Below, piece after piece: positions 1 to 64,000 of a stretch of 64,000 bases of DNA. The position numbers were made by a program, and so were the translations under genes. The notes under the pieces were generated by a model. The model worked only from the letters and a program-made list of their open reading frames with translations. It was not told the DNA's origin and made no database searches. How positions within the stretch are numbered: position 1 is the first letter of the stretch; every line of letters begins with the position of its first letter. This DNA is from Mustelus asterias (lineage: Eukaryota): assembly GCF_964213995.1 (NCBI RefSeq), contig NC_135819.1, positions 51,956,001-52,020,000 of the forward strand. Reading direction: 5' to 3'.

Positions 1-135
1 TGGACTCCAGCAGTGCCCCACATTAGAGATTGACAGATGGGAGATCTTCATGGTTTAAGTGGACACAAGTGCCATTCTGGGACATATTTGGTACTGAAAC
101 GTCTCATGTACTCAGAAACAGGGAAAGCCACCAGT

Positions 136-450
136 CTGTAGAATAGAATCCCTACAGTACAGAAGAAGGCCAATCGGCCCATCGAGTCTGTACCAACCAC
201 AATCCCACCCAGGCCCTATTCCCCTAACCCTCATTTACCCTCTGACACTAAGGGCCAATTTAGCATGGCCAATCAACCTAACCCGCACAGCTTTGGACTG
301 TGGGAGGAAACCGGAACACCTGGAGGAAACCCACGCAGACACTGGGAGAATGTGCAAACTCCACACAGACAGTCACCCAAGACTGGAATTGAACCCGGGT
401 CCCTGGCACTGTGGGGCAGCAGTGCTAACCACTGTGCCACCGTGCCGCCC
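136..450 (-). mobile_element. HE1-type tRNA-derived SINE, CR1/HER1-type tail
   Basis: Reverse complement reads ggcggcacggtggcacagtggttagcactgct (A box), gggttcaattcc (B box), V-SINE core gtgggtttcctccaggtgttccggtttcctcccacagtccaaag, and a tail ending gggattctattcta. Confidence 0.9.
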
Positions 451-1704
451 ATCCAGAGAAGAACTTCTGAAAACTGTCTCTTTCCCGAATCTGCCACTGC
501 TCCCCTTCAACAAGGGGGGAAATGGAAAAAGGAAATGTTTTCTATTCATTCTCTCTTCAGGGTTCCAGGCTGTTTTCCAGTACATTTATTCCCTCATGGT
601 TCTTACTATTTCACATATTTCTTCATGCACCAGCCACCATTACCACAGCAATCCCTGGTCAGGAATCCCTGGGCCTCTCTCCACCCCCACCCCGTAATTT
701 GCCTTGCAAAGGACAAACAAAAGATATGCCCCTTGAAAGCGAGTGCAGTGAGTGCCAGAAACGCTAAAGATCCAGATAAATACGGTTTGCCAATTTGCAT
801 GAAGATTCTATCAATCTCTTGCCGGAGTTACGGTAGGAGACCAGTCAAACCTCCGAGGAATTTTAAGGTTAACACTATGCTATCAGGAATTATACAGAAA
901 TGTTAATTGGGATGAGCCAAAAATAAAATTCATGGCCACATAATTAGCCAGCGTATTCTAGTAGGATTAGTAATTATATTTCAGTTTACTGTAATATTAA
1001 GAATAACACTTGTTTTGTGCAACAAATTACCGCAGTGTCTAAATGTCTCATCGGGAGTTACTGTCATATCCCAGTTTCGTTGCTACGCTGTCATTTTTTT
1101 TACAGAAAGCCATCGCCGTGCTTGTCTTTACTACAGGGATTCAACGCCAACAGTCTCTATTCTCAAAGGAGCATTGACCACGATGGTCTCACTTCTAGCA
1201 GAGATTCATCACTGTGCTGCTGACACCCGAGTTTCTGACAGCAATTTAAAATGATGCTCTTTGCCTCTCCCAGTAATTTGTCACAGTGTTCTCATTTGCC
1301 ATGACAGTTTCCTGAGATGCTCGCAGATTTGATGGCTCCCTTCCACTTGTTGCAGGAACTTCCTTCAGCAATTCTTATTTCTCCTAATGAACTATCACGT
1401 CGGGCATTCTTCTCTCACTGCGTTTCTTTTCGGGGGGTTGATTTCTCAGAGCGATTATTCAAAATGTTCTGATTTCTCACACTGATTCTCCATTATAACC
1501 TCATTTGTCACCACAATTCTCCATGAAGCTTTGGTTTCTTATTACAGTTCTGGTCTCGTTTCTCAATTATTGATTTCTTGAATTATTCTTTCATACAGCC
1601 ATTTCTAACTATTGTATTTGTTAAGTTCCTCATTCTCGCACTGAAAAATAACTGCTGCTGCACTGTCATATTCCCAGAGTCTTGTGTATTTGAAGAAGTA
1701 TTTA

Positions 1705-2430
1705 ACTTTAAGTTTATTTATTAGTGCCGTAAGTAGGCTTATATTAACACTGCAGAGAAGTCACTGTGAAAATCCCTCAGACGCCACACTCTGGCGCCTG
1801 TTTGGGTACACTGAGAGAGAATTTAGCATGGCCAATGTACCTAACCAGGACATATTTAGGTCTGTGGGAGGAAACCAGAGCACGTGGAGGAAACCAATGC
1901 AGACACTGGGAGCACATGCAGACTCCGCACAAACAGTGACCCAAGCCGGGGATCAAACCCAGGTCCCTGGTGCTGTGAGGCAGCAGTGCTAACCACTCTG
2001 CCATCATGCCGCCCAATGAAGTTACTGTGAAAATCCCCTAGTCGCCACACTCTAGTGCCAGTTCAGGTACATTGAGAGAGAATTTAGCATGGCCAATGCA
2101 CCTAACCAGCACATCTTTCGGATTGTGGGGCCAATAGTTTTTAAAGTTTATTTATTAGTCACAAGTAGGCTTACATTCACACTGCAGTGAAAATCCCCTA
2201 GTCACCACACTCTGGCACCTGTTCAGGTACACTGTGGGAGAATTTAGCATGGCCAATTCATCTAACCTGCACATCTTTGGACTGTGGGAGGAAACTGGAG
2301 CACCCGGAGGAAACCCATGCAGACACGGGGAGAACATGCAAACTCCACACAAACAATGACTCAAGCTGGGAATTGAATCTGTGTCTCTAGCGCTGTGAGG
2401 CATCAGTGCTAACCACTGTGCCACCGTGCC
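1705..2430 (-). mobile_element. Tandem cluster of HE1-type SINEs with the alternative tail (1705-2014 full, 2016-2130 partial, 2140-2430 full)
   Basis: Same head and core as HE1; the 3' end is gtgtggcgactaggggattttcacagt...aagcctacttgtgactaataaataaact. Confidence 0.88.
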
Positions 2431-4502
2431 AAAATTGAAGCGTGGAACAGTGGCTATGGTCCTGATATATAATGGAGGATCGGTGAGAGAAATCACAACA
2501 TTTTGAATAATGGCTTTTCAGAAAACAAAGCTCCAAGAAGAAACTCTGGGCCAAATGAATGATGTGAGGAATACAAAATAAAGCTTTGTTACTGAAACCA
2601 CTGCTGCTTCAAATTCACATTGATGGCTTAATGCTGCATGACCACATTGGCAATCAAGTCAAATCAATTAGGAAAGGCAGTTGATCCTGACAAGGCAGCT
2701 CAAAAAGTATACATTGAACTCACAAAACTAATAATGGAGCAGTTTAATGAGATTGAATGTGAACAAGAGAAAATGCATCACGTAGGCCGGGATTTTCCAC
2801 GCCAGATCGGGGTGGCAATGGGGAGATTGAAAAATCTCGTGAGAAGGCCCTCGGTGCGTTTCCCGGTGTTGAAAATCCAGAACGCAATTGTCCACTTCAC
2901 CCAATCAACTGTGGGCCTCATTTCCTGCCATTGAATGTCGGGAACTTAATTTTAATAAATTTGCATCTCATTATTGTGGCCTCATTTCAGAATGGCGTGA
3001 TTGACAACTGCTTTTAAAAGGTTTGTGCCTGGCGACCTGAACTTCAAGGGGAACCCGGGAGTGAGTGCACACAACTTAGCGCAGCGCACAAGAGGATCCC
3101 AATGCAAGGAAGCAATTCTGCAGATTCAGGGGTGGGTCACAGGCAAGTCTCCACGGCAGCTACCTTGTGGTGTCACAGCATGAGCAATAGTGCAGGGGAG
3201 AAGGGAGGAAACGGAGCCCAGGGTATGGGAAAAAAATGCAGTGGGCAGGGATGGAGGGAGGGAAATCATGGCAGCACAGACTGAAGGTTGCACTCAAACA
3301 CATGATCAGGGGGTGCCTGATTGGGAGGTGAGGGAGGGGTGAAGAAATGACCAGGCAAGTGAAAAAACAGGTCAAAGGTGAGCACTCTTACACAGCTCAG
3401 ATAGTTTAGCTTGAGTTCAATTGCCATGCTTGGTTTCAGGCCCACACAAGCAGCACTACTCTCAGAAGATGTCAATGATTGCTGCTCTACATTTAAGCCC
3501 TCATGTGCAGACTTCTACGTCCAGTGACTACTTTGGTTTAGCAGAACCGTTGGGCGACTGGGCAAGCTTGAGGATCCCCTTAGGAAAGGTGGCCATGGAG
3601 CACTAATTGAGGGGAGCGCTCCTATTTCCTTGCTTCCCATTAGAGTTCACATCAAAAAGTGCCCCTCATGGTCCAAGAAAAGTGCAAGGACTTGGAGTGC
3701 ATGTCAGAACAATGCCTGAGTGTGAGGTGAGAGTTCAGTCAAGTTCCCGAAACTATTGTTATTTGGTCATGTGGTGTGTGGTGGTAGGGAGATGGGAGGC
3801 ATGTGGTTAACCAAAGCAATTCTCCGAGTGCCCACACACTGGGATGTCCCTCCCTCTACCTGTTGTGGATCAGACAGAATGGTGTGCTCACCAGATTGTG
3901 ACCCCCGAGGTTAGTCTAGAACTAGGCCCCGCTGAGGTGTACGTGTCTTTGCACTGATGGAGGGTGTGGGTGAGTGCTGTGACAAGTTAACAGTGTCGGT
4001 GTTTATGGATTCCTCTTCTGTACTCCTCTCGGGGCTGAAGTACAGGGCCTGGCTCGCATACACCCTTGGCTGCTTCCCTGATGTGTCTGTGATAAAAGGA
4101 GAGATCATTAGTGTGTGGCAGGGGCCTGCGAAGCAGGAGACATCACTCACAGCATGGTCGTCTGATGGACGTTGCAGTGCAGGGTCCTCACTTTGTTGAT
4201 CGCTGCCGACCTCACCATCAGCCCAGGAGTGCTCCTCATCCTCGCCAACCAGCTGAACCTCTCTAACTTCAAAGTCTGCCAGGACCTTGAGTTCAGCCAT
4301 TCCTCCAGCAGTCTGGGAACTATCTCTTTTGTTGTGTGCTAGCTTCCCCTGCGTGAAGATAGATGGAGAAAATGCCAGTAGCACACCTTCCAGGTGTCAC
4401 AAGTAGGATGGGTTTTGGGTGAGTGGAAGAAGTGAATGAAGATGTGACCTGTGTGGGAGATGAAGATGTTTATGGGAGAGTGGTGTAATAGAATCATCGA
4501 AT

Positions 4503-5150
4503 CATAAGAACATAAGAACATAAGAAATAGGAGCAGGAGTAGGCCATCTAGCCCCTCAAGCCTGCTCCGCCATACAATAAGATCATGGCTGATTTGATAG
4601 TGGGTTCAGTTCCACTTACCCGCCCGCTCCCCATAACCCTTAATTCCCTTAATGGTTAAAAATCGATCTATCTGTGACTTAAACACATTTAACGAGGTAG
4701 CCTCTATTGCTTCATTGGGCAGAGAATTCCAAAGATTCACTACCCTCTGAGAGAAGAAGTTCCTCCTCAACTCTGTTCTAAATTGACTCCCCCGTATTTT
4801 GAGGCTATGGCCCCTAGTTCTTGTTTCCATTGTAAGTGGAAATAACCTCGCTGCTTCTACCCTGTCTAGCCCCTTCATTATCTTATATGTCTCTATAAGA
4901 TCTCCCCTCAACCTTCTAAACTCCAATGAGTACAGGCCCAGTCTACTCAATCTCTCCTCATAAGCTAACCCCCTCATCTCCGGAATTAACCTGGTGAACC
5001 TTCTCTGTACCCCCTCCAAAGCTAATATATCCTTTCTTAAATAGGGGACCAAAATTGTACATAGTACTCTAGGTGCGGCCTCACCAGTACCCTGTACAGT
5101 TGCAGCATTACCTCCCTGCTTTTATACTCCATCCCTCTCGCGATAAAGGC
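4503..5150 (-). mobile_element. CR1-clade LINE 3' fragment (young)
   Basis: ORF 4606-5052 has the CR1 ORF2 C-terminus (LEGVQRRFTRLIP..LGLYSLEFRRLRGDLIETYKI..TRGHSLK..NFFSQRVVNLWNSLP); (ttcttatg)n tail at 4503-4527. Confidence 0.95.
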
Positions 5151-5246
5151 AGGAGAGGACCATTCGGCCCATTGAGTCTGCACCATCTCTCGAACAGCTC
5201 CTCTCCCTCACCCTATCCTCACATTTACCATGGCTAATTTATCTAA

Positions 5247-5347
5247 ATGTGGAGATGCCGGCGTTGGACTGGGGTGAACACAGTAAGAAGTCTCACAACA
5301 CCAGCTTAAAGTTGGTTAACTTTAACCTGGTGTTGTGAGACTTCTTA
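5247..5347 (-). mobile_element. Short fold-back Penelope-like insertion (no ribozyme core) inside an HE1 SINE
   Basis: Inverted arms agtaagaagtctcacaacacca / tggtgttgtgagacttcttact; flanking repeat ctaatttatctaa (5234-5246) / ctaattaatctaa (5348-5360). Confidence 0.8.
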
Positions 5348-6215
5348 CTAATTAATCTAACCCACACATCTTGGCACACTAAAGGGCAATTTACCAAGGC
5401 CAATTCACCTGCACATATTTTGTCACTTGATCTGGCATCGAACATGATCCCTGTGGACGTGTGATGGGTTTCTGAGCTTGTGAGTTGAGAGTGATGAGAA
5501 GAGTGACTTACCTTAGTGGAACGGAGGAGATCGTTCATCCTCTTTTGGCACTGCATGGTTGGAGGATTACAACATGTGCTGACTACACCTGCCACTGCCT
5601 CCCATGTTGGATCTGTCATCTTGCTTGGTGGTCTATGCCCAGAGCAGGGATAGAGGACATTGTGGTGAGCTTCCACTGCGTCAAGTAGAAAGGTATCACT
5701 AAATTTAATGCAGCATGTTTCTTGGTTTTAGCATCCATCAACGTTAGCAGCTTCCTGTTCCTTGAGGAGTGCGAGCTCAGTGCAGGGGTGTCCATTAAAT
5801 GTGGCACCCGGATTACTGAAACTCTGAGGTCAACCTGGAACCAGCAAATCGTACACCGCACCGTCAGCGATCTGACATGAAACCCGTGCCTCAGTGCCGG
5901 TCAACACAAGTCATATTGATGTTGATGCGTCAAACACCACTTTATCCAACCAAAATCGGATTTCGCTGAAAACTGGGACAATTCCATCCATGGAAAAGAC
6001 AAATGGAGCCATATAAACTCTATGAATGATGTTGAAATATTGAAGGGCAAATTGAAAGAGGCCAGTTCGCCTCAGTGTACTCAATGCCCCGCATGTCCAA
6101 CCACCGCTTAGCAACAAAAACAAATCAAGTAGGATGTTAAACTATAAAGCCAAAACAATTGATTGCACTTTAGAGGAAATCATTCACACACTCACGCTCG
6201 ATCAGACTACACCTC

Positions 6216-6351
6216 GACCGGAATTCTCCGACCTCGCCCGCTGCTGGGATTCTCCAGTCCCGCTGCTGTGGATGGAGATTTGGCTCCGTGCCAAATTCTC
6301 CCTTCTCGCTGGCAGCGATAGAGAGGCGTGAATGGATGGAGAATTCCAGCC
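6216..6351. mobile_element. Harbinger-type MITE, family A (~135 bp)
   Basis: TIRs gaccggaattctcc / ggagaattccagcc with 3-bp TSD ctc; homologous to 28745-28874 and 33434-33569. Confidence 0.75.
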
Positions 6352-6649
6352 CTCGTGTACTATTCACTGAAGCACAAGAGAAATAGTCAAGCAACAGAGA
6401 TAACTCAGAGAAATGTCCCAAGGTTGATCCCGATGTCAGAGGCCAGGATTATGAAGAAAGGATTTTAAAAGTATAGAGTCTCATGAAGGTATTTAAAATA
6501 CCAAATAGTATTGAGCAAAATACATTAAACTAAATTGTGAATAGGACAAGGAGACACAAGTTAAATCTTGTAAATCTAGGGCTGAAATCAGAAAGATCTT
6601 CACATAAAAAGAGAAAATGGATTTTCAGGTAAAGAATTGGAGACCAAAA

Positions 6650-7449
6650 ACCTGGAATAATAACAAATGGGATTACTATCTCAATGGAAACAAATTAAAA
6701 CATGCTACCGTGCAAAGGGACCTGGGGGTCCTTGTGCATGAGACGCAAAAGCCCAGTCTGCAGGTACAACAGGTGATCAAGAAGGCAAATGGGATGTTGG
6801 CCTATATTGCGAGGGGGATAGAATATAAAAGCAGGGATGTCTTGATGCACCTGTACAGGGCATTGGTGAGGCCGCAGCTGGAATACTGTGTGCAGTATTG
6901 GTCCCCTTATATGAGGAAGGATATATTGGCATTGGAGGGAGTGCAGAGAAGGTTCACCAGGTTGATACCGGAGATGAGGGGTTTGGATTATGAGGAGAGG
7001 CTGAGGAGATTGGGTTTGTACTCGTTGGAGTTTAGAAGGATGAGGGGGGATCTTATGGAGACTTATAAGATAATGCGGGGGCTGGACAGGGTGGAGGCGG
7101 AGAGATTCTTTCCACTTAGTAAGGAAGTTAAAACTAGAGGACACAGCCTCAAAATAAAGGGGGGTCGGTTTAAGACAGAGTTGAGGAGGAACTTCTTCTC
7201 CCAGAGGGTGGTGAATCTCTGGAATTCTCTGCCCACTGAGGTGGTGGAGGCTACCTCGCTGAATATGTTTAAAGCGCGGATGGATGGATTCCTGATCGGT
7301 AAGGGAATTAAGGGTTATGGGGATCAGGCGGGTAAGTGGTACTGATCCACGTCAGATCAGCCATGATCTTATTGAATGGCGGGGCAGGCTCGAGGGGCTA
7401 GATGGCCTACTCCTGCTCCTATTTCTTATGTTCTTATGTTCTTATGTTC
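6650..7449 (+). mobile_element. CR1-clade LINE 3' fragment (young, open ORF2 C-terminus)
   Basis: ORF 6617-7345: YYLNGNKL..QRDLGVLVH..IKKANGMLAYIARGIEYKS..LYRALVRPQLEYCVQYWSPY; 3' UTR gggctagatggcctactcctgctcct and (ttcttatg)n tail. Confidence 0.95.
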
Positions 7450-7489
7450 TAATTATTTAAGAAAATATTAAATGTAATAACTGCATGAG

Positions 7490-7620
7490 GGAGTCTATGG
7501 TGCAGTGGGTAGTGTCTCTGCCTCCGAGCCAGAAATTCTGGGTTCGAGTCCCACCACAGGACTTGAAAGCCAATGAAAGTGCATTCAAAACGTGGCCAAA
7601 CAATTTGAGTATAAACTTGT
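7490..7620 (+). mobile_element. tRNA-derived SINE head (other family)
   Basis: tggtgcagtggg A-box-like and gggttcgagtccc B-box motifs; no intact tRNA cloverleaf. Confidence 0.5.
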
Positions 7621-8955
7621 AAATTCTTCCAAAATATGTCAATGGAAGGAGGTAAGAATGGGAGAGATTCCTGGTCAGCCATGTGATGGAAAGAAATTGG
7701 AGCCTCCACCATCACCACTCATAGCTCCAGGCTACAACATGCATGTAGAAGTGTATATTGCCACAGCAACTCAGACTCATTTGGGGGGACTGGTTGGCTG
7801 GGCAGCCAACTTTGATCAGATTTGTGACAACAGCGTGAGGTTTGATCCCTGTTCTGGTTGAGGTGGATTCAGGACCTTAAACTTTGCGCTGTGTGGAGTG
7901 AAGATCACATACAATGGGTTGGACCTGCCCTTTGGGCAGAGAATTCAGGAAGAAGATACAGGATGGATTTGAGTGTCTTTCAGTGTGAATGAAGTAAGTT
8001 GGGACGACTCATTGCTCTCGTCCATATTTGCCCTGTGATCTCTTCATCAGGATGCTGTCATTTCTCACCAAGGGTTACACATGTGGGGAGCTGGGGAATA
8101 ACATTCCTTTTGTCTGGCATTCATTCTCACGATTATTTTTTTTTAGCAGAACTATTGACAGAAGCCATTTCATCCTCCAGGCTGCCCAAAGAGGTTTACA
8201 CCTCACAGAGTTTATATGATCACGTTCGCTATTCACTGCAATGCAGAAATTGTCCCCACGTTCTCATTCATCATATTGATACACATATTTATCACTCCTA
8301 ACTGTAACCCACAATACTTTCATCCTTGTGCTTATATCTCACAGGGAGTCAATGCTAAGTTCTTTTATCACGTTCATTTGTCAGCGACCTCTCATTAATC
8401 ACAGAGAGTTGCAACAGCATATAAGTTTCTCCTTCCCTCCCCCCCAGTTTCTAGATGCAATTTGCCTGACGTTGTAGGATTCTTGCTGCTTTTTGCTCAG
8501 AAACTTTAGCCCTTTTCTGGAATTATTTAGTTTGCTGCCGTGTACCCCGCCCTCGCAAACAACAACTCCTGCCTGACCCCATTTTGTTTCATAGAAACAT
8601 AGGATCCCTACAGTGCAGAAGGGAGCCATTCAGCCCATCAAGCCTGCACCAACTCTCTGACAGAGAGACTGGATGGAATTTTACAAAAGTGATTCTAAGT
8701 GTGCAGCTAGTGTGAAAATGGGAGATTCCTGATCCGTTTTTTGGGGAAGTTTTCACACCCAATCTTACGTCCTTAAGTCATTGAAAAAATGGTCTCGACT
8801 GTTTCGAGCTGCTGCAGGTAGTAGGCTGGGCTTAATTCACCGACCGACCTATAGAGGGAGCTACTGCTCATGTGCAGACCTCTGCTGCTGCACATGCACA
8901 ACTGCAACAGCAATTGAATAGACGGACACAGAGAGAGCAGTCAGGCTCCTGGTTC

Positions 8956-9628
8956 GTCTCACCGATGCACCCCGCCTCTGGACATCCTTTCCTGCAGCGC
9001 AGACAACTCATGCGACTCAGCCAACATTGTCTACCTTACGCACTGCAGGAAAGGATGTCCCGAGGCATGGTACATCGGCGAGACCATGCAGACGCTACGA
9101 CAACGGATGAATGGACACCCTGCAACAATCACCAGGCAGGGGTGTTCCCTTCGAGCCGGGAAACACTTCAGCAGTCAAGGGCATTCAGCCTCCGATCTTC
9201 GGGTAAGCGTTCTCCAAGGGGGCCTTCAAGATACACGACAACGCAGAATCGCCGAGCAGAAACTGAAAGCCAGGTTCCGCACATATGAGGATGGCCTCAA
9301 CCGGGATCTTGGGTTCATGTCACACTACATATAACCCCCACCATTTGGCCTGAGCTTGCAAAATTCTACTAACTGTCTTGGCTTGAGACAATTCACACGT
9401 CTTTAACCTGTGATTATCTCTCTCTCCACTCGCGTTGTCTGTACCTGTAAAGACTTGATTACCTGAAAAGACTCACATTCCGACCATTATCTTGCAATTG
9501 TGTCTTTACCTATATATGCCGTGTTTGTGAACCCACCTCTCCACTCACCTGATGAAGGAGCTGCACTTCGAAAGCTTGTGATTCCAAATAAACCTGTTGG
9601 ACTTTAACCTGGTGTTGTGAGACTTCTT
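8956..9628 (+). mobile_element. Penelope-like retroelement 3' fragment: GIY-YIG endonuclease remnant plus pLTR with hammerhead
   Basis: Reads CDSANIVYL.HCRKGCPEAWYIGETMQTLRQRMNGH...HFSSQGHSASDLRVSVLQGG..QRRIAEQKL.ARFRTYEDGLNRDLG, typical of the Penelope GIY-YIG C-terminus. The downstream pLTR is homologous to 53713-53926. Confidence 0.9.
9546..9580 (+). ncRNA. Minimal type I hammerhead ribozyme motif (stem II partly degenerate)
   Basis: cac-CTGATGA-a-ggagctgcacttc-GAAA-gc-tt-gtg: conserved core, stem I cac/gtg, palindromic AAGCTT stem III. Confidence 0.7.
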
Positions 9629-9789
9629 TCATCCAGGGTATTTGCTATTTTACTTGCTACTTAGGGTAATTCACAAAATTGTTCTTATTTGGTGCAGCAA
9701 CTTGTCAAGACTCGGAACTTTTTTATGTCGATTAGGCTTCAGATCTGGATATTTGACTATCTGCATAAAAGTGGAGTTGGCCACACTGC

Positions 9790-10125
9790 ACGGGTGATGT
9801 CAGTTAATGTTACTTGTCTAGTAACCCAGAATCTCAGATCAATGCTCAGGAAACATGGGTTCGATTCCCACCTTGGTAGCATGGGAATTTAAATTCAACT
9901 AATTAATAAATCTGGACTAAAATGCTAGGCTCGGTAATGATGATAATGAAACTATCATGTGGCTGTGAATACTCATCTGGTTCACTTATGTCTTTCAGGC
10001 AAGGAAATCTCCCATCCTTACCTGTTAGTCTGGCCTTGGTGTGACTCAAGACTCATCACAATGTGGTTGACTTTTAACTGCCCTTTGAAATGGCCAAGTA
10101 AGGCATTCATTTGTATCAAACTTCA
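9790..10125 (+). mobile_element. Second tRNA-headed SINE family (same as 55405 and 56185), diverged
   Basis: B box gggttcgattccc; body catctggttcacttatgtctttcaggcaaggaaatct..ccttacctg..gtgactc..aatgtggttgact. Confidence 0.7.
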
Positions 10126-10145
10126 ATAAAGTTTGGGGACAGAAA

Positions 10146-10650
10146 GGTGGCACAGTGATTAACACTGCTGCCTCACAGTGCCAAGGACTCGGGGTCAATT
10201 CCAGCTTTGTGTCAGTGATGCCTACATCCGATAAATAATTAAAAACAAATTCTGCAAAAGTACAGGCAATTTCTGAGTGTTTGAGTTCTCTGCGTGTTTA
10301 TAATCAAGCTTGTCTAGAAAAATCACATTGAGCCTGTCCCATGTGTCGCCAAGCTCCCATATTGATACCACTTTACCCCATCAATGAAGCATATGGACGT
10401 GGTCTGTGTGAAGTTTGCACATTCTCCCAGTGTCTGCATGGGTTTCCTCCGGGTTCTCCGGTTTCCTCCCACAGTCCAAAGATGTGCAGGTTAGGTGAAT
10501 TGGCCAAGGTAAATGCACAAGGTTGTGGGGATAGGGAAGGGGAAGTGGGCATGGGGGAGGGGGGCTTAGTAAGATGTTCTGTTGAAGGGTCAGTACAGAC
10601 TCGATGGGCCAAATGGCCTCCTTCTGCGCTTAAGTATTCTATGGATTCTA
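10146..10650 (+). mobile_element. HE1-type SINE split by a ~190-bp insertion (10210-10403)
   Basis: Head ggtggcacagtgattaacactgctgcctcacag at 10146; the body resumes at ctgtgtgaagtttgcacattctccc (10404); tail to 10650. Confidence 0.8.
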
Positions 10651-11564
10651 TAGAAAATCAAATGAGCACTGTGTACCTACACCACATGGACCGCAGCAGT
10701 TCAGGAAGGCAGCTCACTGCCATCTTCTCTGTGGCACTCAAGGATGGACAACAAGTGCTAGCCTTGTCAGCGATAACCACAGCCGTAAATAAATAGTAGA
10801 AAAAAAATTCTGCAAAAGTACTGGCAGTTGCTGAGTGTCTGAGCAACTTTATAATGTTTATAATCAAACTTGCCAGGAAACCTCACATTCAGCCATGTGT
10901 CACCATGCTTCCATAAGGATGCCACTTTGCTCCATGATGTAAGCATGCGAACATGGTAAACTGACTCAGCACCTCTGCAAGACAGAATAGAGAAACTTCA
11001 AGAGCAGCTGGATGCTCAAAAGACAAACTGGTGTCACTTTTACACTAGCCTTCAGCAATCCTTTCAGCACTTTGTGCAGCTGGTGGTTAAGTGAAGATAA
11101 AATTGCTGTTTTTTTGAAAATAGAATATGGGTGACTGCAGCCATCTCTAATTCCGTTTGATAAAAGTGCTGCACCAGCGTAATCTGAAAGTCTTTTCAGA
11201 AATATTCCCCACCAATGCCACGACTTTACAGTGAGATTTACATCCTTCTCATGCGACCATCTCTCACCCATTCACTTTCGGTAACGATCCGTCCAAATGG
11301 CCATTCAGCTGTCAGCAGAACAGGAAGATGAGACATGAGGACACATCGCATTATTCATGATATTTCTGTTGCAGGCTACCCATTTGGAGAATGCCCTTGA
11401 AATTCCTGGGCAATGCAAGAGGTGGAGAAAAGACATTCATCCTTACCAATTTTATCCTTTTATCCCTTGTGCTTGTTTTAGTGAATAATCATTTAACAAT
11501 AATCACTGAGAAATTGTGCCTTTCGCATGCCGATACCTAAAATTTTTTAAATTTTATAGTTTTT

Positions 11565-11875
11565 TTAAAAAGTTTATTCGTTAGTGTCACAAGTAGGCTT
11601 ACACCAGCACTGCAATGAAGTTACTGTGAAAATCCCCTAGTCGCCACACTCCGGCACCTGTTCGGGTACACTGAGGGTAGAATTTAGCATGGCCAGTGCA
11701 CTTAACCAGCACATCTTTCAGACTGTGGGAGGAAACCGGAGCACCCAGAGAAAACCCACACAGACACGGGGAGAACATGCAGACTCCGCACAGACAGTGA
11801 CACAAGCCAGGAATTGAACCCAGGTCCCTAGCGCTGTTAGGCAACAGTGCTAACCACTGTGCCATCGTGCCATGC
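11565..11875 (-). mobile_element. HE1-type SINE, alternative tail
   Basis: Full head, core and alternative tail on the minus strand. Confidence 0.9.
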
Positions 11876-12263
11876 CTACCTAGTGTACATTGCTGTGATT
11901 GTAGCATAACAGAGTTCAAACAAAAACATGCTAAGTAAGTAACATCATACATCAATCAGATCATCGGCAACATGGAGTGATTACACATTAGCTAAAACAT
12001 ATAGTTGTGGAACACAAAAGAAAAGCCTAATCAGTTACTGAGTAAGTTATTGGAATAGAGAGTACTTGACGTTTACCAGAATTCAAACTGATATTAAAAC
12101 TTTGCATTGAATTCTGTAAAGTTAGCGAATTACAATTAGTGCAATGGAGACACACGAGCAGCCAAAAATAGGTACAGTATATAAGAGGGAAGAGTAGAAA
12201 GGTGACTCCATTGTGGAGCAAAATAAAATTTTGAAAGTTGCTGCAAATACCATGAGAAATGTA

Positions 12264-13343
12264 GGGCCCTATTTTACCATTTTAATTCTAAGTGCTGGGC
12301 GGATTTGAAGCTGGGAGTGTTTCAGATCCAACTTTTAGACCCGTTCTCAGGCGCCCCAATACGCACTCTGCCTGACAAAATAACAGTGATTCTGAATCGC
12401 GCTGCAGAAGCCTGTGGGCAGGGCTTATTGTGCCTGAAACACTGCGGTTCCGATCGGAGCCTCCAACTGCACATGCGCAGTAAAACAAAAAGAAAAAATC
12501 TCCCCTGCCACATCGCGCCCGGGCCGGATAATGCCACCCCCTGGCCCCCACAGACATTGCCCACCCCCACAATATATATGACCTCCTCATCCCCCCACCC
12601 TCCCGCTACGCAGACCGATCACGGCCGTCTGCCCTCCCCCTCTGCCCCCAACCAATCACACATAGAGTGGCAGCAGACCCTCCCCTTACACCCCACCAAT
12701 CGCACACAGAGTGGCAGTGGACCCCCCCTTCCCCACCACCGATTGCACACAGAGTGGCAGTGGACTCACCCTGCCCCCCCCCCCCCCCCGGGAATGAGCC
12801 ATCTGACCTGACTCCCTCTCCCCCACCAGAGAGCCATCTGACCCGCTTCCCTCCCCCCACAGAAAGCCATCTGACACGCTTCCCTCCATCCCCCCACAAG
12901 AGCCATCTGACCTGCCTCTCTCCCCCCCCCACCACCAGAGAGCCATCTGACCTGCCTCCCACCCCTCCCCCACCACCGTTCTGAGTCAAAGAGCCACCAG
13001 AAGCTCTGAATCTACCTCCTCAGAAGCTGGAGCGCCCAAATTGGACCTTTGTGGGCCATGTCTGTTTCGCGCCGAATCTGGACGGGCGAATGCAGTGGCA
13101 AAGGGGGAAAGTGCCGGTAAGTTTGGACGTGCAGCCCATTAAGTCAATTTAAAAGCATGCAAATGCATTTAAATTGACGTCACGCCCATTCCGGCTGCAG
13201 TCCCGATGGTGGCCATTTTCAGCCATTGGTAAAGTGGGAACAGGTGCGGAGGCGGGCGTGGATTGCGCTACTCACCTCACACCTGACTTTACCAAGTTTT
13301 CCGCGCCCGAAAACGGGCTCAATTTGATGGTAAAATCGGGCCC
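12264..13343. mobile_element. Non-autonomous Harbinger-type element (~1.08 kb) with internal minisatellites
   Basis: TIRs gggccctattttaccat / atggtaaaatcgggccc; flanks gta/gga. Confidence 0.75.
12645..12975. repeat. Two adjacent C-rich minisatellites
   Basis: Three units with core agagtggcag (12660-12770), then five units with core agccatctgac (12795-12955), each followed by C tracts. Confidence 0.85.
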
Positions 13344-14554
13344 GGAATGTCAAACAGAAAGACATTTGACTGGCTTGAAGTAAAACTACAGCGCATCAAG
13401 CATACTAAATGAATTCTCAGTCTGGTGTTCGAAGTCCAATATTTTGAACAAAGACAAAGAGCAGCTACATACTGTACATGAAGTTCATTGTGACCCAAAT
13501 GAAAATTATATTTTTTTCTCTTGAAAATGGGCCAGCAAAGCCTCTGATTGAAGAGGCTCCCATCAGTCAGTGCAAATAACAAACATGTTACCTAAACAGG
13601 AAGGCACAGCGGAGCACGGTGAAAACCCAGAAAAAAAATTCATCTGCCAATGACTTTGCTCTGTGAATACTGGGACCGGTTAATTTCATTTGTGATTTCT
13701 ATTTTGTTGTTATGCATGAATGATCCTTATTTAAATGCTTCATTTTCTTTCGAGGAGGAAGATGTGTCGATATTGGCGTAACATTTGTAATAATGAAAGC
13801 TTCATGACCTTTATTGAAAAGGTACGGTTTGGAAGCACCGACGTCTCTCCTAGTTTATTGCGAACTACATGTAATAGCACGTGCCATGATACCCCGGTTT
13901 CCTTTGCCTATTAATCTTCACCATTCCCAGCATTTAAAACTATCCCCATGTTCTCCTGCTCTGCTTTGTTCCCTCCCTTGCTCAGGCTCAGTTTGATTGC
14001 TGCAGTTCCTACTTTGGTTCCTCCACTGAGGTTTGCCCTAATTGCTTCTCTCTATTCCTGTCCCAATACGGAGTCTGACATCCTCCAGCTCAAAACTTGC
14101 CCTTCCCACACAGTAGTACCTGATGCTGCAGGACATCCCTAGTATGTTATTAATAAGATATCTCTTCTGGTATAATGAATAAACTTTCTCCATTTATAAA
14201 ACAACGGACTTTACAAGTTTGGAGAAAAGTCTATTTTAATTAACCTCATTTGAAAATGTAAATTAGGTGAAGCCACAATAATTTATTCATATATGCTTCC
14301 TTTTAACAGTATGTTTCTAAACTTTATAAAGATAGGACGTGAGGGTTTTGAGCTTATATTCGAACTGACCTAGTTTGTTTGAGCAAGAAGCAGTTAGATG
14401 TAATCACAGACTTTCTTATATACTCCATTTAGCAAAATTAGCATTCTCTTTTTCTTTCCGAGGAATAGATTTTAGAGTGAGTACATCTGGGAGACCGAGT
14501 GCCACTATCAAAACAGAAATTGCAAGAAATGCTCAGAATGCCCAGGCTGAATGT

Positions 14555-15330
14555 TTTTTTTTTAATATTCATTCACAGGATGTGAGTGTCACACATAAAA
14601 CCTGCATTTATTGCCCATATAATTGTCCTTGAGAAGATGATAATGAGCCCCTCCTTCTCAAACTACTGTAATTGGTGTGGTGAAGGTAAACTCACAGGTC
14701 TTTGAGGTAGGTAGTTCTAAGACTTTTCAATGTTAGTGAAGGAATGGTGATGTAGTTCGAAGTCAGGATGACGAGTGATTGGAGGGGAACTTACGCTATA
14801 GTGCAGCATTACAGCTTGCGACATTCCCATGCACCTAGAATCATAGAATCATCAAATCCCTACAGTGCAGAAAGAGGCCATTCAGTCTTTGAGTCTGCAC
14901 TGATAACAATCCCACCCAGGTCCTATCCCCATAACTCCACATATTTACCCTGCTAATCTCCCTGAAACTAAGGGAGAGTTTAGCATAGCCAATCAACCTA
15001 ACCCGCACATCTTTGGAGTGTGGGAGAAAACTGGAGCACCTGAAGGAAACTCACACAGACATGGGGAGAATGTGCAAACTCCACGCAGACAGTTACCCGA
15101 GGCCAGAATTGAACCCAGGTCCCTGGCACTCTGAGTGCTAACCACTGTGCCACCATGCCACTCACAGTGCTATGTTTCTCTTCTAGTTTGCAGAGGACAC
15201 AGGTTTGGGAAGTGAAGAAGCCATGTTGAATTACTGCAGTGTATCTTGTAGATAGATGGTCAATGCTGCAGTCATGGTGGACCACTGGTAAAAGTTGAAG
15301 ATGAGGTGTCCATCATGTGGATAGTTTCCT
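14555..15330 (-). mobile_element. 3' end of the second CR1/L2-group LINE family, interrupted by an HE1 SINE (14836-15160)
   Basis: gcatttattgcccat..aattgtccttgagaag homologous to 53260-53450; HE1 head, core and tail inside. Confidence 0.7.
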
Positions 15331-15369
15331 CCTTGATGAAGTCAAGGTATCGAGTTCTGTTTTGAACAT

Positions 15370-16250
15370 GTTCAGTGATTGAGTTCCATAGCCTTCTAGG
15401 CATCCTAACACCTCTTAGTGAAGAAATTCCTCCTCATCTCAGTTTTAAATGATCTGTCCCTTATTCTGAACCTGTGCACCCCCTGGTTCTAGGCTTACCA
15501 GCCTGGGGAAATATCCGATCCACACTTATCCTGTCAGCCTTGTAAGACTATTGTAAGTTTCAGTGAGATCAAAACTCGACAGAATAAGGCCCAATTTCCT
15601 CAATTGTGCCTCATAAGACAATCCTGCTATGAATGGTGTACTGTAATGACTTTAATCAGGCAATTGAGGTGGGCCTGTTTGAATATGAACTCCCTGATTA
15701 AGGGCCAAATTGATGTTCCAATCAGAGAGCCCCATGTTCTGTACTTAAACAGGAGTGCCAGTTCCTCTGGCACTCTGTGGGGAGACTGCATACTGACAGC
15801 AATCTGTATAATGTAGGTGGATCTTGTAAATAAAGGAATTTAGTGAAGAGACATTCATCTCCGAGGACTTATTACATGCACCTCTGCTGCACTCCCTCTA
15901 AGGCACAAAAGGAGGCCAAAACTGTACACAATGTTCCAGGTGTGGTCTCGACAAGGCTCTATACAATTGCAGAACAAAATCATTACTCCTGCACTCAAAT
16001 CCTCTTGCAAGCGAAAGTTAACATATCATTTGACTTTCTAATTGCATGCTAACTTTTAGTGACTCATGAACAAGGACACCCAGGTCTCTTTGGATACCCA
16101 CAAGTGGATAACCATGAATGGATACCAAAGTGGATAACTTCACACTTATTCACTTATCTGCCATATTCATTTCCATTCACTTAGCTTGTCCAAATTCCCC
16201 TAAGCCTTCTTGCATCCTCCACACAACTTATATTTCCACCTAGTTTTGTT
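15370..16250 (-). mobile_element. Old CR1 ORF2 3' fragment, split by a solo LTR
   Basis: gtgaagaaattcctcctcatctcagttttaaat and caaggacacccaggtctctt are reverse-complement CR1 ORF2 motifs. Confidence 0.8.
15642..15876 (+). mobile_element. Solo LTR (235 bp)
   Basis: Termini TGTAAT...ATTACA, internal ccaat, tacttaaa and aataaa, flanked by 5-bp tgtac/tgcac; interrupts a CR1 copy. Confidence 0.75.
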
Positions 16251-16381
16251 GCTCAAGGGTGTCCTGCAAAGCCTTTGCAGCCTTCCCCATTGAAGGTCAG
16301 TGACTTACTGCCAACTATGTGACCGTCATTGAGGTAGCACAGCATAGGAGCACTAGGTCTTGCAAAAACTTCTATAAGACA

Positions 16382-16592
16382 TGATGTGGAGATGCAGGCA
16401 TTGGACTGGGGTGGGTACAGTAAGAAGTCTCACAACACCAGGTTAAAGTCCAACAGGTTTATTTGGAATCATGAGCTTTTGGAGCGCTGCTCCTTCATCA
16501 GGTGAGTGACTCACATGATAAGGAGCAGCGCTCCGAAAGCTTGTGGTTCCAAATAAACCTGTTGGACTTTAACCTGGTATTGTGAGACTTTT
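16382..16592 (-). mobile_element. Palindromic Penelope-like insertion with two back-to-back degenerate hammerheads
   Basis: Near-perfect palindrome ~16424-16591 centred on gtgagt-g-actcac (16508); 12-bp TSD ttctataagaca (16370-16381 / 16593-16604). Confidence 0.88.
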
Positions 16593-16619
16593 TTCTATAA
16601 GACAAGCATCAAAGGAAGC

Positions 16620-17355
16620 ATCTAAATGGTGAAAGATTGTAGATCTCTAAGGTGCAAAGGGATCTGGATGTTGTATGAGGAATCACAAAAGGCAGGTACA
16701 GGTACGAAAGGCGCAGGTACAGCAAGTCATTAGGAAAGCTAATAGAATGTTATCATTTATTGTCGGGAGAATTGATGACAAAAGTAGGGAGGGAGGTTCT
16801 ATTTCAGTTGTACAGGGTATTGGTGAGACTACATCTGGAGTAATGTGTTCAGTATTGGTCTCCTTATTTAAGGAAAGACATAAATGCTTAAGAAGTAATT
16901 CAGTGAATGTTTGCTAGACTAAGACCAGGAATGGGTGGCTTGTCTTGTAAGGAAAAGTTGGAGAAGTTAGGTTTGTGTCCATGAGACACAAGAGTAAGAG
17001 GCAAGAGTAAGAGGCAACTTTATTAAAACCTGAGGAATATTGACAGGGTGGATGTGGAGAGGATGTGTCCTCTTATCAGAGAATCTAGAACTAGGGGTCA
17101 CTGTTTGAAAATAAGGGGTTGCTGATTTAGACAGAGAGAGGGAGAAGCTTTTACTTATTTCTCTGGAACTCTCTTCCTCAAAAGGCAATGGAAGTTGAGA
17201 CTGAATATTTTAGAGGCAGAGCTAGATAGATTCTTGATTAACAAGGGGGTCAAAGGTTATCGGTGTAAGCAAGAATTGGGGTTAAAGTCACAATCATATC
17301 AGCCATGAACGTATCGAATGGTGGAGCGGGCTCAATGGGCGAAGTTCCTGATTTG
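16620..17355 (+). mobile_element. Old CR1 ORF2 3' fragment
   Basis: QVQQVIRKANRMLSFI; agaactaggggtcactgtttgaaaataagggg; decayed 3' UTR. Confidence 0.85.
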
Positions 17356-17589
17356 TATGAACAACAATGTTTAGTTGACTTTTGTATGGACTATTGGGTG
17401 GCTCGCTTCATAAGGCTGGCTTATAATAGCTCTTATTTCACTATTATGGTCAAGAGGATGATCTGTGACAGCAGGAAGGTGAGGGTATGGAACTATTGTT
17501 GAATAAGGAATTTGGGCTATCTTTATTGTATTACTGTCGGATAAGCCATTCACCACCCTGCCAGAAAAGGGATGTGCTGGAAGGCACCT

Positions 17590-18510
17590 CCTTTTCCAAC
17601 TCAGTGACTCCCTCATGATGGCAAAATCCTGCAGAATATAACAGACCATGCTCTGGCTAGACCTCAGGGCAGCAATGGAAGAGTTACTTAAGCACCTAAT
17701 TCTCTGTTTCAGCTCTGATGAAGGGTCATCCCGACTCAAAACGTTGGCTCAATTCTATCTCCACAGATGCTGCCAGACCTGCTGAGATTTTCCATTATTT
17801 TCTGTTTTTGTTTCAGATTCCAGCATCCACAGCATTTTGCCTTTATCTCTGTTTGATGTTGTTTCATGTGGTAATCTCTGCATATGCACTCTGTCTAAAT
17901 ATGGTTTAATTGCATACTAGAAGAGCCAGATCAGTACCTAGACTGTGTCACCAATCAGGCATCCTCTATTTTAATGCAGCAGTTCAAATACTGATGAAAC
18001 GCACATAGAACAAAGCCGTTTAGACTGCAGTGAGGAAGTGCTGAGCAACTTCCTACTGCACATTCAGTGAGTGGGACACTCCACCTCGATATTCTCTCGA
18101 TAATCAGATAGAAAGCAAAGTATCAATCACCTCACTTATTCAACAGTGGATAGCAAACTGGGAGATGTTTTCTGCTCTGATCTGGAAAGATTTGGATGGA
18201 AAGAAAATGATCACCAAGTCAGCAACTTATCAGCCATACCTTTGTCTTGCTCAGGGGCTGCAGGTCTGCTGTAGATGGCAGAAATCAATGAGCTGCTGCA
18301 TGGTAAAATGGAGATGTCGCATACTGCTCCTTGCTGAGGTCACGGTATCTGGAACACTCTATGAAGACGCTGGATGGATAACGTCTCCTGCTGAGCATCT
18401 TTCTAGCTCCTCCTCCTCCACCCACCACTTGCTCTTCTTTGTGTTGCCTCTGCCCCATCTCCTGTAAGGCTGTGGGCCAAAGTGGGTTGATGGTGGCCAC
18501 AGCACCCATA
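17590..18510 (-). pseudogene. Harbinger (HARBI1-like DDE) transposase fossil
   Basis: Collinear minus-strand fragments: RRRYP..LSKEQ / RHLHFTMQQLIDFCHL / ISQFAIHC*ISEVIDTL / HSLNVQ / GCLIGD / LKQRIRCL..VCYILQDFAIMR, with many stops and frameshifts. Confidence 0.7.
17710..17850 (+). mobile_element. Second Penelope-like pLTR fragment with a degenerate hammerhead
   Basis: CTGATGAagggtcatcccgactc-AAAA-cgtt (G of GAAA mutated), then ctccacagatgctgccagacctgctgag..ttcagattccagcatc; homologous to 28677-28906 (-). Confidence 0.65.
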
Positions 18511-18556
18511 AATGGGGACGAGTGGCCTGAGTAGAACTCTTGAAATCAGACCAAGA

Positions 18557-18876
18557 CGGGGCGGCACGGTGGCACAATGGTTAGCACTGCTGCCTCACAA
18601 TGCCAGGGACTCAGGTTTGACTCCCAGCTTGGATCACTATCTGTACGGAGTCTGCACATTCTCTCCCGTGTCTGTGTGGGTTTCCTCCGGGTGCTCCGGT
18701 TTCCTCCCAAAGTCCGAAAGACGTGCTGGTTAGATGCATTGGCCATGCTAAATTCTCCCCTCAGTGTACCCGAACAGGCGCTGGAGTGTGGCAACTAGGG
18801 GAATTTCACAGTAATCTCATTGCAGTGTTAATGTAAGCCTATTTGTGACACTAATAAATAAACTTTAAACTTTAAA
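18557..18876 (+). mobile_element. HE1-type SINE, alternative tail
   Basis: ggggcggcacggtggcacaatggttagc ... gtgacactaataaataaactttaaacttt. Confidence 0.92.
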
Positions 18877-19404
18877 GACCTTCAGTACAAGCAACACCAT
18901 TCCTTGCCGACTTCACCAACTGTAAATAGTACTTTAAAATAGAGAGCTCACAGCACTTCTCCCAACTGTAGGAGAACCAGTGGAAATCAATTAACAACAA
19001 ACCTCAAATTGACTGATGATCCCTTCAAATAGCACTGGTTGGGGTGGGGGTGCTGGGGGTTTGGGGGGGTCTTTCCTGCTGCTATATGCATTGTCAAGAA
19101 ATCAACATCATTTGCCAACTGATTTTGGAATCTGAATACTCTTGTTACATGCTCCTAATACCTGTTCTAATGTCCTCACCAAAACAGCACCCCAGCATTC
19201 GCTGCACTGGAAGTGGGAGCTGATAGCATGGTCAGCATGTTCATATCAAACCATCACTCGTAGCATTGAACTGGCGATTGTTACAAAGCCCAACTTTCTG
19301 CTCAGTGGTCTCTTAGTAATTGATTAATCTCTGCCTTCGGCCTCCTACACTATTCTAATGAAACTTACAGGTAGCATGAGGAATAACGCTTTAAATTTTC
19401 AACA

Positions 19405-19520
19405 AAACCCATGCAGACATGGGGAGAATGTGCAAGCTCCGCACACACAGTGACCCAAGCCGGGTATCGAACCCAGGTCCCCTGGTGCTGTGAGACAGCA
19501 GTGCTAACTACTGTGCCCCA
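19405..19520 (-). mobile_element. HE1-type SINE head fragment
   Basis: A and B boxes plus the start of the core. Confidence 0.8.
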
Positions 19521-19885
19521 ATGCTATGGGGTTGAAGGAGATTTCCAGTCATCTTCATTCTCAGTTCTCCCTAAAAGCCAATCCAATTGACACAATGCAC
19601 CATAAGGAGATATTGGGGTAGTCTGGTGACTGAGTTGTATTCTTAGATTTGGAATAATTTAATAATTTCAAAGCTTTCTCAGTACATGGATGAATATATA
19701 CAAGTAGTATGGCTTGTTCGTCAGCTAAATAAAAGATGCAAAGAGACTGCATAGAGCTACCTTGAGTGGGTTTATCTGGAAGAGGAATAAAAGAATTTAA
19801 GGGGTTGGTGGTCCCACTCAGAGTTCCAAAATCCCATTCTAGCCCCTTTTCCTTTTGAACATTAACAGTAAAATAGGCAATTTGT

Positions 19886-20217
19886 GGGCGGTACGGTGGC
19901 ACAGTGGTTAGCACTGCTGCCTCACAGCGTCAGGGACCCAGGTTCAATTCCGGCCTCAGGTGACTGTCTGTTTGGAGTTTACGTGTTTTCCCCATGTCTG
20001 CATAGGTTTCCTCCGGGTGTTCTGGTTTCCTCCCACAGTCCAAAGATGTGCAGGTTAGGTTGATTGGCCGTGTTAGATTGCCCCTTAGTGTCAGGGGGAT
20101 GAGCAGGGTAAATACGGGGGGTGACAGTGATAGGGCCTGGGTGGGATTGTTGTCAGTGCAGACTCGATGGACCAAAGACCTCCTTCCGCACTGTAAGAAT
20201 TCTGTTCTATGATTCTA
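19886..20217 (+). mobile_element. HE1-type SINE, CR1/HER1-type tail
   Basis: Full length, ending ttctatgattcta. Confidence 0.9.
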
Positions 20218-20299
20218 ATTTATCTTCCCTCTCCCTCATATACAGAAGTAATTTTATTTGTCGATCAAATTTATTTGTCGACCACTTTATTTGTCTATT

Positions 20300-21862
20300 G
20301 CTCTGGATGAACCTGTATCTGGGGTCACCATTGTAGATGTCAGAGCAGCTTTCTCGAAGGTCAACCTACGGAAAGCGACTGGCCTGGATGGGGTACCCGG
20401 ACTTGCACTCAGATCCTGTGTGAATCAGCTGGCGGGAGTATTCGCAGACATCTTCAACGTCTCTTTACAACAATCTGAGGTCCCTATCGGCTTCAAGAAG
20501 ATGACCATCATCCCGGTACCTAAGGAAAACCAAGCAGAGTGCCTTAATGACTATCGGCCAGTGGCTCTGACATCCATCATTATGAAGTGCTTCTAAAGGT
20601 TAGTCATGGCACGAATCAATTCCAGACTCCCGGACTACCTGGATCCAGTACAGTTTGCCTATCACCGCAACAGGCGCACAGCAGACACCATCTCCCTGGC
20701 CCTGCACTCAACCCTGGAACACCTAGATGATAAGGGCACCTATGTCAGACTCCTATTTATTGACTACAGCTCAGCCTTCAACACCATTATTCCCACAAAA
20801 CTCATCTCCAAACTCCGTGGCCTGGACCTCAGCTCCTCCCTCTGCGACTGGATCCTGAATTTCCTAACTCACAGACCACAATCAGTAAGGATAGGCAACA
20901 ACACCTCTCCATGATCATCCTCAATGCTGGTGCCCCACAAGGCTGTGTTCTCAGCCCTCTACTATACACCTTATACACCTATGACAGTGTGGCCGAATTC
21001 CCTTCCAATTCCATTTTCAAGTTTGCTGACACCACCACCGTAGTGGGTCGAATCTCAAACAATGACGCGACAGAGTACAGGAATGAGATCGAGAATCAAG
21101 TGAACTGGTGCAGGAACAATAATCTCTCCCTCAATGCCAACAAAACAAAGGAGATTGTCATTGACTTCAAGAAGCGTAAAGGAGAACATGCCGCTGTCTA
21201 CATCAATGGGGATGAAGTAGAAAAGGTCGAGAGCTTCATGTGAGAGGTGTCGAGATCACCAACAACCTGTCCTGGTCCCCCCATGCTGACACTATAGTTA
21301 AGAAAGCCCACCAACGCTTCTACTTTCTCAGAAGACCACAGAAATTTGGCATGTCAGCTACGACTCTCACCAACTTTTACAGATGCATCATAGAAAGCAT
21401 TCTTTCTGGTTGTATCACAGCTTGGTATGGCTCCTGCTCTGCCCAAGACTGCAAGGAACTACAAAAGGTCATGAATGTAGACCAATCCATCACGCAAACC
21501 AGCCTCCCATCCATTGACCCTGTCTACACTTCCCTCGGCAAAGCAGCCAGCATAATTAAGGATCCCACGCACCCGGGACGTTCTCTCTTCCACCTTCTTC
21601 CATCAGGAAAAAGATGCAAAAGACTGAGGGTCACATACCTACTGACTCAAGAACAGTTTCTTCCCTGCTGCTTTCAGACTTTTGAATGGACTTACCTTGC
21701 ATAAGTTGATTTTTCTCTACACCCTCGCTATGACTGTAACACTACATTCTGCACTCGTTTCCTTCTCTATGAACGGTATGTTTTGTCTGTATAGCACGCA
21801 AGAAACAATACTTTTCACTGTATGTTAATACATGTGACAATAATAAATCAAATCAAATCAAA
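20300..21862 (+). mobile_element. Rex1/Babar-clade LINE, 5'-truncated RT pseudogene
   Basis: [75 protein letters not shown]; broken by stops and frameshifts; tail aataaatcaaatcaaatcaaa. Confidence 0.9.
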
Positions 21863-22814
21863 TTCTTTGAGGAAAAATGGCACCACAAGGGAAACCATTT
21901 AAATAAGACAATCAATCAACCCTTCGGGCCAAGGATGATTTTTTCTGTTAACATATTGACATTCCCCCCGCCCCCCCCCCCCCCCCCCCCCGAGCCCACC
22001 ATGAAAAGGCAGAACCTAATGTCTGAGCAAGTTTTACTCCATTGATTTCAACACCAGCTATAAACATATCAGAAATCCTGGATAACTCTGTCTCATCCTG
22101 GAAACCCAGATACAAACTGAGAATGTCGCCTGGCTTTTTGATAGATTTATCCAACTGAGAGATCAGATGGCCTACTCTTGCACCTAGTTCATATGTTCTC
22201 ATGTTCTATGTTTCTGCTACAGTAAAAGTACATATGGCGGATTTTATATCCATGTATCCTAACATCCCATCCCTTTTTTATGACCAAATTTGTGTGATTC
22301 CTGCTTTCAATTTACATGCTTATTCAAAATCCAATTTAAACAAGACAGTATATTTTCATTATTAGATAGATTGTGATTAGGAAGACAATTGGAGTTGATG
22401 AATAATCATTTTGCCGCCAAAATTCCAGCACCTTAATTTTGAAGAGACTATATCTATTCTTCCATAGCCCCTATGAGTTAGAGTGTTGGAATTTTTCACT
22501 TCTACTTTTATAAAGCAGCCTCCAGGCAATATTTTTTTTTAAAGATTTTGGAAAAATTAATAATCAATAATCTTAATCTTTATGCTGTGCTCTTGGTGTC
22601 TAACGCATGATACATTGGGGATACTACAGTTACCACAGTGACAGGTTTCCTCCTACAACCCACATCTTTTACAGATCACATTTGATGTTACCTCATCACT
22701 CAACATCTGTCCTCTTTTCCACTTTGCTTCCGTCCTATACCATTGGCTAAGATCTTTCTCCCAAGTTGATAAATCGTAATCTCTTGAGAAAAATGTAAAT
22801 ATATCAGTAACTTG

Positions 22815-23180
22815 GTGGGTGGCATGGTGGCACAGTGGTTAGCACTGCTGCCTCACAGGAACCCGGGTTTGAATCCAGCCTCGGGTGACTATCTGTGCGG
22901 AGTCTGCACGTTCTCCCCGTGTCTGTGTGGATTTCCTCTGGGCGCTCCGGTTTCCTCCCCCACTCCAACGATGTGAAGGCTAGGTGGATCGGACATGCTA
23001 AGCTGGCCCTTAGTGTCCGAAATTATGGAGGATTACCATGGTGAACACGTGGGATTACAGGGGTAGGGCGGGGTGGGGGGTGGGGGGGGAGTTGGGCATG
23101 GGTGAGATGTTCTTTTTGAGAGTCCATGCAGATGCAATGGGCCGAATGGCCTCCTTCTGCACTGTAAGGATTCTATGGTT
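22815..23180 (+). mobile_element. HE1-type SINE, CR1/HER1-type tail
   Basis: Head, core and tail gggccgaatggcctccttctgcactgtaaggattctatg. Confidence 0.9.
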
Positions 23181-24083
23181 ATAACCTAGTCAAAACAAAA
23201 AACTAGTGCCAGCTCAAAATAAGATTTCACCCTCAACGTGTTCTCGGGCGGCGTGTCATTTCCAGGAGAGTGAGGGGAGGAAAAGTGAATGATGTGCTCA
23301 TCGCAATGAGGCTGGGGTTGTCAGAGTTACAGAATAGAAAATGTTTCCATTATTGATAGCCAGTGTCAACATCAAATGCTTCAAGATCAAGCGTAGCCAG
23401 GGCCAGAGAAAGTATTGTACCTCAGCAATGTCACTGAGTGTAACAAAACTCCCTACAGGATTGGGTTGATTCTCTTCCTCACATTAGCAATTTTGTGCTA
23501 ATTTCTATCTTATTGTAAGCACTTTTTCTCAAGATAAACTTTACATGTCAGAAATTCTCATCATTTCATCCTGTGATGTACTCAACAAATCCTAAAAAAA
23601 TAATGACAGGCTGCGAATTCACTGTACCAACCAGCCCCTTGGGAATATATATTTACTAACTGGTGCATCTTGCATATTTTAAATAGGACATTTTAGTAAT
23701 AATTTGTTATTATTATACAACTTAATAAATACAGCTCTTTTTAATGGTAATAATGTATTAACTTGCGAATATACCCTCTAGAATTTGTAAATTAATATCA
23801 GTGTCAATGTATATACATAATTGTTTGACAGTGTTGATGCTGATCCCACTACTGACAGTTACTGCTCATGTTCTTTGCTATGTTACATAAGTCAACATGA
23901 TTACATGTAAACATGTAAACGGTTTACATGATTATTCAACTCCTTGGTGCAAAGCTGGAGAACTTCTCACACATCGCCTGCTTCAGCTGAGGCTGATGTT
24001 AATCGCTAGGCCTCATCAACATTCTACTGACCTGCCACCCACCCAAAATGAAAAGAGGTAGTATGATGGTTGCTGGCAGGTGA

Positions 24084-24388
24084 AGTTTAAGTTTATTTAT
24101 TAGTGTCACAGGTAGTCTTACATGAACACCGCAATGAAGTTATTGTGAAAATCCCCTAGTTGCCACACTCCAGTGGCAGGTACACTGAAGGAGAATTTAG
24201 CATGGCCAATGCACCTAACCAGTATGTCTTTTGGACTGTGGGAGGAAACCAGAGCACTCGGAGGAAACCCACGCAGATATGGGGAGAACGTGCAAACTCC
24301 ACACAGACAGTGACCCATGCCGGGAATCGAACCCGGGTTTCTGGTGTTGTGAGGCAGCAGTGCTAACCACTGTGTCTCCGTGCCACCC
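24084..24388 (-). mobile_element. HE1-type SINE, alternative tail
   Basis: Full length on the minus strand. Confidence 0.9.
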
Positions 24389-25589
24389 GAGGCAGCCCAG
24401 ATGGTGCTTGTTGATACATTGAGATGAAGTAAAATAAAATAAGATATAATATGACATGATACAGGGTGGGTAAGGGGGAGTAAGAGCATGGTTCACCAGG
24501 TGGAATGAGGCTGAATCTTTCCTTGTGGAGCATAGAGGAACCCTCCTGGCTCCTCAAGGAAATGTGATGTATTTGCCTGTTTGGACCTCTGTGAGCTGTC
24601 TGGCAGGTTTCACTGGTGGAACAACGATGCTGCAGCCCATATCTGTTAAAATTGCCTGTGAGCGACAGGATCCCCATTAGCATACATTAATGAGGTGCCC
24701 ATCTGGGACAGACAGACGCCTCAGTCACCTAGTGTTAAAATTCACCGTGGAGTTAAGAAAAAGAGCTATTTGATTTTCGTTCATGTTCTGCAGTTTCCAT
24801 CAGACTGAGGGAGTTTAATGTTTCCTATATTCTAAATCACACAGTTTTGTGATCCAAAAACCAAACGATCAGGAGTGTTAGTACATTGAGCTAGTTGTAA
24901 TGATAGTGATTTCAGTTCAACCCCTGGCTAAGTTTATATGGAGTTGTCTCTGGTGCTATTTAAAACAGAAACATGTAAAATCTAAAAATGTATCAGTTGA
25001 AGTCTTGGCAAATAATGAGACTGTGCTCCAAATCTTAATATAACACAGTGGGAGTTAGGGAAGAGGAGGAGTGTGTGTGATAGCATACTTAACGCTTAGA
25101 AAATGAGGGAAAGGAATTTGAAAGGATCATTATTGATACTGGCAGGAGCGATAACATTATGAACAGTTGTGGTGGAGCGAAAGGTTGGAGACTATGGAAA
25201 TGCTTTACCAGGTGACGAGATCTTTCTTGAATAAGTTTACAGAAGTGTGAAAAAGGAAAGGCATGCACTTTGATAGTTTACCCAAGGATGACATTTTCCG
25301 TCAAATAGGTAAACACTGTGCAGCGTTATGAAGTAAATCAGGGTTAAATTTGCAGGTTACCTTCCCATGAAGTGCTGACATTCTGCCTCCATCCAGCTGC
25401 CTGCAGGCTTCAATGCAGCCGGGGTTTTCAGTAAAAATATAATCTCAGCTGGGACACATTATGTAAAATAGCCAGCCTGTAAAACACTGTGCCTTGGGGA
25501 TAAATACACCTGTTGGGACTAAGTATTTAACTTTTACCTGCTGGTAATGTCAAACTGGTGAGTGAAAAAAAATCTGCAGTTGTCATTAA

Positions 25590-25832
25590 TCATGTACGAT
25601 CAGACTGGCTCCTCTTTATCCAGCTTTTCAACCTTAGCAGAGCTGAGACCAAATTGTCCACTTACAGGTTCACTGCAAGTAAAAATGATTCTGCTGTAGT
25701 TTGGGCTATTGGTGCTGTTGAAGTCACTCTGTTTATACTACATTACAACATTACATCACTTCAAAAGTATTTACATTGTCAGCAAAGTACATTGTGGGTT
25801 GTGGGAAGTCAATATGAATGCAAGTCCTTTTG
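25590..25832 (+). mobile_element. Ancient Deu-SINE/L2-like 3' end (AmnSINE1/SacSINE1-like)
   Basis: ctacattacaac..cacttcaaaagtattt..aatgcaagtccttt resembles the AmnSINE1/SacSINE1 3' tail as I recall it; heavily diverged. Confidence 0.4.
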
Positions 25833-25864
25833 TTTGTTCGGAATGGCAGAGATTGGCTATAATA

Positions 25865-26566
25865 GGGTGGCACGGTGGCACAGTGGTTAGCACTGCTGCC
25901 TCACAGTGCCAGGCTCCTGGGTTTGATTCAGCCCTTGAGTAACTGTCTATGTAGAGTTTGCACATTCTCCCTGTGTCTGTATCGGTTTCCTCCGGGTACT
26001 CGAGTTTCCTCCCACAGTCCAAAGATGTGTGGGTTAGGTGGATTGGTCATGCTAAATTGCCCCTCGGTGTCCCAAGATGTGTAGGTTAAGGGGATTAGCG
26101 GGGTAAATACTTGGGGATAACGTGGGGGGGGGGGGGGTGTGGGCCTGAATAAGATGCTCTGTCGGAGAGTTGGTACAGACTCGATGGGCCAAATGGCCTC
26201 CTTCTACAGTGTAGAATTCTATTCTATTCTAAAGAAGCCCGCATACGGGGGTGGCACGGTGCCACAGTGATTGGCACTGCTGCCTCACAGAGCTCGGGAC
26301 CCGAGTTTGATTCCCAGTTTTGGTCACTGTCTGTGTGGAGTCTGCACGTTCTCCCCGTGTCTGCATACGTTTCCTCCAGGTGCTCCGGTTTCCTCCCACA
26401 GTCCAAACGTGCTGGTTAGGTGCATTTGCCATGCTAAATTCTCCTTCCGTATTTCCAAACAGGCGCCAGAGTCTGGCAACTAGGGGATTTTCCCAGTAAC
26501 TTCATTGCAGTGTTAATGTAAGCCTACTTGTGACACTAATAAATAAGTTTAAAATTTAAACTTTAA
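25865..26566 (+). mobile_element. Two tandem HE1-type SINEs (25865-26230 CR1-type tail; 26248-26566 alternative tail)
   Basis: Both have full heads; the tails differ downstream of catgctaaatt. Confidence 0.9.
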
Positions 26567-27399
26567 ACATGCCAATTTACAGAATGAACAAAAACTGGCC
26601 AAATTGCAGTCAAGGTTCCAAAATAGCTAATCACTCAAGAATACCCTGGACATATGAAAACATCTGATCAATAAGGCTTGTAACTTATACCCTAACAGCC
26701 ATGATCTGAACAAATGTTAAGCAGGCTCGAAAGCTGAATGGCCTGTTCCTGCTCCTGAGTCCTATGTTCCTATGTTCAACTCTAGGTTTATACAATGATC
26801 CCAAAAATCCATGGCAACTTCAGCAGTGTTCTGTCTAATTCCAGCAGGAATTGACTGGGACAGAGATTAGGCTGACTCTTGGCTGTGTGTTGAGATTTCC
26901 ACGATAGCGAGACCAGGTGTACAAATGATAAACCGATGATTATGAAGATTACAGGAGATCCAGGAAGGATCCCCCAAGGTTTTGGAGTGCATTTTGTATG
27001 GAGAATGTGGAGGCAGGTTACATTTTCTTCTAGGGGTTCCAGCATCCATCTATCCCGCCCAGGAGTCTTCCAACAAACCTTCCAGCCACCTTCCCTGTCT
27101 GGGAATGCCCTCCAATCATGGGTGCCATTTGACGCTTTCCCTATACCATGTAACCTTCATTAGGGTTGGAAGTTGGGGTCAGGGAAATGCCCAGATGGCA
27201 AATTTGAAAATTATTCCCACTGTATATTGTCCAGCTCCATATCCTATTACAGCGATATTCTCTTGCTCCTCAGCTCATAGTGCCACTCCCCTTTCCCATG
27301 CCTTCAGTTTAACTTGCCAATATCCTCTCCCTGAAAGCAGGCAATTGGTACTCTTCTTTCCCTTCAGCCAATTCATGCTGGCACTCTCTCCTCCCATTT

Positions 27400-27650
27400 A
27401 GTTGATGCCAGTACTCATTCTACCCCAATCTAAAATGTTATTTCCAGCTTCTCTTCTCTTCCCATTGTTATTTATTGCTTCCCCCCGTACTTCTCCCTTC
27501 TCCATTCCATTTCATTGCCATCCATTCTCCCCTTCACTCTCCTTCAGTTCCCTCTTCCCTGTCTCCTCTATTGCTATCTATTCTCCCTTTATTTTCACCC
27601 AACAATTCCTCCCCCCCCTTCATTATCAACCTTTACCCCTTTTTCAGTGC
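27400..27650. repeat. Pyrimidine-rich low-complexity tract
   Basis: Strong C/T bias on the plus strand. Confidence 0.6.
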
Positions 27651-28676
27651 AACTCAGCTGAGCCCTATCCAGTCTCAGTCCAGCTGCCAACGCACCAGAC
27701 TCAGTTCTTGTACTCCTGACACTATTGCTAACATGGGTGACAGGAACTGTATCCTTTTCATGCTGGAGGTGGAAGCTTTTATTCTTGGACAAGTTCTTTG
27801 CAACAGTATACAGAGGTGTCATCCCACCCTGCAGCACTTGGAGTAGAGAGCGATCTGGAGCGATACAGCAAGACTGGGCTGGAGTGGGATGGGTGTGAGA
27901 GGACCAGAGTTTGTACAGGGTTTGCTCAGAAAATGCTGGAATGCTGACCAAAAATGCCAATGACCAATAATGGATGTCGGCATGTACGGATGGACCCATG
28001 CTGATTACTTTCACTTCAACACAAAGTGAATCTACCTTCAACAAGGCAGGAGCATTCCCACTGATCAAATAGTGCAGGTCAGTCTGTAACAAAAAATGAA
28101 CTTTGTGCAACTGACTACAAAATATAACTATAAAAATCTCCTCCAAACCAGAGAATACTGCCATAAATGAACAAGCAAATAATTTGCTCCGGCAATTACT
28201 GTAAATAGTAGGTAATTCACCATCAACATTCACACATTGCCAGTTTTTGGAGAATATTATCGACAAAGATTAAGGACTGGTGACTCACAGCATGACAACC
28301 TGCGACAAATCCTATGATTTCTCTAACCTCCTTTGATAACTGTGATTTTCCTTGTCATATTCATAATGGTGGCACAATCAGTGAAGAAAAGAAATGATAA
28401 ATAACAGAATGTTTTTGTTTCAGCACTGTCTCCTTTAAGTATATCACTTTGCAGAATGAGTTTGCAGATGTTCAGAGAAAGATTCCTTATGGCCAAAGGA
28501 TGAAGGCCAGATGTTACAGGTGTGTTATCTTCTTGAAAATTTCCTTACGTTGCCAAATCAGCTAGATGGATCACAAACACTTTTCATAGCAAATTGATAA
28601 TAATCGGAACCATTTAACTTTGGCGGAGTTTTATGATGTTGTATAATTCTTATCACCTATATAAAATTAAGGGCTA

Positions 28677-28906
28677 AACACAGAAAATGTTGGAGGTGCT
28701 CAGCAGGTCTGGCAACAACTGTGGAGAGGAAAAATGGAGTTAATGGCCGGAATTCTCCGACCTCGCCCGCAGATGGAATTATCCCGTCCTGCTGCTGTGA
28801 ATGGAGATTTGGCTAAGCGTCACATTCTCTGTTCTCACTGGTAGCGACAGCAGGGCGTGCAGAGAATTTCGGCCAACATTTCAGGCTGGTGGCCTCTCAT
28901 CAGAAC
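28677..28906 (-). mobile_element. Second Penelope-like pLTR fragment, hammerhead interrupted by MITE family A (28745-28874)
   Basis: Minus strand reads gtt-CTGATGA-g-aggc-cacca-gcct-GAAA-tgtt [MITE] aactcc. Confidence 0.7.
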
Positions 28907-29249
28907 TTCTGACAATTGTTTGTAACCCTTCTTGGATTGACACTATTGGTACAGTTGGTATTGTTGTCTCATCCGAACACACTCCAGACAAGACTGTCCT
29001 TTCCATTGCCACAGTTAAACAGATAAGGCTCTTCGTACAAAGTTTATGGCTGGAATTTTACCGCCTCGCCCGCCCGAGGCTCATAAGATCCAGCCCGAGG
29101 CCAATGGAGGATGCCGTTCTGAGAGTAAAATTCAATTAGCCTCTGTTTAAATGCAGGTAGACTCACCATTCCAGTTAAGGACCATGACAGAGACAATCTG
29201 CACGACATATTGTATTTATTTATTTAGCCTTTAATTAGCCAGGTAAGTC

Positions 29250-29554
29250 GCACAGTGGCACAGTGGTTAGCACTGCTGCCTCACAGTACCAGGGACCCGG
29301 GTTCAATTACAGCCTCGGGTCACTGTCTGTGTGGAGTCCGTACGTTCTCCCCGTGTCTGCGTGGGTTTCCTCCGGGTGCTCCGGTTTCCTCCCATAGTCC
29401 AAATGTGCTGGTTAGATGCATTGGCCATGCTAAATTCTCCCTCCTTGTACTCGAACAGGCGCCGGAGTGTGGCAACTCAGGGATTTTCACAGTAACTTCA
29501 TTGCAGTGTTAATGTAAGCCTACTTGTGACACTAATAAATAAACTTTAACTTTA
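29250..29554 (+). mobile_element. HE1-type SINE, alternative tail
   Basis: Full head, core and tail. Confidence 0.9.
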
Positions 29555-30139
29555 AGTCAATTGATAGCCAATTCTCATTTACAATGACAACTTGGCCAAA
29601 AGGCGAACACCTCAGCAACAGAAAATATACAACAGCACATTTATTTAAACACTCAAAACAATAAAATACAAATTAGCAATGGAAGAGAATTGACAGTTTC
29701 GCAAGTCCAAGTATCAGTCAACAGAGGCTTAATCCTTGGGCAGAAGGCATCCATGGTAATTGAGCTAGTTTGTTTTGGCTTTAGTTGTACCTCATTCCCA
29801 TCAACAGCTGCCACAAACTGAAATGAGTTAAGACCAAAGGCTGAGCTCATTCTTGGAGTGACCAATTTTATCAAGTTACATGACATCAGATTGTAAGAAA
29901 AGACAGTAACATGTAACAAATCTTTCAAATTGGCTGGGGATTCCTGAGCAAGGCTCGATAAATTAACAGAATACTTCCATCTTGTGTCCCTCTGTCCCTT
30001 CACTTCTGTGCCAACTGAATGCTTTCACATGCCTTGAACTATCTCTAAGTCCTGAAATGCCAGACCAACAGTTTATGTAAGGCAAGTTGATGATGCATGA
30101 TTCTCTGGTCTATAATACTATTTGATTCCCACTGTTAAG

Positions 30140-30610
30140 ACTATATGACCATAAAACATAGGAGTAGAATTAGGACACTCAGCCCATCGAGTCTGCTCCG
30201 CCATTCAATTATAACTGATACTTTTCTCATCCCCATTCTCCTGCCTTTTCCCCAAAACCCCTGATCCCCTTTTTAATCAAGAACCTATCTATCTATGTCT
30301 TAAAGACACTCAATGACCCGGCCTCTGCAGACTTCTGCAGCAAAGAATTCCACTGATTCACCACTCTCAGGCTGAAGAAATTCCTCCTCATCTCTGTTTT
30401 AAAGGATCGTCCCTTTAGCCTGAGGTTGTACCCTCTGGGTCTAGTTTTTCTTACTAGTGGAAACATCCTCTCCACAACCACTCTATCCAGGCCTCACAGT
30501 ATCCTGTAAGTTTCAATAAGATCCTCCCTCATCCTTCTAAACTCCAACGAGTACAGACCCAGAGTCCTCAACCGTTCCTCATACGACAAGCCCTTCATTC
30601 CAGAGATCAC
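30140..30610 (-). mobile_element. CR1 3' fragment
   Basis: ORF 30293-30481 ..FKTEMRRNFFSLRVVNQWNSL..; 3' UTR. Confidence 0.9.
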
Positions 30611-32204
30611 CTTGAAGAGTCAATCAGTGCACTTTTCTCAGTCCATTATTGGCTGTGAAAGTAACTGCAAAGCCGTTGTTCTCATTGAGAACATAAAGAC
30701 ATCTGCTGGTGATGGAGGTTGCCGTGGGACGGTCGTGATCAGAAAATCAGAGTTAGCAAACAGCATAAGCAGCCATTCCAGGAGTATTCTATTTTCACAT
30801 TATATTGTGTATGTTCAACCAATTCAGAAAAAAAAATAACGAAGCAGATTTTTAGATGCTTGAGAAGCGAGAAAATGACTATCACTAAAGGAATGTGTGC
30901 GGTCACAAGACTGTTGGGCAAGCATGTCAAACTCAGAAGGTCTGACATGAGGCAACCTGTGTGCAGCTGCTTTGATGACAGATTTCTACTCACAGTCAGA
31001 AATTGGTGAACTTTAATACTTATATCTACAAGAAGAAGAGGAACTCCATAGTTTAAATGATCTTGGGCATTTAGTAACAAACTCTAGGTGCGATTCATGG
31101 GAAACAGCCTGTCAGGAATCCAGAATACCAGCCAGTGCAGTGAATGACAGGTTCTTTAATTTGGCAGGTTGCTGTCACCTTTTTTTGATGCAGGGAGAAT
31201 AGAAATGGTTAAGAAAGTCCAAATGCACAGGAGCCAACCTGACTGACAATTCCTATTATAATTTCCTTTTTACAGAATATTCAGACATTCATATCAGTAA
31301 ATCCACAAAATCTGCCAGCAGCTATATTCTCCCATTGATTTTTTTTTATCATTTACCTATATAATAAATCATTTTCTGTCATACAAAGAACAAGTCGCAA
31401 GCTTGAAGGATTTATTTAAGTTGAAGAAGAAAATCCTTTATTGGTTGTGCAAAAAGAATCTCTGATAAAAACGTAGAGAAGACCAAATGTGCGTTCTCAA
31501 TGATTTAATGATGTGTTGTTAAAGTACGGCAAAGGAGTATTTTGTGCTTTCACTCCTAGCCAATTTGGTTCGACCGTCACCAGGTTTTTTGAGGAATAGG
31601 TTGTGAATAAGAGAAATATACATCCAAATCTGGCCTCAAAATTGATGCAGAGACGCATTGTGATTATCTACATTTTCCACTGCTTAGCAACCAAATGTAG
31701 TACATTGTCTGGAATAAATGCTAAAAGTATCTCATGTTTTACATTTTACATCTGAGATGTTACTCAGTGTTTGTGAGTTGACGTGATTTCCATGTACACG
31801 AGAGCAAGCAACATGATTACTCATATCCAGTTCCGAATGGTGACAAAGTTTTCCCTGAATCAACATGTCAAAAAGGTTATAGCGATTAAGAATGAATCCA
31901 ACAGCTAACAAATAAAACCCATGAAGCAGGAAGACACATTGGCTTAAGTACATGCACATACAAAAATTGTATTTTCAATTATGTTTGGAGGACTGGAATA
32001 TCCAAAGATAATACAATGGAGGACAAATATAAATGGATCAATTTTCCTGAATTTATGACACAGGGAATGGAATATAGTGGTAATGTTATATATATATATA
32101 TAAATATTTGTAAATAACTTATTTTCAACTGGATTATTTTGGCAATTTATTTTGTTACTCCCTGCCTTTCTTGAATTTCCCCCGGGGAGGTAACTTATTT
32201 CACT

Positions 32205-33060
32205 GAGAAGGCCACAAAAGAGACTCCAAGATGGTATGTTGCCTTCCTGTTGCAAGGGTCAGGGATGTCACTGAATGGCTGCAGGGCATTTTGAAGGGGG
32301 AGGACAAACAGACAAGAGATGGTGGCACGTATTGGTACTGATGATATAAGTCGAGAAAGGGATGTGGTCCAGCAAGCAGAATTTAGGGAGCTAGAAAATA
32401 GATTTAAAAATAGGACCCAGAAGATAGCAATCTCTGGATTACTTCCATGGCCATGAGCTAGTGAGTTTAGAAATAGAAGGTTAGTTCAGATGAATACGTG
32501 GCTGGAGAGATTGTGCAGAAGGGAGGGTTTTAGATTTCTAGGACATTGGGACCATTTTCGGGAATGGTGCGAAGTGTACAAGTCGAACAGATTGCACCTG
32601 AACTGAAATAGGACCAGCGTCCTTGCCAGAAAGTCTGCTAGTGCTGTTGGGGATGGTTTCAACTAACTTGGCAAGGGTGTGGACTTTTTTCCCTGGAGTG
32701 TAGGAGGCTTAGGGGTGATCTTATAAAGGTCTATAGAATAATGAGGGGCATAGATAAGATAGATAGTCAACATCTTTTCCCAACGAGAGGAGAGTCTAAA
32801 ATTAGAGGGCATAGGTTTAAGGTGAGGGGGGAGAGATACAAAAGGAACCAGAGGGGCAATGTTTTCACACAGAGGGTGGTGAGTGTCTGGAACAATTTTG
32901 ACTTTTAAAATCACTTAGACAGTTACATGGGTAAGATGGGTATAGAGGGATATGGACCAAACACAGGCAATTGGGACTTGCTTAATGGTTAAAAAAAAGG
33001 GCGGCATAGACAAGTTGGGCCCAAGGATCTGTTTCCATGCTGTAAACATCTATGACTCTA
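32205..33060 (+). mobile_element. CR1 element: ORF1 SGNH-esterase remnant (32205-32666) joined directly to the ORF2 3' end and 3' UTR (32680-33060)
   Basis: VCCLPVARVRDV..IGTDDI..EFREL..IAISGLLP..MNTWLERLCRREGFRFLGHW..LHLN, followed by tccctggagtgtaggaggcttaggggtgatctt..ttcacacagagggtggtgagtgtctggaac. Confidence 0.85.
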
Positions 33061-33433
33061 TTATTAATTTTACAGTTTTGATCATTGTGAGAATTCTTCC
33101 TGCCTTTTGACACTGTGGTATTTGATAACCTAGTCATAATATTTAGAGCATTTTTTGACCTTGAGTTGCAATGAGATCCACCTCTCATCTGTGGAAGATG
33201 ATGTCAGTTGTTGGAAGGACTATATTCTAACCAGAATTTGTTTGTTTTTTTCTGTCTTAATCCACATTATCAAGAGTTATATAATACATTTAAACCAATA
33301 ATAAGGGTGATCATTTAATTTGCTACCCATCTAGGAAATTATACATTTGTGAATATTCACTCTCTCTGGCAATCTAGTGAATATAAATGCCAAATCAAAG
33401 GTATAATTTGATGTTTTCTGGGAAGGAAATAAA

Positions 33434-33569
33434 GGCTGGAATTCTCCGGTCTTGCACGCCCCGCTACCGCTGACAGCCAGAACGGTGAATTTGGCGCTCA
33501 GCCAAATCTCCATTCACTGTAGCGGAACCAGAGAATCCCAGCCATGTGCGAGGTCAGAGAATGCGGCCC
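33434..33569. mobile_element. Harbinger-type MITE, family A (reverse orientation)
   Basis: ggctggaattctcc / agagaatgcggccc; reverse complement matches 6216-6351. Confidence 0.7.
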
Positions 33570-35539
33570 AAAGTCTACAAAAGGTCCACAACCTGCAACA
33601 ACAAAATTATTAATTTAATAATTGGAAATATTTAGCTGTTCCGAGGGAAAACAATAAAAATGATGTTGAATTATTGAAACAACTGAGGGCGGCATTGAAG
33701 AAAGGAAGGGAGCTGGGCATGGGTGATCTGAATTGATTGGAGTCTTTCACTGAGGAAAGGAAATGTCAGGTCTATTAAGATACTTCTTTCTGTTGCAGCC
33801 TTAATCTCCGATTTAGTAATTTTCCAAGGCAACTTTGAAATTTGGGGCCACGCCAGTACCAGAAATGTTACAAATTGACCTTGGAAGATGAGCAAGTGAT
33901 GAAATGTGGAAGAAATTCAACGGAAAATGTCAGGTTTACATCATATGTGTCAAAATTATAATCCACTTTCTGAGTGCCCATGGTATTCATGTTATTTCCA
34001 CAATTCTGTCAAATATCAGACTGGCAACTTTATTCTCCTGTAAAGACTGTCTGAATGATTGGAGGGGCAACTGAAGGAATCTTAATTTTCTTTATTTCCA
34101 GAAAATCCACAAACATGCCTTGTAAGAAATCCAAACGCATCCACGAGGAGACATTTCCATTATTAAGCATCAAGTGTACAAATAAACTTCAATGGTGTTT
34201 GGTTTAACTTGATGCCATTTAAGTGTTCTTCAAATGCTCATAGCATGAAAAGAAATTACCCTCAAACTCTGCTTTCGTACTTTGTTGAACACTTGACAGT
34301 TCTAATAGAAAATGTAACAAAGGCAAGTCAGTGAATAAGAAGGTGGTACCAGAGGCTGGTCACCTTAGAGATAAAAGATAATGATTTTTTCCAGGAGGGA
34401 GTCTTTATACAAGGATCAAATTCGTTATTCATTTCATCTGTTCATCCAGAGGGGCCAGTTAACTGAATACCACTGGGACCTGAATCCAATAGAATCCAGC
34501 AAGTATTAGTTATGGGCACTGTCAGGTTTGACAGTCAGTTTGTTATAATAATACAATCAGGTTCACCATGAAATAGAAAACTGATAGAAAATGTGATACC
34601 GAGGAAGTATAGTTCCTGTGCTAATTACAAAAGCTGCACTTTCCCTGATTATGCTGTACATTATAACGTTCCCTGTGACATAAAAAGGTAATAAAATCAT
34701 ATTACAGCAGTGGATCACAGTCACTATGCCACAATTTATGATATTAACAAATTTCTCTTGAGGACAGTTGCAGAATAATTTGACGGGAATATGCTTCTAC
34801 TGTAACTTGCTCTACTCAAGGTATGAAAACATAAAGTCGTTCTCCCCTTTAAAACCAACCAGCCACACTATTTGTTCTAATTACTGTCCACACTCTTAAA
34901 TTATGTTAGGAACCAAAATTAGCAAAGGCCTGCTATACTGACACATGAATATATTCTTCAATAAAGTCAAATTCTCTCCTTCTAGGAGAGGATGTGTTCA
35001 AGAAAATTTAAGCACCAGCCTTTAATTGCTGTGTCTATTAAAGTAACAAATCTTCCAATGCAAAATAAGTAAATTTGGATAACATTGCAAATGATGCACT
35101 TAGGAATCCCTCTTGGAAGTTCCCACATAAAGGTTTACTCAGCAATTATCCAGAAGTGCTCATTTCCCCTGGACAATTGTGCTGGATGGGGAACCATTCG
35201 ACAGAAGCCATTTAAATCGTTAACTTCAGACGGTTCTGCCAGTTTTACCCCGATAGTTACTTTGAAAGAGAAAGAAGGGAAAAAAGGTCACATCTAACTC
35301 CAGAGTAACTATCTAAACACCCAGACCCAACCATGCATGGGACAACCCGCACACACATGACCTCCCCCCCACCCCCAACCCCAGTGGATCCCTTACACCA
35401 CCCCCACCCCCAACCTGATACCATTGATGGGTGGGGCAAACCAGTAAAATCACGCGAGAACCGAGAAATCAGGATCTATTGATAATTTCAATAGATTTTC
35501 CTACAAAGTAAATAATTTATGCTCAAAATTTCATGGTTA

Positions 35540-35709
35540 GAAGTCTCACAACACCAGGTTAAAATCCAACAGGTTTATTTGGTAGCACTCACCTGATGGA
35601 GAAGCAGCTCTCCGAAAGCTCGTGCTACCAAATAAACCTGTTGGACTTTAACCTGGTGTTGTGAGACTTCTTACTGTGCCCACCCCAGTCCAACGCCAGC
35701 ATCTCCACA
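35540..35709 (+). mobile_element. Fold-back Penelope-like insertion with one hammerhead core in the loop
   Basis: ~50-bp arms 35539-35588 / 35622-35671; core cac-CTGATGG..GAAAgctc-gtg; 17-bp TSD tcaaaatttcatggtta (35523-35539 / 35710-35726). Confidence 0.88.
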
Positions 35710-36542
35710 TCAAAATTTCATGGTTATTGATCACATGTGCAAGCTGATCCAAAATGGTTCACACACAATCTGCCATCCACATTGATTTCTTTGATCAAAC
35801 CCAGTAACCAAACAAAAGATGAAAAGAAAATCTACCCATCCCTCACGCATATACAGTGAAGCAAATTTGCCCGTAACTTCTTCAGAGTGACAATCTCCTC
35901 CAGATTGCCACTCTGAATGGATTTATCCACATTGTAATTCCAAAGCCCCTGTCTCGCCCAACCTTCCTCAATCAGGCTGAGTAAATCAGGAGCAGCAAAG
36001 CACACCCCCAGCTGCATTGGCATGGAGTAACTGAGGAACAGGGAAGAGAAGGGCGCCACCTTTTTATGGCTGCCGTAAAGGACATGTTCAAATGGATATT
36101 TAACGGCAGATTTTAAGTTTCGAAGATATGTGGTTCAGACAATTGGGGGGAGACTGGGAGGAAGAGAAAGGGGGTGGGAGTGGGGAGAGAGACCTGGAGA
36201 CAGGGAGTTAGTGATATGTGGGTTGGGTCAGGTCAGCGGGGAGGTGTTTGGGTCGGGGTCAGTTCGGCGGGGGTTGGCTCAGGCTGGGTGGGGTGAAGGG
36301 GAAGAGTTGGACTGGGTTGGGCTGGGTTGGGATTGGTGGTTGTCGGGTTGGTTGTGGGGGTGGTGTAAGGGATCTACTGTGGGAGGGTCCTGTGTGTGCA
36401 GGACGTCCCATGCATGGCTTGGTCTGTGTGTTTAGAGAGTTACTCTGGAGTTAGATGTGATTTTTTTCTCCTTCTTTCTCTCCCAGAGTAACTATCGGGG
36501 TAAAACTGGCAGAACCATCTGAAGTTAGTGATTTATAATCAT

Positions 36543-36870
36543 AGAAATCATAGAAACCCTACAGTGCAGAAGGAGGCCATTCGGCCCATCGAGTCTGCAC
36601 CGACCACAATCCCACCCAGGCCCTACCCCCCACATATTTACCCGCTAATCCCTCTAACCTACGCATCTCAGGGGCAATTTTAACCTGGCCAATCAACCTA
36701 ACCCGCACATCTTTGGACTGTGGGAGGAAACTGGAGCACCCGGAGGAAACCCACGCAAACATGAGGAGAATGTGCAAACTCCACACAGACAGTGACCCGA
36801 GCCGGGAATCGAACCCGGGACCCTGGAGCTGTGAAGCAGCAGTGCTAACCACTGTGCTACCGTGCCGCCC
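36543..36870 (-). mobile_element. Young HE1-type SINE with TSD
   Basis: Flanked by tttataatcat / tttaaaatcat; head and core nearly identical to 58544-58888. Confidence 0.93.
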
Positions 36871-37707
36871 TTTAAAATCATTTAAATGATTTCTGTCAGA
36901 TGGTTCCCAGCCCAGTGCAATTGTCTAGGGGAAGTTAGCACTTCTGGGCAATTGCCGAGTAAACTCTTACATAGGAACTTCCAAGAGGGATTCCTAAGTG
37001 CATCACTGGGCTACCCTCTAAATGCAACCGCTGGGGAACCAAGACATTATGCCCCAAACACATGCCTTTATTTAAAGAAACTTTCAGTTTTTAAGTAGAC
37101 ACCTGAGGCTTTAACCTGACTTTTGCAAAGATTTGGATGAAAATTTGAAACATGTTTCAGCAGTGCCACTCTGTGGTAGTTGTTAAGGCTTTAATGAAAT
37201 CACAAGAGAAATGGGACAGAATCTATTGCAGAACCAGGGCTGTGATATCAGTGTGATGATAGATTATGTGAATGGTGCTGTACTAATGGACATAAACTCC
37301 ATTTTAAATTTACTGACTAAAGTATTTTCTAACAATCATTTTATTCCTTGACATATATGATGGATTACTTTGTATCCAAGTTCATTATTGTAATTCGCTT
37401 TAAATAAAATCGTCAACTGAATGATCTTGTCCAGATGAAGGGCTATAAAATGTGGATGGTTAAAATTGGGATACCAAGCACGCAGTGTGAAAGGGAGAAG
37501 GACAAGACACAAAAGAAGAGCGAGGTTGAGATTATTGTAAAGAGGCAACACAGAGAGGAAAATCACTTATGCACTAAGAAGCAAGAAAAATAGAGAAAAC
37601 ATGCAGAATAAAGGCAGCACTCAGCCAGGATTGAGTTCCAGCTGCTGTCCTGAATTATTTAATATTACAATGGATACAGTGATAATAAATAATAGAAAAA
37701 GAGGAAT

Positions 37708-37992
37708 GATAGAAACCCTACAGTGCAGAAGGAGGCCATTCGGCCCATTGTGTCTGCACCGACAACAATCCCACTCAGGCCCTATCCCTGCATACCCACA
37801 TGTTTGCCCCATTAATCCTTCTAACCTACGCATCCCGAGACACTAAGGGACAATTTAGCATGGCCAATCAACCTAACCCGCACATCTTTGGACAGGGAGA
37901 ATGTGCAAACTCCACACAGACAGTGACCCAAGCCGGGAATCGAACCCAGGTCCCTGGAGCTGTGAGGCAGCAGTGCTAACCACTGTGCCACT
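37708..37992 (-). mobile_element. HE1-type SINE with internal deletion
   Basis: Head and tail present; the V-core segment is missing at ~37893. Confidence 0.88.
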
Positions 37993-38039
37993 GAATGAAA
38001 AGTTATTTTTAAGTGCTTGATCTTTATCATTAAAAGATT

Positions 38040-38164
38040 GGGCGGAGCTTTCCCGTCCGACCGCCACGGGAATCGTATAGACAGGGGACGGACCATGCAA
38101 AGGTACATTGATCTCGGGCGGGATTTTCTAGTTTTAGGGCGAGCGTGGCCAGAAAATCCCGCCC
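38040..38164. mobile_element. Harbinger-type MITE, family B (~125 bp)
   Basis: gggcggagctttcc / agaaaatcccgccc; homologous to 41253-41379 and 46211-46364. Confidence 0.75.
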
Positions 38165-38671
38165 AGAATGTTTGTTCCTCATATCTTCACACTCTTCCCT
38201 TGGAGATCAGTGTGAAATAGTCAAAGGACTCAGATCCTGATTAACAGTCTGACATGCTGAGACTTCTCCCATGGTTACAACCATCCTCACACCAGCTCAT
38301 GATGCCCTACACCAGTTGAATAGCCTGTTTCTGTGTTGTAGACTTGGTGTAACAGTGAGCTTGATCATGCACAGTTCTCAACCTGCGAGATGAGGGAAGG
38401 TCACTCACATCAGATATAACCATTCCACTGGATGTCAACTCTGAATTTCGAGCAGCTATTTAGTCCATTGATCGGAACTCTCAGGAGCAGGGTGTGAAGT
38501 CCACAGCTTTTTAATCAGAGGTAGGAATGTTATCACTAAGGTTAAGGCTTGCTCCAGCATCCAGCATGAAGAAGCAACATTGAAACTGAGAAGAAGAGGC
38601 TAGAATTGGACCAAACTAACATTGCATTTCTCCCATGTAACTTTGTAAAGAGTAATTTGCTTGTTCATTTC

Positions 38672-39953
38672 TGGGGGTGATCATACCAGAATTTGGCAGA
38701 GTGCCCATTCAGTGGAAAAATGGAGTGAATCAAGCCGATGGCTCTGGTGTAATTTCTGACCGAATCTTGAGCCTCGTTGACAAATGTTTTTATGGCCACG
38801 AGAATAATGCCGCGCCCATGATGGCCTCCCTCTGATTCACCTACCAAGGCTCTGCTTAATTATGCCAATCACGGGGGAGCTGCATACAAACAGCTCCCCA
38901 GCATTTGTTCCTTAGTGACTGCAAGGGGTGACAGCCAGGAAACCCGCACAGTGTTTCTCAGAGGGAGCAGACTTCTGGATGGAGTGGAGGAGCGGCGGGA
39001 TGCTCCCTACCCCCAGTAGCGGGTACCCAAGAAGAGGCCTTCCACCAAGGTCACCACCCCCTCTTGGGATGCAGTGGCAGCCTTGGTGAGTGCAAGCTCG
39101 CTGTAGAAGAGGACAGGACAGCAGTGCCGCAAGAAGATGAAGAATCTTCTGCGCTCAGCCAGGGTAAGTCAGTCTCATGCAATCTTTTTCTGGACCCCCT
39201 CACACATCTCTCCCACCACCACCATCATCTCTCATCCAATTCATAGGTTCATAAGATACAGGAGCAGAACTAGGCCAGTCAGTCCATCGAGACTGCTCTG
39301 CCATTCGATCATGGCTGATATGCTCCTTAAAGGTGTTAGCCTTTGCCAACATCTGTAAGGAAGCCCTCCTCCCCCGCCCCCAATCACCATATTACCCCCC
39401 CCCCCCCAACCTGCTGCCATGCTCCTCACACTCCAGCTCCCACTCAAGACCCACGCCCGCCACATCTAATCGCCATTTTAAATGTCAACATTGCCACCCA
39501 CACTCTCCCTATCTGTGTCCTCACAGGACAAACTCAACCACAACAAGCGTGAGCAAGCACGCCCAGCCGGAGCAATGCCGGAATAATACCGGATCTCAGA
39601 ACACTCACGTCATTTGAGGAGAGAGCCCTCCAATATCCACGGACATGACGGCGCCAGGTTCACGCTTATATAGAGTTGGTGTAAATGGCACTGACATGGC
39701 GTCACACTGACGCCAGCTGAATATTCGGTGTGGGCTCCATCTCCAGAGTGAGTGCTCACTAATGAAATGCTGATGCATTGGAATTATGTTCCAGCCTTTC
39801 CCCAGTGTGTTCCACATCGCTCTGCCGGCGAGGTTAGCCCAAAATCGGAAAACACCATCTCACCTGCGAGAACCGTGCTTTACCGAACTCTCTGCATTTT
39901 GAGCCTGTGCTGCTATTCCCATGGACGGCGAACGCGGGCTCAGGATCCCACCC
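38672..39953 (+). mobile_element. Non-autonomous Harbinger-type element with a Myb/SANT exon remnant (~38965-39163)
   Basis: RLLDGVEERRDAPYP..SWDAVAALVSASSL*KRTGQQCRKKMKNLLRSAR followed by a gtaagt donor; degenerate GGG..CCC termini. Confidence 0.65.
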
Positions 39954-41204
39954 GATAGATAATAATGGGACCCCACGGAATGAAAACAATTACCAACTGT
40001 ACAATAGTGTTATAACAATAGAAAATTCTGGAAACACTCCACACTTAAGGTGGCATCTCTGAAGTGAGGAACAGAATTGACTTTTCCTTCTATTATAGTT
40101 AAATAATGCTGATTTTCTTTTTTTTTAAACTTTCTTTTTGCTCCAGTGCCACTCATCCATTTCAGTTCCTTTCTGGAGTCGGAAAAAGATCTGAATTGCC
40201 AAAAAGTCTTGTGAGCGGGCTTATGCATCCAAACTCCACAGTAGTTATCCTCTTTCTCAGTTATTCTTTTCTGCTACCTTTAGAGTTCCAATTCAAATTC
40301 CAAGACAGTATACAGAGTGAAATAAAGATGATAAATAAAGCCATAAGCTTTATTCCAAATTCAAGGGTCAAAGAGGAAAGTTTGGGGCCTGGATTATAAT
40401 CAGAATAGTAGAAAATTAAGGTAGGTGTGTTGGGAAGACTTATGAGTGCATCTCTTCACAAGTAAGGGTAAATTTCCATACCTCAACTGAAGGGATCTCA
40501 AATCTTTATGTTAGCTGGGGCTATTATTATGTCAGTGTTAGCCCTGTTGATGAAATTAATTTGAGATGAACAACGCAGTCAGGAATGCCACACTGGGAAT
40601 TCTCCAGTGAGCCCAAAGCTCATTATTTGTTGAAAGCAATTTTAAAAGATCTTGCAAAATGCAAGAAATGCAGAATTGATCCCCCAACTCCATAGTGTTC
40701 ACACCTCTCCCACTTCCATTGCTGCTCCCCTCCTTAACACAACCCCTATCAACCCCAAGACTTACATAATGCTGCATCCAGTGAGGAAAGCAACTCAATA
40801 TTGTTGTAAAATGGCCACGTATTTACTCAAACACACACACTAACACACACAAACAGCAACAAATCACTGTGATATACGTTTAGTAACGTAAGCTCTATTT
40901 CAGCCAGCATTCAAATCTTCCTGGGTGTTTACATGCACCTCTGAAGTGCCCAGGGTTGGCACAATCCCACCACTTCACAGTACTCAGCAAAATCTAATCT
41001 ATTTGTAGCCAGAACTAGTCCAGTTGTATTCAGTCCAGAGAATCTAGAACATATGAACTATTGAATTACGTGATGGAGGCACAAAAGGAGCAGTTGGCCT
41101 GCGACACAACTTAGGTCCTTAATTGGTGGCAGGTCCATGCATCTAAGTCCTATAAGGTCTATATTTTCCCCAGTAATTAAATGGTATGTACAATATAGTA
41201 TCAC

Positions 41205-42240
41205 CCAGAATCATAGATGAATTCACCACATAAAGAGGCCATTTGACCCATTGGGTGGAATTTTCCTGTCCCACTCCCCACGGGAATCGTAGCGGGTGAG
41301 ACACGGACCATGCAAAGACCCATTGACCTTGAGTGGGATTTTCCATTCTTGAGGCAAGCATGGCCAGAAAATCTCACCCATTGTGCCCATGCTGGTTCTC
41401 TTTGAAAGAACAACGCAATTAGTCCCACTCCTCTGTCTTTCTCCCACTAGCTCTGCAAGTCTATTCTCTCCAAGTAATCATCCAATTCCTTTTTAAAATC
41501 GAGAAACAAGCCTTACTCCACCACACTCTCAGGCAATGCATTTCAGATCTTTGCTGTGTAAATTAATTTTCCTAATATCGCCACTGGTTCTTTCGCCAGT
41601 CATTTTAAATCACTGTCCTTGGGTTCTTGATCTTTCCTCTAATGGAAACAGTTTCTCTCTATCTACTCTGTCCAGACCGCTCATGATTTTGAACCTATCA
41701 AATTTCCTCTCAACCTTCTCTTCCCTCAACTTTTTCAATCTATTCATGTAACTGAAGTTCCTCATCCCTGGAACCATTCTTATAAATTCTCTCTGCACCC
41801 AATCCAATGTCTTTGAATACTTCCTAAGGTACGGTGCCCAGAACTGGATGCAAAGCTCCTGTTGAATACAATCTAGTATATTATAAAGTTTGCCGTTACT
41901 TCCTTGCTTATGTACTCTATGCCTCTCATTATAAAGTCCAGGATCTTGTATAACTTTTGAACCACTTTCTCACCCTGCCTTGCCACCTTCAATAGTTTGT
42001 GCACATGCACCCCCTGGTCGCACTGGCTGCTGCACTCCATTTTGAATTTTATCCTATCTTTTTCATTACCTTTCCTTCTTCATCTTAATAAAATGTGTAA
42101 TTTCACACTTCTGCCAGGTTTCTGCCCAATCGACCAGCCTGTCTATGTCATCTTCTGAAGCTGTGCCCTGAACACCCAAGTCTGTCATTAATATAGATCA
42201 AGAACAGATTGAATGTCATCCTCAAGTCCAAGAAATAACT
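41205..42240 (-). mobile_element. Old CR1 3' fragment containing MITE family B (41253-41379, TSD att)
   Basis: ORF 41610-41807 VQREFIRMVPGMRNFSY..KIMSGLDRVDREKLFPL; the MITE has TIRs gggtggaattttc / gaaaatctcaccc. Confidence 0.8.
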
Positions 42241-42274
42241 CTTCACTAATACTCTCTGTTTCCTATAACTCAGT

Positions 42275-42375
42275 AAGAGTTTTAACAACACCAGGTTAAA
42301 GTCCAACAGGTTTATTTGGTAGCAAATGCCATTAGCTTTCGGAGCGCTGCTCCTTCGTCAGATGGAGTGGGTATC
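42275..42375 (-). mobile_element. 101-bp Penelope-like insertion consisting mostly of the ribozyme and its 3' flank
   Basis: 14-bp TSD tcctataactcagt (42261-42274 / 42376-42389). Confidence 0.88.
42329..42365 (-). ncRNA. Minimal type I hammerhead ribozyme, intact consensus
   Basis: Minus strand: ccat-CTGACGA-a-ggagc-agc-gctcc-GAAA-gc-TA-atgg. Stem I ccat/atgg, stem II ggagc/gctcc, palindromic AGCT stem III; predicted cleavage after UA. Confidence 0.85.
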
Positions 42376-42489
42376 TCCTATAACTCAGTCAACTTTGCAT
42401 CCATGCTTGACCTTTTTATTCCATGGGCTTTAACTTAGTTCCAGCCACTCCTCTCAATACCCTATGTCCCAATCTCTGGTTATCCCCAG

Positions 42490-42825
42490 AATCACAGAAT
42501 TGTTATAACACAAAGGAGGCCATTCAATCCATCACATCTTCACTGACTCTCCGAATATACAATTTGCTTAGTGCCCAGCTTCCACCTTATTCCCGTAACC
42601 CTGAATGTTTTTCCTTTTCAGTTAACTGTCTGATTCCCTTTTGCATGCTTCAGTTGAGCCAGCCTCCACCACCCTCTCAGGCAGTGCAGTCAAGTTCTCA
42701 ACCACTTGCTGCATTAATAAAAATTTCCTTGTGTCGCTTTTGCTTATTTTACTAATTACTTTAAATCTGTGCCCTCTCATCCTTGATCCTTTCACAAGTG
42801 GGAACAGTTTCTCCTTATCTACTCC
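42490..42825 (-). mobile_element. Old CR1 3' end
   Basis: Reverse-complement CR1 3' UTR and ORF2 end motifs. Confidence 0.7.
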
Positions 42826-43010
42826 AGTTAGAAAACCTATTCATTCTGTGTGCTATGTAACTACACCAGCTGTGGACAATATGACATTTACAGGTACAGC
42901 ATGTCCCATTGCTGTCCTGCAGTTTCTGCCTAGTGACAAGGGTGGGACCTGCTGTGAGTGTGTTGATGGGTTCCCCAGCTCAGCTCAAAGGTCAGTGATG
43001 AGCAGTTTAG

Positions 43011-43520
43011 GGGTGGAGTTCTCCCAAGGCCTCCACCGACAGGTTCGATGGTGGGCGTGAGTGAAGAATATAACAGAAAGTTCAGAAATCAGGTACGCGC
43101 TAGCATGAATTTACAGCGGGGCCTTTGATTAGTATCTACCATGGCAGTTCAGAACATGTGCCAGAGGCCAGCGGGAACCTCATTTGCATCTCGTTAATGG
43201 GGCGTAGGTGGAGCCCCAAATCCCTCTGCCAATGCCAGATTCTCGGCGATGTCAGTGGAAATACACACCGGCATGAAACACGTTTGGGACAAAGTGGCAT
43301 GTAAATGCGGAGACTCACCTGAACAATTCCACAATTCCTGGGGCTGCCTCCAGAATTCAGGATGGAGGGCTCCAGCAACCCTGGACCTGGAACACAGCAG
43401 CAGTGGATCAGAGGTGCTTCTACAGGTGGACTCTCCAGATTCAGTGTCCTGGAGAGGATCCATCTTCTAGCTCCAGAATGTTCCTGGAGATCTATCTTTA
43501 CGTCTTTCTTCAATAGTAGT
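43011..43520. mobile_element. Harbinger-type non-autonomous element fragment
   Basis: TIR-like ggggtggagttctccc start and an atttgcat motif shared with the other MITE-like elements here. Confidence 0.45.
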
Positions 43521-43720
43521 CAGTGGTGCTGGGTGCATGCTCAATATGGCACCCAGACACAACAGCAGACTACATAGATTATCAACAAATATACATTCAT
43601 TTAAGTCATTAAAAACCAAACAAGAAAAATGAGTCAGCTATGGCTAACAAAGGAAGTTATAAATTGTATTATGTCAAAGGAAAAGGCTACTTCTAAAGTT
43701 GCCAATAAAAAGTAGCAAGA

Positions 43721-44043
43721 GGGTGGCACAGTGGCACAGTGGTTAGCACAACTGCCTCACCGCACCAGGGACCCAGGTTCAATTCCAGCCTTGCGTGACT
43801 GTCTGTGTAGAGTTTGAATGTTCTCTCTATGTCTGCGTGGGTTTCCTCCGGAGGCTTTGGTTTCCTCCACAGTCCAAAGATGTGCAGGTTAGGTGGATTG
43901 GCCATGCTCAATTGCCCCTTAGTGTCAGGGGGATTAGCAGGGTAAATACTTGGGGTTACGAGGATAGGGCCTGGTTAGGATTGTGCAGGTTCAATGGGCC
44001 GAATCGCCTCCTTCTGTACTGTAGGGATTCTATGATTCTATGA
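43721..44043 (+). mobile_element. HE1-type SINE, CR1/HER1-type tail
   Basis: Ends gggattctatgattctatga. Confidence 0.9.
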
Positions 44044-45149
44044 AGTCTGGGGTTTGGTAACCTTTTAGAATTCAACGAATGAGGACCATTAAAGAATGGA
44101 ATAGAATGGGAACATAAAAAACAGAGTGTAAAAGCTTCTTTAGGTATGAAAGGGCTAACAAAGACAAATGTAGGTTCATTACAGTCAGAGAGAGGAGAAT
44201 TTATAATGGGGAATAGAGAAATGGCAGGGAAACTAAATAATTACTTTGTGTCTGTCTTCATGGAGGAAGATATAAAAAACACTCCCAGAAATAATAAAGA
44301 ACCAAGGAACTTGAGGGAATGAGGAACTGAAAGAAATTAATATTAGTAAAACAGTTGTACTAGAGAAATTAATGGGACTGAAAGTTAATAAATCCCCGGG
44401 ACCCAATGATCTACATCCCAGAGTGTTGAAAGATGCGGCTATAAAGATAATGGATGCATTGGTGGTCATCTTTCAAAATTCTATATTCTGGAATGGTTCC
44501 TGCAGACTGGAAAGTATCAAATCTAACTGATTAAGAAAGGAGGGAGAGAGAAAATGGAATGCTACAGACATCAGTGTTAGGAAAAAATACTGGAAACTAT
44601 TATAAAGGATGTAATAGCTGGACATTTTGTAAATAATGATCTGATTGGGCATTGGATTATAAAATAAAATCATATTCTACCAATCTGTTGGAGATTATTT
44701 CTGAAAACGTTATAAACAGAATAGAAAAGAGGGAACTAGTGAATGTAAATTTTCAGAAGGCTTTCGATAAGTTCCCACACAGGAGATTAGTGAACAAAAG
44801 TAGAGCAGATGGAGTCGGGGTTAATATACTGGCATGGATTGAGGATTGTTTAACAGACAGAAAACAGAGAGTAAGAATAAATGGGTCATTCTCAGATCAG
44901 CAGGCAGTGACTGGTGGGGAATCACAAGGATCAGTGCTTGAAACTCACTTGTTCACAATCTATATCAATGATTTCGTTGCGGGGACCAAATAGAATATTC
45001 TCAAGTTTGCTGATGATACAAAGCTAGGCAGGAATGTGTATTATGAAGATGATGCAAAGATACTTCAAGAGGATTTGGACAGTCTTAGTGAGTGGGCAGG
45101 AATATAGCAGATGGAATATATTGTGAAGTTATTTAGTGGTACAAGACTT

Positions 45150-46030
45150 GAATATTGCTGAAGAAAGACATTTTGACAAAGCTTTTTGTCTTGTTTTCAT
45201 CAGGACAGTTGCAAGAATATCAACGTCAGGGGAAACAACGGGGGTGATTCTCCCAGCCTGCCGTGCTAAAAAATAGCGCAGTGGGCTGGGAGAATCGCAT
45301 GTGGGCCAATTCGTGGGATTCGCGTATGCATTCCCAGAGAGGGAGATTAGCGATTGGGGCGGGCTGGGGGTGTGGTCTGCTAGGGGAGTCTGCCTCCTGT
45401 GGGGGGTGGGTCTCCCTGGGGTGGGGTACCTGCTGGGGGGCGGGGATCTGCCTCCCGTGGGGGGGAGGCGTCTGCCGGAGGGGGTTTGCGGGGGGCTGGG
45501 GGCTGGAGATCGGGGCGCTCCGGGACGGGGGGATTGGGGCTGGCCCACGAATGGACAAGGGGCCATGATCGGACTGTGGGGGGGTGGAAAGGCAGCACTG
45601 CAAGGGTTCCGGGCTGGCCAGTGATCGAGCTGGTCAGCAAACTGCAGGCTTCAGGGCCACTGCGCATGCGCAGAGTCCCGGAACTGTCAGCCTCCAGCAT
45701 GAATAAGCCCCCCCATCCCCCCCCCCGCCAACCCCCCCTGATTGCGACCTCTGCACTGAACAGAGTGTGGGAGATTCGAATGTGAACTCCCATTGAAAAA
45801 ATAATTATGATTTACATCAGTTTTCCTGTGAATTCAGCACTTAGAACTTTTTGGGGGGAATCGTCCCCAACAACTTTATTCTGTTTCGGAAGAGAGTGTT
45901 GATTGGTTGTTAAGTGGGCTCTGATTGGTAAAGACATTGCCATGGAGATTTTAAACTAGGCAGCTTGACTCTGATTGGTCAAGGCATCAGTCTGAGGAAT
46001 AGCTATCATGTATTTTACTGAGTTGATACG
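45150..46030 (-). mobile_element. Probable third Penelope-like pLTR fragment (degenerate hammerhead ~45165-45210), split by a Harbinger-type element 45240-45868 (TSD aac)
   Basis: Minus strand tgtc-CTGATGA-aaacaagac-AAAA-agctt; the inner element has TIRs gggggtgattctccc / ggggggaatcgtcccc and G-rich repeats. Confidence 0.55.
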
Positions 46031-46210
46031 GGTACAAAGTGTTTCGAATATTGGAAATGTTGGGCAGAATTTTCTGGCTCTTCTCACCAGCAGTCACCCT
46101 ACAACCTTACAGCTGTCATTCTGCCATATTCAATGAGTTGTTGAATTCACAACCTTCCTCAATGCAGTTGTGTTGCTTTGACTATTCCTGCAGGGCACTT
46201 CAGAGACTTA

Positions 46211-46364
46211 GGGGGGAATTTTCCCGTCCCACCCGCCATGGGAATTGTAGCAGGCGAGGGGGTGGGGGCGGAGGGGGGGGGGGGGGGTGCGGACTGTGCA
46301 AAGGTCCGTTCACCTCAGATGGAATTTGCCACTTATCGGAGAGTGGGTCCAGAAATTCCTGCCC
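46211..46364. mobile_element. Harbinger-type MITE, family B
   Basis: ggggggaattttc / gaaattcctgccc with canonical TTA TSD. Confidence 0.8.
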
Positions 46365-47137
46365 TTAATCTGTAAAAGAAGAGGGAATGTTCCATTCTTT
46401 GTTTACAAGAGAAGTTAAAAACAAGAGATATTACAAAAGTTTTGTTAATTTTCAGACATGTTGTTGTAGTAAAGGTATAAGGAATTTTAGGGACAGGAAA
46501 TGTCCGAACTCCCTCCTCTTGTGGGAACGGGTTTCTTTTGGTAGAGAGATGGAGACAATTGTGTAAGCATTGCAATATGTGTCCTCAAGGAAAATTACGG
46601 TTCCTTTCACCAAACCTGCTCCTCCCTCAAATTTTTACAGATAGGAAATTTAAAAAGCAGGATATTTCGTAAATGGTGAGACACTGGGAAATATTTATAT
46701 TCAAAGGGACCCAGGTACCCTTGTACACAAATCACAGAAAGTTCACATGCAGGAACAGAAAGAAATAAGGAAGGCAACAGTATGTTAGCTTTCGTTACAA
46801 GGAGAATGGAGTTTAAGAGGAAAAAGTTGTCTTACAATTACCATGGTATTAGCAAGGCTATACCTGGAGTAGTGTGTGATGTTTTGCTCTCTTTACCAAA
46901 GGACAGTACACATACCCAGAGAGAGGGCAACAAATGTTCATTACACTGGATCCTTGGATGATTGTCTTATGATGAAAGATTGAGTAGAGTGAACGACCGA
47001 CACTCTCTGAAGTTTAGAAGAATGAAAGGTGATCTCACTGAAATATGCACAATTTTTAAGGATCTCACAGGGTAGATGCTGAGAAAATGCTTCCCCTGAC
47101 TGGGAATCTAGAACACTGTTGCACTCTCAGAATGAGG

Positions 47138-47420
47138 AGTTTAAGTTTATTTATTAGTCACAAGTAAGCTGACATTAACACTGCAATGAAGTCACTGTGG
47201 AAATCACCTAGTCGCCACCCTCCGGCACTTGTTCAGGTACACTGAGGGAGAATTTAGCATGGCCAATGATCCTAACCAGCACATCTTTCAGAGGAAACCG
47301 GAACACTTGGAGGAAACCCACACAGACACGGGGAGAACGTGCAAACTCCACAGACAGTGACCCAAGCCAGGAATTGAACCTGGATCCCTGGCGCTGTGAG
47401 GCAGCAGTGCAAACCATTGT
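47138..47420 (-). mobile_element. HE1-type SINE, alternative tail, inserted in CR1
   Basis: Core plus alternative tail. Confidence 0.88.
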
Positions 47421-47726
47421 CCAACTGTAGGGTTGTCTATCATGGGCTGAAATGAGGAGAAATTTCTTCACTCAAAAAAGTTGTGAGCCCCTGGAATCCT
47501 TTACTCTAGCGAGCTGTGTATATTCAAATATTCATGACAGATTTTGGGTACCAAAGGAGTTAAAGGATGTAAGAATAGTCTGGGGAGGTGGAGTTGAGGT
47601 ACCAGACCAGCCATGATCTTATTGAATAATGGAGCGGGGTCAAATAGGTCAAATAACCTTCTCCTGCTCCTATTTCTTATGTTCTTCTGTATGCAGTTAG
47701 TTTTACTTATTGCGTTCCCCAACCAG

Positions 47727-48036
47727 ATCATAGAATTTCTGCAGTGCAGAAGAAGGCCATTTGGGCTAACGAGTCTGCACTGACAACAATCCCACCCAGG
47801 CCCTATCCCTGTAACCCCATGTATTCACCCTGCTAATACCCCTGACTAAACATAACCAATCAACCTCGCCCACATGTCTTTGGAATGTGGGAGGAAACCA
47901 GAGCACCCGGAGGAAACCCACGCAGTCACGGGAGAATGTGCAAACTCCACACACACAGTCACCTAAGGCCAGAATTGAACCTGGGTCCCTGGCGCTGTGA
48001 GGCAACAATGCCAACCACTGTGCCATGTTGTCACCC
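47727..48036 (-). mobile_element. HE1-type SINE, CR1/HER1-type tail
   Basis: Head, core and tail. Confidence 0.88.
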
Positions 48037-49434
48037 AAAAAATAAGTAGCCAGCAGAATTTAAAGCAGTTTGGAATCTGCAGTGAGTGCAGTGCACTTTT
48101 ATTCAAAAACTCATTGGGTATAGTTTGCTTAAAAAGTAACAGTGTGTGAACAACACTTGCTATTATTAATGTGCCAATCGACCACTTGTAGCAATGAAAA
48201 GATGCCCAACATATTGTCAATCCCACAAGTTGCTGACCTATTTTCACCACTCTGCAATCAGCTTCACAAAAACAGTATCTGGTCCTTAACCTCCCTCAGA
48301 GTTCCATGCAGTTTCTACATTGGCATGTGAATTATTCATTCAACCCTCCACAAAAGTTAGGTCTAGTAATTAATATTGTAAGCACCCTGTTAATGATGCA
48401 ATAATTGTTAATGATGCCGACCTCCCTTACCCAGAAGTTTAATAATTAAGTGAAAATGTGGAGATTTATTTTCAGGTAGCAAATTCATAGCAATTTTAAA
48501 CATGTCAAATATTATAATTGAAAGCAATCTTCCTTTCTGTTCTCTTTCGTTTGTTGCTATCTTAATTAATTTGTCTTTCCCTCTAATTATTTCTCTTTCT
48601 ATACATTGCCTGATTTGACATTGAATTCACCCACTCCAATTCCCACTCCTCTCAGCCCTTCCTCTGGTTTTTATTTCAATTTTTATAACTCAAATGAGAT
48701 AGACTATTTTTCTCCATTCCTCATCAAGGTGCCAGATGTCCTGTTGCCTTCAATGCACTGTTTCAACACACACTTACAGGCAACTTTATGGATAAAAACG
48801 GAAGGGTTTGTCTCTAGGGTCACCGTTAGATGTCCTGCTTCACCAAATTTTGGGCCAATATGAGTAGCTGCACCAGTTTCTCTTGTATGCCGTTCGGTGA
48901 TAGATTTTTTTCAATGTTAAACAAGTCACTGTATGACAAGCAATAGCTGCTGTTTTATACTAAGAGTATTACCCTGTGGTTGTGTAATCTCGTCATGATG
49001 TTTCGCAAGTGGTTCAAACAAGAAAAGGACAAAGAGACACAAAACGTTAAGGGAAAACAAGCAGCAGAACAGAGGAAAAGCAACCCTGCAATATATCAGA
49101 GGTAGGTATGGGAGTGACCTCCAACTTAACATGTGTGATGCCATTTTTAATACACATGTAGTTGAATCTTAGAATCATTGATTGATACAGTGTAGAAGGA
49201 GGCCATTCAACCCATTGTGTCTGTGCCATCTCTTTGGTGGAGCTATCTGATTAATCCCACTATCATGCTCTTTTCACACACATCTCTATTTTCTTCCCCT
49301 TTCAGGTATTTATCCAATTCCCTTTGGAAAGTTGAATCTGCTTCCACCTTCCTTTCAGGCACTGCCTTCCAGATCGCAATAACTCACTGCATTTAAAAAA
49401 AATGCTTCCTCAAGTATTCTCTGGTCCTTTTGCC

Positions 49435-50035
49435 TGTCCTGGTCCCCCAATGCCAACACTATAGTTAAGGAAGCCCACCAACGCCTCTACTTTCAGAAGA
49501 CTAAGGAAATTTGGAATGTCAGCTTCGGCTCTCACCAACTTTTACAGATATACAATAGAAAGCATTCTTTCTGGTTGTATCACAGCGTGGTTTGGCTCCT
49601 GCTCTGTCCAAGACCGCAAGAAACTACAAAGGGGTGTGAACAAAGCCCAGTCCATCACTCAAACCAGCCTCCCATCCATTGACTCAATCTATACTTCCCA
49701 CTGCCTCGGAAAAGCAGCCAGCTTAATCAAGGACCCCACGCACCCCGGGCATACTCTCTTCCACCTTCTTCCATCGGGAAAAAGATACAAAAGCCTGAGG
49801 TCACATACCAACCGACTCAAGAACAGCTTCTTCCCTGCTGTCATCAGACTTTTGAATGGACCTACCTCGCGCTAAGTTGACCTTTCTCTACACCCTAGCT
49901 ATGACTAACACGACATTCTGCACTCTCTCACTTTTTCTCTATGAATGGTATGCTTTGTTTGTATAGCATGCAAGAAACAATACTTTTCACTGGATACTAA
50001 TACATGTGACAATAATAAACTAAATAAAATCAAAT
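49435..50035 (+). mobile_element. Rex1/Babar LINE 3' fragment inserted in an old CR1 tail (49170-49435, minus strand)
   Basis: ORF 49516-49875 LTNFYRYTIESILSGCITAWFGSC..HPGHTLFHLLPSGKRYKS..RLKNSFFPAVIRLLN; the tail matches 21700-21862. Confidence 0.9.
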
Positions 50036-50751
50036 TAATCACCTTAAATCCGTGTCCCCTGGTTGCCATTCCTGCCTCATTTATTCAATACAGTTTCTCA
50101 CACACCAGTCGCTACACTAAAATCCTAGGTTGCTCCACCAAATGTCTCATTTAAATAACCTTAGTCTCTCAGTGCAAATCAATTTTTATGTTCTATGATA
50201 AGGGAGATTGGATTCGTTCTCAAAGATAGTTGATGTTTGGCTGGGTTATGCCGTTCCCATCGGATTCAGTTCATTCATTTGTGCAGCCAGTGCTGCAATC
50301 AAAGTGAAAGAAACTATGAATGCATTGTTCAAGTGTAAAGTTATTTTGTACATTTCCTTCTGACAAATTTGTGGAGTTGAAAAAAGAAGTATGACTATAT
50401 TTGACTTTGTGAATGCTGCTCATTCAAAGCACAGTCAGAGCAATTGTGCTGCCTTCAACATGTTTGCCAATCTTTACTTTTCTGAGTTTAGATGCAAAAT
50501 GCAAAGGTTCAAGTTCTGAACCTATAATAAGTCCAGGAGTCGGTTGTGAAGGAATCGTGCTCTTATTGCACAAAATGAAAATAAACAATAACCAGAAGCC
50601 TGTGGTGAACACAACAAGTCCTAACCGGGTCTAAAAAGATAATGGACCCTCTCAAGGTCTTGCTTTGTACATGGCTCGGTAGACAGGCTGCACCTGGTTG
50701 CCTAATTACCAATCCCCAGGGAGCTCATAATCAACAAGCCCAACTGGGAGG

Positions 50752-51071
50752 TCATAGAATCCCTACAGTTCAGAAGGAGGCCATTCGGCCCATCAAGTCT
50801 GCACCAACCACAATCCTACCCAGGCTCTTTTCCCGCAACCCCACATATTTACCCTGCTAATTCCCTTACACTAGAGTCAATTTAGCATGGCCAATCAACA
50901 TATCCCATGCATCTTTGGACTGTGGGAAGAAACCGGAGCACCCGGAGGAAACCCACACAAACACGAGGAGAATGTGCAAACTCGGTACAGACAGTGATCC
51001 AAGCTGGGGATCGAACCCAGGTCCCTGGCACTGTGAGGCAGCTGTGGCACCACTGTGCCACCATGCCACCC
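50752..51071 (-). mobile_element. HE1-type SINE, CR1/HER1-type tail
   Basis: Head, core and tail. Confidence 0.9.
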
Positions 51072-52574
51072 CAATTAGTGATTCCCCATGCAGATCATGG
51101 GGGTTATCACAGAATTGAAATCAAGTAAAATATTAGGCATTATTAAATATTTCAATTATTCTGCTGATGAGCATTTAGTTTTCATCATGTCATGAAGGTT
51201 TCAAATACAACATGGACAAATTAAATTAAATTGTGTTGAAAGAAATAAGATTGGAATTCTGTTTCTTTGTGGCTCAATTGTTTAGACATGTTTATAATAA
51301 TTTTATTATCCAGCACTTACACAGTAATCTGACTAGAAAAGGCATCTGGATATGCATCTCAAGTGCTATAACTTGCAAGGCTATGGACCAGATGCTGGAA
51401 GGTGGGATTAAAATGGGCAACTAGATTTTTTATTTTTTATTTTTCAACTGGCGCAAACACAGTGGGCTGAATGGCCTCTTTTTTGTGCTGTAACTTTGCT
51501 ATGGTTCTAGAATATTCTGAACTCCCAATGCATCTTAACCCTCTTCTGCAGTCATTCCTGGTTATATCTAATTGCTTGGCCTGGGACAATCTTTCTCCAG
51601 ATTTATAAAGGGGATTTTTCCAATTTTACACTCCAGATGGAGAATCTAATAATGACCAGCAAATCAGGACCTTCCTTTTATGATATGCGCTCATTAACTG
51701 GAAAAACCTTTTGACGTAAAGTTAGAAAGTTCTTCTTTTATTGTACCTTTGCCAGTTATCATGCACAGGGTATATTTTTATAAATTAAGATACTGGAAGC
51801 TGTCTCAATATTGACTTCATCCATCAGTTGGTGGCCTTGTATATGTACATCTATTTTTCCAATCTATGAACATTTTTTTCATTCATCTTCTTTGAATAGG
51901 ATTACTGACCTTCTGATAAATTGTCTTTCCATTTGTATTCAACCAGAAGAAAGAGTAAATGTTCTTGCAAAAAAAGCATGCTCTTGTTTCCAGAATCTCC
52001 CTATTGACGTTATCATACAACACAAGCAGAGAGCAAAAATAACTCAGCAGAATTGATCAGGGAATCAAAATTTGCTCCAAACTTTTTCTGTTGACTAACA
52101 TATTCATGCATTACAGATTATGCATGTTCTCGCCAGTCTCAAGCGCTGGCTATGGCATCTCTGCAAGGCACATTTTCATTTGCATCTGATGTACATTGAA
52201 GATTTATGTCTACTACAGTTTGTGAAGTTAATCTGATTGTCATTAGGTAACTACTGGATTCATTTCTTATGGAAGTTGAGATTCTAACAACATTACCTTC
52301 AAGAGGAAAGTTTATCCAAACAATTTCACTGAAAAGACATGATTGAACAATATAACAATTTAATCCCATTCATTTTTATAACATATATACTGGCTAATAT
52401 TTGACAGAAATTACCTATAGCTCATCAATCATCAGTAATACAGTAATTTTTAAATCAAAATTTAAAAACTGCCATATCTCTAAAATGATTTTAAAAATAG
52501 GGAGCACTTTGGCTGACCAGATAATTCAATCAGGCACAAGATGGCTGTGGTTTTCTTTGTAAGTTTTGCTACAA

Positions 52575-52840
52575 ATTGGCACATTCTCCACGTGTCTGTG
52601 TGGGTATCCTCTGGGTGTTCTGGTTTCCTCCCACTGTCCAAAGGTGTGCAGGTTCGGTGGATTGGCCGTGCTAAATTGCCCCTTAGTGTCCCAAGATGTG
52701 TAGGTTAGGGGTATTAATGGGGTAAATGCATGGGGTTACAGGGATGGGGTGGGCCTGGGTGGGATGCTCTGTCGGAGAGTCAGTGCAGACCTAATGAGCT
52801 GAATGGCCTCCTTCTGCATTCTAGGGTTCTATGATTTGAT
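52575..52840 (+). mobile_element. HE1-type SINE, 5'-truncated
   Basis: Core and tail only. Confidence 0.85.
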
Positions 52841-53509
52841 GATTTCCTCTACATTCCACTGAATAAATTATTAAAACAATAATAGATACTGATAGATCAC
52901 CCACAACATTCCTTGTGCTGTGAATGTCAGGGAGCAGAGTAGGCAGGTAGATTAGGCCAGGGATTGAGGGTTTTGAGTGAAGATATATCTGGTGACAGTG
53001 TGGGGACCAAACGGTTGACTGATTTTCAGAAGATTAATACTGTTGCATTCTGAAACCAGATGGTCTGTTGCTCTTTGTTCTAAGTGGGCCTGTCTAGATG
53101 CTAAAAGTTCTGTTCCTACATTGCTGCATGGGATCACTGAACTCTTTGATGAGAAAGGACATTGCTCCCTTTGCCTTCAGAAGAAGAACTGGGTCACAAA
53201 ACCTAAGTTGGACAAAAGGGGGTAGTTGGTCGAGGGGGGCCTACAAGTAAACAATTTTTTAAAAATTCATTTAAGGGATATGGGCTTTGCTGGCAAGGCC
53301 AGCATTTATTGCCCATCCTTAATTGCCCTTGGTAAGGTGCTGGCAAACTGCCACATTGAACCATGTGCAGTAGGTACACTCACAGTGCTATTAGGGAGGG
53401 AGTTCCAGCATTTTGACCCAGGACAGTGAAGGAATGGCGATATATTTCCAATAGTAAGAAGTCTAACAACACCAGGTTAAAGTCCAACAGGTTTATTTGG
53501 TAGCAAACG

Positions 53510-53546
53510 CCATTAGCTTTCGGAGCGCTGCTTCTTCGTCAGGTGG
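53510..53546 (-). ncRNA. Minimal hammerhead ribozyme motif
   Basis: ccac-CTGACGA-a-gaagc-agc-gctcc-GAAA-gc-TA-atgg (one mismatch each in stems I and II). Confidence 0.75.
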
Positions 53547-53831
53547 AGTGGGAGATCTGCTCACAAACAGGGCATACAGAGATACAAACTCAATTTACAG
53601 AATAATGATTGGAATGCGAGTCTTTACAGCTAATCAAGTCTTAAAGGTACAGACAATGTGAGTGGAGAGAGCATTAAGCACAGGTTAAAGAGATGTGTAT
53701 TGTCTCACTCTGTCTCCACTCACATTGTCTGTACCTTTAAGACTTGATTAGCTGTAAAGACTCGCATTCCAATCATTATTCTGTAAATTGAGTTTGTGTC
53801 TTTGTGCCCTGTTTGTGAGCAGATCTCCACT

Positions 53832-53870
53832 CCACCTGACGAAGGAGCAGCACACTCCGAAAGCTAGCGG
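53832..53870 (+). ncRNA. Minimal hammerhead ribozyme motif
   Basis: ccac-CTGACGA-a-ggag-cagcaca-ctcc-GAAA-gc-TA-gcgg. Confidence 0.75.
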
Positions 53871-55404
53871 CATTTGCTACCAAATAAACCTGTTGGACTT
53901 TAACCTGGTGTTGTTAGACTTCTTACGATGTTTACCCCAGTCCAACGACGGCATCTCCACATCATGATGTATTTCCAAGTCAGGATGGTGTGTGACTTCG
54001 AAGGGAACTCTCTGGGGGTGGTGTTCCCAGGTATCTGCAGTCATCGTCCTTCTAGATAGGTCAAGGTTTGGAAGGTGCTGCCTAAGAATTCTTAATGGGT
54101 TCCTGCAGTGCATCTTGTAGATGGTACATACTGCTGACACTGTCGTGGTGGTGGAGGGAATGATTGTTTGTTTATGGGATGCCAATCAAGAAGGCAGCTT
54201 TGTCCTGGATTGTATCAAACTTCTTGAGTGTTGTTGGAGCTGTACCCATCCAGATAAAGGGAAATAATTCCATTACTCACCTGACTTGTGCCTTGTAGAT
54301 GGTGGACAGGCTTTTGGGAGTCAGGGGTTAGTTACTCACCACATGATTCTTTGGGCAGGATTTTTCGACCTCGCAGATAAAATTCCAGCCTCAGAGCTCT
54401 TGTAGTCACAGTATTTATATGGCTGGTCCAGTTCAGTTTTTGGTCAATGGTAACCCCCAAGATGTTGATAATGTGGGATTCGGCCATGAAAATGCCATTG
54501 AATGTCAAGGGGCAATTCTCCCTTGTTCGAGATGTTCATTGCCTGGCACTTGTGCGGCATCAATATTACTTGCCACTTGTCAGCCCAAGCCTGGATATTG
54601 TCCATGTCTTGTTGCATTTAGACATGGAATGTTTCAGTATCTGAGAAATCATGAATGGAGCTGAACATTGTAGAGTCATCAGTAAACAGTGTCACTTCTG
54701 ACCTTATGATGGATCGAAGGTAATTGTTGAAGCAGCTGAAGCTGGTTGAGCTGAGGACACTACCTTGAGGAACTCCTGTAGTGAAGACCTGGAGCTGAGA
54801 TGATTGATCTCCAACCACCACAACATCTTTCTCTGTGTTAGGTGTGACTGCAACAAGTGGAGCATTTCCCCCCTCGATTCCCTTGACTCGAGTTTTGCTA
54901 GGGCTCCTTGATGCCACACTCAGTCAAATGCAAAGCAAGAAGGGCTGAAGGATTACTGATTTCAGAAAACCCAGCATCTGTCCTGCTGAGGTAAAAACAG
55001 TATTTGTGTGGTTGCCCAGTTGAGTTTCTGGTCAGTGTTGATGGGGAGGGACACAGTGATGTTAATACTATTGAATGTCATGTTAGAGAGGTTATTACCT
55101 GATTCTTGCCTCTTATCAGTCCAAGCCATGCTGCTGACAACCATGGACTGCATCATTAGACGGGTTTTGCATACATTCAAGATGGTTGGTGCACATTGTT
55201 GACCTTGAAGAAAGATCTAGCAAGATCTGTGATGTTGATATCACCTCATTTGGCATTAATTTCATTCTGGCACCAGCTGAAGGTGATCTTTGGCATCCAA
55301 CAGCAGTGACGTCACCAAACAGGCTAAGCAGCCATTCACATTGAAGAATTCTCACATGCAGCAAATCATGAAATAAAAACTACTGATTATCCTTCACTTC
55401 TCGT

Positions 55405-55780
55405 AGAGGTGATGGCCCAGTGGTATTATCGCTAGAGTACTAATCCAGCAACTCAACTAATGTTCTGGGGACCCAAGTTCAAATCCTGCCACGGCAGATG
55501 GTGGAATTTGAATTCAATAAAAAATATCTGGAATTAAGGATCTACTGATGACCATAATTGTTGATTGCTGGTAAAACCCACCTGGTTCATTAGTGTCCTT
55601 TAGGGATGGAAATCTGCCATCCTTACCTGGTCTGGCCTACATGTGACTCCAGAGCCACAGCAATGTGGTTGACTCTGAACTGCCCTCCGAAATGGCCTAG
55701 CAAGCCATTCAGTTCAAGGGTGACCAGAGATGGGCAATAAATGCTGGCTAGCCAGCGATGTCCTCAAATAAATACATTTT
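55405..55780 (+). mobile_element. Second tRNA-headed SINE family
   Basis: tggcccagtgg A box, gttcaaatcc B box, body ggaaatctgccatccttacctggtctggcctacatgtgactccagag, tail gatgggcaataaatgctggctagccagcgat. Confidence 0.82.
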
Positions 55781-56184
55781 TTAAAGTTCTTAATCATCTT
55801 ACAGAAAATAAAATAAAGACATACAGGATCAAACATAGGATTAAAAGCCAAACAAAAATACTGTGAAAAATCTTAAATATATATATTTATTATTTTAAAA
55901 ATACATGGAATTTTTACATTAATGAAGAAATTTGACATTGCACAAATATAAATTGCCTTTTCAAGGCCAGAGAAGTTCTTCAGTGGTAATTGTGAACTTA
56001 ATTCTCATTAAAAACACAGTTACATCTCATTCGGCAGGGTTTTTCTCCAGGGTTTTTTTTTACACCAAGATGAATAGCGTAAAAATATAAGTTCACATTG
56101 ATTCAAGTGATTTCTAAGATTTCCATCTGCATGAACTTCAACAGCCATTCTGTGGAATAGTAGGCAATCACTGATTGTGCTTTG

Positions 56185-56540
56185 GGGGAGGCGATGGTCC
56201 AGTGGTATTATCGCTGGACTATTAATGCAGAAACTCAGCTAATGTTCTGGGGACCTGGGTTCGACTCCCGCTATGGCAGATGACAGGATTTGAATTCAGC
56301 AAAAATATCTAGAATTAAGAATGTACTGATGACTATGAAACCATTGCCGATTGTCGGAAACACCCATCTGGTTCACTAACGTCCTTTAGGGAAGGAAATC
56401 TGCCACCCTTACCTGGTCTGGCCTACATGTGATTCCAGAGCCACAGCAATGTGATTGACTCTCAACTGCCCTCGGGCAACTAGGGATGGGCAATAAATGC
56501 TGATCAGCCAGCGATGTCCATGTCCCAGAAATGAATTTTT
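56185..56540 (+). mobile_element. Second tRNA-headed SINE family
   Basis: Collinear with 55405-55780; B box gggttcgactccc. Confidence 0.82.
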
Positions 56541-57607
56541 AAAATTTGCATTTAATGCACATGCGCAGACACCAAATGTTGCTGTCAGTTTCACAGTATG
56601 CTGATGAACGCTGTTGTCTCACCATCATTATAGTCACAAAATTCAAGCCATTATCTGAGGAATTATAAATATCTAATCAACAGAGAATAGCTTCACTTCT
56701 AACCTTATAATGAAGAGGAGGGTTTTGATGAAGCAGCTGTAGATTGTTGGGTCAATAATGTGATGCTTTGTGGTGATCCCCTCGGGCTCAGATGATTGAC
56801 CCCCAAAACCTTTACTTTTTGCGGGATTTTCAGTTTTTTTCAAAGTGTTGGATCAGATGAGAAAATGGCATGTAGCTGGCCAGTTGCACTGCTGACTTTT
56901 CCCGCCGTATTTTTAAACACTTTGAAAGGAAAGTGCTGGAGTCATAGCCCAAGCCATCACACTGGTAGGGCAGGGCTGGGAAAGGCCGGCAGCTGGAAAT
57001 CCTGTGATTGGGGCCCTCCTTATAACAAGGAATTCCCATGTTAAGCATGCCCCTATGAGTTAAAGGTGCATAAAAATCACGAGGTAGGCTTGGTAACTTG
57101 AACACTGGGAGTTGTTTATTTGAGGTGTGCACTGTTGCACCGTCAGGTCTAAGATTGCCCAAACGGATCCCACACTGGGAGGAACTAATTACCCAGGGGT
57201 CACCTGACCCAAACTCTTAAAGGGGCAGACAGCACCCCAAAACCTCAACATACAATATATACATATCTCACAGCCCACACTTGCACAAGGGGAGCACCTC
57301 CCCCCTCCAATAGAACTCCTCAGAGGGGCCCTCCCCCCGGCACTTCCCTTGGCAGTGCCACCTTGACAGTGCCGGGACACTGCCTGGGTGTGTCTATCTC
57401 CCCCAGAGGCTATACTTATCTGTGCTTCCCCCAGTGGGATCCCTTTGACTGCTTTACATTTTTAAAATGCAGTTGTAAACCTCGCCAAGGTGACATCATG
57501 TTGGGGAGGGGGGAATTCCTAAGGTGGGGTGACGATATGACTTGTAATCTCTCCTATCATATTAAAATGTATTGAAATGAATGGGCGGTTATATCACTGG
57601 TGAGGGG

Positions 57608-57863
57608 TGTCATAATGTAACCAATGGTATAACATGCTGCGGTGATCATCTGACCAAGTGACCCGGTAGACAATGTAACCAATAGCAAAATGATGTGGTG
57701 GTCAGCTGACCAGCTAATCTGGTATAAATAGAAAGGCAGATGGGGATTGTGGGGAGCTTGAGTGGCCCAGGGTGTGGCCTGAGTGCTGGTGTAATGAAGT
57801 TTCTTTATTAAACCTTTCTTTTTGATTTACTTTGTGAAGTTAGTTCTTGTATTGCTTGCAACA
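57608..57863 (+). mobile_element. Probable solo LTR (256 bp) inside a decayed DNA-transposon relic (~56790-57965)
   Basis: TGT...ACA termini, two aatgtaaccaat (CCAAT) repeats, TATA box ggtataaatag, attaaa signal; no clear TSD. Confidence 0.6.
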
Positions 57864-58543
57864 GAAGTAATCCTGACTGCTGGATGAACAAGGGGTGGGG
57901 AAAATTGGAAAATGAGATCTCGCCAGCAAGAATCTCTACTTCCGATTCTTGGGAGATTTGCTCCCGCATTGCTGTTCGTGCTTGCGGTGGATGTGGGCAC
58001 AAATCTGTGGCCTTTGTGTGAGATGTAGCTCAAGGCACTGGAGAGTCTTGTCCTGATACCTCTTGGTTACAGTTTAATTGCTGATCACGGTGTCACACAT
58101 GATCAAATAATGTTCAGACATCAAGGGTAGCCACCCTCATCTCAAACCTGGAATGCAGGTCTTATTTTTATGTTTGCACGTGGGCTGTAATGAGGTTTGC
58201 AGCTGAGTGGTCCTGACAAAGCCCAAACTGAGAAGAAGTGAGCATGTTATTGGTAATTAACCATCGCCTGATAACATTATTGACGACACGTTCCATCACA
58301 TTCCTGATAATTGGCTGCAGCTTGATAAGGCAGTGGTTGGTCTGGTTGGATTTGTCCTGCTTTAATTCATTTATTATTTTTAATTTCCTGCCATTGATTT
58401 AATTTGGTAGCATTTTAAATCATGTTAACTTCTCTGACGAGGTCCATTGGCAGTCTCAGATTCGCAGATTAAATAAAAATTTACAAGGTTCAGAATGGGA
58501 AGTATTTCAGGATGACTTTTGTATCAAGTATGTGGTTATCATA

Positions 58544-58888
58544 AGGGCGGCACGGTAGCACAGTGGTTAGCACTGCGGCTTCACAGCTCCAGGGTCCCGG
58601 GTTCGATTCCCGGCTCGGGTCACTGTCTGTGTGGAGTTTGCACATTCTCCTCGTGTCTGCGTGGGTTTCCTCCGGGTGCTCCGGTTTCCTCCCACAGTCC
58701 AAAGATGTGCGGGTTAGGTTGATTGGCCAGGTTAAAAAAAATTGCCCCTTAGAATCCTAAGATGGATAGGTTAGAGGGATTAGCGGGTAAATATGTGGGG
58801 GTAGGGCCTGGGTGGGATTGTGGTCGGTGCAGACTTGATGGGCCGAATGGCCTCTTTCTGCACTGTAGGGTTTCTATGATTCTATGAT
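58544..58888 (+). mobile_element. Young HE1-type SINE
   Basis: CpG-rich, gggttcgattccc B box, tail tttctatgattctatga. Confidence 0.93.
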
Positions 58889-59012
58889 GAACCAAATCAA
58901 AACAACTTTCTCGATCAGGCAATTTCTAATTAAGGAAAACAAATCAATTTAGAGAAATAAATATTTCTTTCCTGACAATACTTATTGGGATTGAAATCTC
59001 CCTGTTGTTCTG

Positions 59013-59322
59013 GTGCAGCATTGTAGCACAGTGGTTAGCACTGCTGCCTCATGGTGAAAGGGACCTGAGTTCGATTCCCGGCTTGGGTCACTGTCTGTGC
59101 GGAGTCTGCATGTTCTTTCCGTGTCTGTGTGGGTTGCCTCCGGGTTCTCCGCTTTCCTCCCACAGTCCAAAAGACGTGCTGGTTAGGTGCATTGTCCATG
59201 CTACATTCTCCCTCAGTGTACCCGAACAGGCGCCGGAGTGTGGCAACTGGGGGATTTTCACAGTAACTTCATTGCAGTGTTAATGTAAGCCTACTTGTGA
59301 CACTAGTAAATAAACTTAAACT
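59013..59322 (+). mobile_element. HE1-type SINE, alternative tail
   Basis: Full head, core and tail. Confidence 0.9.
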
Positions 59323-59694
59323 TATAATAAACACAAGGGACGTAATTCTCCCGTGGAGACGTGGTTGGAGGCAGGAGGAGGGTGGGTAAATAGGAGGAAT
59401 AACGTTGGGACAGCTCCTCAAAGCATTCCCGCCACTGTGGGACTTTCCCAGAATTGAGCTAGGAACTGAATCACGGATCCACAGAGGCCGGCCGCCAATT
59501 AGTGCACTTAAGGCTCCACCTTGAGGTTACTTTGTGCTATCACTGGTATCTTGCCAACGTTCGAACAACGCCCCACAATGTGCAGAGGCTGCCAGCTCAA
59601 TCAAGGCAGTACATTGGGGACCATCAGACCCAGAGCCTACATGCCCCAGTGATGGGGCCATGGATATGAAAGGCCACCACTCCATCCATTAATT

Positions 59695-60347
59695 GTCTTG
59701 CAGCGAGCCTCTGCCCCTCAACCTGACAGCCCCACCAGCTTTAAGCCTCTTCGATTGATAAATTCTACGAAGACAGCTGAGGGCGCCTCTGTGTTGAGCT
59801 ACCCTCAGGCTCTGTGACCTCCCTTGACAATGCCCATTTCTTCTAGTAGGGCTACTGGCCTGGCAATGCTACAGATCCTTTGACTGGACATCGACCCTCA
59901 GGAAGATATCCAGTTAAGAGGCAGCCTCTTGCACTGTGAAATTGCTGATGACCTGGTCCCATTATGGACCTGGTGTCAGGGACTAATGCCTGCTGGAAAA
60001 TCCCTTCCAATATAGGGGAAGATTTTATTACAAAGGATTACACAGGATGTACAGCACAGACACAAGCTATTTGGCTCAAGTGATCCAAGCTGGTATTTAT
60101 ACCCAACTTGAGCTTCCTCCCATCTTTCCTCATCTATCTTCCTGAGGGTGGATGTCCAGTCAAAGGATCTGTAGTGTTGCCAGGCCAGTAGCCCTACTAG
60201 AAGAAATGGGCATTGTCAAGGGAGGCCCAGAGCCTGAGAGTAGCTCAACACAGAGCCGCCCTCGGCTGTCTTCATAGAATTTATCAATCGAAGAGGCTTA
60301 AAGCTGGTGGGGCTGTCAGGTTGAGGGGCAGAGGCTCACTGCAAGAC
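59695..60347. repeat. High-identity inverted duplication, arms 59695-59908 and 60135-60347
   Basis: For example gacaatgcccatttcttctagtagggctactggcctggcaa pairs with ttgccaggccagtagccctactagaagaaatgggcattgtc. Confidence 0.95.
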
Positions 60348-61160
60348 CTTTAGTTCCTTCTCTCTCATTTGCTTGTTTAACTTCCCCTTAAGTGTCTCTA
60401 TACTATTCCGTCAGCTACTCCTGAGCTAGCTAGTTCCTTGGTTAAAGAAGATCCCTCTGATTTCCCCATTGGATTTCTTGGTAATTATCTTATATTGATG
60501 ACCTCTAGTTATGCACTTCCATCCAAGACGTAACATTCTCTCTGTGTCCATTCTATCAAAACCTTTCATAATTTTAAATTACTTTATTAAGTCATTCCTC
60601 GGCCTTTTTTTCCAAAAGTAAAGAGATCTAACCCATTTCTACTTTTATCCTCGTAAAGGTTCTCTGCTTCCTCTCCAATGTGTCTATATCCACTTTGACC
60701 AGAACCACATGTGGTACTCTAGTTGTAGGCCAATTAAAGTTCGGTACAGATTTGGAATAACTTTCCTACTCTTCAAGTCTGTCCCTCTGCAGACTCGAAG
60801 GGCTGAATGGCTACTCCATGCTTCTAGTTTCTATGTTTCTAAAGCCCAGTGTCTTGCTTCTTTCATGACCTTATTTAACCTGCGGTGCAACATGTGATGA
60901 TTGGTATATTTGTGCTCCAAAATCCCTTTGTTCGTCTGGATGTGCACTGTCCAAGTAATGAGGAGCCTCCCTACCTTTCCTCCGAAAATATGCTGCATCA
61001 CATTTTTCTGTGTTGAGCTTAAGCTGTCAGTGCTTTGACCGGGTTGCAAAGTTTATTAATCTTCTTCTGCACTTTGTTGTTGTCCTCTTCAGTATTTGAC
61101 TATCCACTCGGCCCAATCCCCCTGCCCAATTCATTATCATCCATAAATTTAAAAATTGTG
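60035..61160 (-). mobile_element. Old CR1 3' fragment interrupted by the inverted copy
   Basis: Decayed 3' UTR at 60035-60134 continues after 60348 into reverse-complement ORF2 motifs. Confidence 0.65.
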
Positions 61161-61702
61161 TCTTTGATTCCAAAGTGCGAATCGTTAATATAAATTGGGA
61201 ACAGCTGTGGTGCCAGGGCTTCTTCTACTCCACCAACTTCAAAGAATTACATAAAAAGGACTTCTGCACAGCCTCCATTCAATGGCAATTCATGGGAATT
61301 CACATAAGCAAAGGATTTAAAGGCAGCAGGACAAGGTGGGAATGGTGTTGCAAGAGCATATGGGAACCTTGGCTAGATAAATAAACGCATGGAGTACGAA
61401 AAACAAGGAAATAATGTCAAATCTTTATGAAACACTAGTTAAGCCTCAGCTACAGTACTGCATCTAAACTCTACGCACAACACTTTTGGAAGGATATCAA
61501 TTTTATTTGTCTATCCTTTATTTTCCTAACTCATGAATTAACCTAATTTTAAGCCTGCTTTTCCATTTCTACTGAGAGTTCTGAAGTTGAGGCCTCTGGT
61601 TACTAGTTCACTAACCGGTTTAAGTGTATCCTTTTCAACGTTCACACCCTAAAAGTCTTTTATTAATTTTCTAAAATGGCTTTTAGACCTTTTATCCCTT
61701 TG

Positions 61703-61988
61703 TGGCGGCACGGTGGCACAGTGGTTAGCACTGCTGCCTCACAGCACCAGGGACCTGGGTTCAATTCCAACCTTGGGTGACTGTGCGGAGTTCTCCCCGT
61801 GTCTGTGTGGGTTTCCTCCAGGTGCTCCGGTTTCCTCCCACAATCCAAAGACATGCTGGTTAAGTGCATTGGTTAGGTGCTAAATTCTCCCTCAGTGTCG
61901 AGTGTGGCGACCAGGGAATTTTCATAGTAACTTCACTGCAGTGTTAATGTAAGCCTACTTGTGACACTAATAAATAAACTTTAAACTA
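61703..61988 (+). mobile_element. HE1-type SINE, alternative tail
   Basis: Head, core and tail with small deletions. Confidence 0.9.
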
Positions 61989-62492
61989 ACCTCTCCGACT
62001 CAGGTCTTTAAAATTTTTCATAGTTTTTCCCTATTATCCTTAAAATGATCATGATAATTACAGATAGCCATGACGAATTGGATCAGGAATCACTTTTCTC
62101 TTCAGACTTTTGCCTTCAAAACAATGGAAAACAGTGACAACAATTGCTAATTAGTCTTCATTCACAAACTTCTTCATCTCAAACTTGTTGCCACAGGAAC
62201 AAAAGCAGGAAACGGTGAAGATGGAACAACATGATCACATTTCAAACATTGCACCATCAAGCCTTATTAAGCACACGAGCTGCCTTTCCCATAGAATCAG
62301 TTGAAATGTGATACTTATAGTAAGATAGTAAAACTGTGAGGCATAAATGTAAAAACAAGTCAGAAAGTGACACAAAAGTCTATCAGCATTTTGTATTCTT
62401 TGATTATACAGGATGTGGAAGTGCTGGGTTCCAATAACTGGTGACCAATACTTATAACAACAATAGCTTATTAAGTACTCTGAGCAGCTCAT

Positions 62493-62800
62493 AGTTTAAA
62501 GTTTCTTTATTAGTGTCACAAGTAGGCTTACATGAATACTGCAATGAGGTTACTGTGAAAATTCCTTAGTCGTCACACTCCGGCGCCTGTTCGGGTACAC
62601 TGGGGGAGAATTTATCACGGCCAATGCACCTAACCAGCATGTCTTTCGGACGGTGAGAGGAAGCCGGAGCACCCAGAGCAACCCACACAGACTCGAGAAC
62701 ATGCAAACTCTGCACAGACAGTGACCCCAAGTTGGAAATAGAACCCAAGTCCCTGGCGCTGTGAGGCAGCAGTGCTGACCACTGTGCCATCATGTCGCCC
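62493..62800 (-). mobile_element. HE1-type SINE, alternative tail
   Basis: Full length on the minus strand. Confidence 0.9.
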
Positions 62801-63044
62801 GTGCATCTTATGTGTATTAACTCTGCCTGCGCTCCGGGGAGAACTACCATACTTCTATCACGCAACCCTTTAAATAGCCGCGTCATCCTGTCATTGTGTG
62901 ACCACTTGGTCTACACAGAACAATATAATTTCATTATCTGACTGGTGCCAGCAGTTTGGTTCTTTATGTTTTTCACTGACTACATGAAAATGTTGGTGCA
63001 CACACGCTTTAAATAATGACATGACATGACCCTCATAGCTGTTC

Positions 63045-63403
63045 TCATAGAATCCTTACTGTGCAGAAGGAGGCCATTTGGCCCATCAAGTCTACACCAA
63101 CTCTTCGACAGAGTATCTCTTCCAAGTCCAACCCCTGCCCTATCCCCGGACCCCACACATTTATCCAGCTAATGCTCCTAACGTACACATCTTGGGACAC
63201 CGAGGAGCAATTTTAGCATGGCCAATCCATCTAACCTGCACATCTTTGGACTGTGGAAGGAAACCGGAGCATTCAGAGGAAACCCATGCAGACACAGGGA
63301 GAATGTGCAAACTCCACACAGATTGTCACCCAAGGCTGGAATTGAACCCGAGTCCCTGGCGCTGTGAGGCAGCAGTATTAACCATTGTGGCACCGTGCCG
63401 CCC
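63045..63403 (-). mobile_element. HE1-type SINE, CR1/HER1-type tail
   Basis: Full length on the minus strand. Confidence 0.9.
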
Positions 63404-64000
63404 CGTGTTCTGTGGTTCTTTAAAAGAAATAGAAGAAACCTTTTGTGAAATGGCTTCACAGTTGTGTACATATGTTGGTGTGTGTCATCATCCAGAGAGT
63501 TGTCAGATCATGCTGTAGGGCGATCTTATGCAGATGCACAACTACCAGATAAGTACCAGACAAATGGAAAGACGTTTACATCCTCAAGGTCACAGGTAAG
63601 ATGTTACTGGAACACCCAGACAAACTGAGGACACACAAGAGATGTATGGAGAGTTTCCTCCATAAGAAGATGATACTATCTGCACACATTTGGACTTCAG
63701 TTTGGCAACAAACATCAAGGAAATCATTTATAGTACAAAAAATAGGCCAAGGGCAGACCCTGAGTGATACACACATACATATTATACCTTCATACAGGCA
63801 GCAAATCTTTATTGTTTTCTTGGCATGCACCAGTAAACACTTATTTTAGAAAACTGCTACAAATTTAAAATGCTTATGTTTCTTTAAAATAAATGTTATT
63901 GGTATGTGCATAGGATCTAAAGATAAATGTGCACACGTATCTTTTTTTGCACACTACCGTTTCCATAAAATGGAGTTCCACTGCACACCTGAGAAAAGTC

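What the first reader, a model, noticed from the sequence alone, without database searches (positions are those of the whole stretch)
42261..42389. Intact minimal hammerhead ribozyme mobilised as a 101-bp TSD-flanked unit
Seen: the minus strand of 42329-42365 has a complete core (CUGACGA...GAAA...UA) with perfect stem I (CCAU/AUGG) and stem II (GGAGC/GCUCC) and only a palindromic AGCU in place of stem III. It is flanked by a perfect 14-bp TSD. Established: Penelope-like elements carry such minimal type I hammerheads in their pLTRs, and these are thought to cleave mainly as dimers through the palindromic stem III. Inference: this is a recent insertion of little more than the ribozyme, and it could cut any host transcript read through it.
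Basis: partly seen in the sequence, partly recalled or inferred. Interest (0 to 1): 0.7.

Follow-up and report, generated by a model that had tools for sequence, protein, structure and literature searches.

The report
Single-armed Penelope retrotransposon stub with hammerhead
This is a real, recent insertion of the last ~100 bases of a very abundant Penelope-like jumping gene; its minimal hammerhead ribozyme came along as a passenger and is likely inactive on its own, so the locus is ordinary, but its sister copies share a symmetric landing site (TG-16 bases-CA) that likely records how the element's enzyme cuts DNA.

Summary
Observation confirmed: the minus strand holds a complete minimal type I hammerhead (42329-42365) inside 101 bases between exact 14-bp repeats, and a related species has the empty site. 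It is not a ribozyme-only mobile unit. It is a 5'-truncated, tail-less 3' end of a Penelope-like element (RT + GIY-YIG ORF of 892-893 aa), with about 170,000 intact-core hammerhead copies genome-wide (extrapolated from 1.59 Mb). TSD-flanked stubs that start inside or past the ribozyme exist, so the hammerhead is not needed for insertion. Stem III cannot form in a monomer, so cutting of host transcripts is unlikely. Family statistics: 48 of 49 head-to-head pairs join a tailed to a tail-less arm; targets match TG-N16-CA (43 of 88, 1.1 expected), which makes the true duplication here likely 12 bp; 5' ends cluster just upstream of the hammerhead, not at its cut site. I did not find the target motif in print. 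This scan has noted the paired ends and a symmetric target before, on this and other genomes. Locus ordinary; family mechanism moderately interesting.

The parts
42273..42375 (-). Inserted Penelope-like pLTR stub, element positions +1 to +103; 5'-truncated and lacking the ~40-base tail. 42273-42274 are ambiguous (element or target).
   Evidence: other copies continue on both sides; 12-bp rule; empty site
42329..42365 (-). Minimal type I hammerhead; predicted cut between 42333 and 42332; no monomeric stem III
   Evidence: sequence; conservation and covariation
42261..42272 (.). Target-site duplication, left copy (12 bp by the family rule; exact repeat runs to 42274)
42376..42387 (.). Target-site duplication, right copy (exact repeat runs to 42389)
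42256..42258 (-). CAG half of the symmetric target motif, 2 bases outside the 12-bp duplication
   Evidence: sequence; family motif
42390..42392 (-). TTG half of the symmetric target motif, 2 bases outside the 12-bp duplication
   Evidence: sequence; family motif
42285..42319 (-). Conserved pLTR segment between hammerhead and tail-less end (element +57 to +91, includes AATAAA); role unknown, possibly RT-binding
   Evidence: 95-100% majority base in 97 copies; role is inference
41950..42260 (-). Decayed LINE reverse-transcriptase fragment into which the stub inserted (CR1-like label recalled, not tested)
   Evidence: translation and 61-74% DNA matches to sampled repeats

Best explanation
The 101-103 bases are a dead-end, 5'-truncated and tail-less copy of the 3' end (pLTR) of an abundant endonuclease-bearing Penelope-like element, likely made by target-primed reverse transcription, and the hammerhead is a passenger that likely does not cut alone. 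Shown: parent element with RT and GIY-YIG domains, two classes of 3' end about 38 bases apart, the empty site in a relative, and a TG-N16-CA target consensus that this site fits exactly. Inferred: the endonuclease nicks each strand two bases 5' of CA, leaving 12-base 3' overhangs; one overhang primed cDNA at the inner (tail-less) start near +103; synthesis stopped about 10 bases upstream of stem I; the other overhang was joined directly instead of priming the tailed second arm that most sister insertions have. Inferred: the ribozyme is maintained in the parent RNA, where two copies or the element's protein would allow folding, and has no selected role at this locus.
For:: other copies run on upstream (up to 489 bases shared) and downstream into a tail ending at the ORF start codon; 892-893-aa ORF with RVT_1 (E 1e-9, 4e-10) and, in L145, GIY-YIG (E 3e-5, above cut-off); L017, whose 101-base segment is 99% identical to the query, encodes a fragment 96% identical to that ORF; in 159 x 10 kb, 156 3' ends (79 tail-less at +101 to +117, 77 tailed at +134 to +146), 107 events, 48 of 49 facing pairs mixed; among the 24 random-sample events with an exact 12-bp repeat, TG at -4,-3 in 13 and CA at +3,+4 in 18 (background 8%); TG-N16-CA centred in 43 of 88 events (1.1 expected); 7 clean single-arm tail-less and 7 tailed TSD-flanked inserts among 107 events; three tail-less ones start at +23, +30, +43; empty site; stems I and II form with probability 0.01 and 0.04 in the 103-base RNA. 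PMC11167929 (parts 1-2 of 4 read): two RT start sites bracket the tail, both strands are cut and extended, hammerhead mutants insert normally, no cleavage without protein. PMC9977147 (passages): new PLE insertions had median length 128 bp.
Against: No RNA evidence either way. The exact full-length master of this subfamily was not found (L144/L145 are 85-89% identical over this region); Pfam found no GIY-YIG in L144's C-terminal part and nothing in the L017 fragment. PMC11167929 reports an ATT cleavage preference for the anole element, not TG-N16-CA, though on one substrate. TG-N17-CA is also enriched (18 of 88), so the stagger is not fixed, and 50 of 107 random events had no exact repeat of 10 or more and were left out of the motif count. 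The isolated 48-base hammerhead folds stems I and II at >0.95, so the fold is context-dependent. 5' ends are about 4-fold enriched just upstream of the hammerhead, so stubs of this length are somewhat favoured.
Confidence: 0.85

Rival explanations
1. The stub is a run-off copy of the element RNA's front end: transcription starts in the pLTR about 5-15 bases upstream of the hammerhead core, RT primes at +103 and falls off the 5' end of the RNA, so ~100-base tail-less and ~140-base tailed stubs are a preferred product. Compatible with the best explanation; it differs only in why the 5' end is here.
For: 23 of 145 called 5' ends lie at -1 to +11, 0.022 per base against 0.0056 in the flanking zones, P 6e-8; mode at +9. 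A TATA-like word lies about 30 bases upstream of this zone in L144 (motif reading recalled). PMC3846280 (passages) reports a TATA box and initiator-like word in a rotifer pLTR; PMC2377424 (passages) an internal promoter in Penelope.
Against: No cap or start-site data. This copy begins at 0/+1, 8-9 bases upstream of the mode. The same zone holds a palindromic hexamer in the subfamilies seen, which could favour arm-to-arm joining without any start site. Three misaligned rows were dropped by hand and 8 ends could not be called.
Confidence: 0.4
2. An autonomous-like mini-element or retrozyme: a ribozyme-defined short RNA, possibly circular, that is copied as a unit by the PLE protein.
For: Intact core and TSD; similar-sized single-arm copies exist (L001, L010); animal non-LTR retrozymes are argued to derive from PLE pLTRs (bioRxiv 10.64898/2026.07.22.740005, abstract, introduction and part of methods read).
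Against: Not a tandem repeat; ends are not set by the cut site (4 of 145 5' ends at +42 to +46, P 0.41); lengths are continuous; the cut site lies in the middle of the insert, so the template was uncut there.
Confidence: 0.06
3. The copy cleaves host transcripts, as a monomer or by pairing with another same-strand copy in one long RNA or in trans with element RNA.
For: Core intact; nearest same-strand copy 11 kb away at 53453-53706; a double hammerhead can be drawn; dimers and trimers of a PLE hammerhead cleaved weakly in vitro (PMC4209133, parts 1-2 of 4 read).
Against: Double-hammerhead energy -20.1 kcal/mol equals two monomers (-10.1 each) and is 10 kcal/mol above the best dimer fold; the AGCU duplex is only -4.5. 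No host exon found: 0 of 92 non-repeat frames reached a Pfam cut-off (short exons would be missed). About 170,000 intact cores are tolerated genome-wide (inference).
Confidence: 0.08

Closest known systems
Truncated insertions of endonuclease-bearing Penelope-like elements with pLTR, optional 30-40-bp tail and TSD (Adineta Pen2a, D. virilis Penelope; PMC3846280, PMC8557442, passages read)
   Same: RT + C-terminal GIY-YIG ORF between pLTRs, tail present on one end only, inverted 5'-truncated arm, strong 5' truncation, TSD.
   Different: This copy has one arm only and no tail; TSD 12-14 bp against 8-10 bp in the rotifer examples; a symmetric TG-N16-CA target was not in the passages read.
Minimal hammerheads of metazoan PLEs (Cervera and de la Pena 2014, PMC4209133)
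   Same: Type I, stem I 4 bp, unpaired base between 9 and 10.1, G10.1-C11.1, palindromic 15.2-16.2 region, mostly single dispersed copies from truncated PLEs.
   Different: Stem II is 5 bp (7-8 bp in their Schistosoma families); copy number here about 170,000 against 2,000-9,000 in their genomes.
Poseidon element of Anolis (PAc; Frangieh 2024, PMC11167929)
   Same: Two RT start sites bracketing the tail; both strands used; hammerhead upstream of the start sites and dispensable for insertion.
   Different: In PAc the ORF starts inside the hammerhead and priming is 111-118 bases into the ORF; here the start codon is at the end of the tail, about 95 bases past the hammerhead. Reported cut preference ATT against NN-CA inferred here.
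Non-LTR retrozymes of animals (PMC7229834, passages read)
   Same: Short, non-coding, type I hammerhead, long TSD.
   Different: Retrozymes are tandem units of 200-400 bases with canonical hammerheads processed to circles; this is a single 100-base piece with the cut site mid-insert and identity to an ORF-bearing element.

Membership tests
Endonuclease-bearing Penelope-like element (parent family) | Single ORF with RT and C-terminal GIY-YIG endonuclease | tested here: met
   RVT_1 in L144 and L145; GIY-YIG in L145, not detected in L144
Endonuclease-bearing Penelope-like element (parent family) | pLTRs in direct and inverted orientation with a 30-40-bp tail at one end | tested here: met
   L144 layout; 48 of 49 facing pairs tailed + tail-less
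Endonuclease-bearing Penelope-like element (parent family) | RT groups with PLE/telomerase RTs; clade (Penelope/Poseidon, Neptune, Nematis) | not tested
   No named PLE proteins at hand; PDB sequence search gave 0 hits
Endonuclease-bearing Penelope-like element (this copy) | Sequence is part of the pLTR and flanked by a TSD absent from the empty site | tested here: met
Minimal type I hammerhead of PLEs | Intact core, stems I and II, bulge at 9/10.1, palindromic stem III region, NUH triplet | tested here: met
Minimal type I hammerhead of PLEs | Self-cleavage (dimer or protein-assisted) | not testable with these tools
   folding models only
Non-LTR retrozyme | Head-to-tail tandem units each with a hammerhead | tested here: not met
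   single copy at the locus; no second unit in 41500-43200
Non-LTR retrozyme | Unit boundaries set by self-cleavage; circular RNA | tested here: not met
   5' ends not enriched at the cut site, 4 of 145; circular RNA itself not testable

The most novel reading that the evidence does not exclude
This family is a quarter-million-event genomic record of the Penelope insertion reaction: a dimeric GIY-YIG endonuclease recognises an interrupted palindrome, (Y)TG-N16-CA(R), nicks both strands two bases 5' of CA to leave 12-base 3' overhangs, and each overhang primes reverse transcription at a different one of two fixed RNA sites; either site alone can complete an insertion, as here, and many short copies run off the capped front of the RNA just upstream of the hammerhead, like a strong-stop DNA.
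Probability: 0.4. Interest if true: 0.6.

Novelty: new member of a known kind. Interest (0 to 1): 0.3.

Why it matters
The locus itself matters little: it is one of very many truncated PLE ends and is unlikely to act as a ribozyme. The family data matter more. How PLEs make their inverted arms and one-sided tail is described as unresolved (PMC8557442, passages), and the one in vitro system used a single target. A symmetric target consensus with a 12-base stagger gives a precise substrate prediction, and intact ORFs exist in this genome to test it. The 5'-end map also argues that the templates for insertion were not cut by the hammerhead.

Tried and rejected
Rfam scan: no hammerhead family hit; the motif rests on direct reading and covariation. 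Independent TSD test by mapping both flanks to one LINE copy: no colinear pair, inconclusive; settled instead by run X5. Expression: no RNA holder listed; a second laying of reads over a wider stretch gave no result, so transcription and its direction are open. Host exons: 0 of 92 frames above a Pfam cut-off, one weak Agouti hit below cut-off. Protein atlas unavailable; PDB 0 hits. Claim that copies stop at the ribozyme cut site: not seen here (4 of 145, P 0.41). A tail-numbering slip was corrected. Literature searches for a PLE target consensus or twin priming found none in listings or in the passages read; subscription papers and supplements were not seen and may hold one. Polymorphism within the species was not established: X1 and X3 both show the two junction contigs, and only the best-supported joints were listed.

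Full report
Observation. The repeat finder gives an exact 14-bp direct repeat at 42261-42274 and 42376-42389. On the minus strand the 101 bases between hold stem I (42365-42362 with 42332-42329), CUGACGA, a bulged A, a 5-bp stem II, GAAA, the palindrome AGCU and a CUA triplet, with the predicted cut at 42333/42332. Rfam does not detect it. One 596-base contig of run X5, a different organism, runs from 41977 to 42260 and resumes at 42376, with 25 other letters in about 595. The site is therefore empty in a close relative and the repeat is single there. The insertion and duplication are real and recent. I number the element from +1 = 42375 on the minus strand.

What it belongs to. A search of the own genome (3.68 Gb) returned 40 near-full-length matches among the 40 candidates scored, at 98-100% identity. 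In the 30 loci fetched, many continue upstream and many continue downstream by about 40 bases. L017 links the segment to an RT-to-endonuclease reading frame; that fragment finds 135 matches of 135 scored at 95-100% and is 96% identical to the ORF of L144. L144 and L145 carry 892- and 893-aa ORFs with RVT_1; GIY-YIG passes the cut-off in L145 but not L144. L144 reads: TSD, inverted tail-less arm, pLTR, tail ending at the start codon, ORF, pLTR with tail, TSD. This is the layout described for endonuclease-bearing Penelope-like elements (PMC3846280, PMC8557442; passages). That the host is a shark is my recollection of this repeat, not a result.

Family census. I sampled 159 stretches of 10 kb at round coordinates on contigs C1-C22 (1.59 Mb). 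They hold 156 element 3' ends, 79 tail-less and 77 tailed, in 107 events: 48 tailed plus tail-less head-to-head pairs, 1 tail-less pair, 29 lone tail-less, 29 lone tailed. Extrapolated: about 250,000 events, 225,000 hammerhead-covering segments and 170,000 intact cores (135,000-215,000); small contigs and chromosome ends were not sampled. Of the 58 lone ends, 36 had no exact repeat of 10 or more; 14 are clean single-arm TSD-flanked inserts of 45 to 1778 bases, 7 of each class; three tail-less ones start at +23, +30 and +43, inside the ribozyme. So this copy's type is about 7 in 107 events, and an intact hammerhead is not required.

Target site. For 88 events with an exact repeat of 10 or more touching the 3' junction (57 of 107 random, 31 of 81 from selected loci after removing one duplicate), repeat length peaks at 12. 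Using only exact 12-bp repeats, TG lies at -4,-3 in 13 of 24 and CA at +3,+4 in 18 of 24 random events (background 8% each), and 12 and 13 of 15 in the selected set. TG-N16-CA is centred on 43 of 88 sites (1.1 expected), TG-N17-CA on 18 (1.6 expected), other spacings 0-5. This site reads TTG, 2 bases, 12 bases, 2 bases, CAG on the minus strand. The likely duplication is 12 bp, and the two extra bases match element +102/+103. By geometry, cDNA primed from both sides of a duplication implies 3' overhangs, each nick two bases 5' of CA; that step is inferred. The site lies in a decayed LINE RT fragment; 4 of the 156 random junctions hit the same LINE position against 0.19 expected, in line with sequence preference.

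The ribozyme. In 97 sampled copies the core bases are 87-97 of 97 conserved, N7 and H17 vary, and the inner stem I pair is C-G in 66 and U-A in 25. This fits selection on the parent RNA, though the change is probably a single event, and +57 to +91 is equally conserved. A monomer has two bases between A15.1 and U16.1 and cannot close stem III. In the 103-base RNA stems I and II have probability 0.01 and 0.04; with 60-base flanks 0.02 and 0.68; in the isolated motif above 0.95. The double hammerhead gains nothing over two monomers in the energy model. Published single minimal PLE hammerheads showed no cleavage and dimers little (PMC4209133); the anole one needed protein and was dispensable for insertion (PMC11167929). 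No transcript or host exon was shown here.

5' ends. Prompted by two earlier notes of this scan, I called 5' ends against 81 long natural copies; 148 of 156 were callable and 3 misaligned rows were dropped. Ends are enriched at -1 to +11 (23 ends, 0.022 per base against 0.0056, P 6e-8) and not at the cut site (4 ends at +42 to +46, P 0.41). A transcription start or a local palindrome could each explain the cluster.

Mechanism. Shown: parent element, two 3'-end classes, pairing rule, target consensus, empty site. Inferred: double nick, priming at the inner start near +103, stop near +1, direct joining of the second overhang. The two end classes match the two RT start sites seen in vitro for the anole element (PMC11167929).

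Comparison and novelty. The copy is a member of a known kind: a truncated PLE end carrying a minimal hammerhead; such single copies were described as widespread in PMC4209133, and new PLE insertions of median 128 bp in PMC9977147 (passages). It fails the retrozyme tests. I did not find the symmetric target consensus in seven searches, with the library's limits and no supplements read. I derived the pairing and the motif before reading the scan's notes, which report both ideas on this and other genomes; those notes are unreviewed and are not counted as support.

Verdict. Interest 0.3, carried mostly by the family's target-site and priming record.

Noticed in passing
window 5247-5349, 16381-16596, 35536-35712, 53453-53965: Four head-to-head tailed + tail-less pairs of the same family; with a lone tail-less copy at 9006-9628 the window holds 10 element 3' ends. 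The Rfam miRNA hits at 5284-5347 fall on one of these hairpins.
   Followed up: partly
L074, L123, L155, L213 junctions; window 42261-42290: A LINE RT position is a recurrent landing site: 4 of 156 random junctions plus this copy, 0.19 expected.
   Followed up: partly
L066, L129, L203, L210, L049: Some apparently lone copies carry a 6-21-base remnant of the opposite arm next to the TSD, as if the second priming began and stopped at once.
   Followed up: partly
L144:1916-5840; L145:3178-6385: Full-length elements with open 892-893-aa frames; several frames of 841-944 aa elsewhere, so the family may still be active.
   Followed up: partly
element +1 to +6 in several subfamilies (window 53554-53560; L144 near 2675; L003): A palindromic hexamer of differing sequence sits just upstream of stem I in the subfamilies seen, at the 5'-end cluster.
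   Followed up: no
window 42311-42316 (minus strand): AATAAA inside the pLTR, 96-100% conserved in 97 copies; possible polyadenylation signal about 38 bases before the tail-less end.
   Followed up: no
window, about 25 places (e.g. 139-451, 1696-2017, 18552-18876): Two abundant ~310-bp SINE-like repeats at about 80% identity; 46% of the window matches the 1.59-Mb sample.
   Followed up: no
window 59695-59908 and 60135-60347; 4503-5150 and 6800-7446: Inverted repeat pairs (95% over 214 bases; 84% over 649 bases) not matching this element's 3' end.
   Followed up: no
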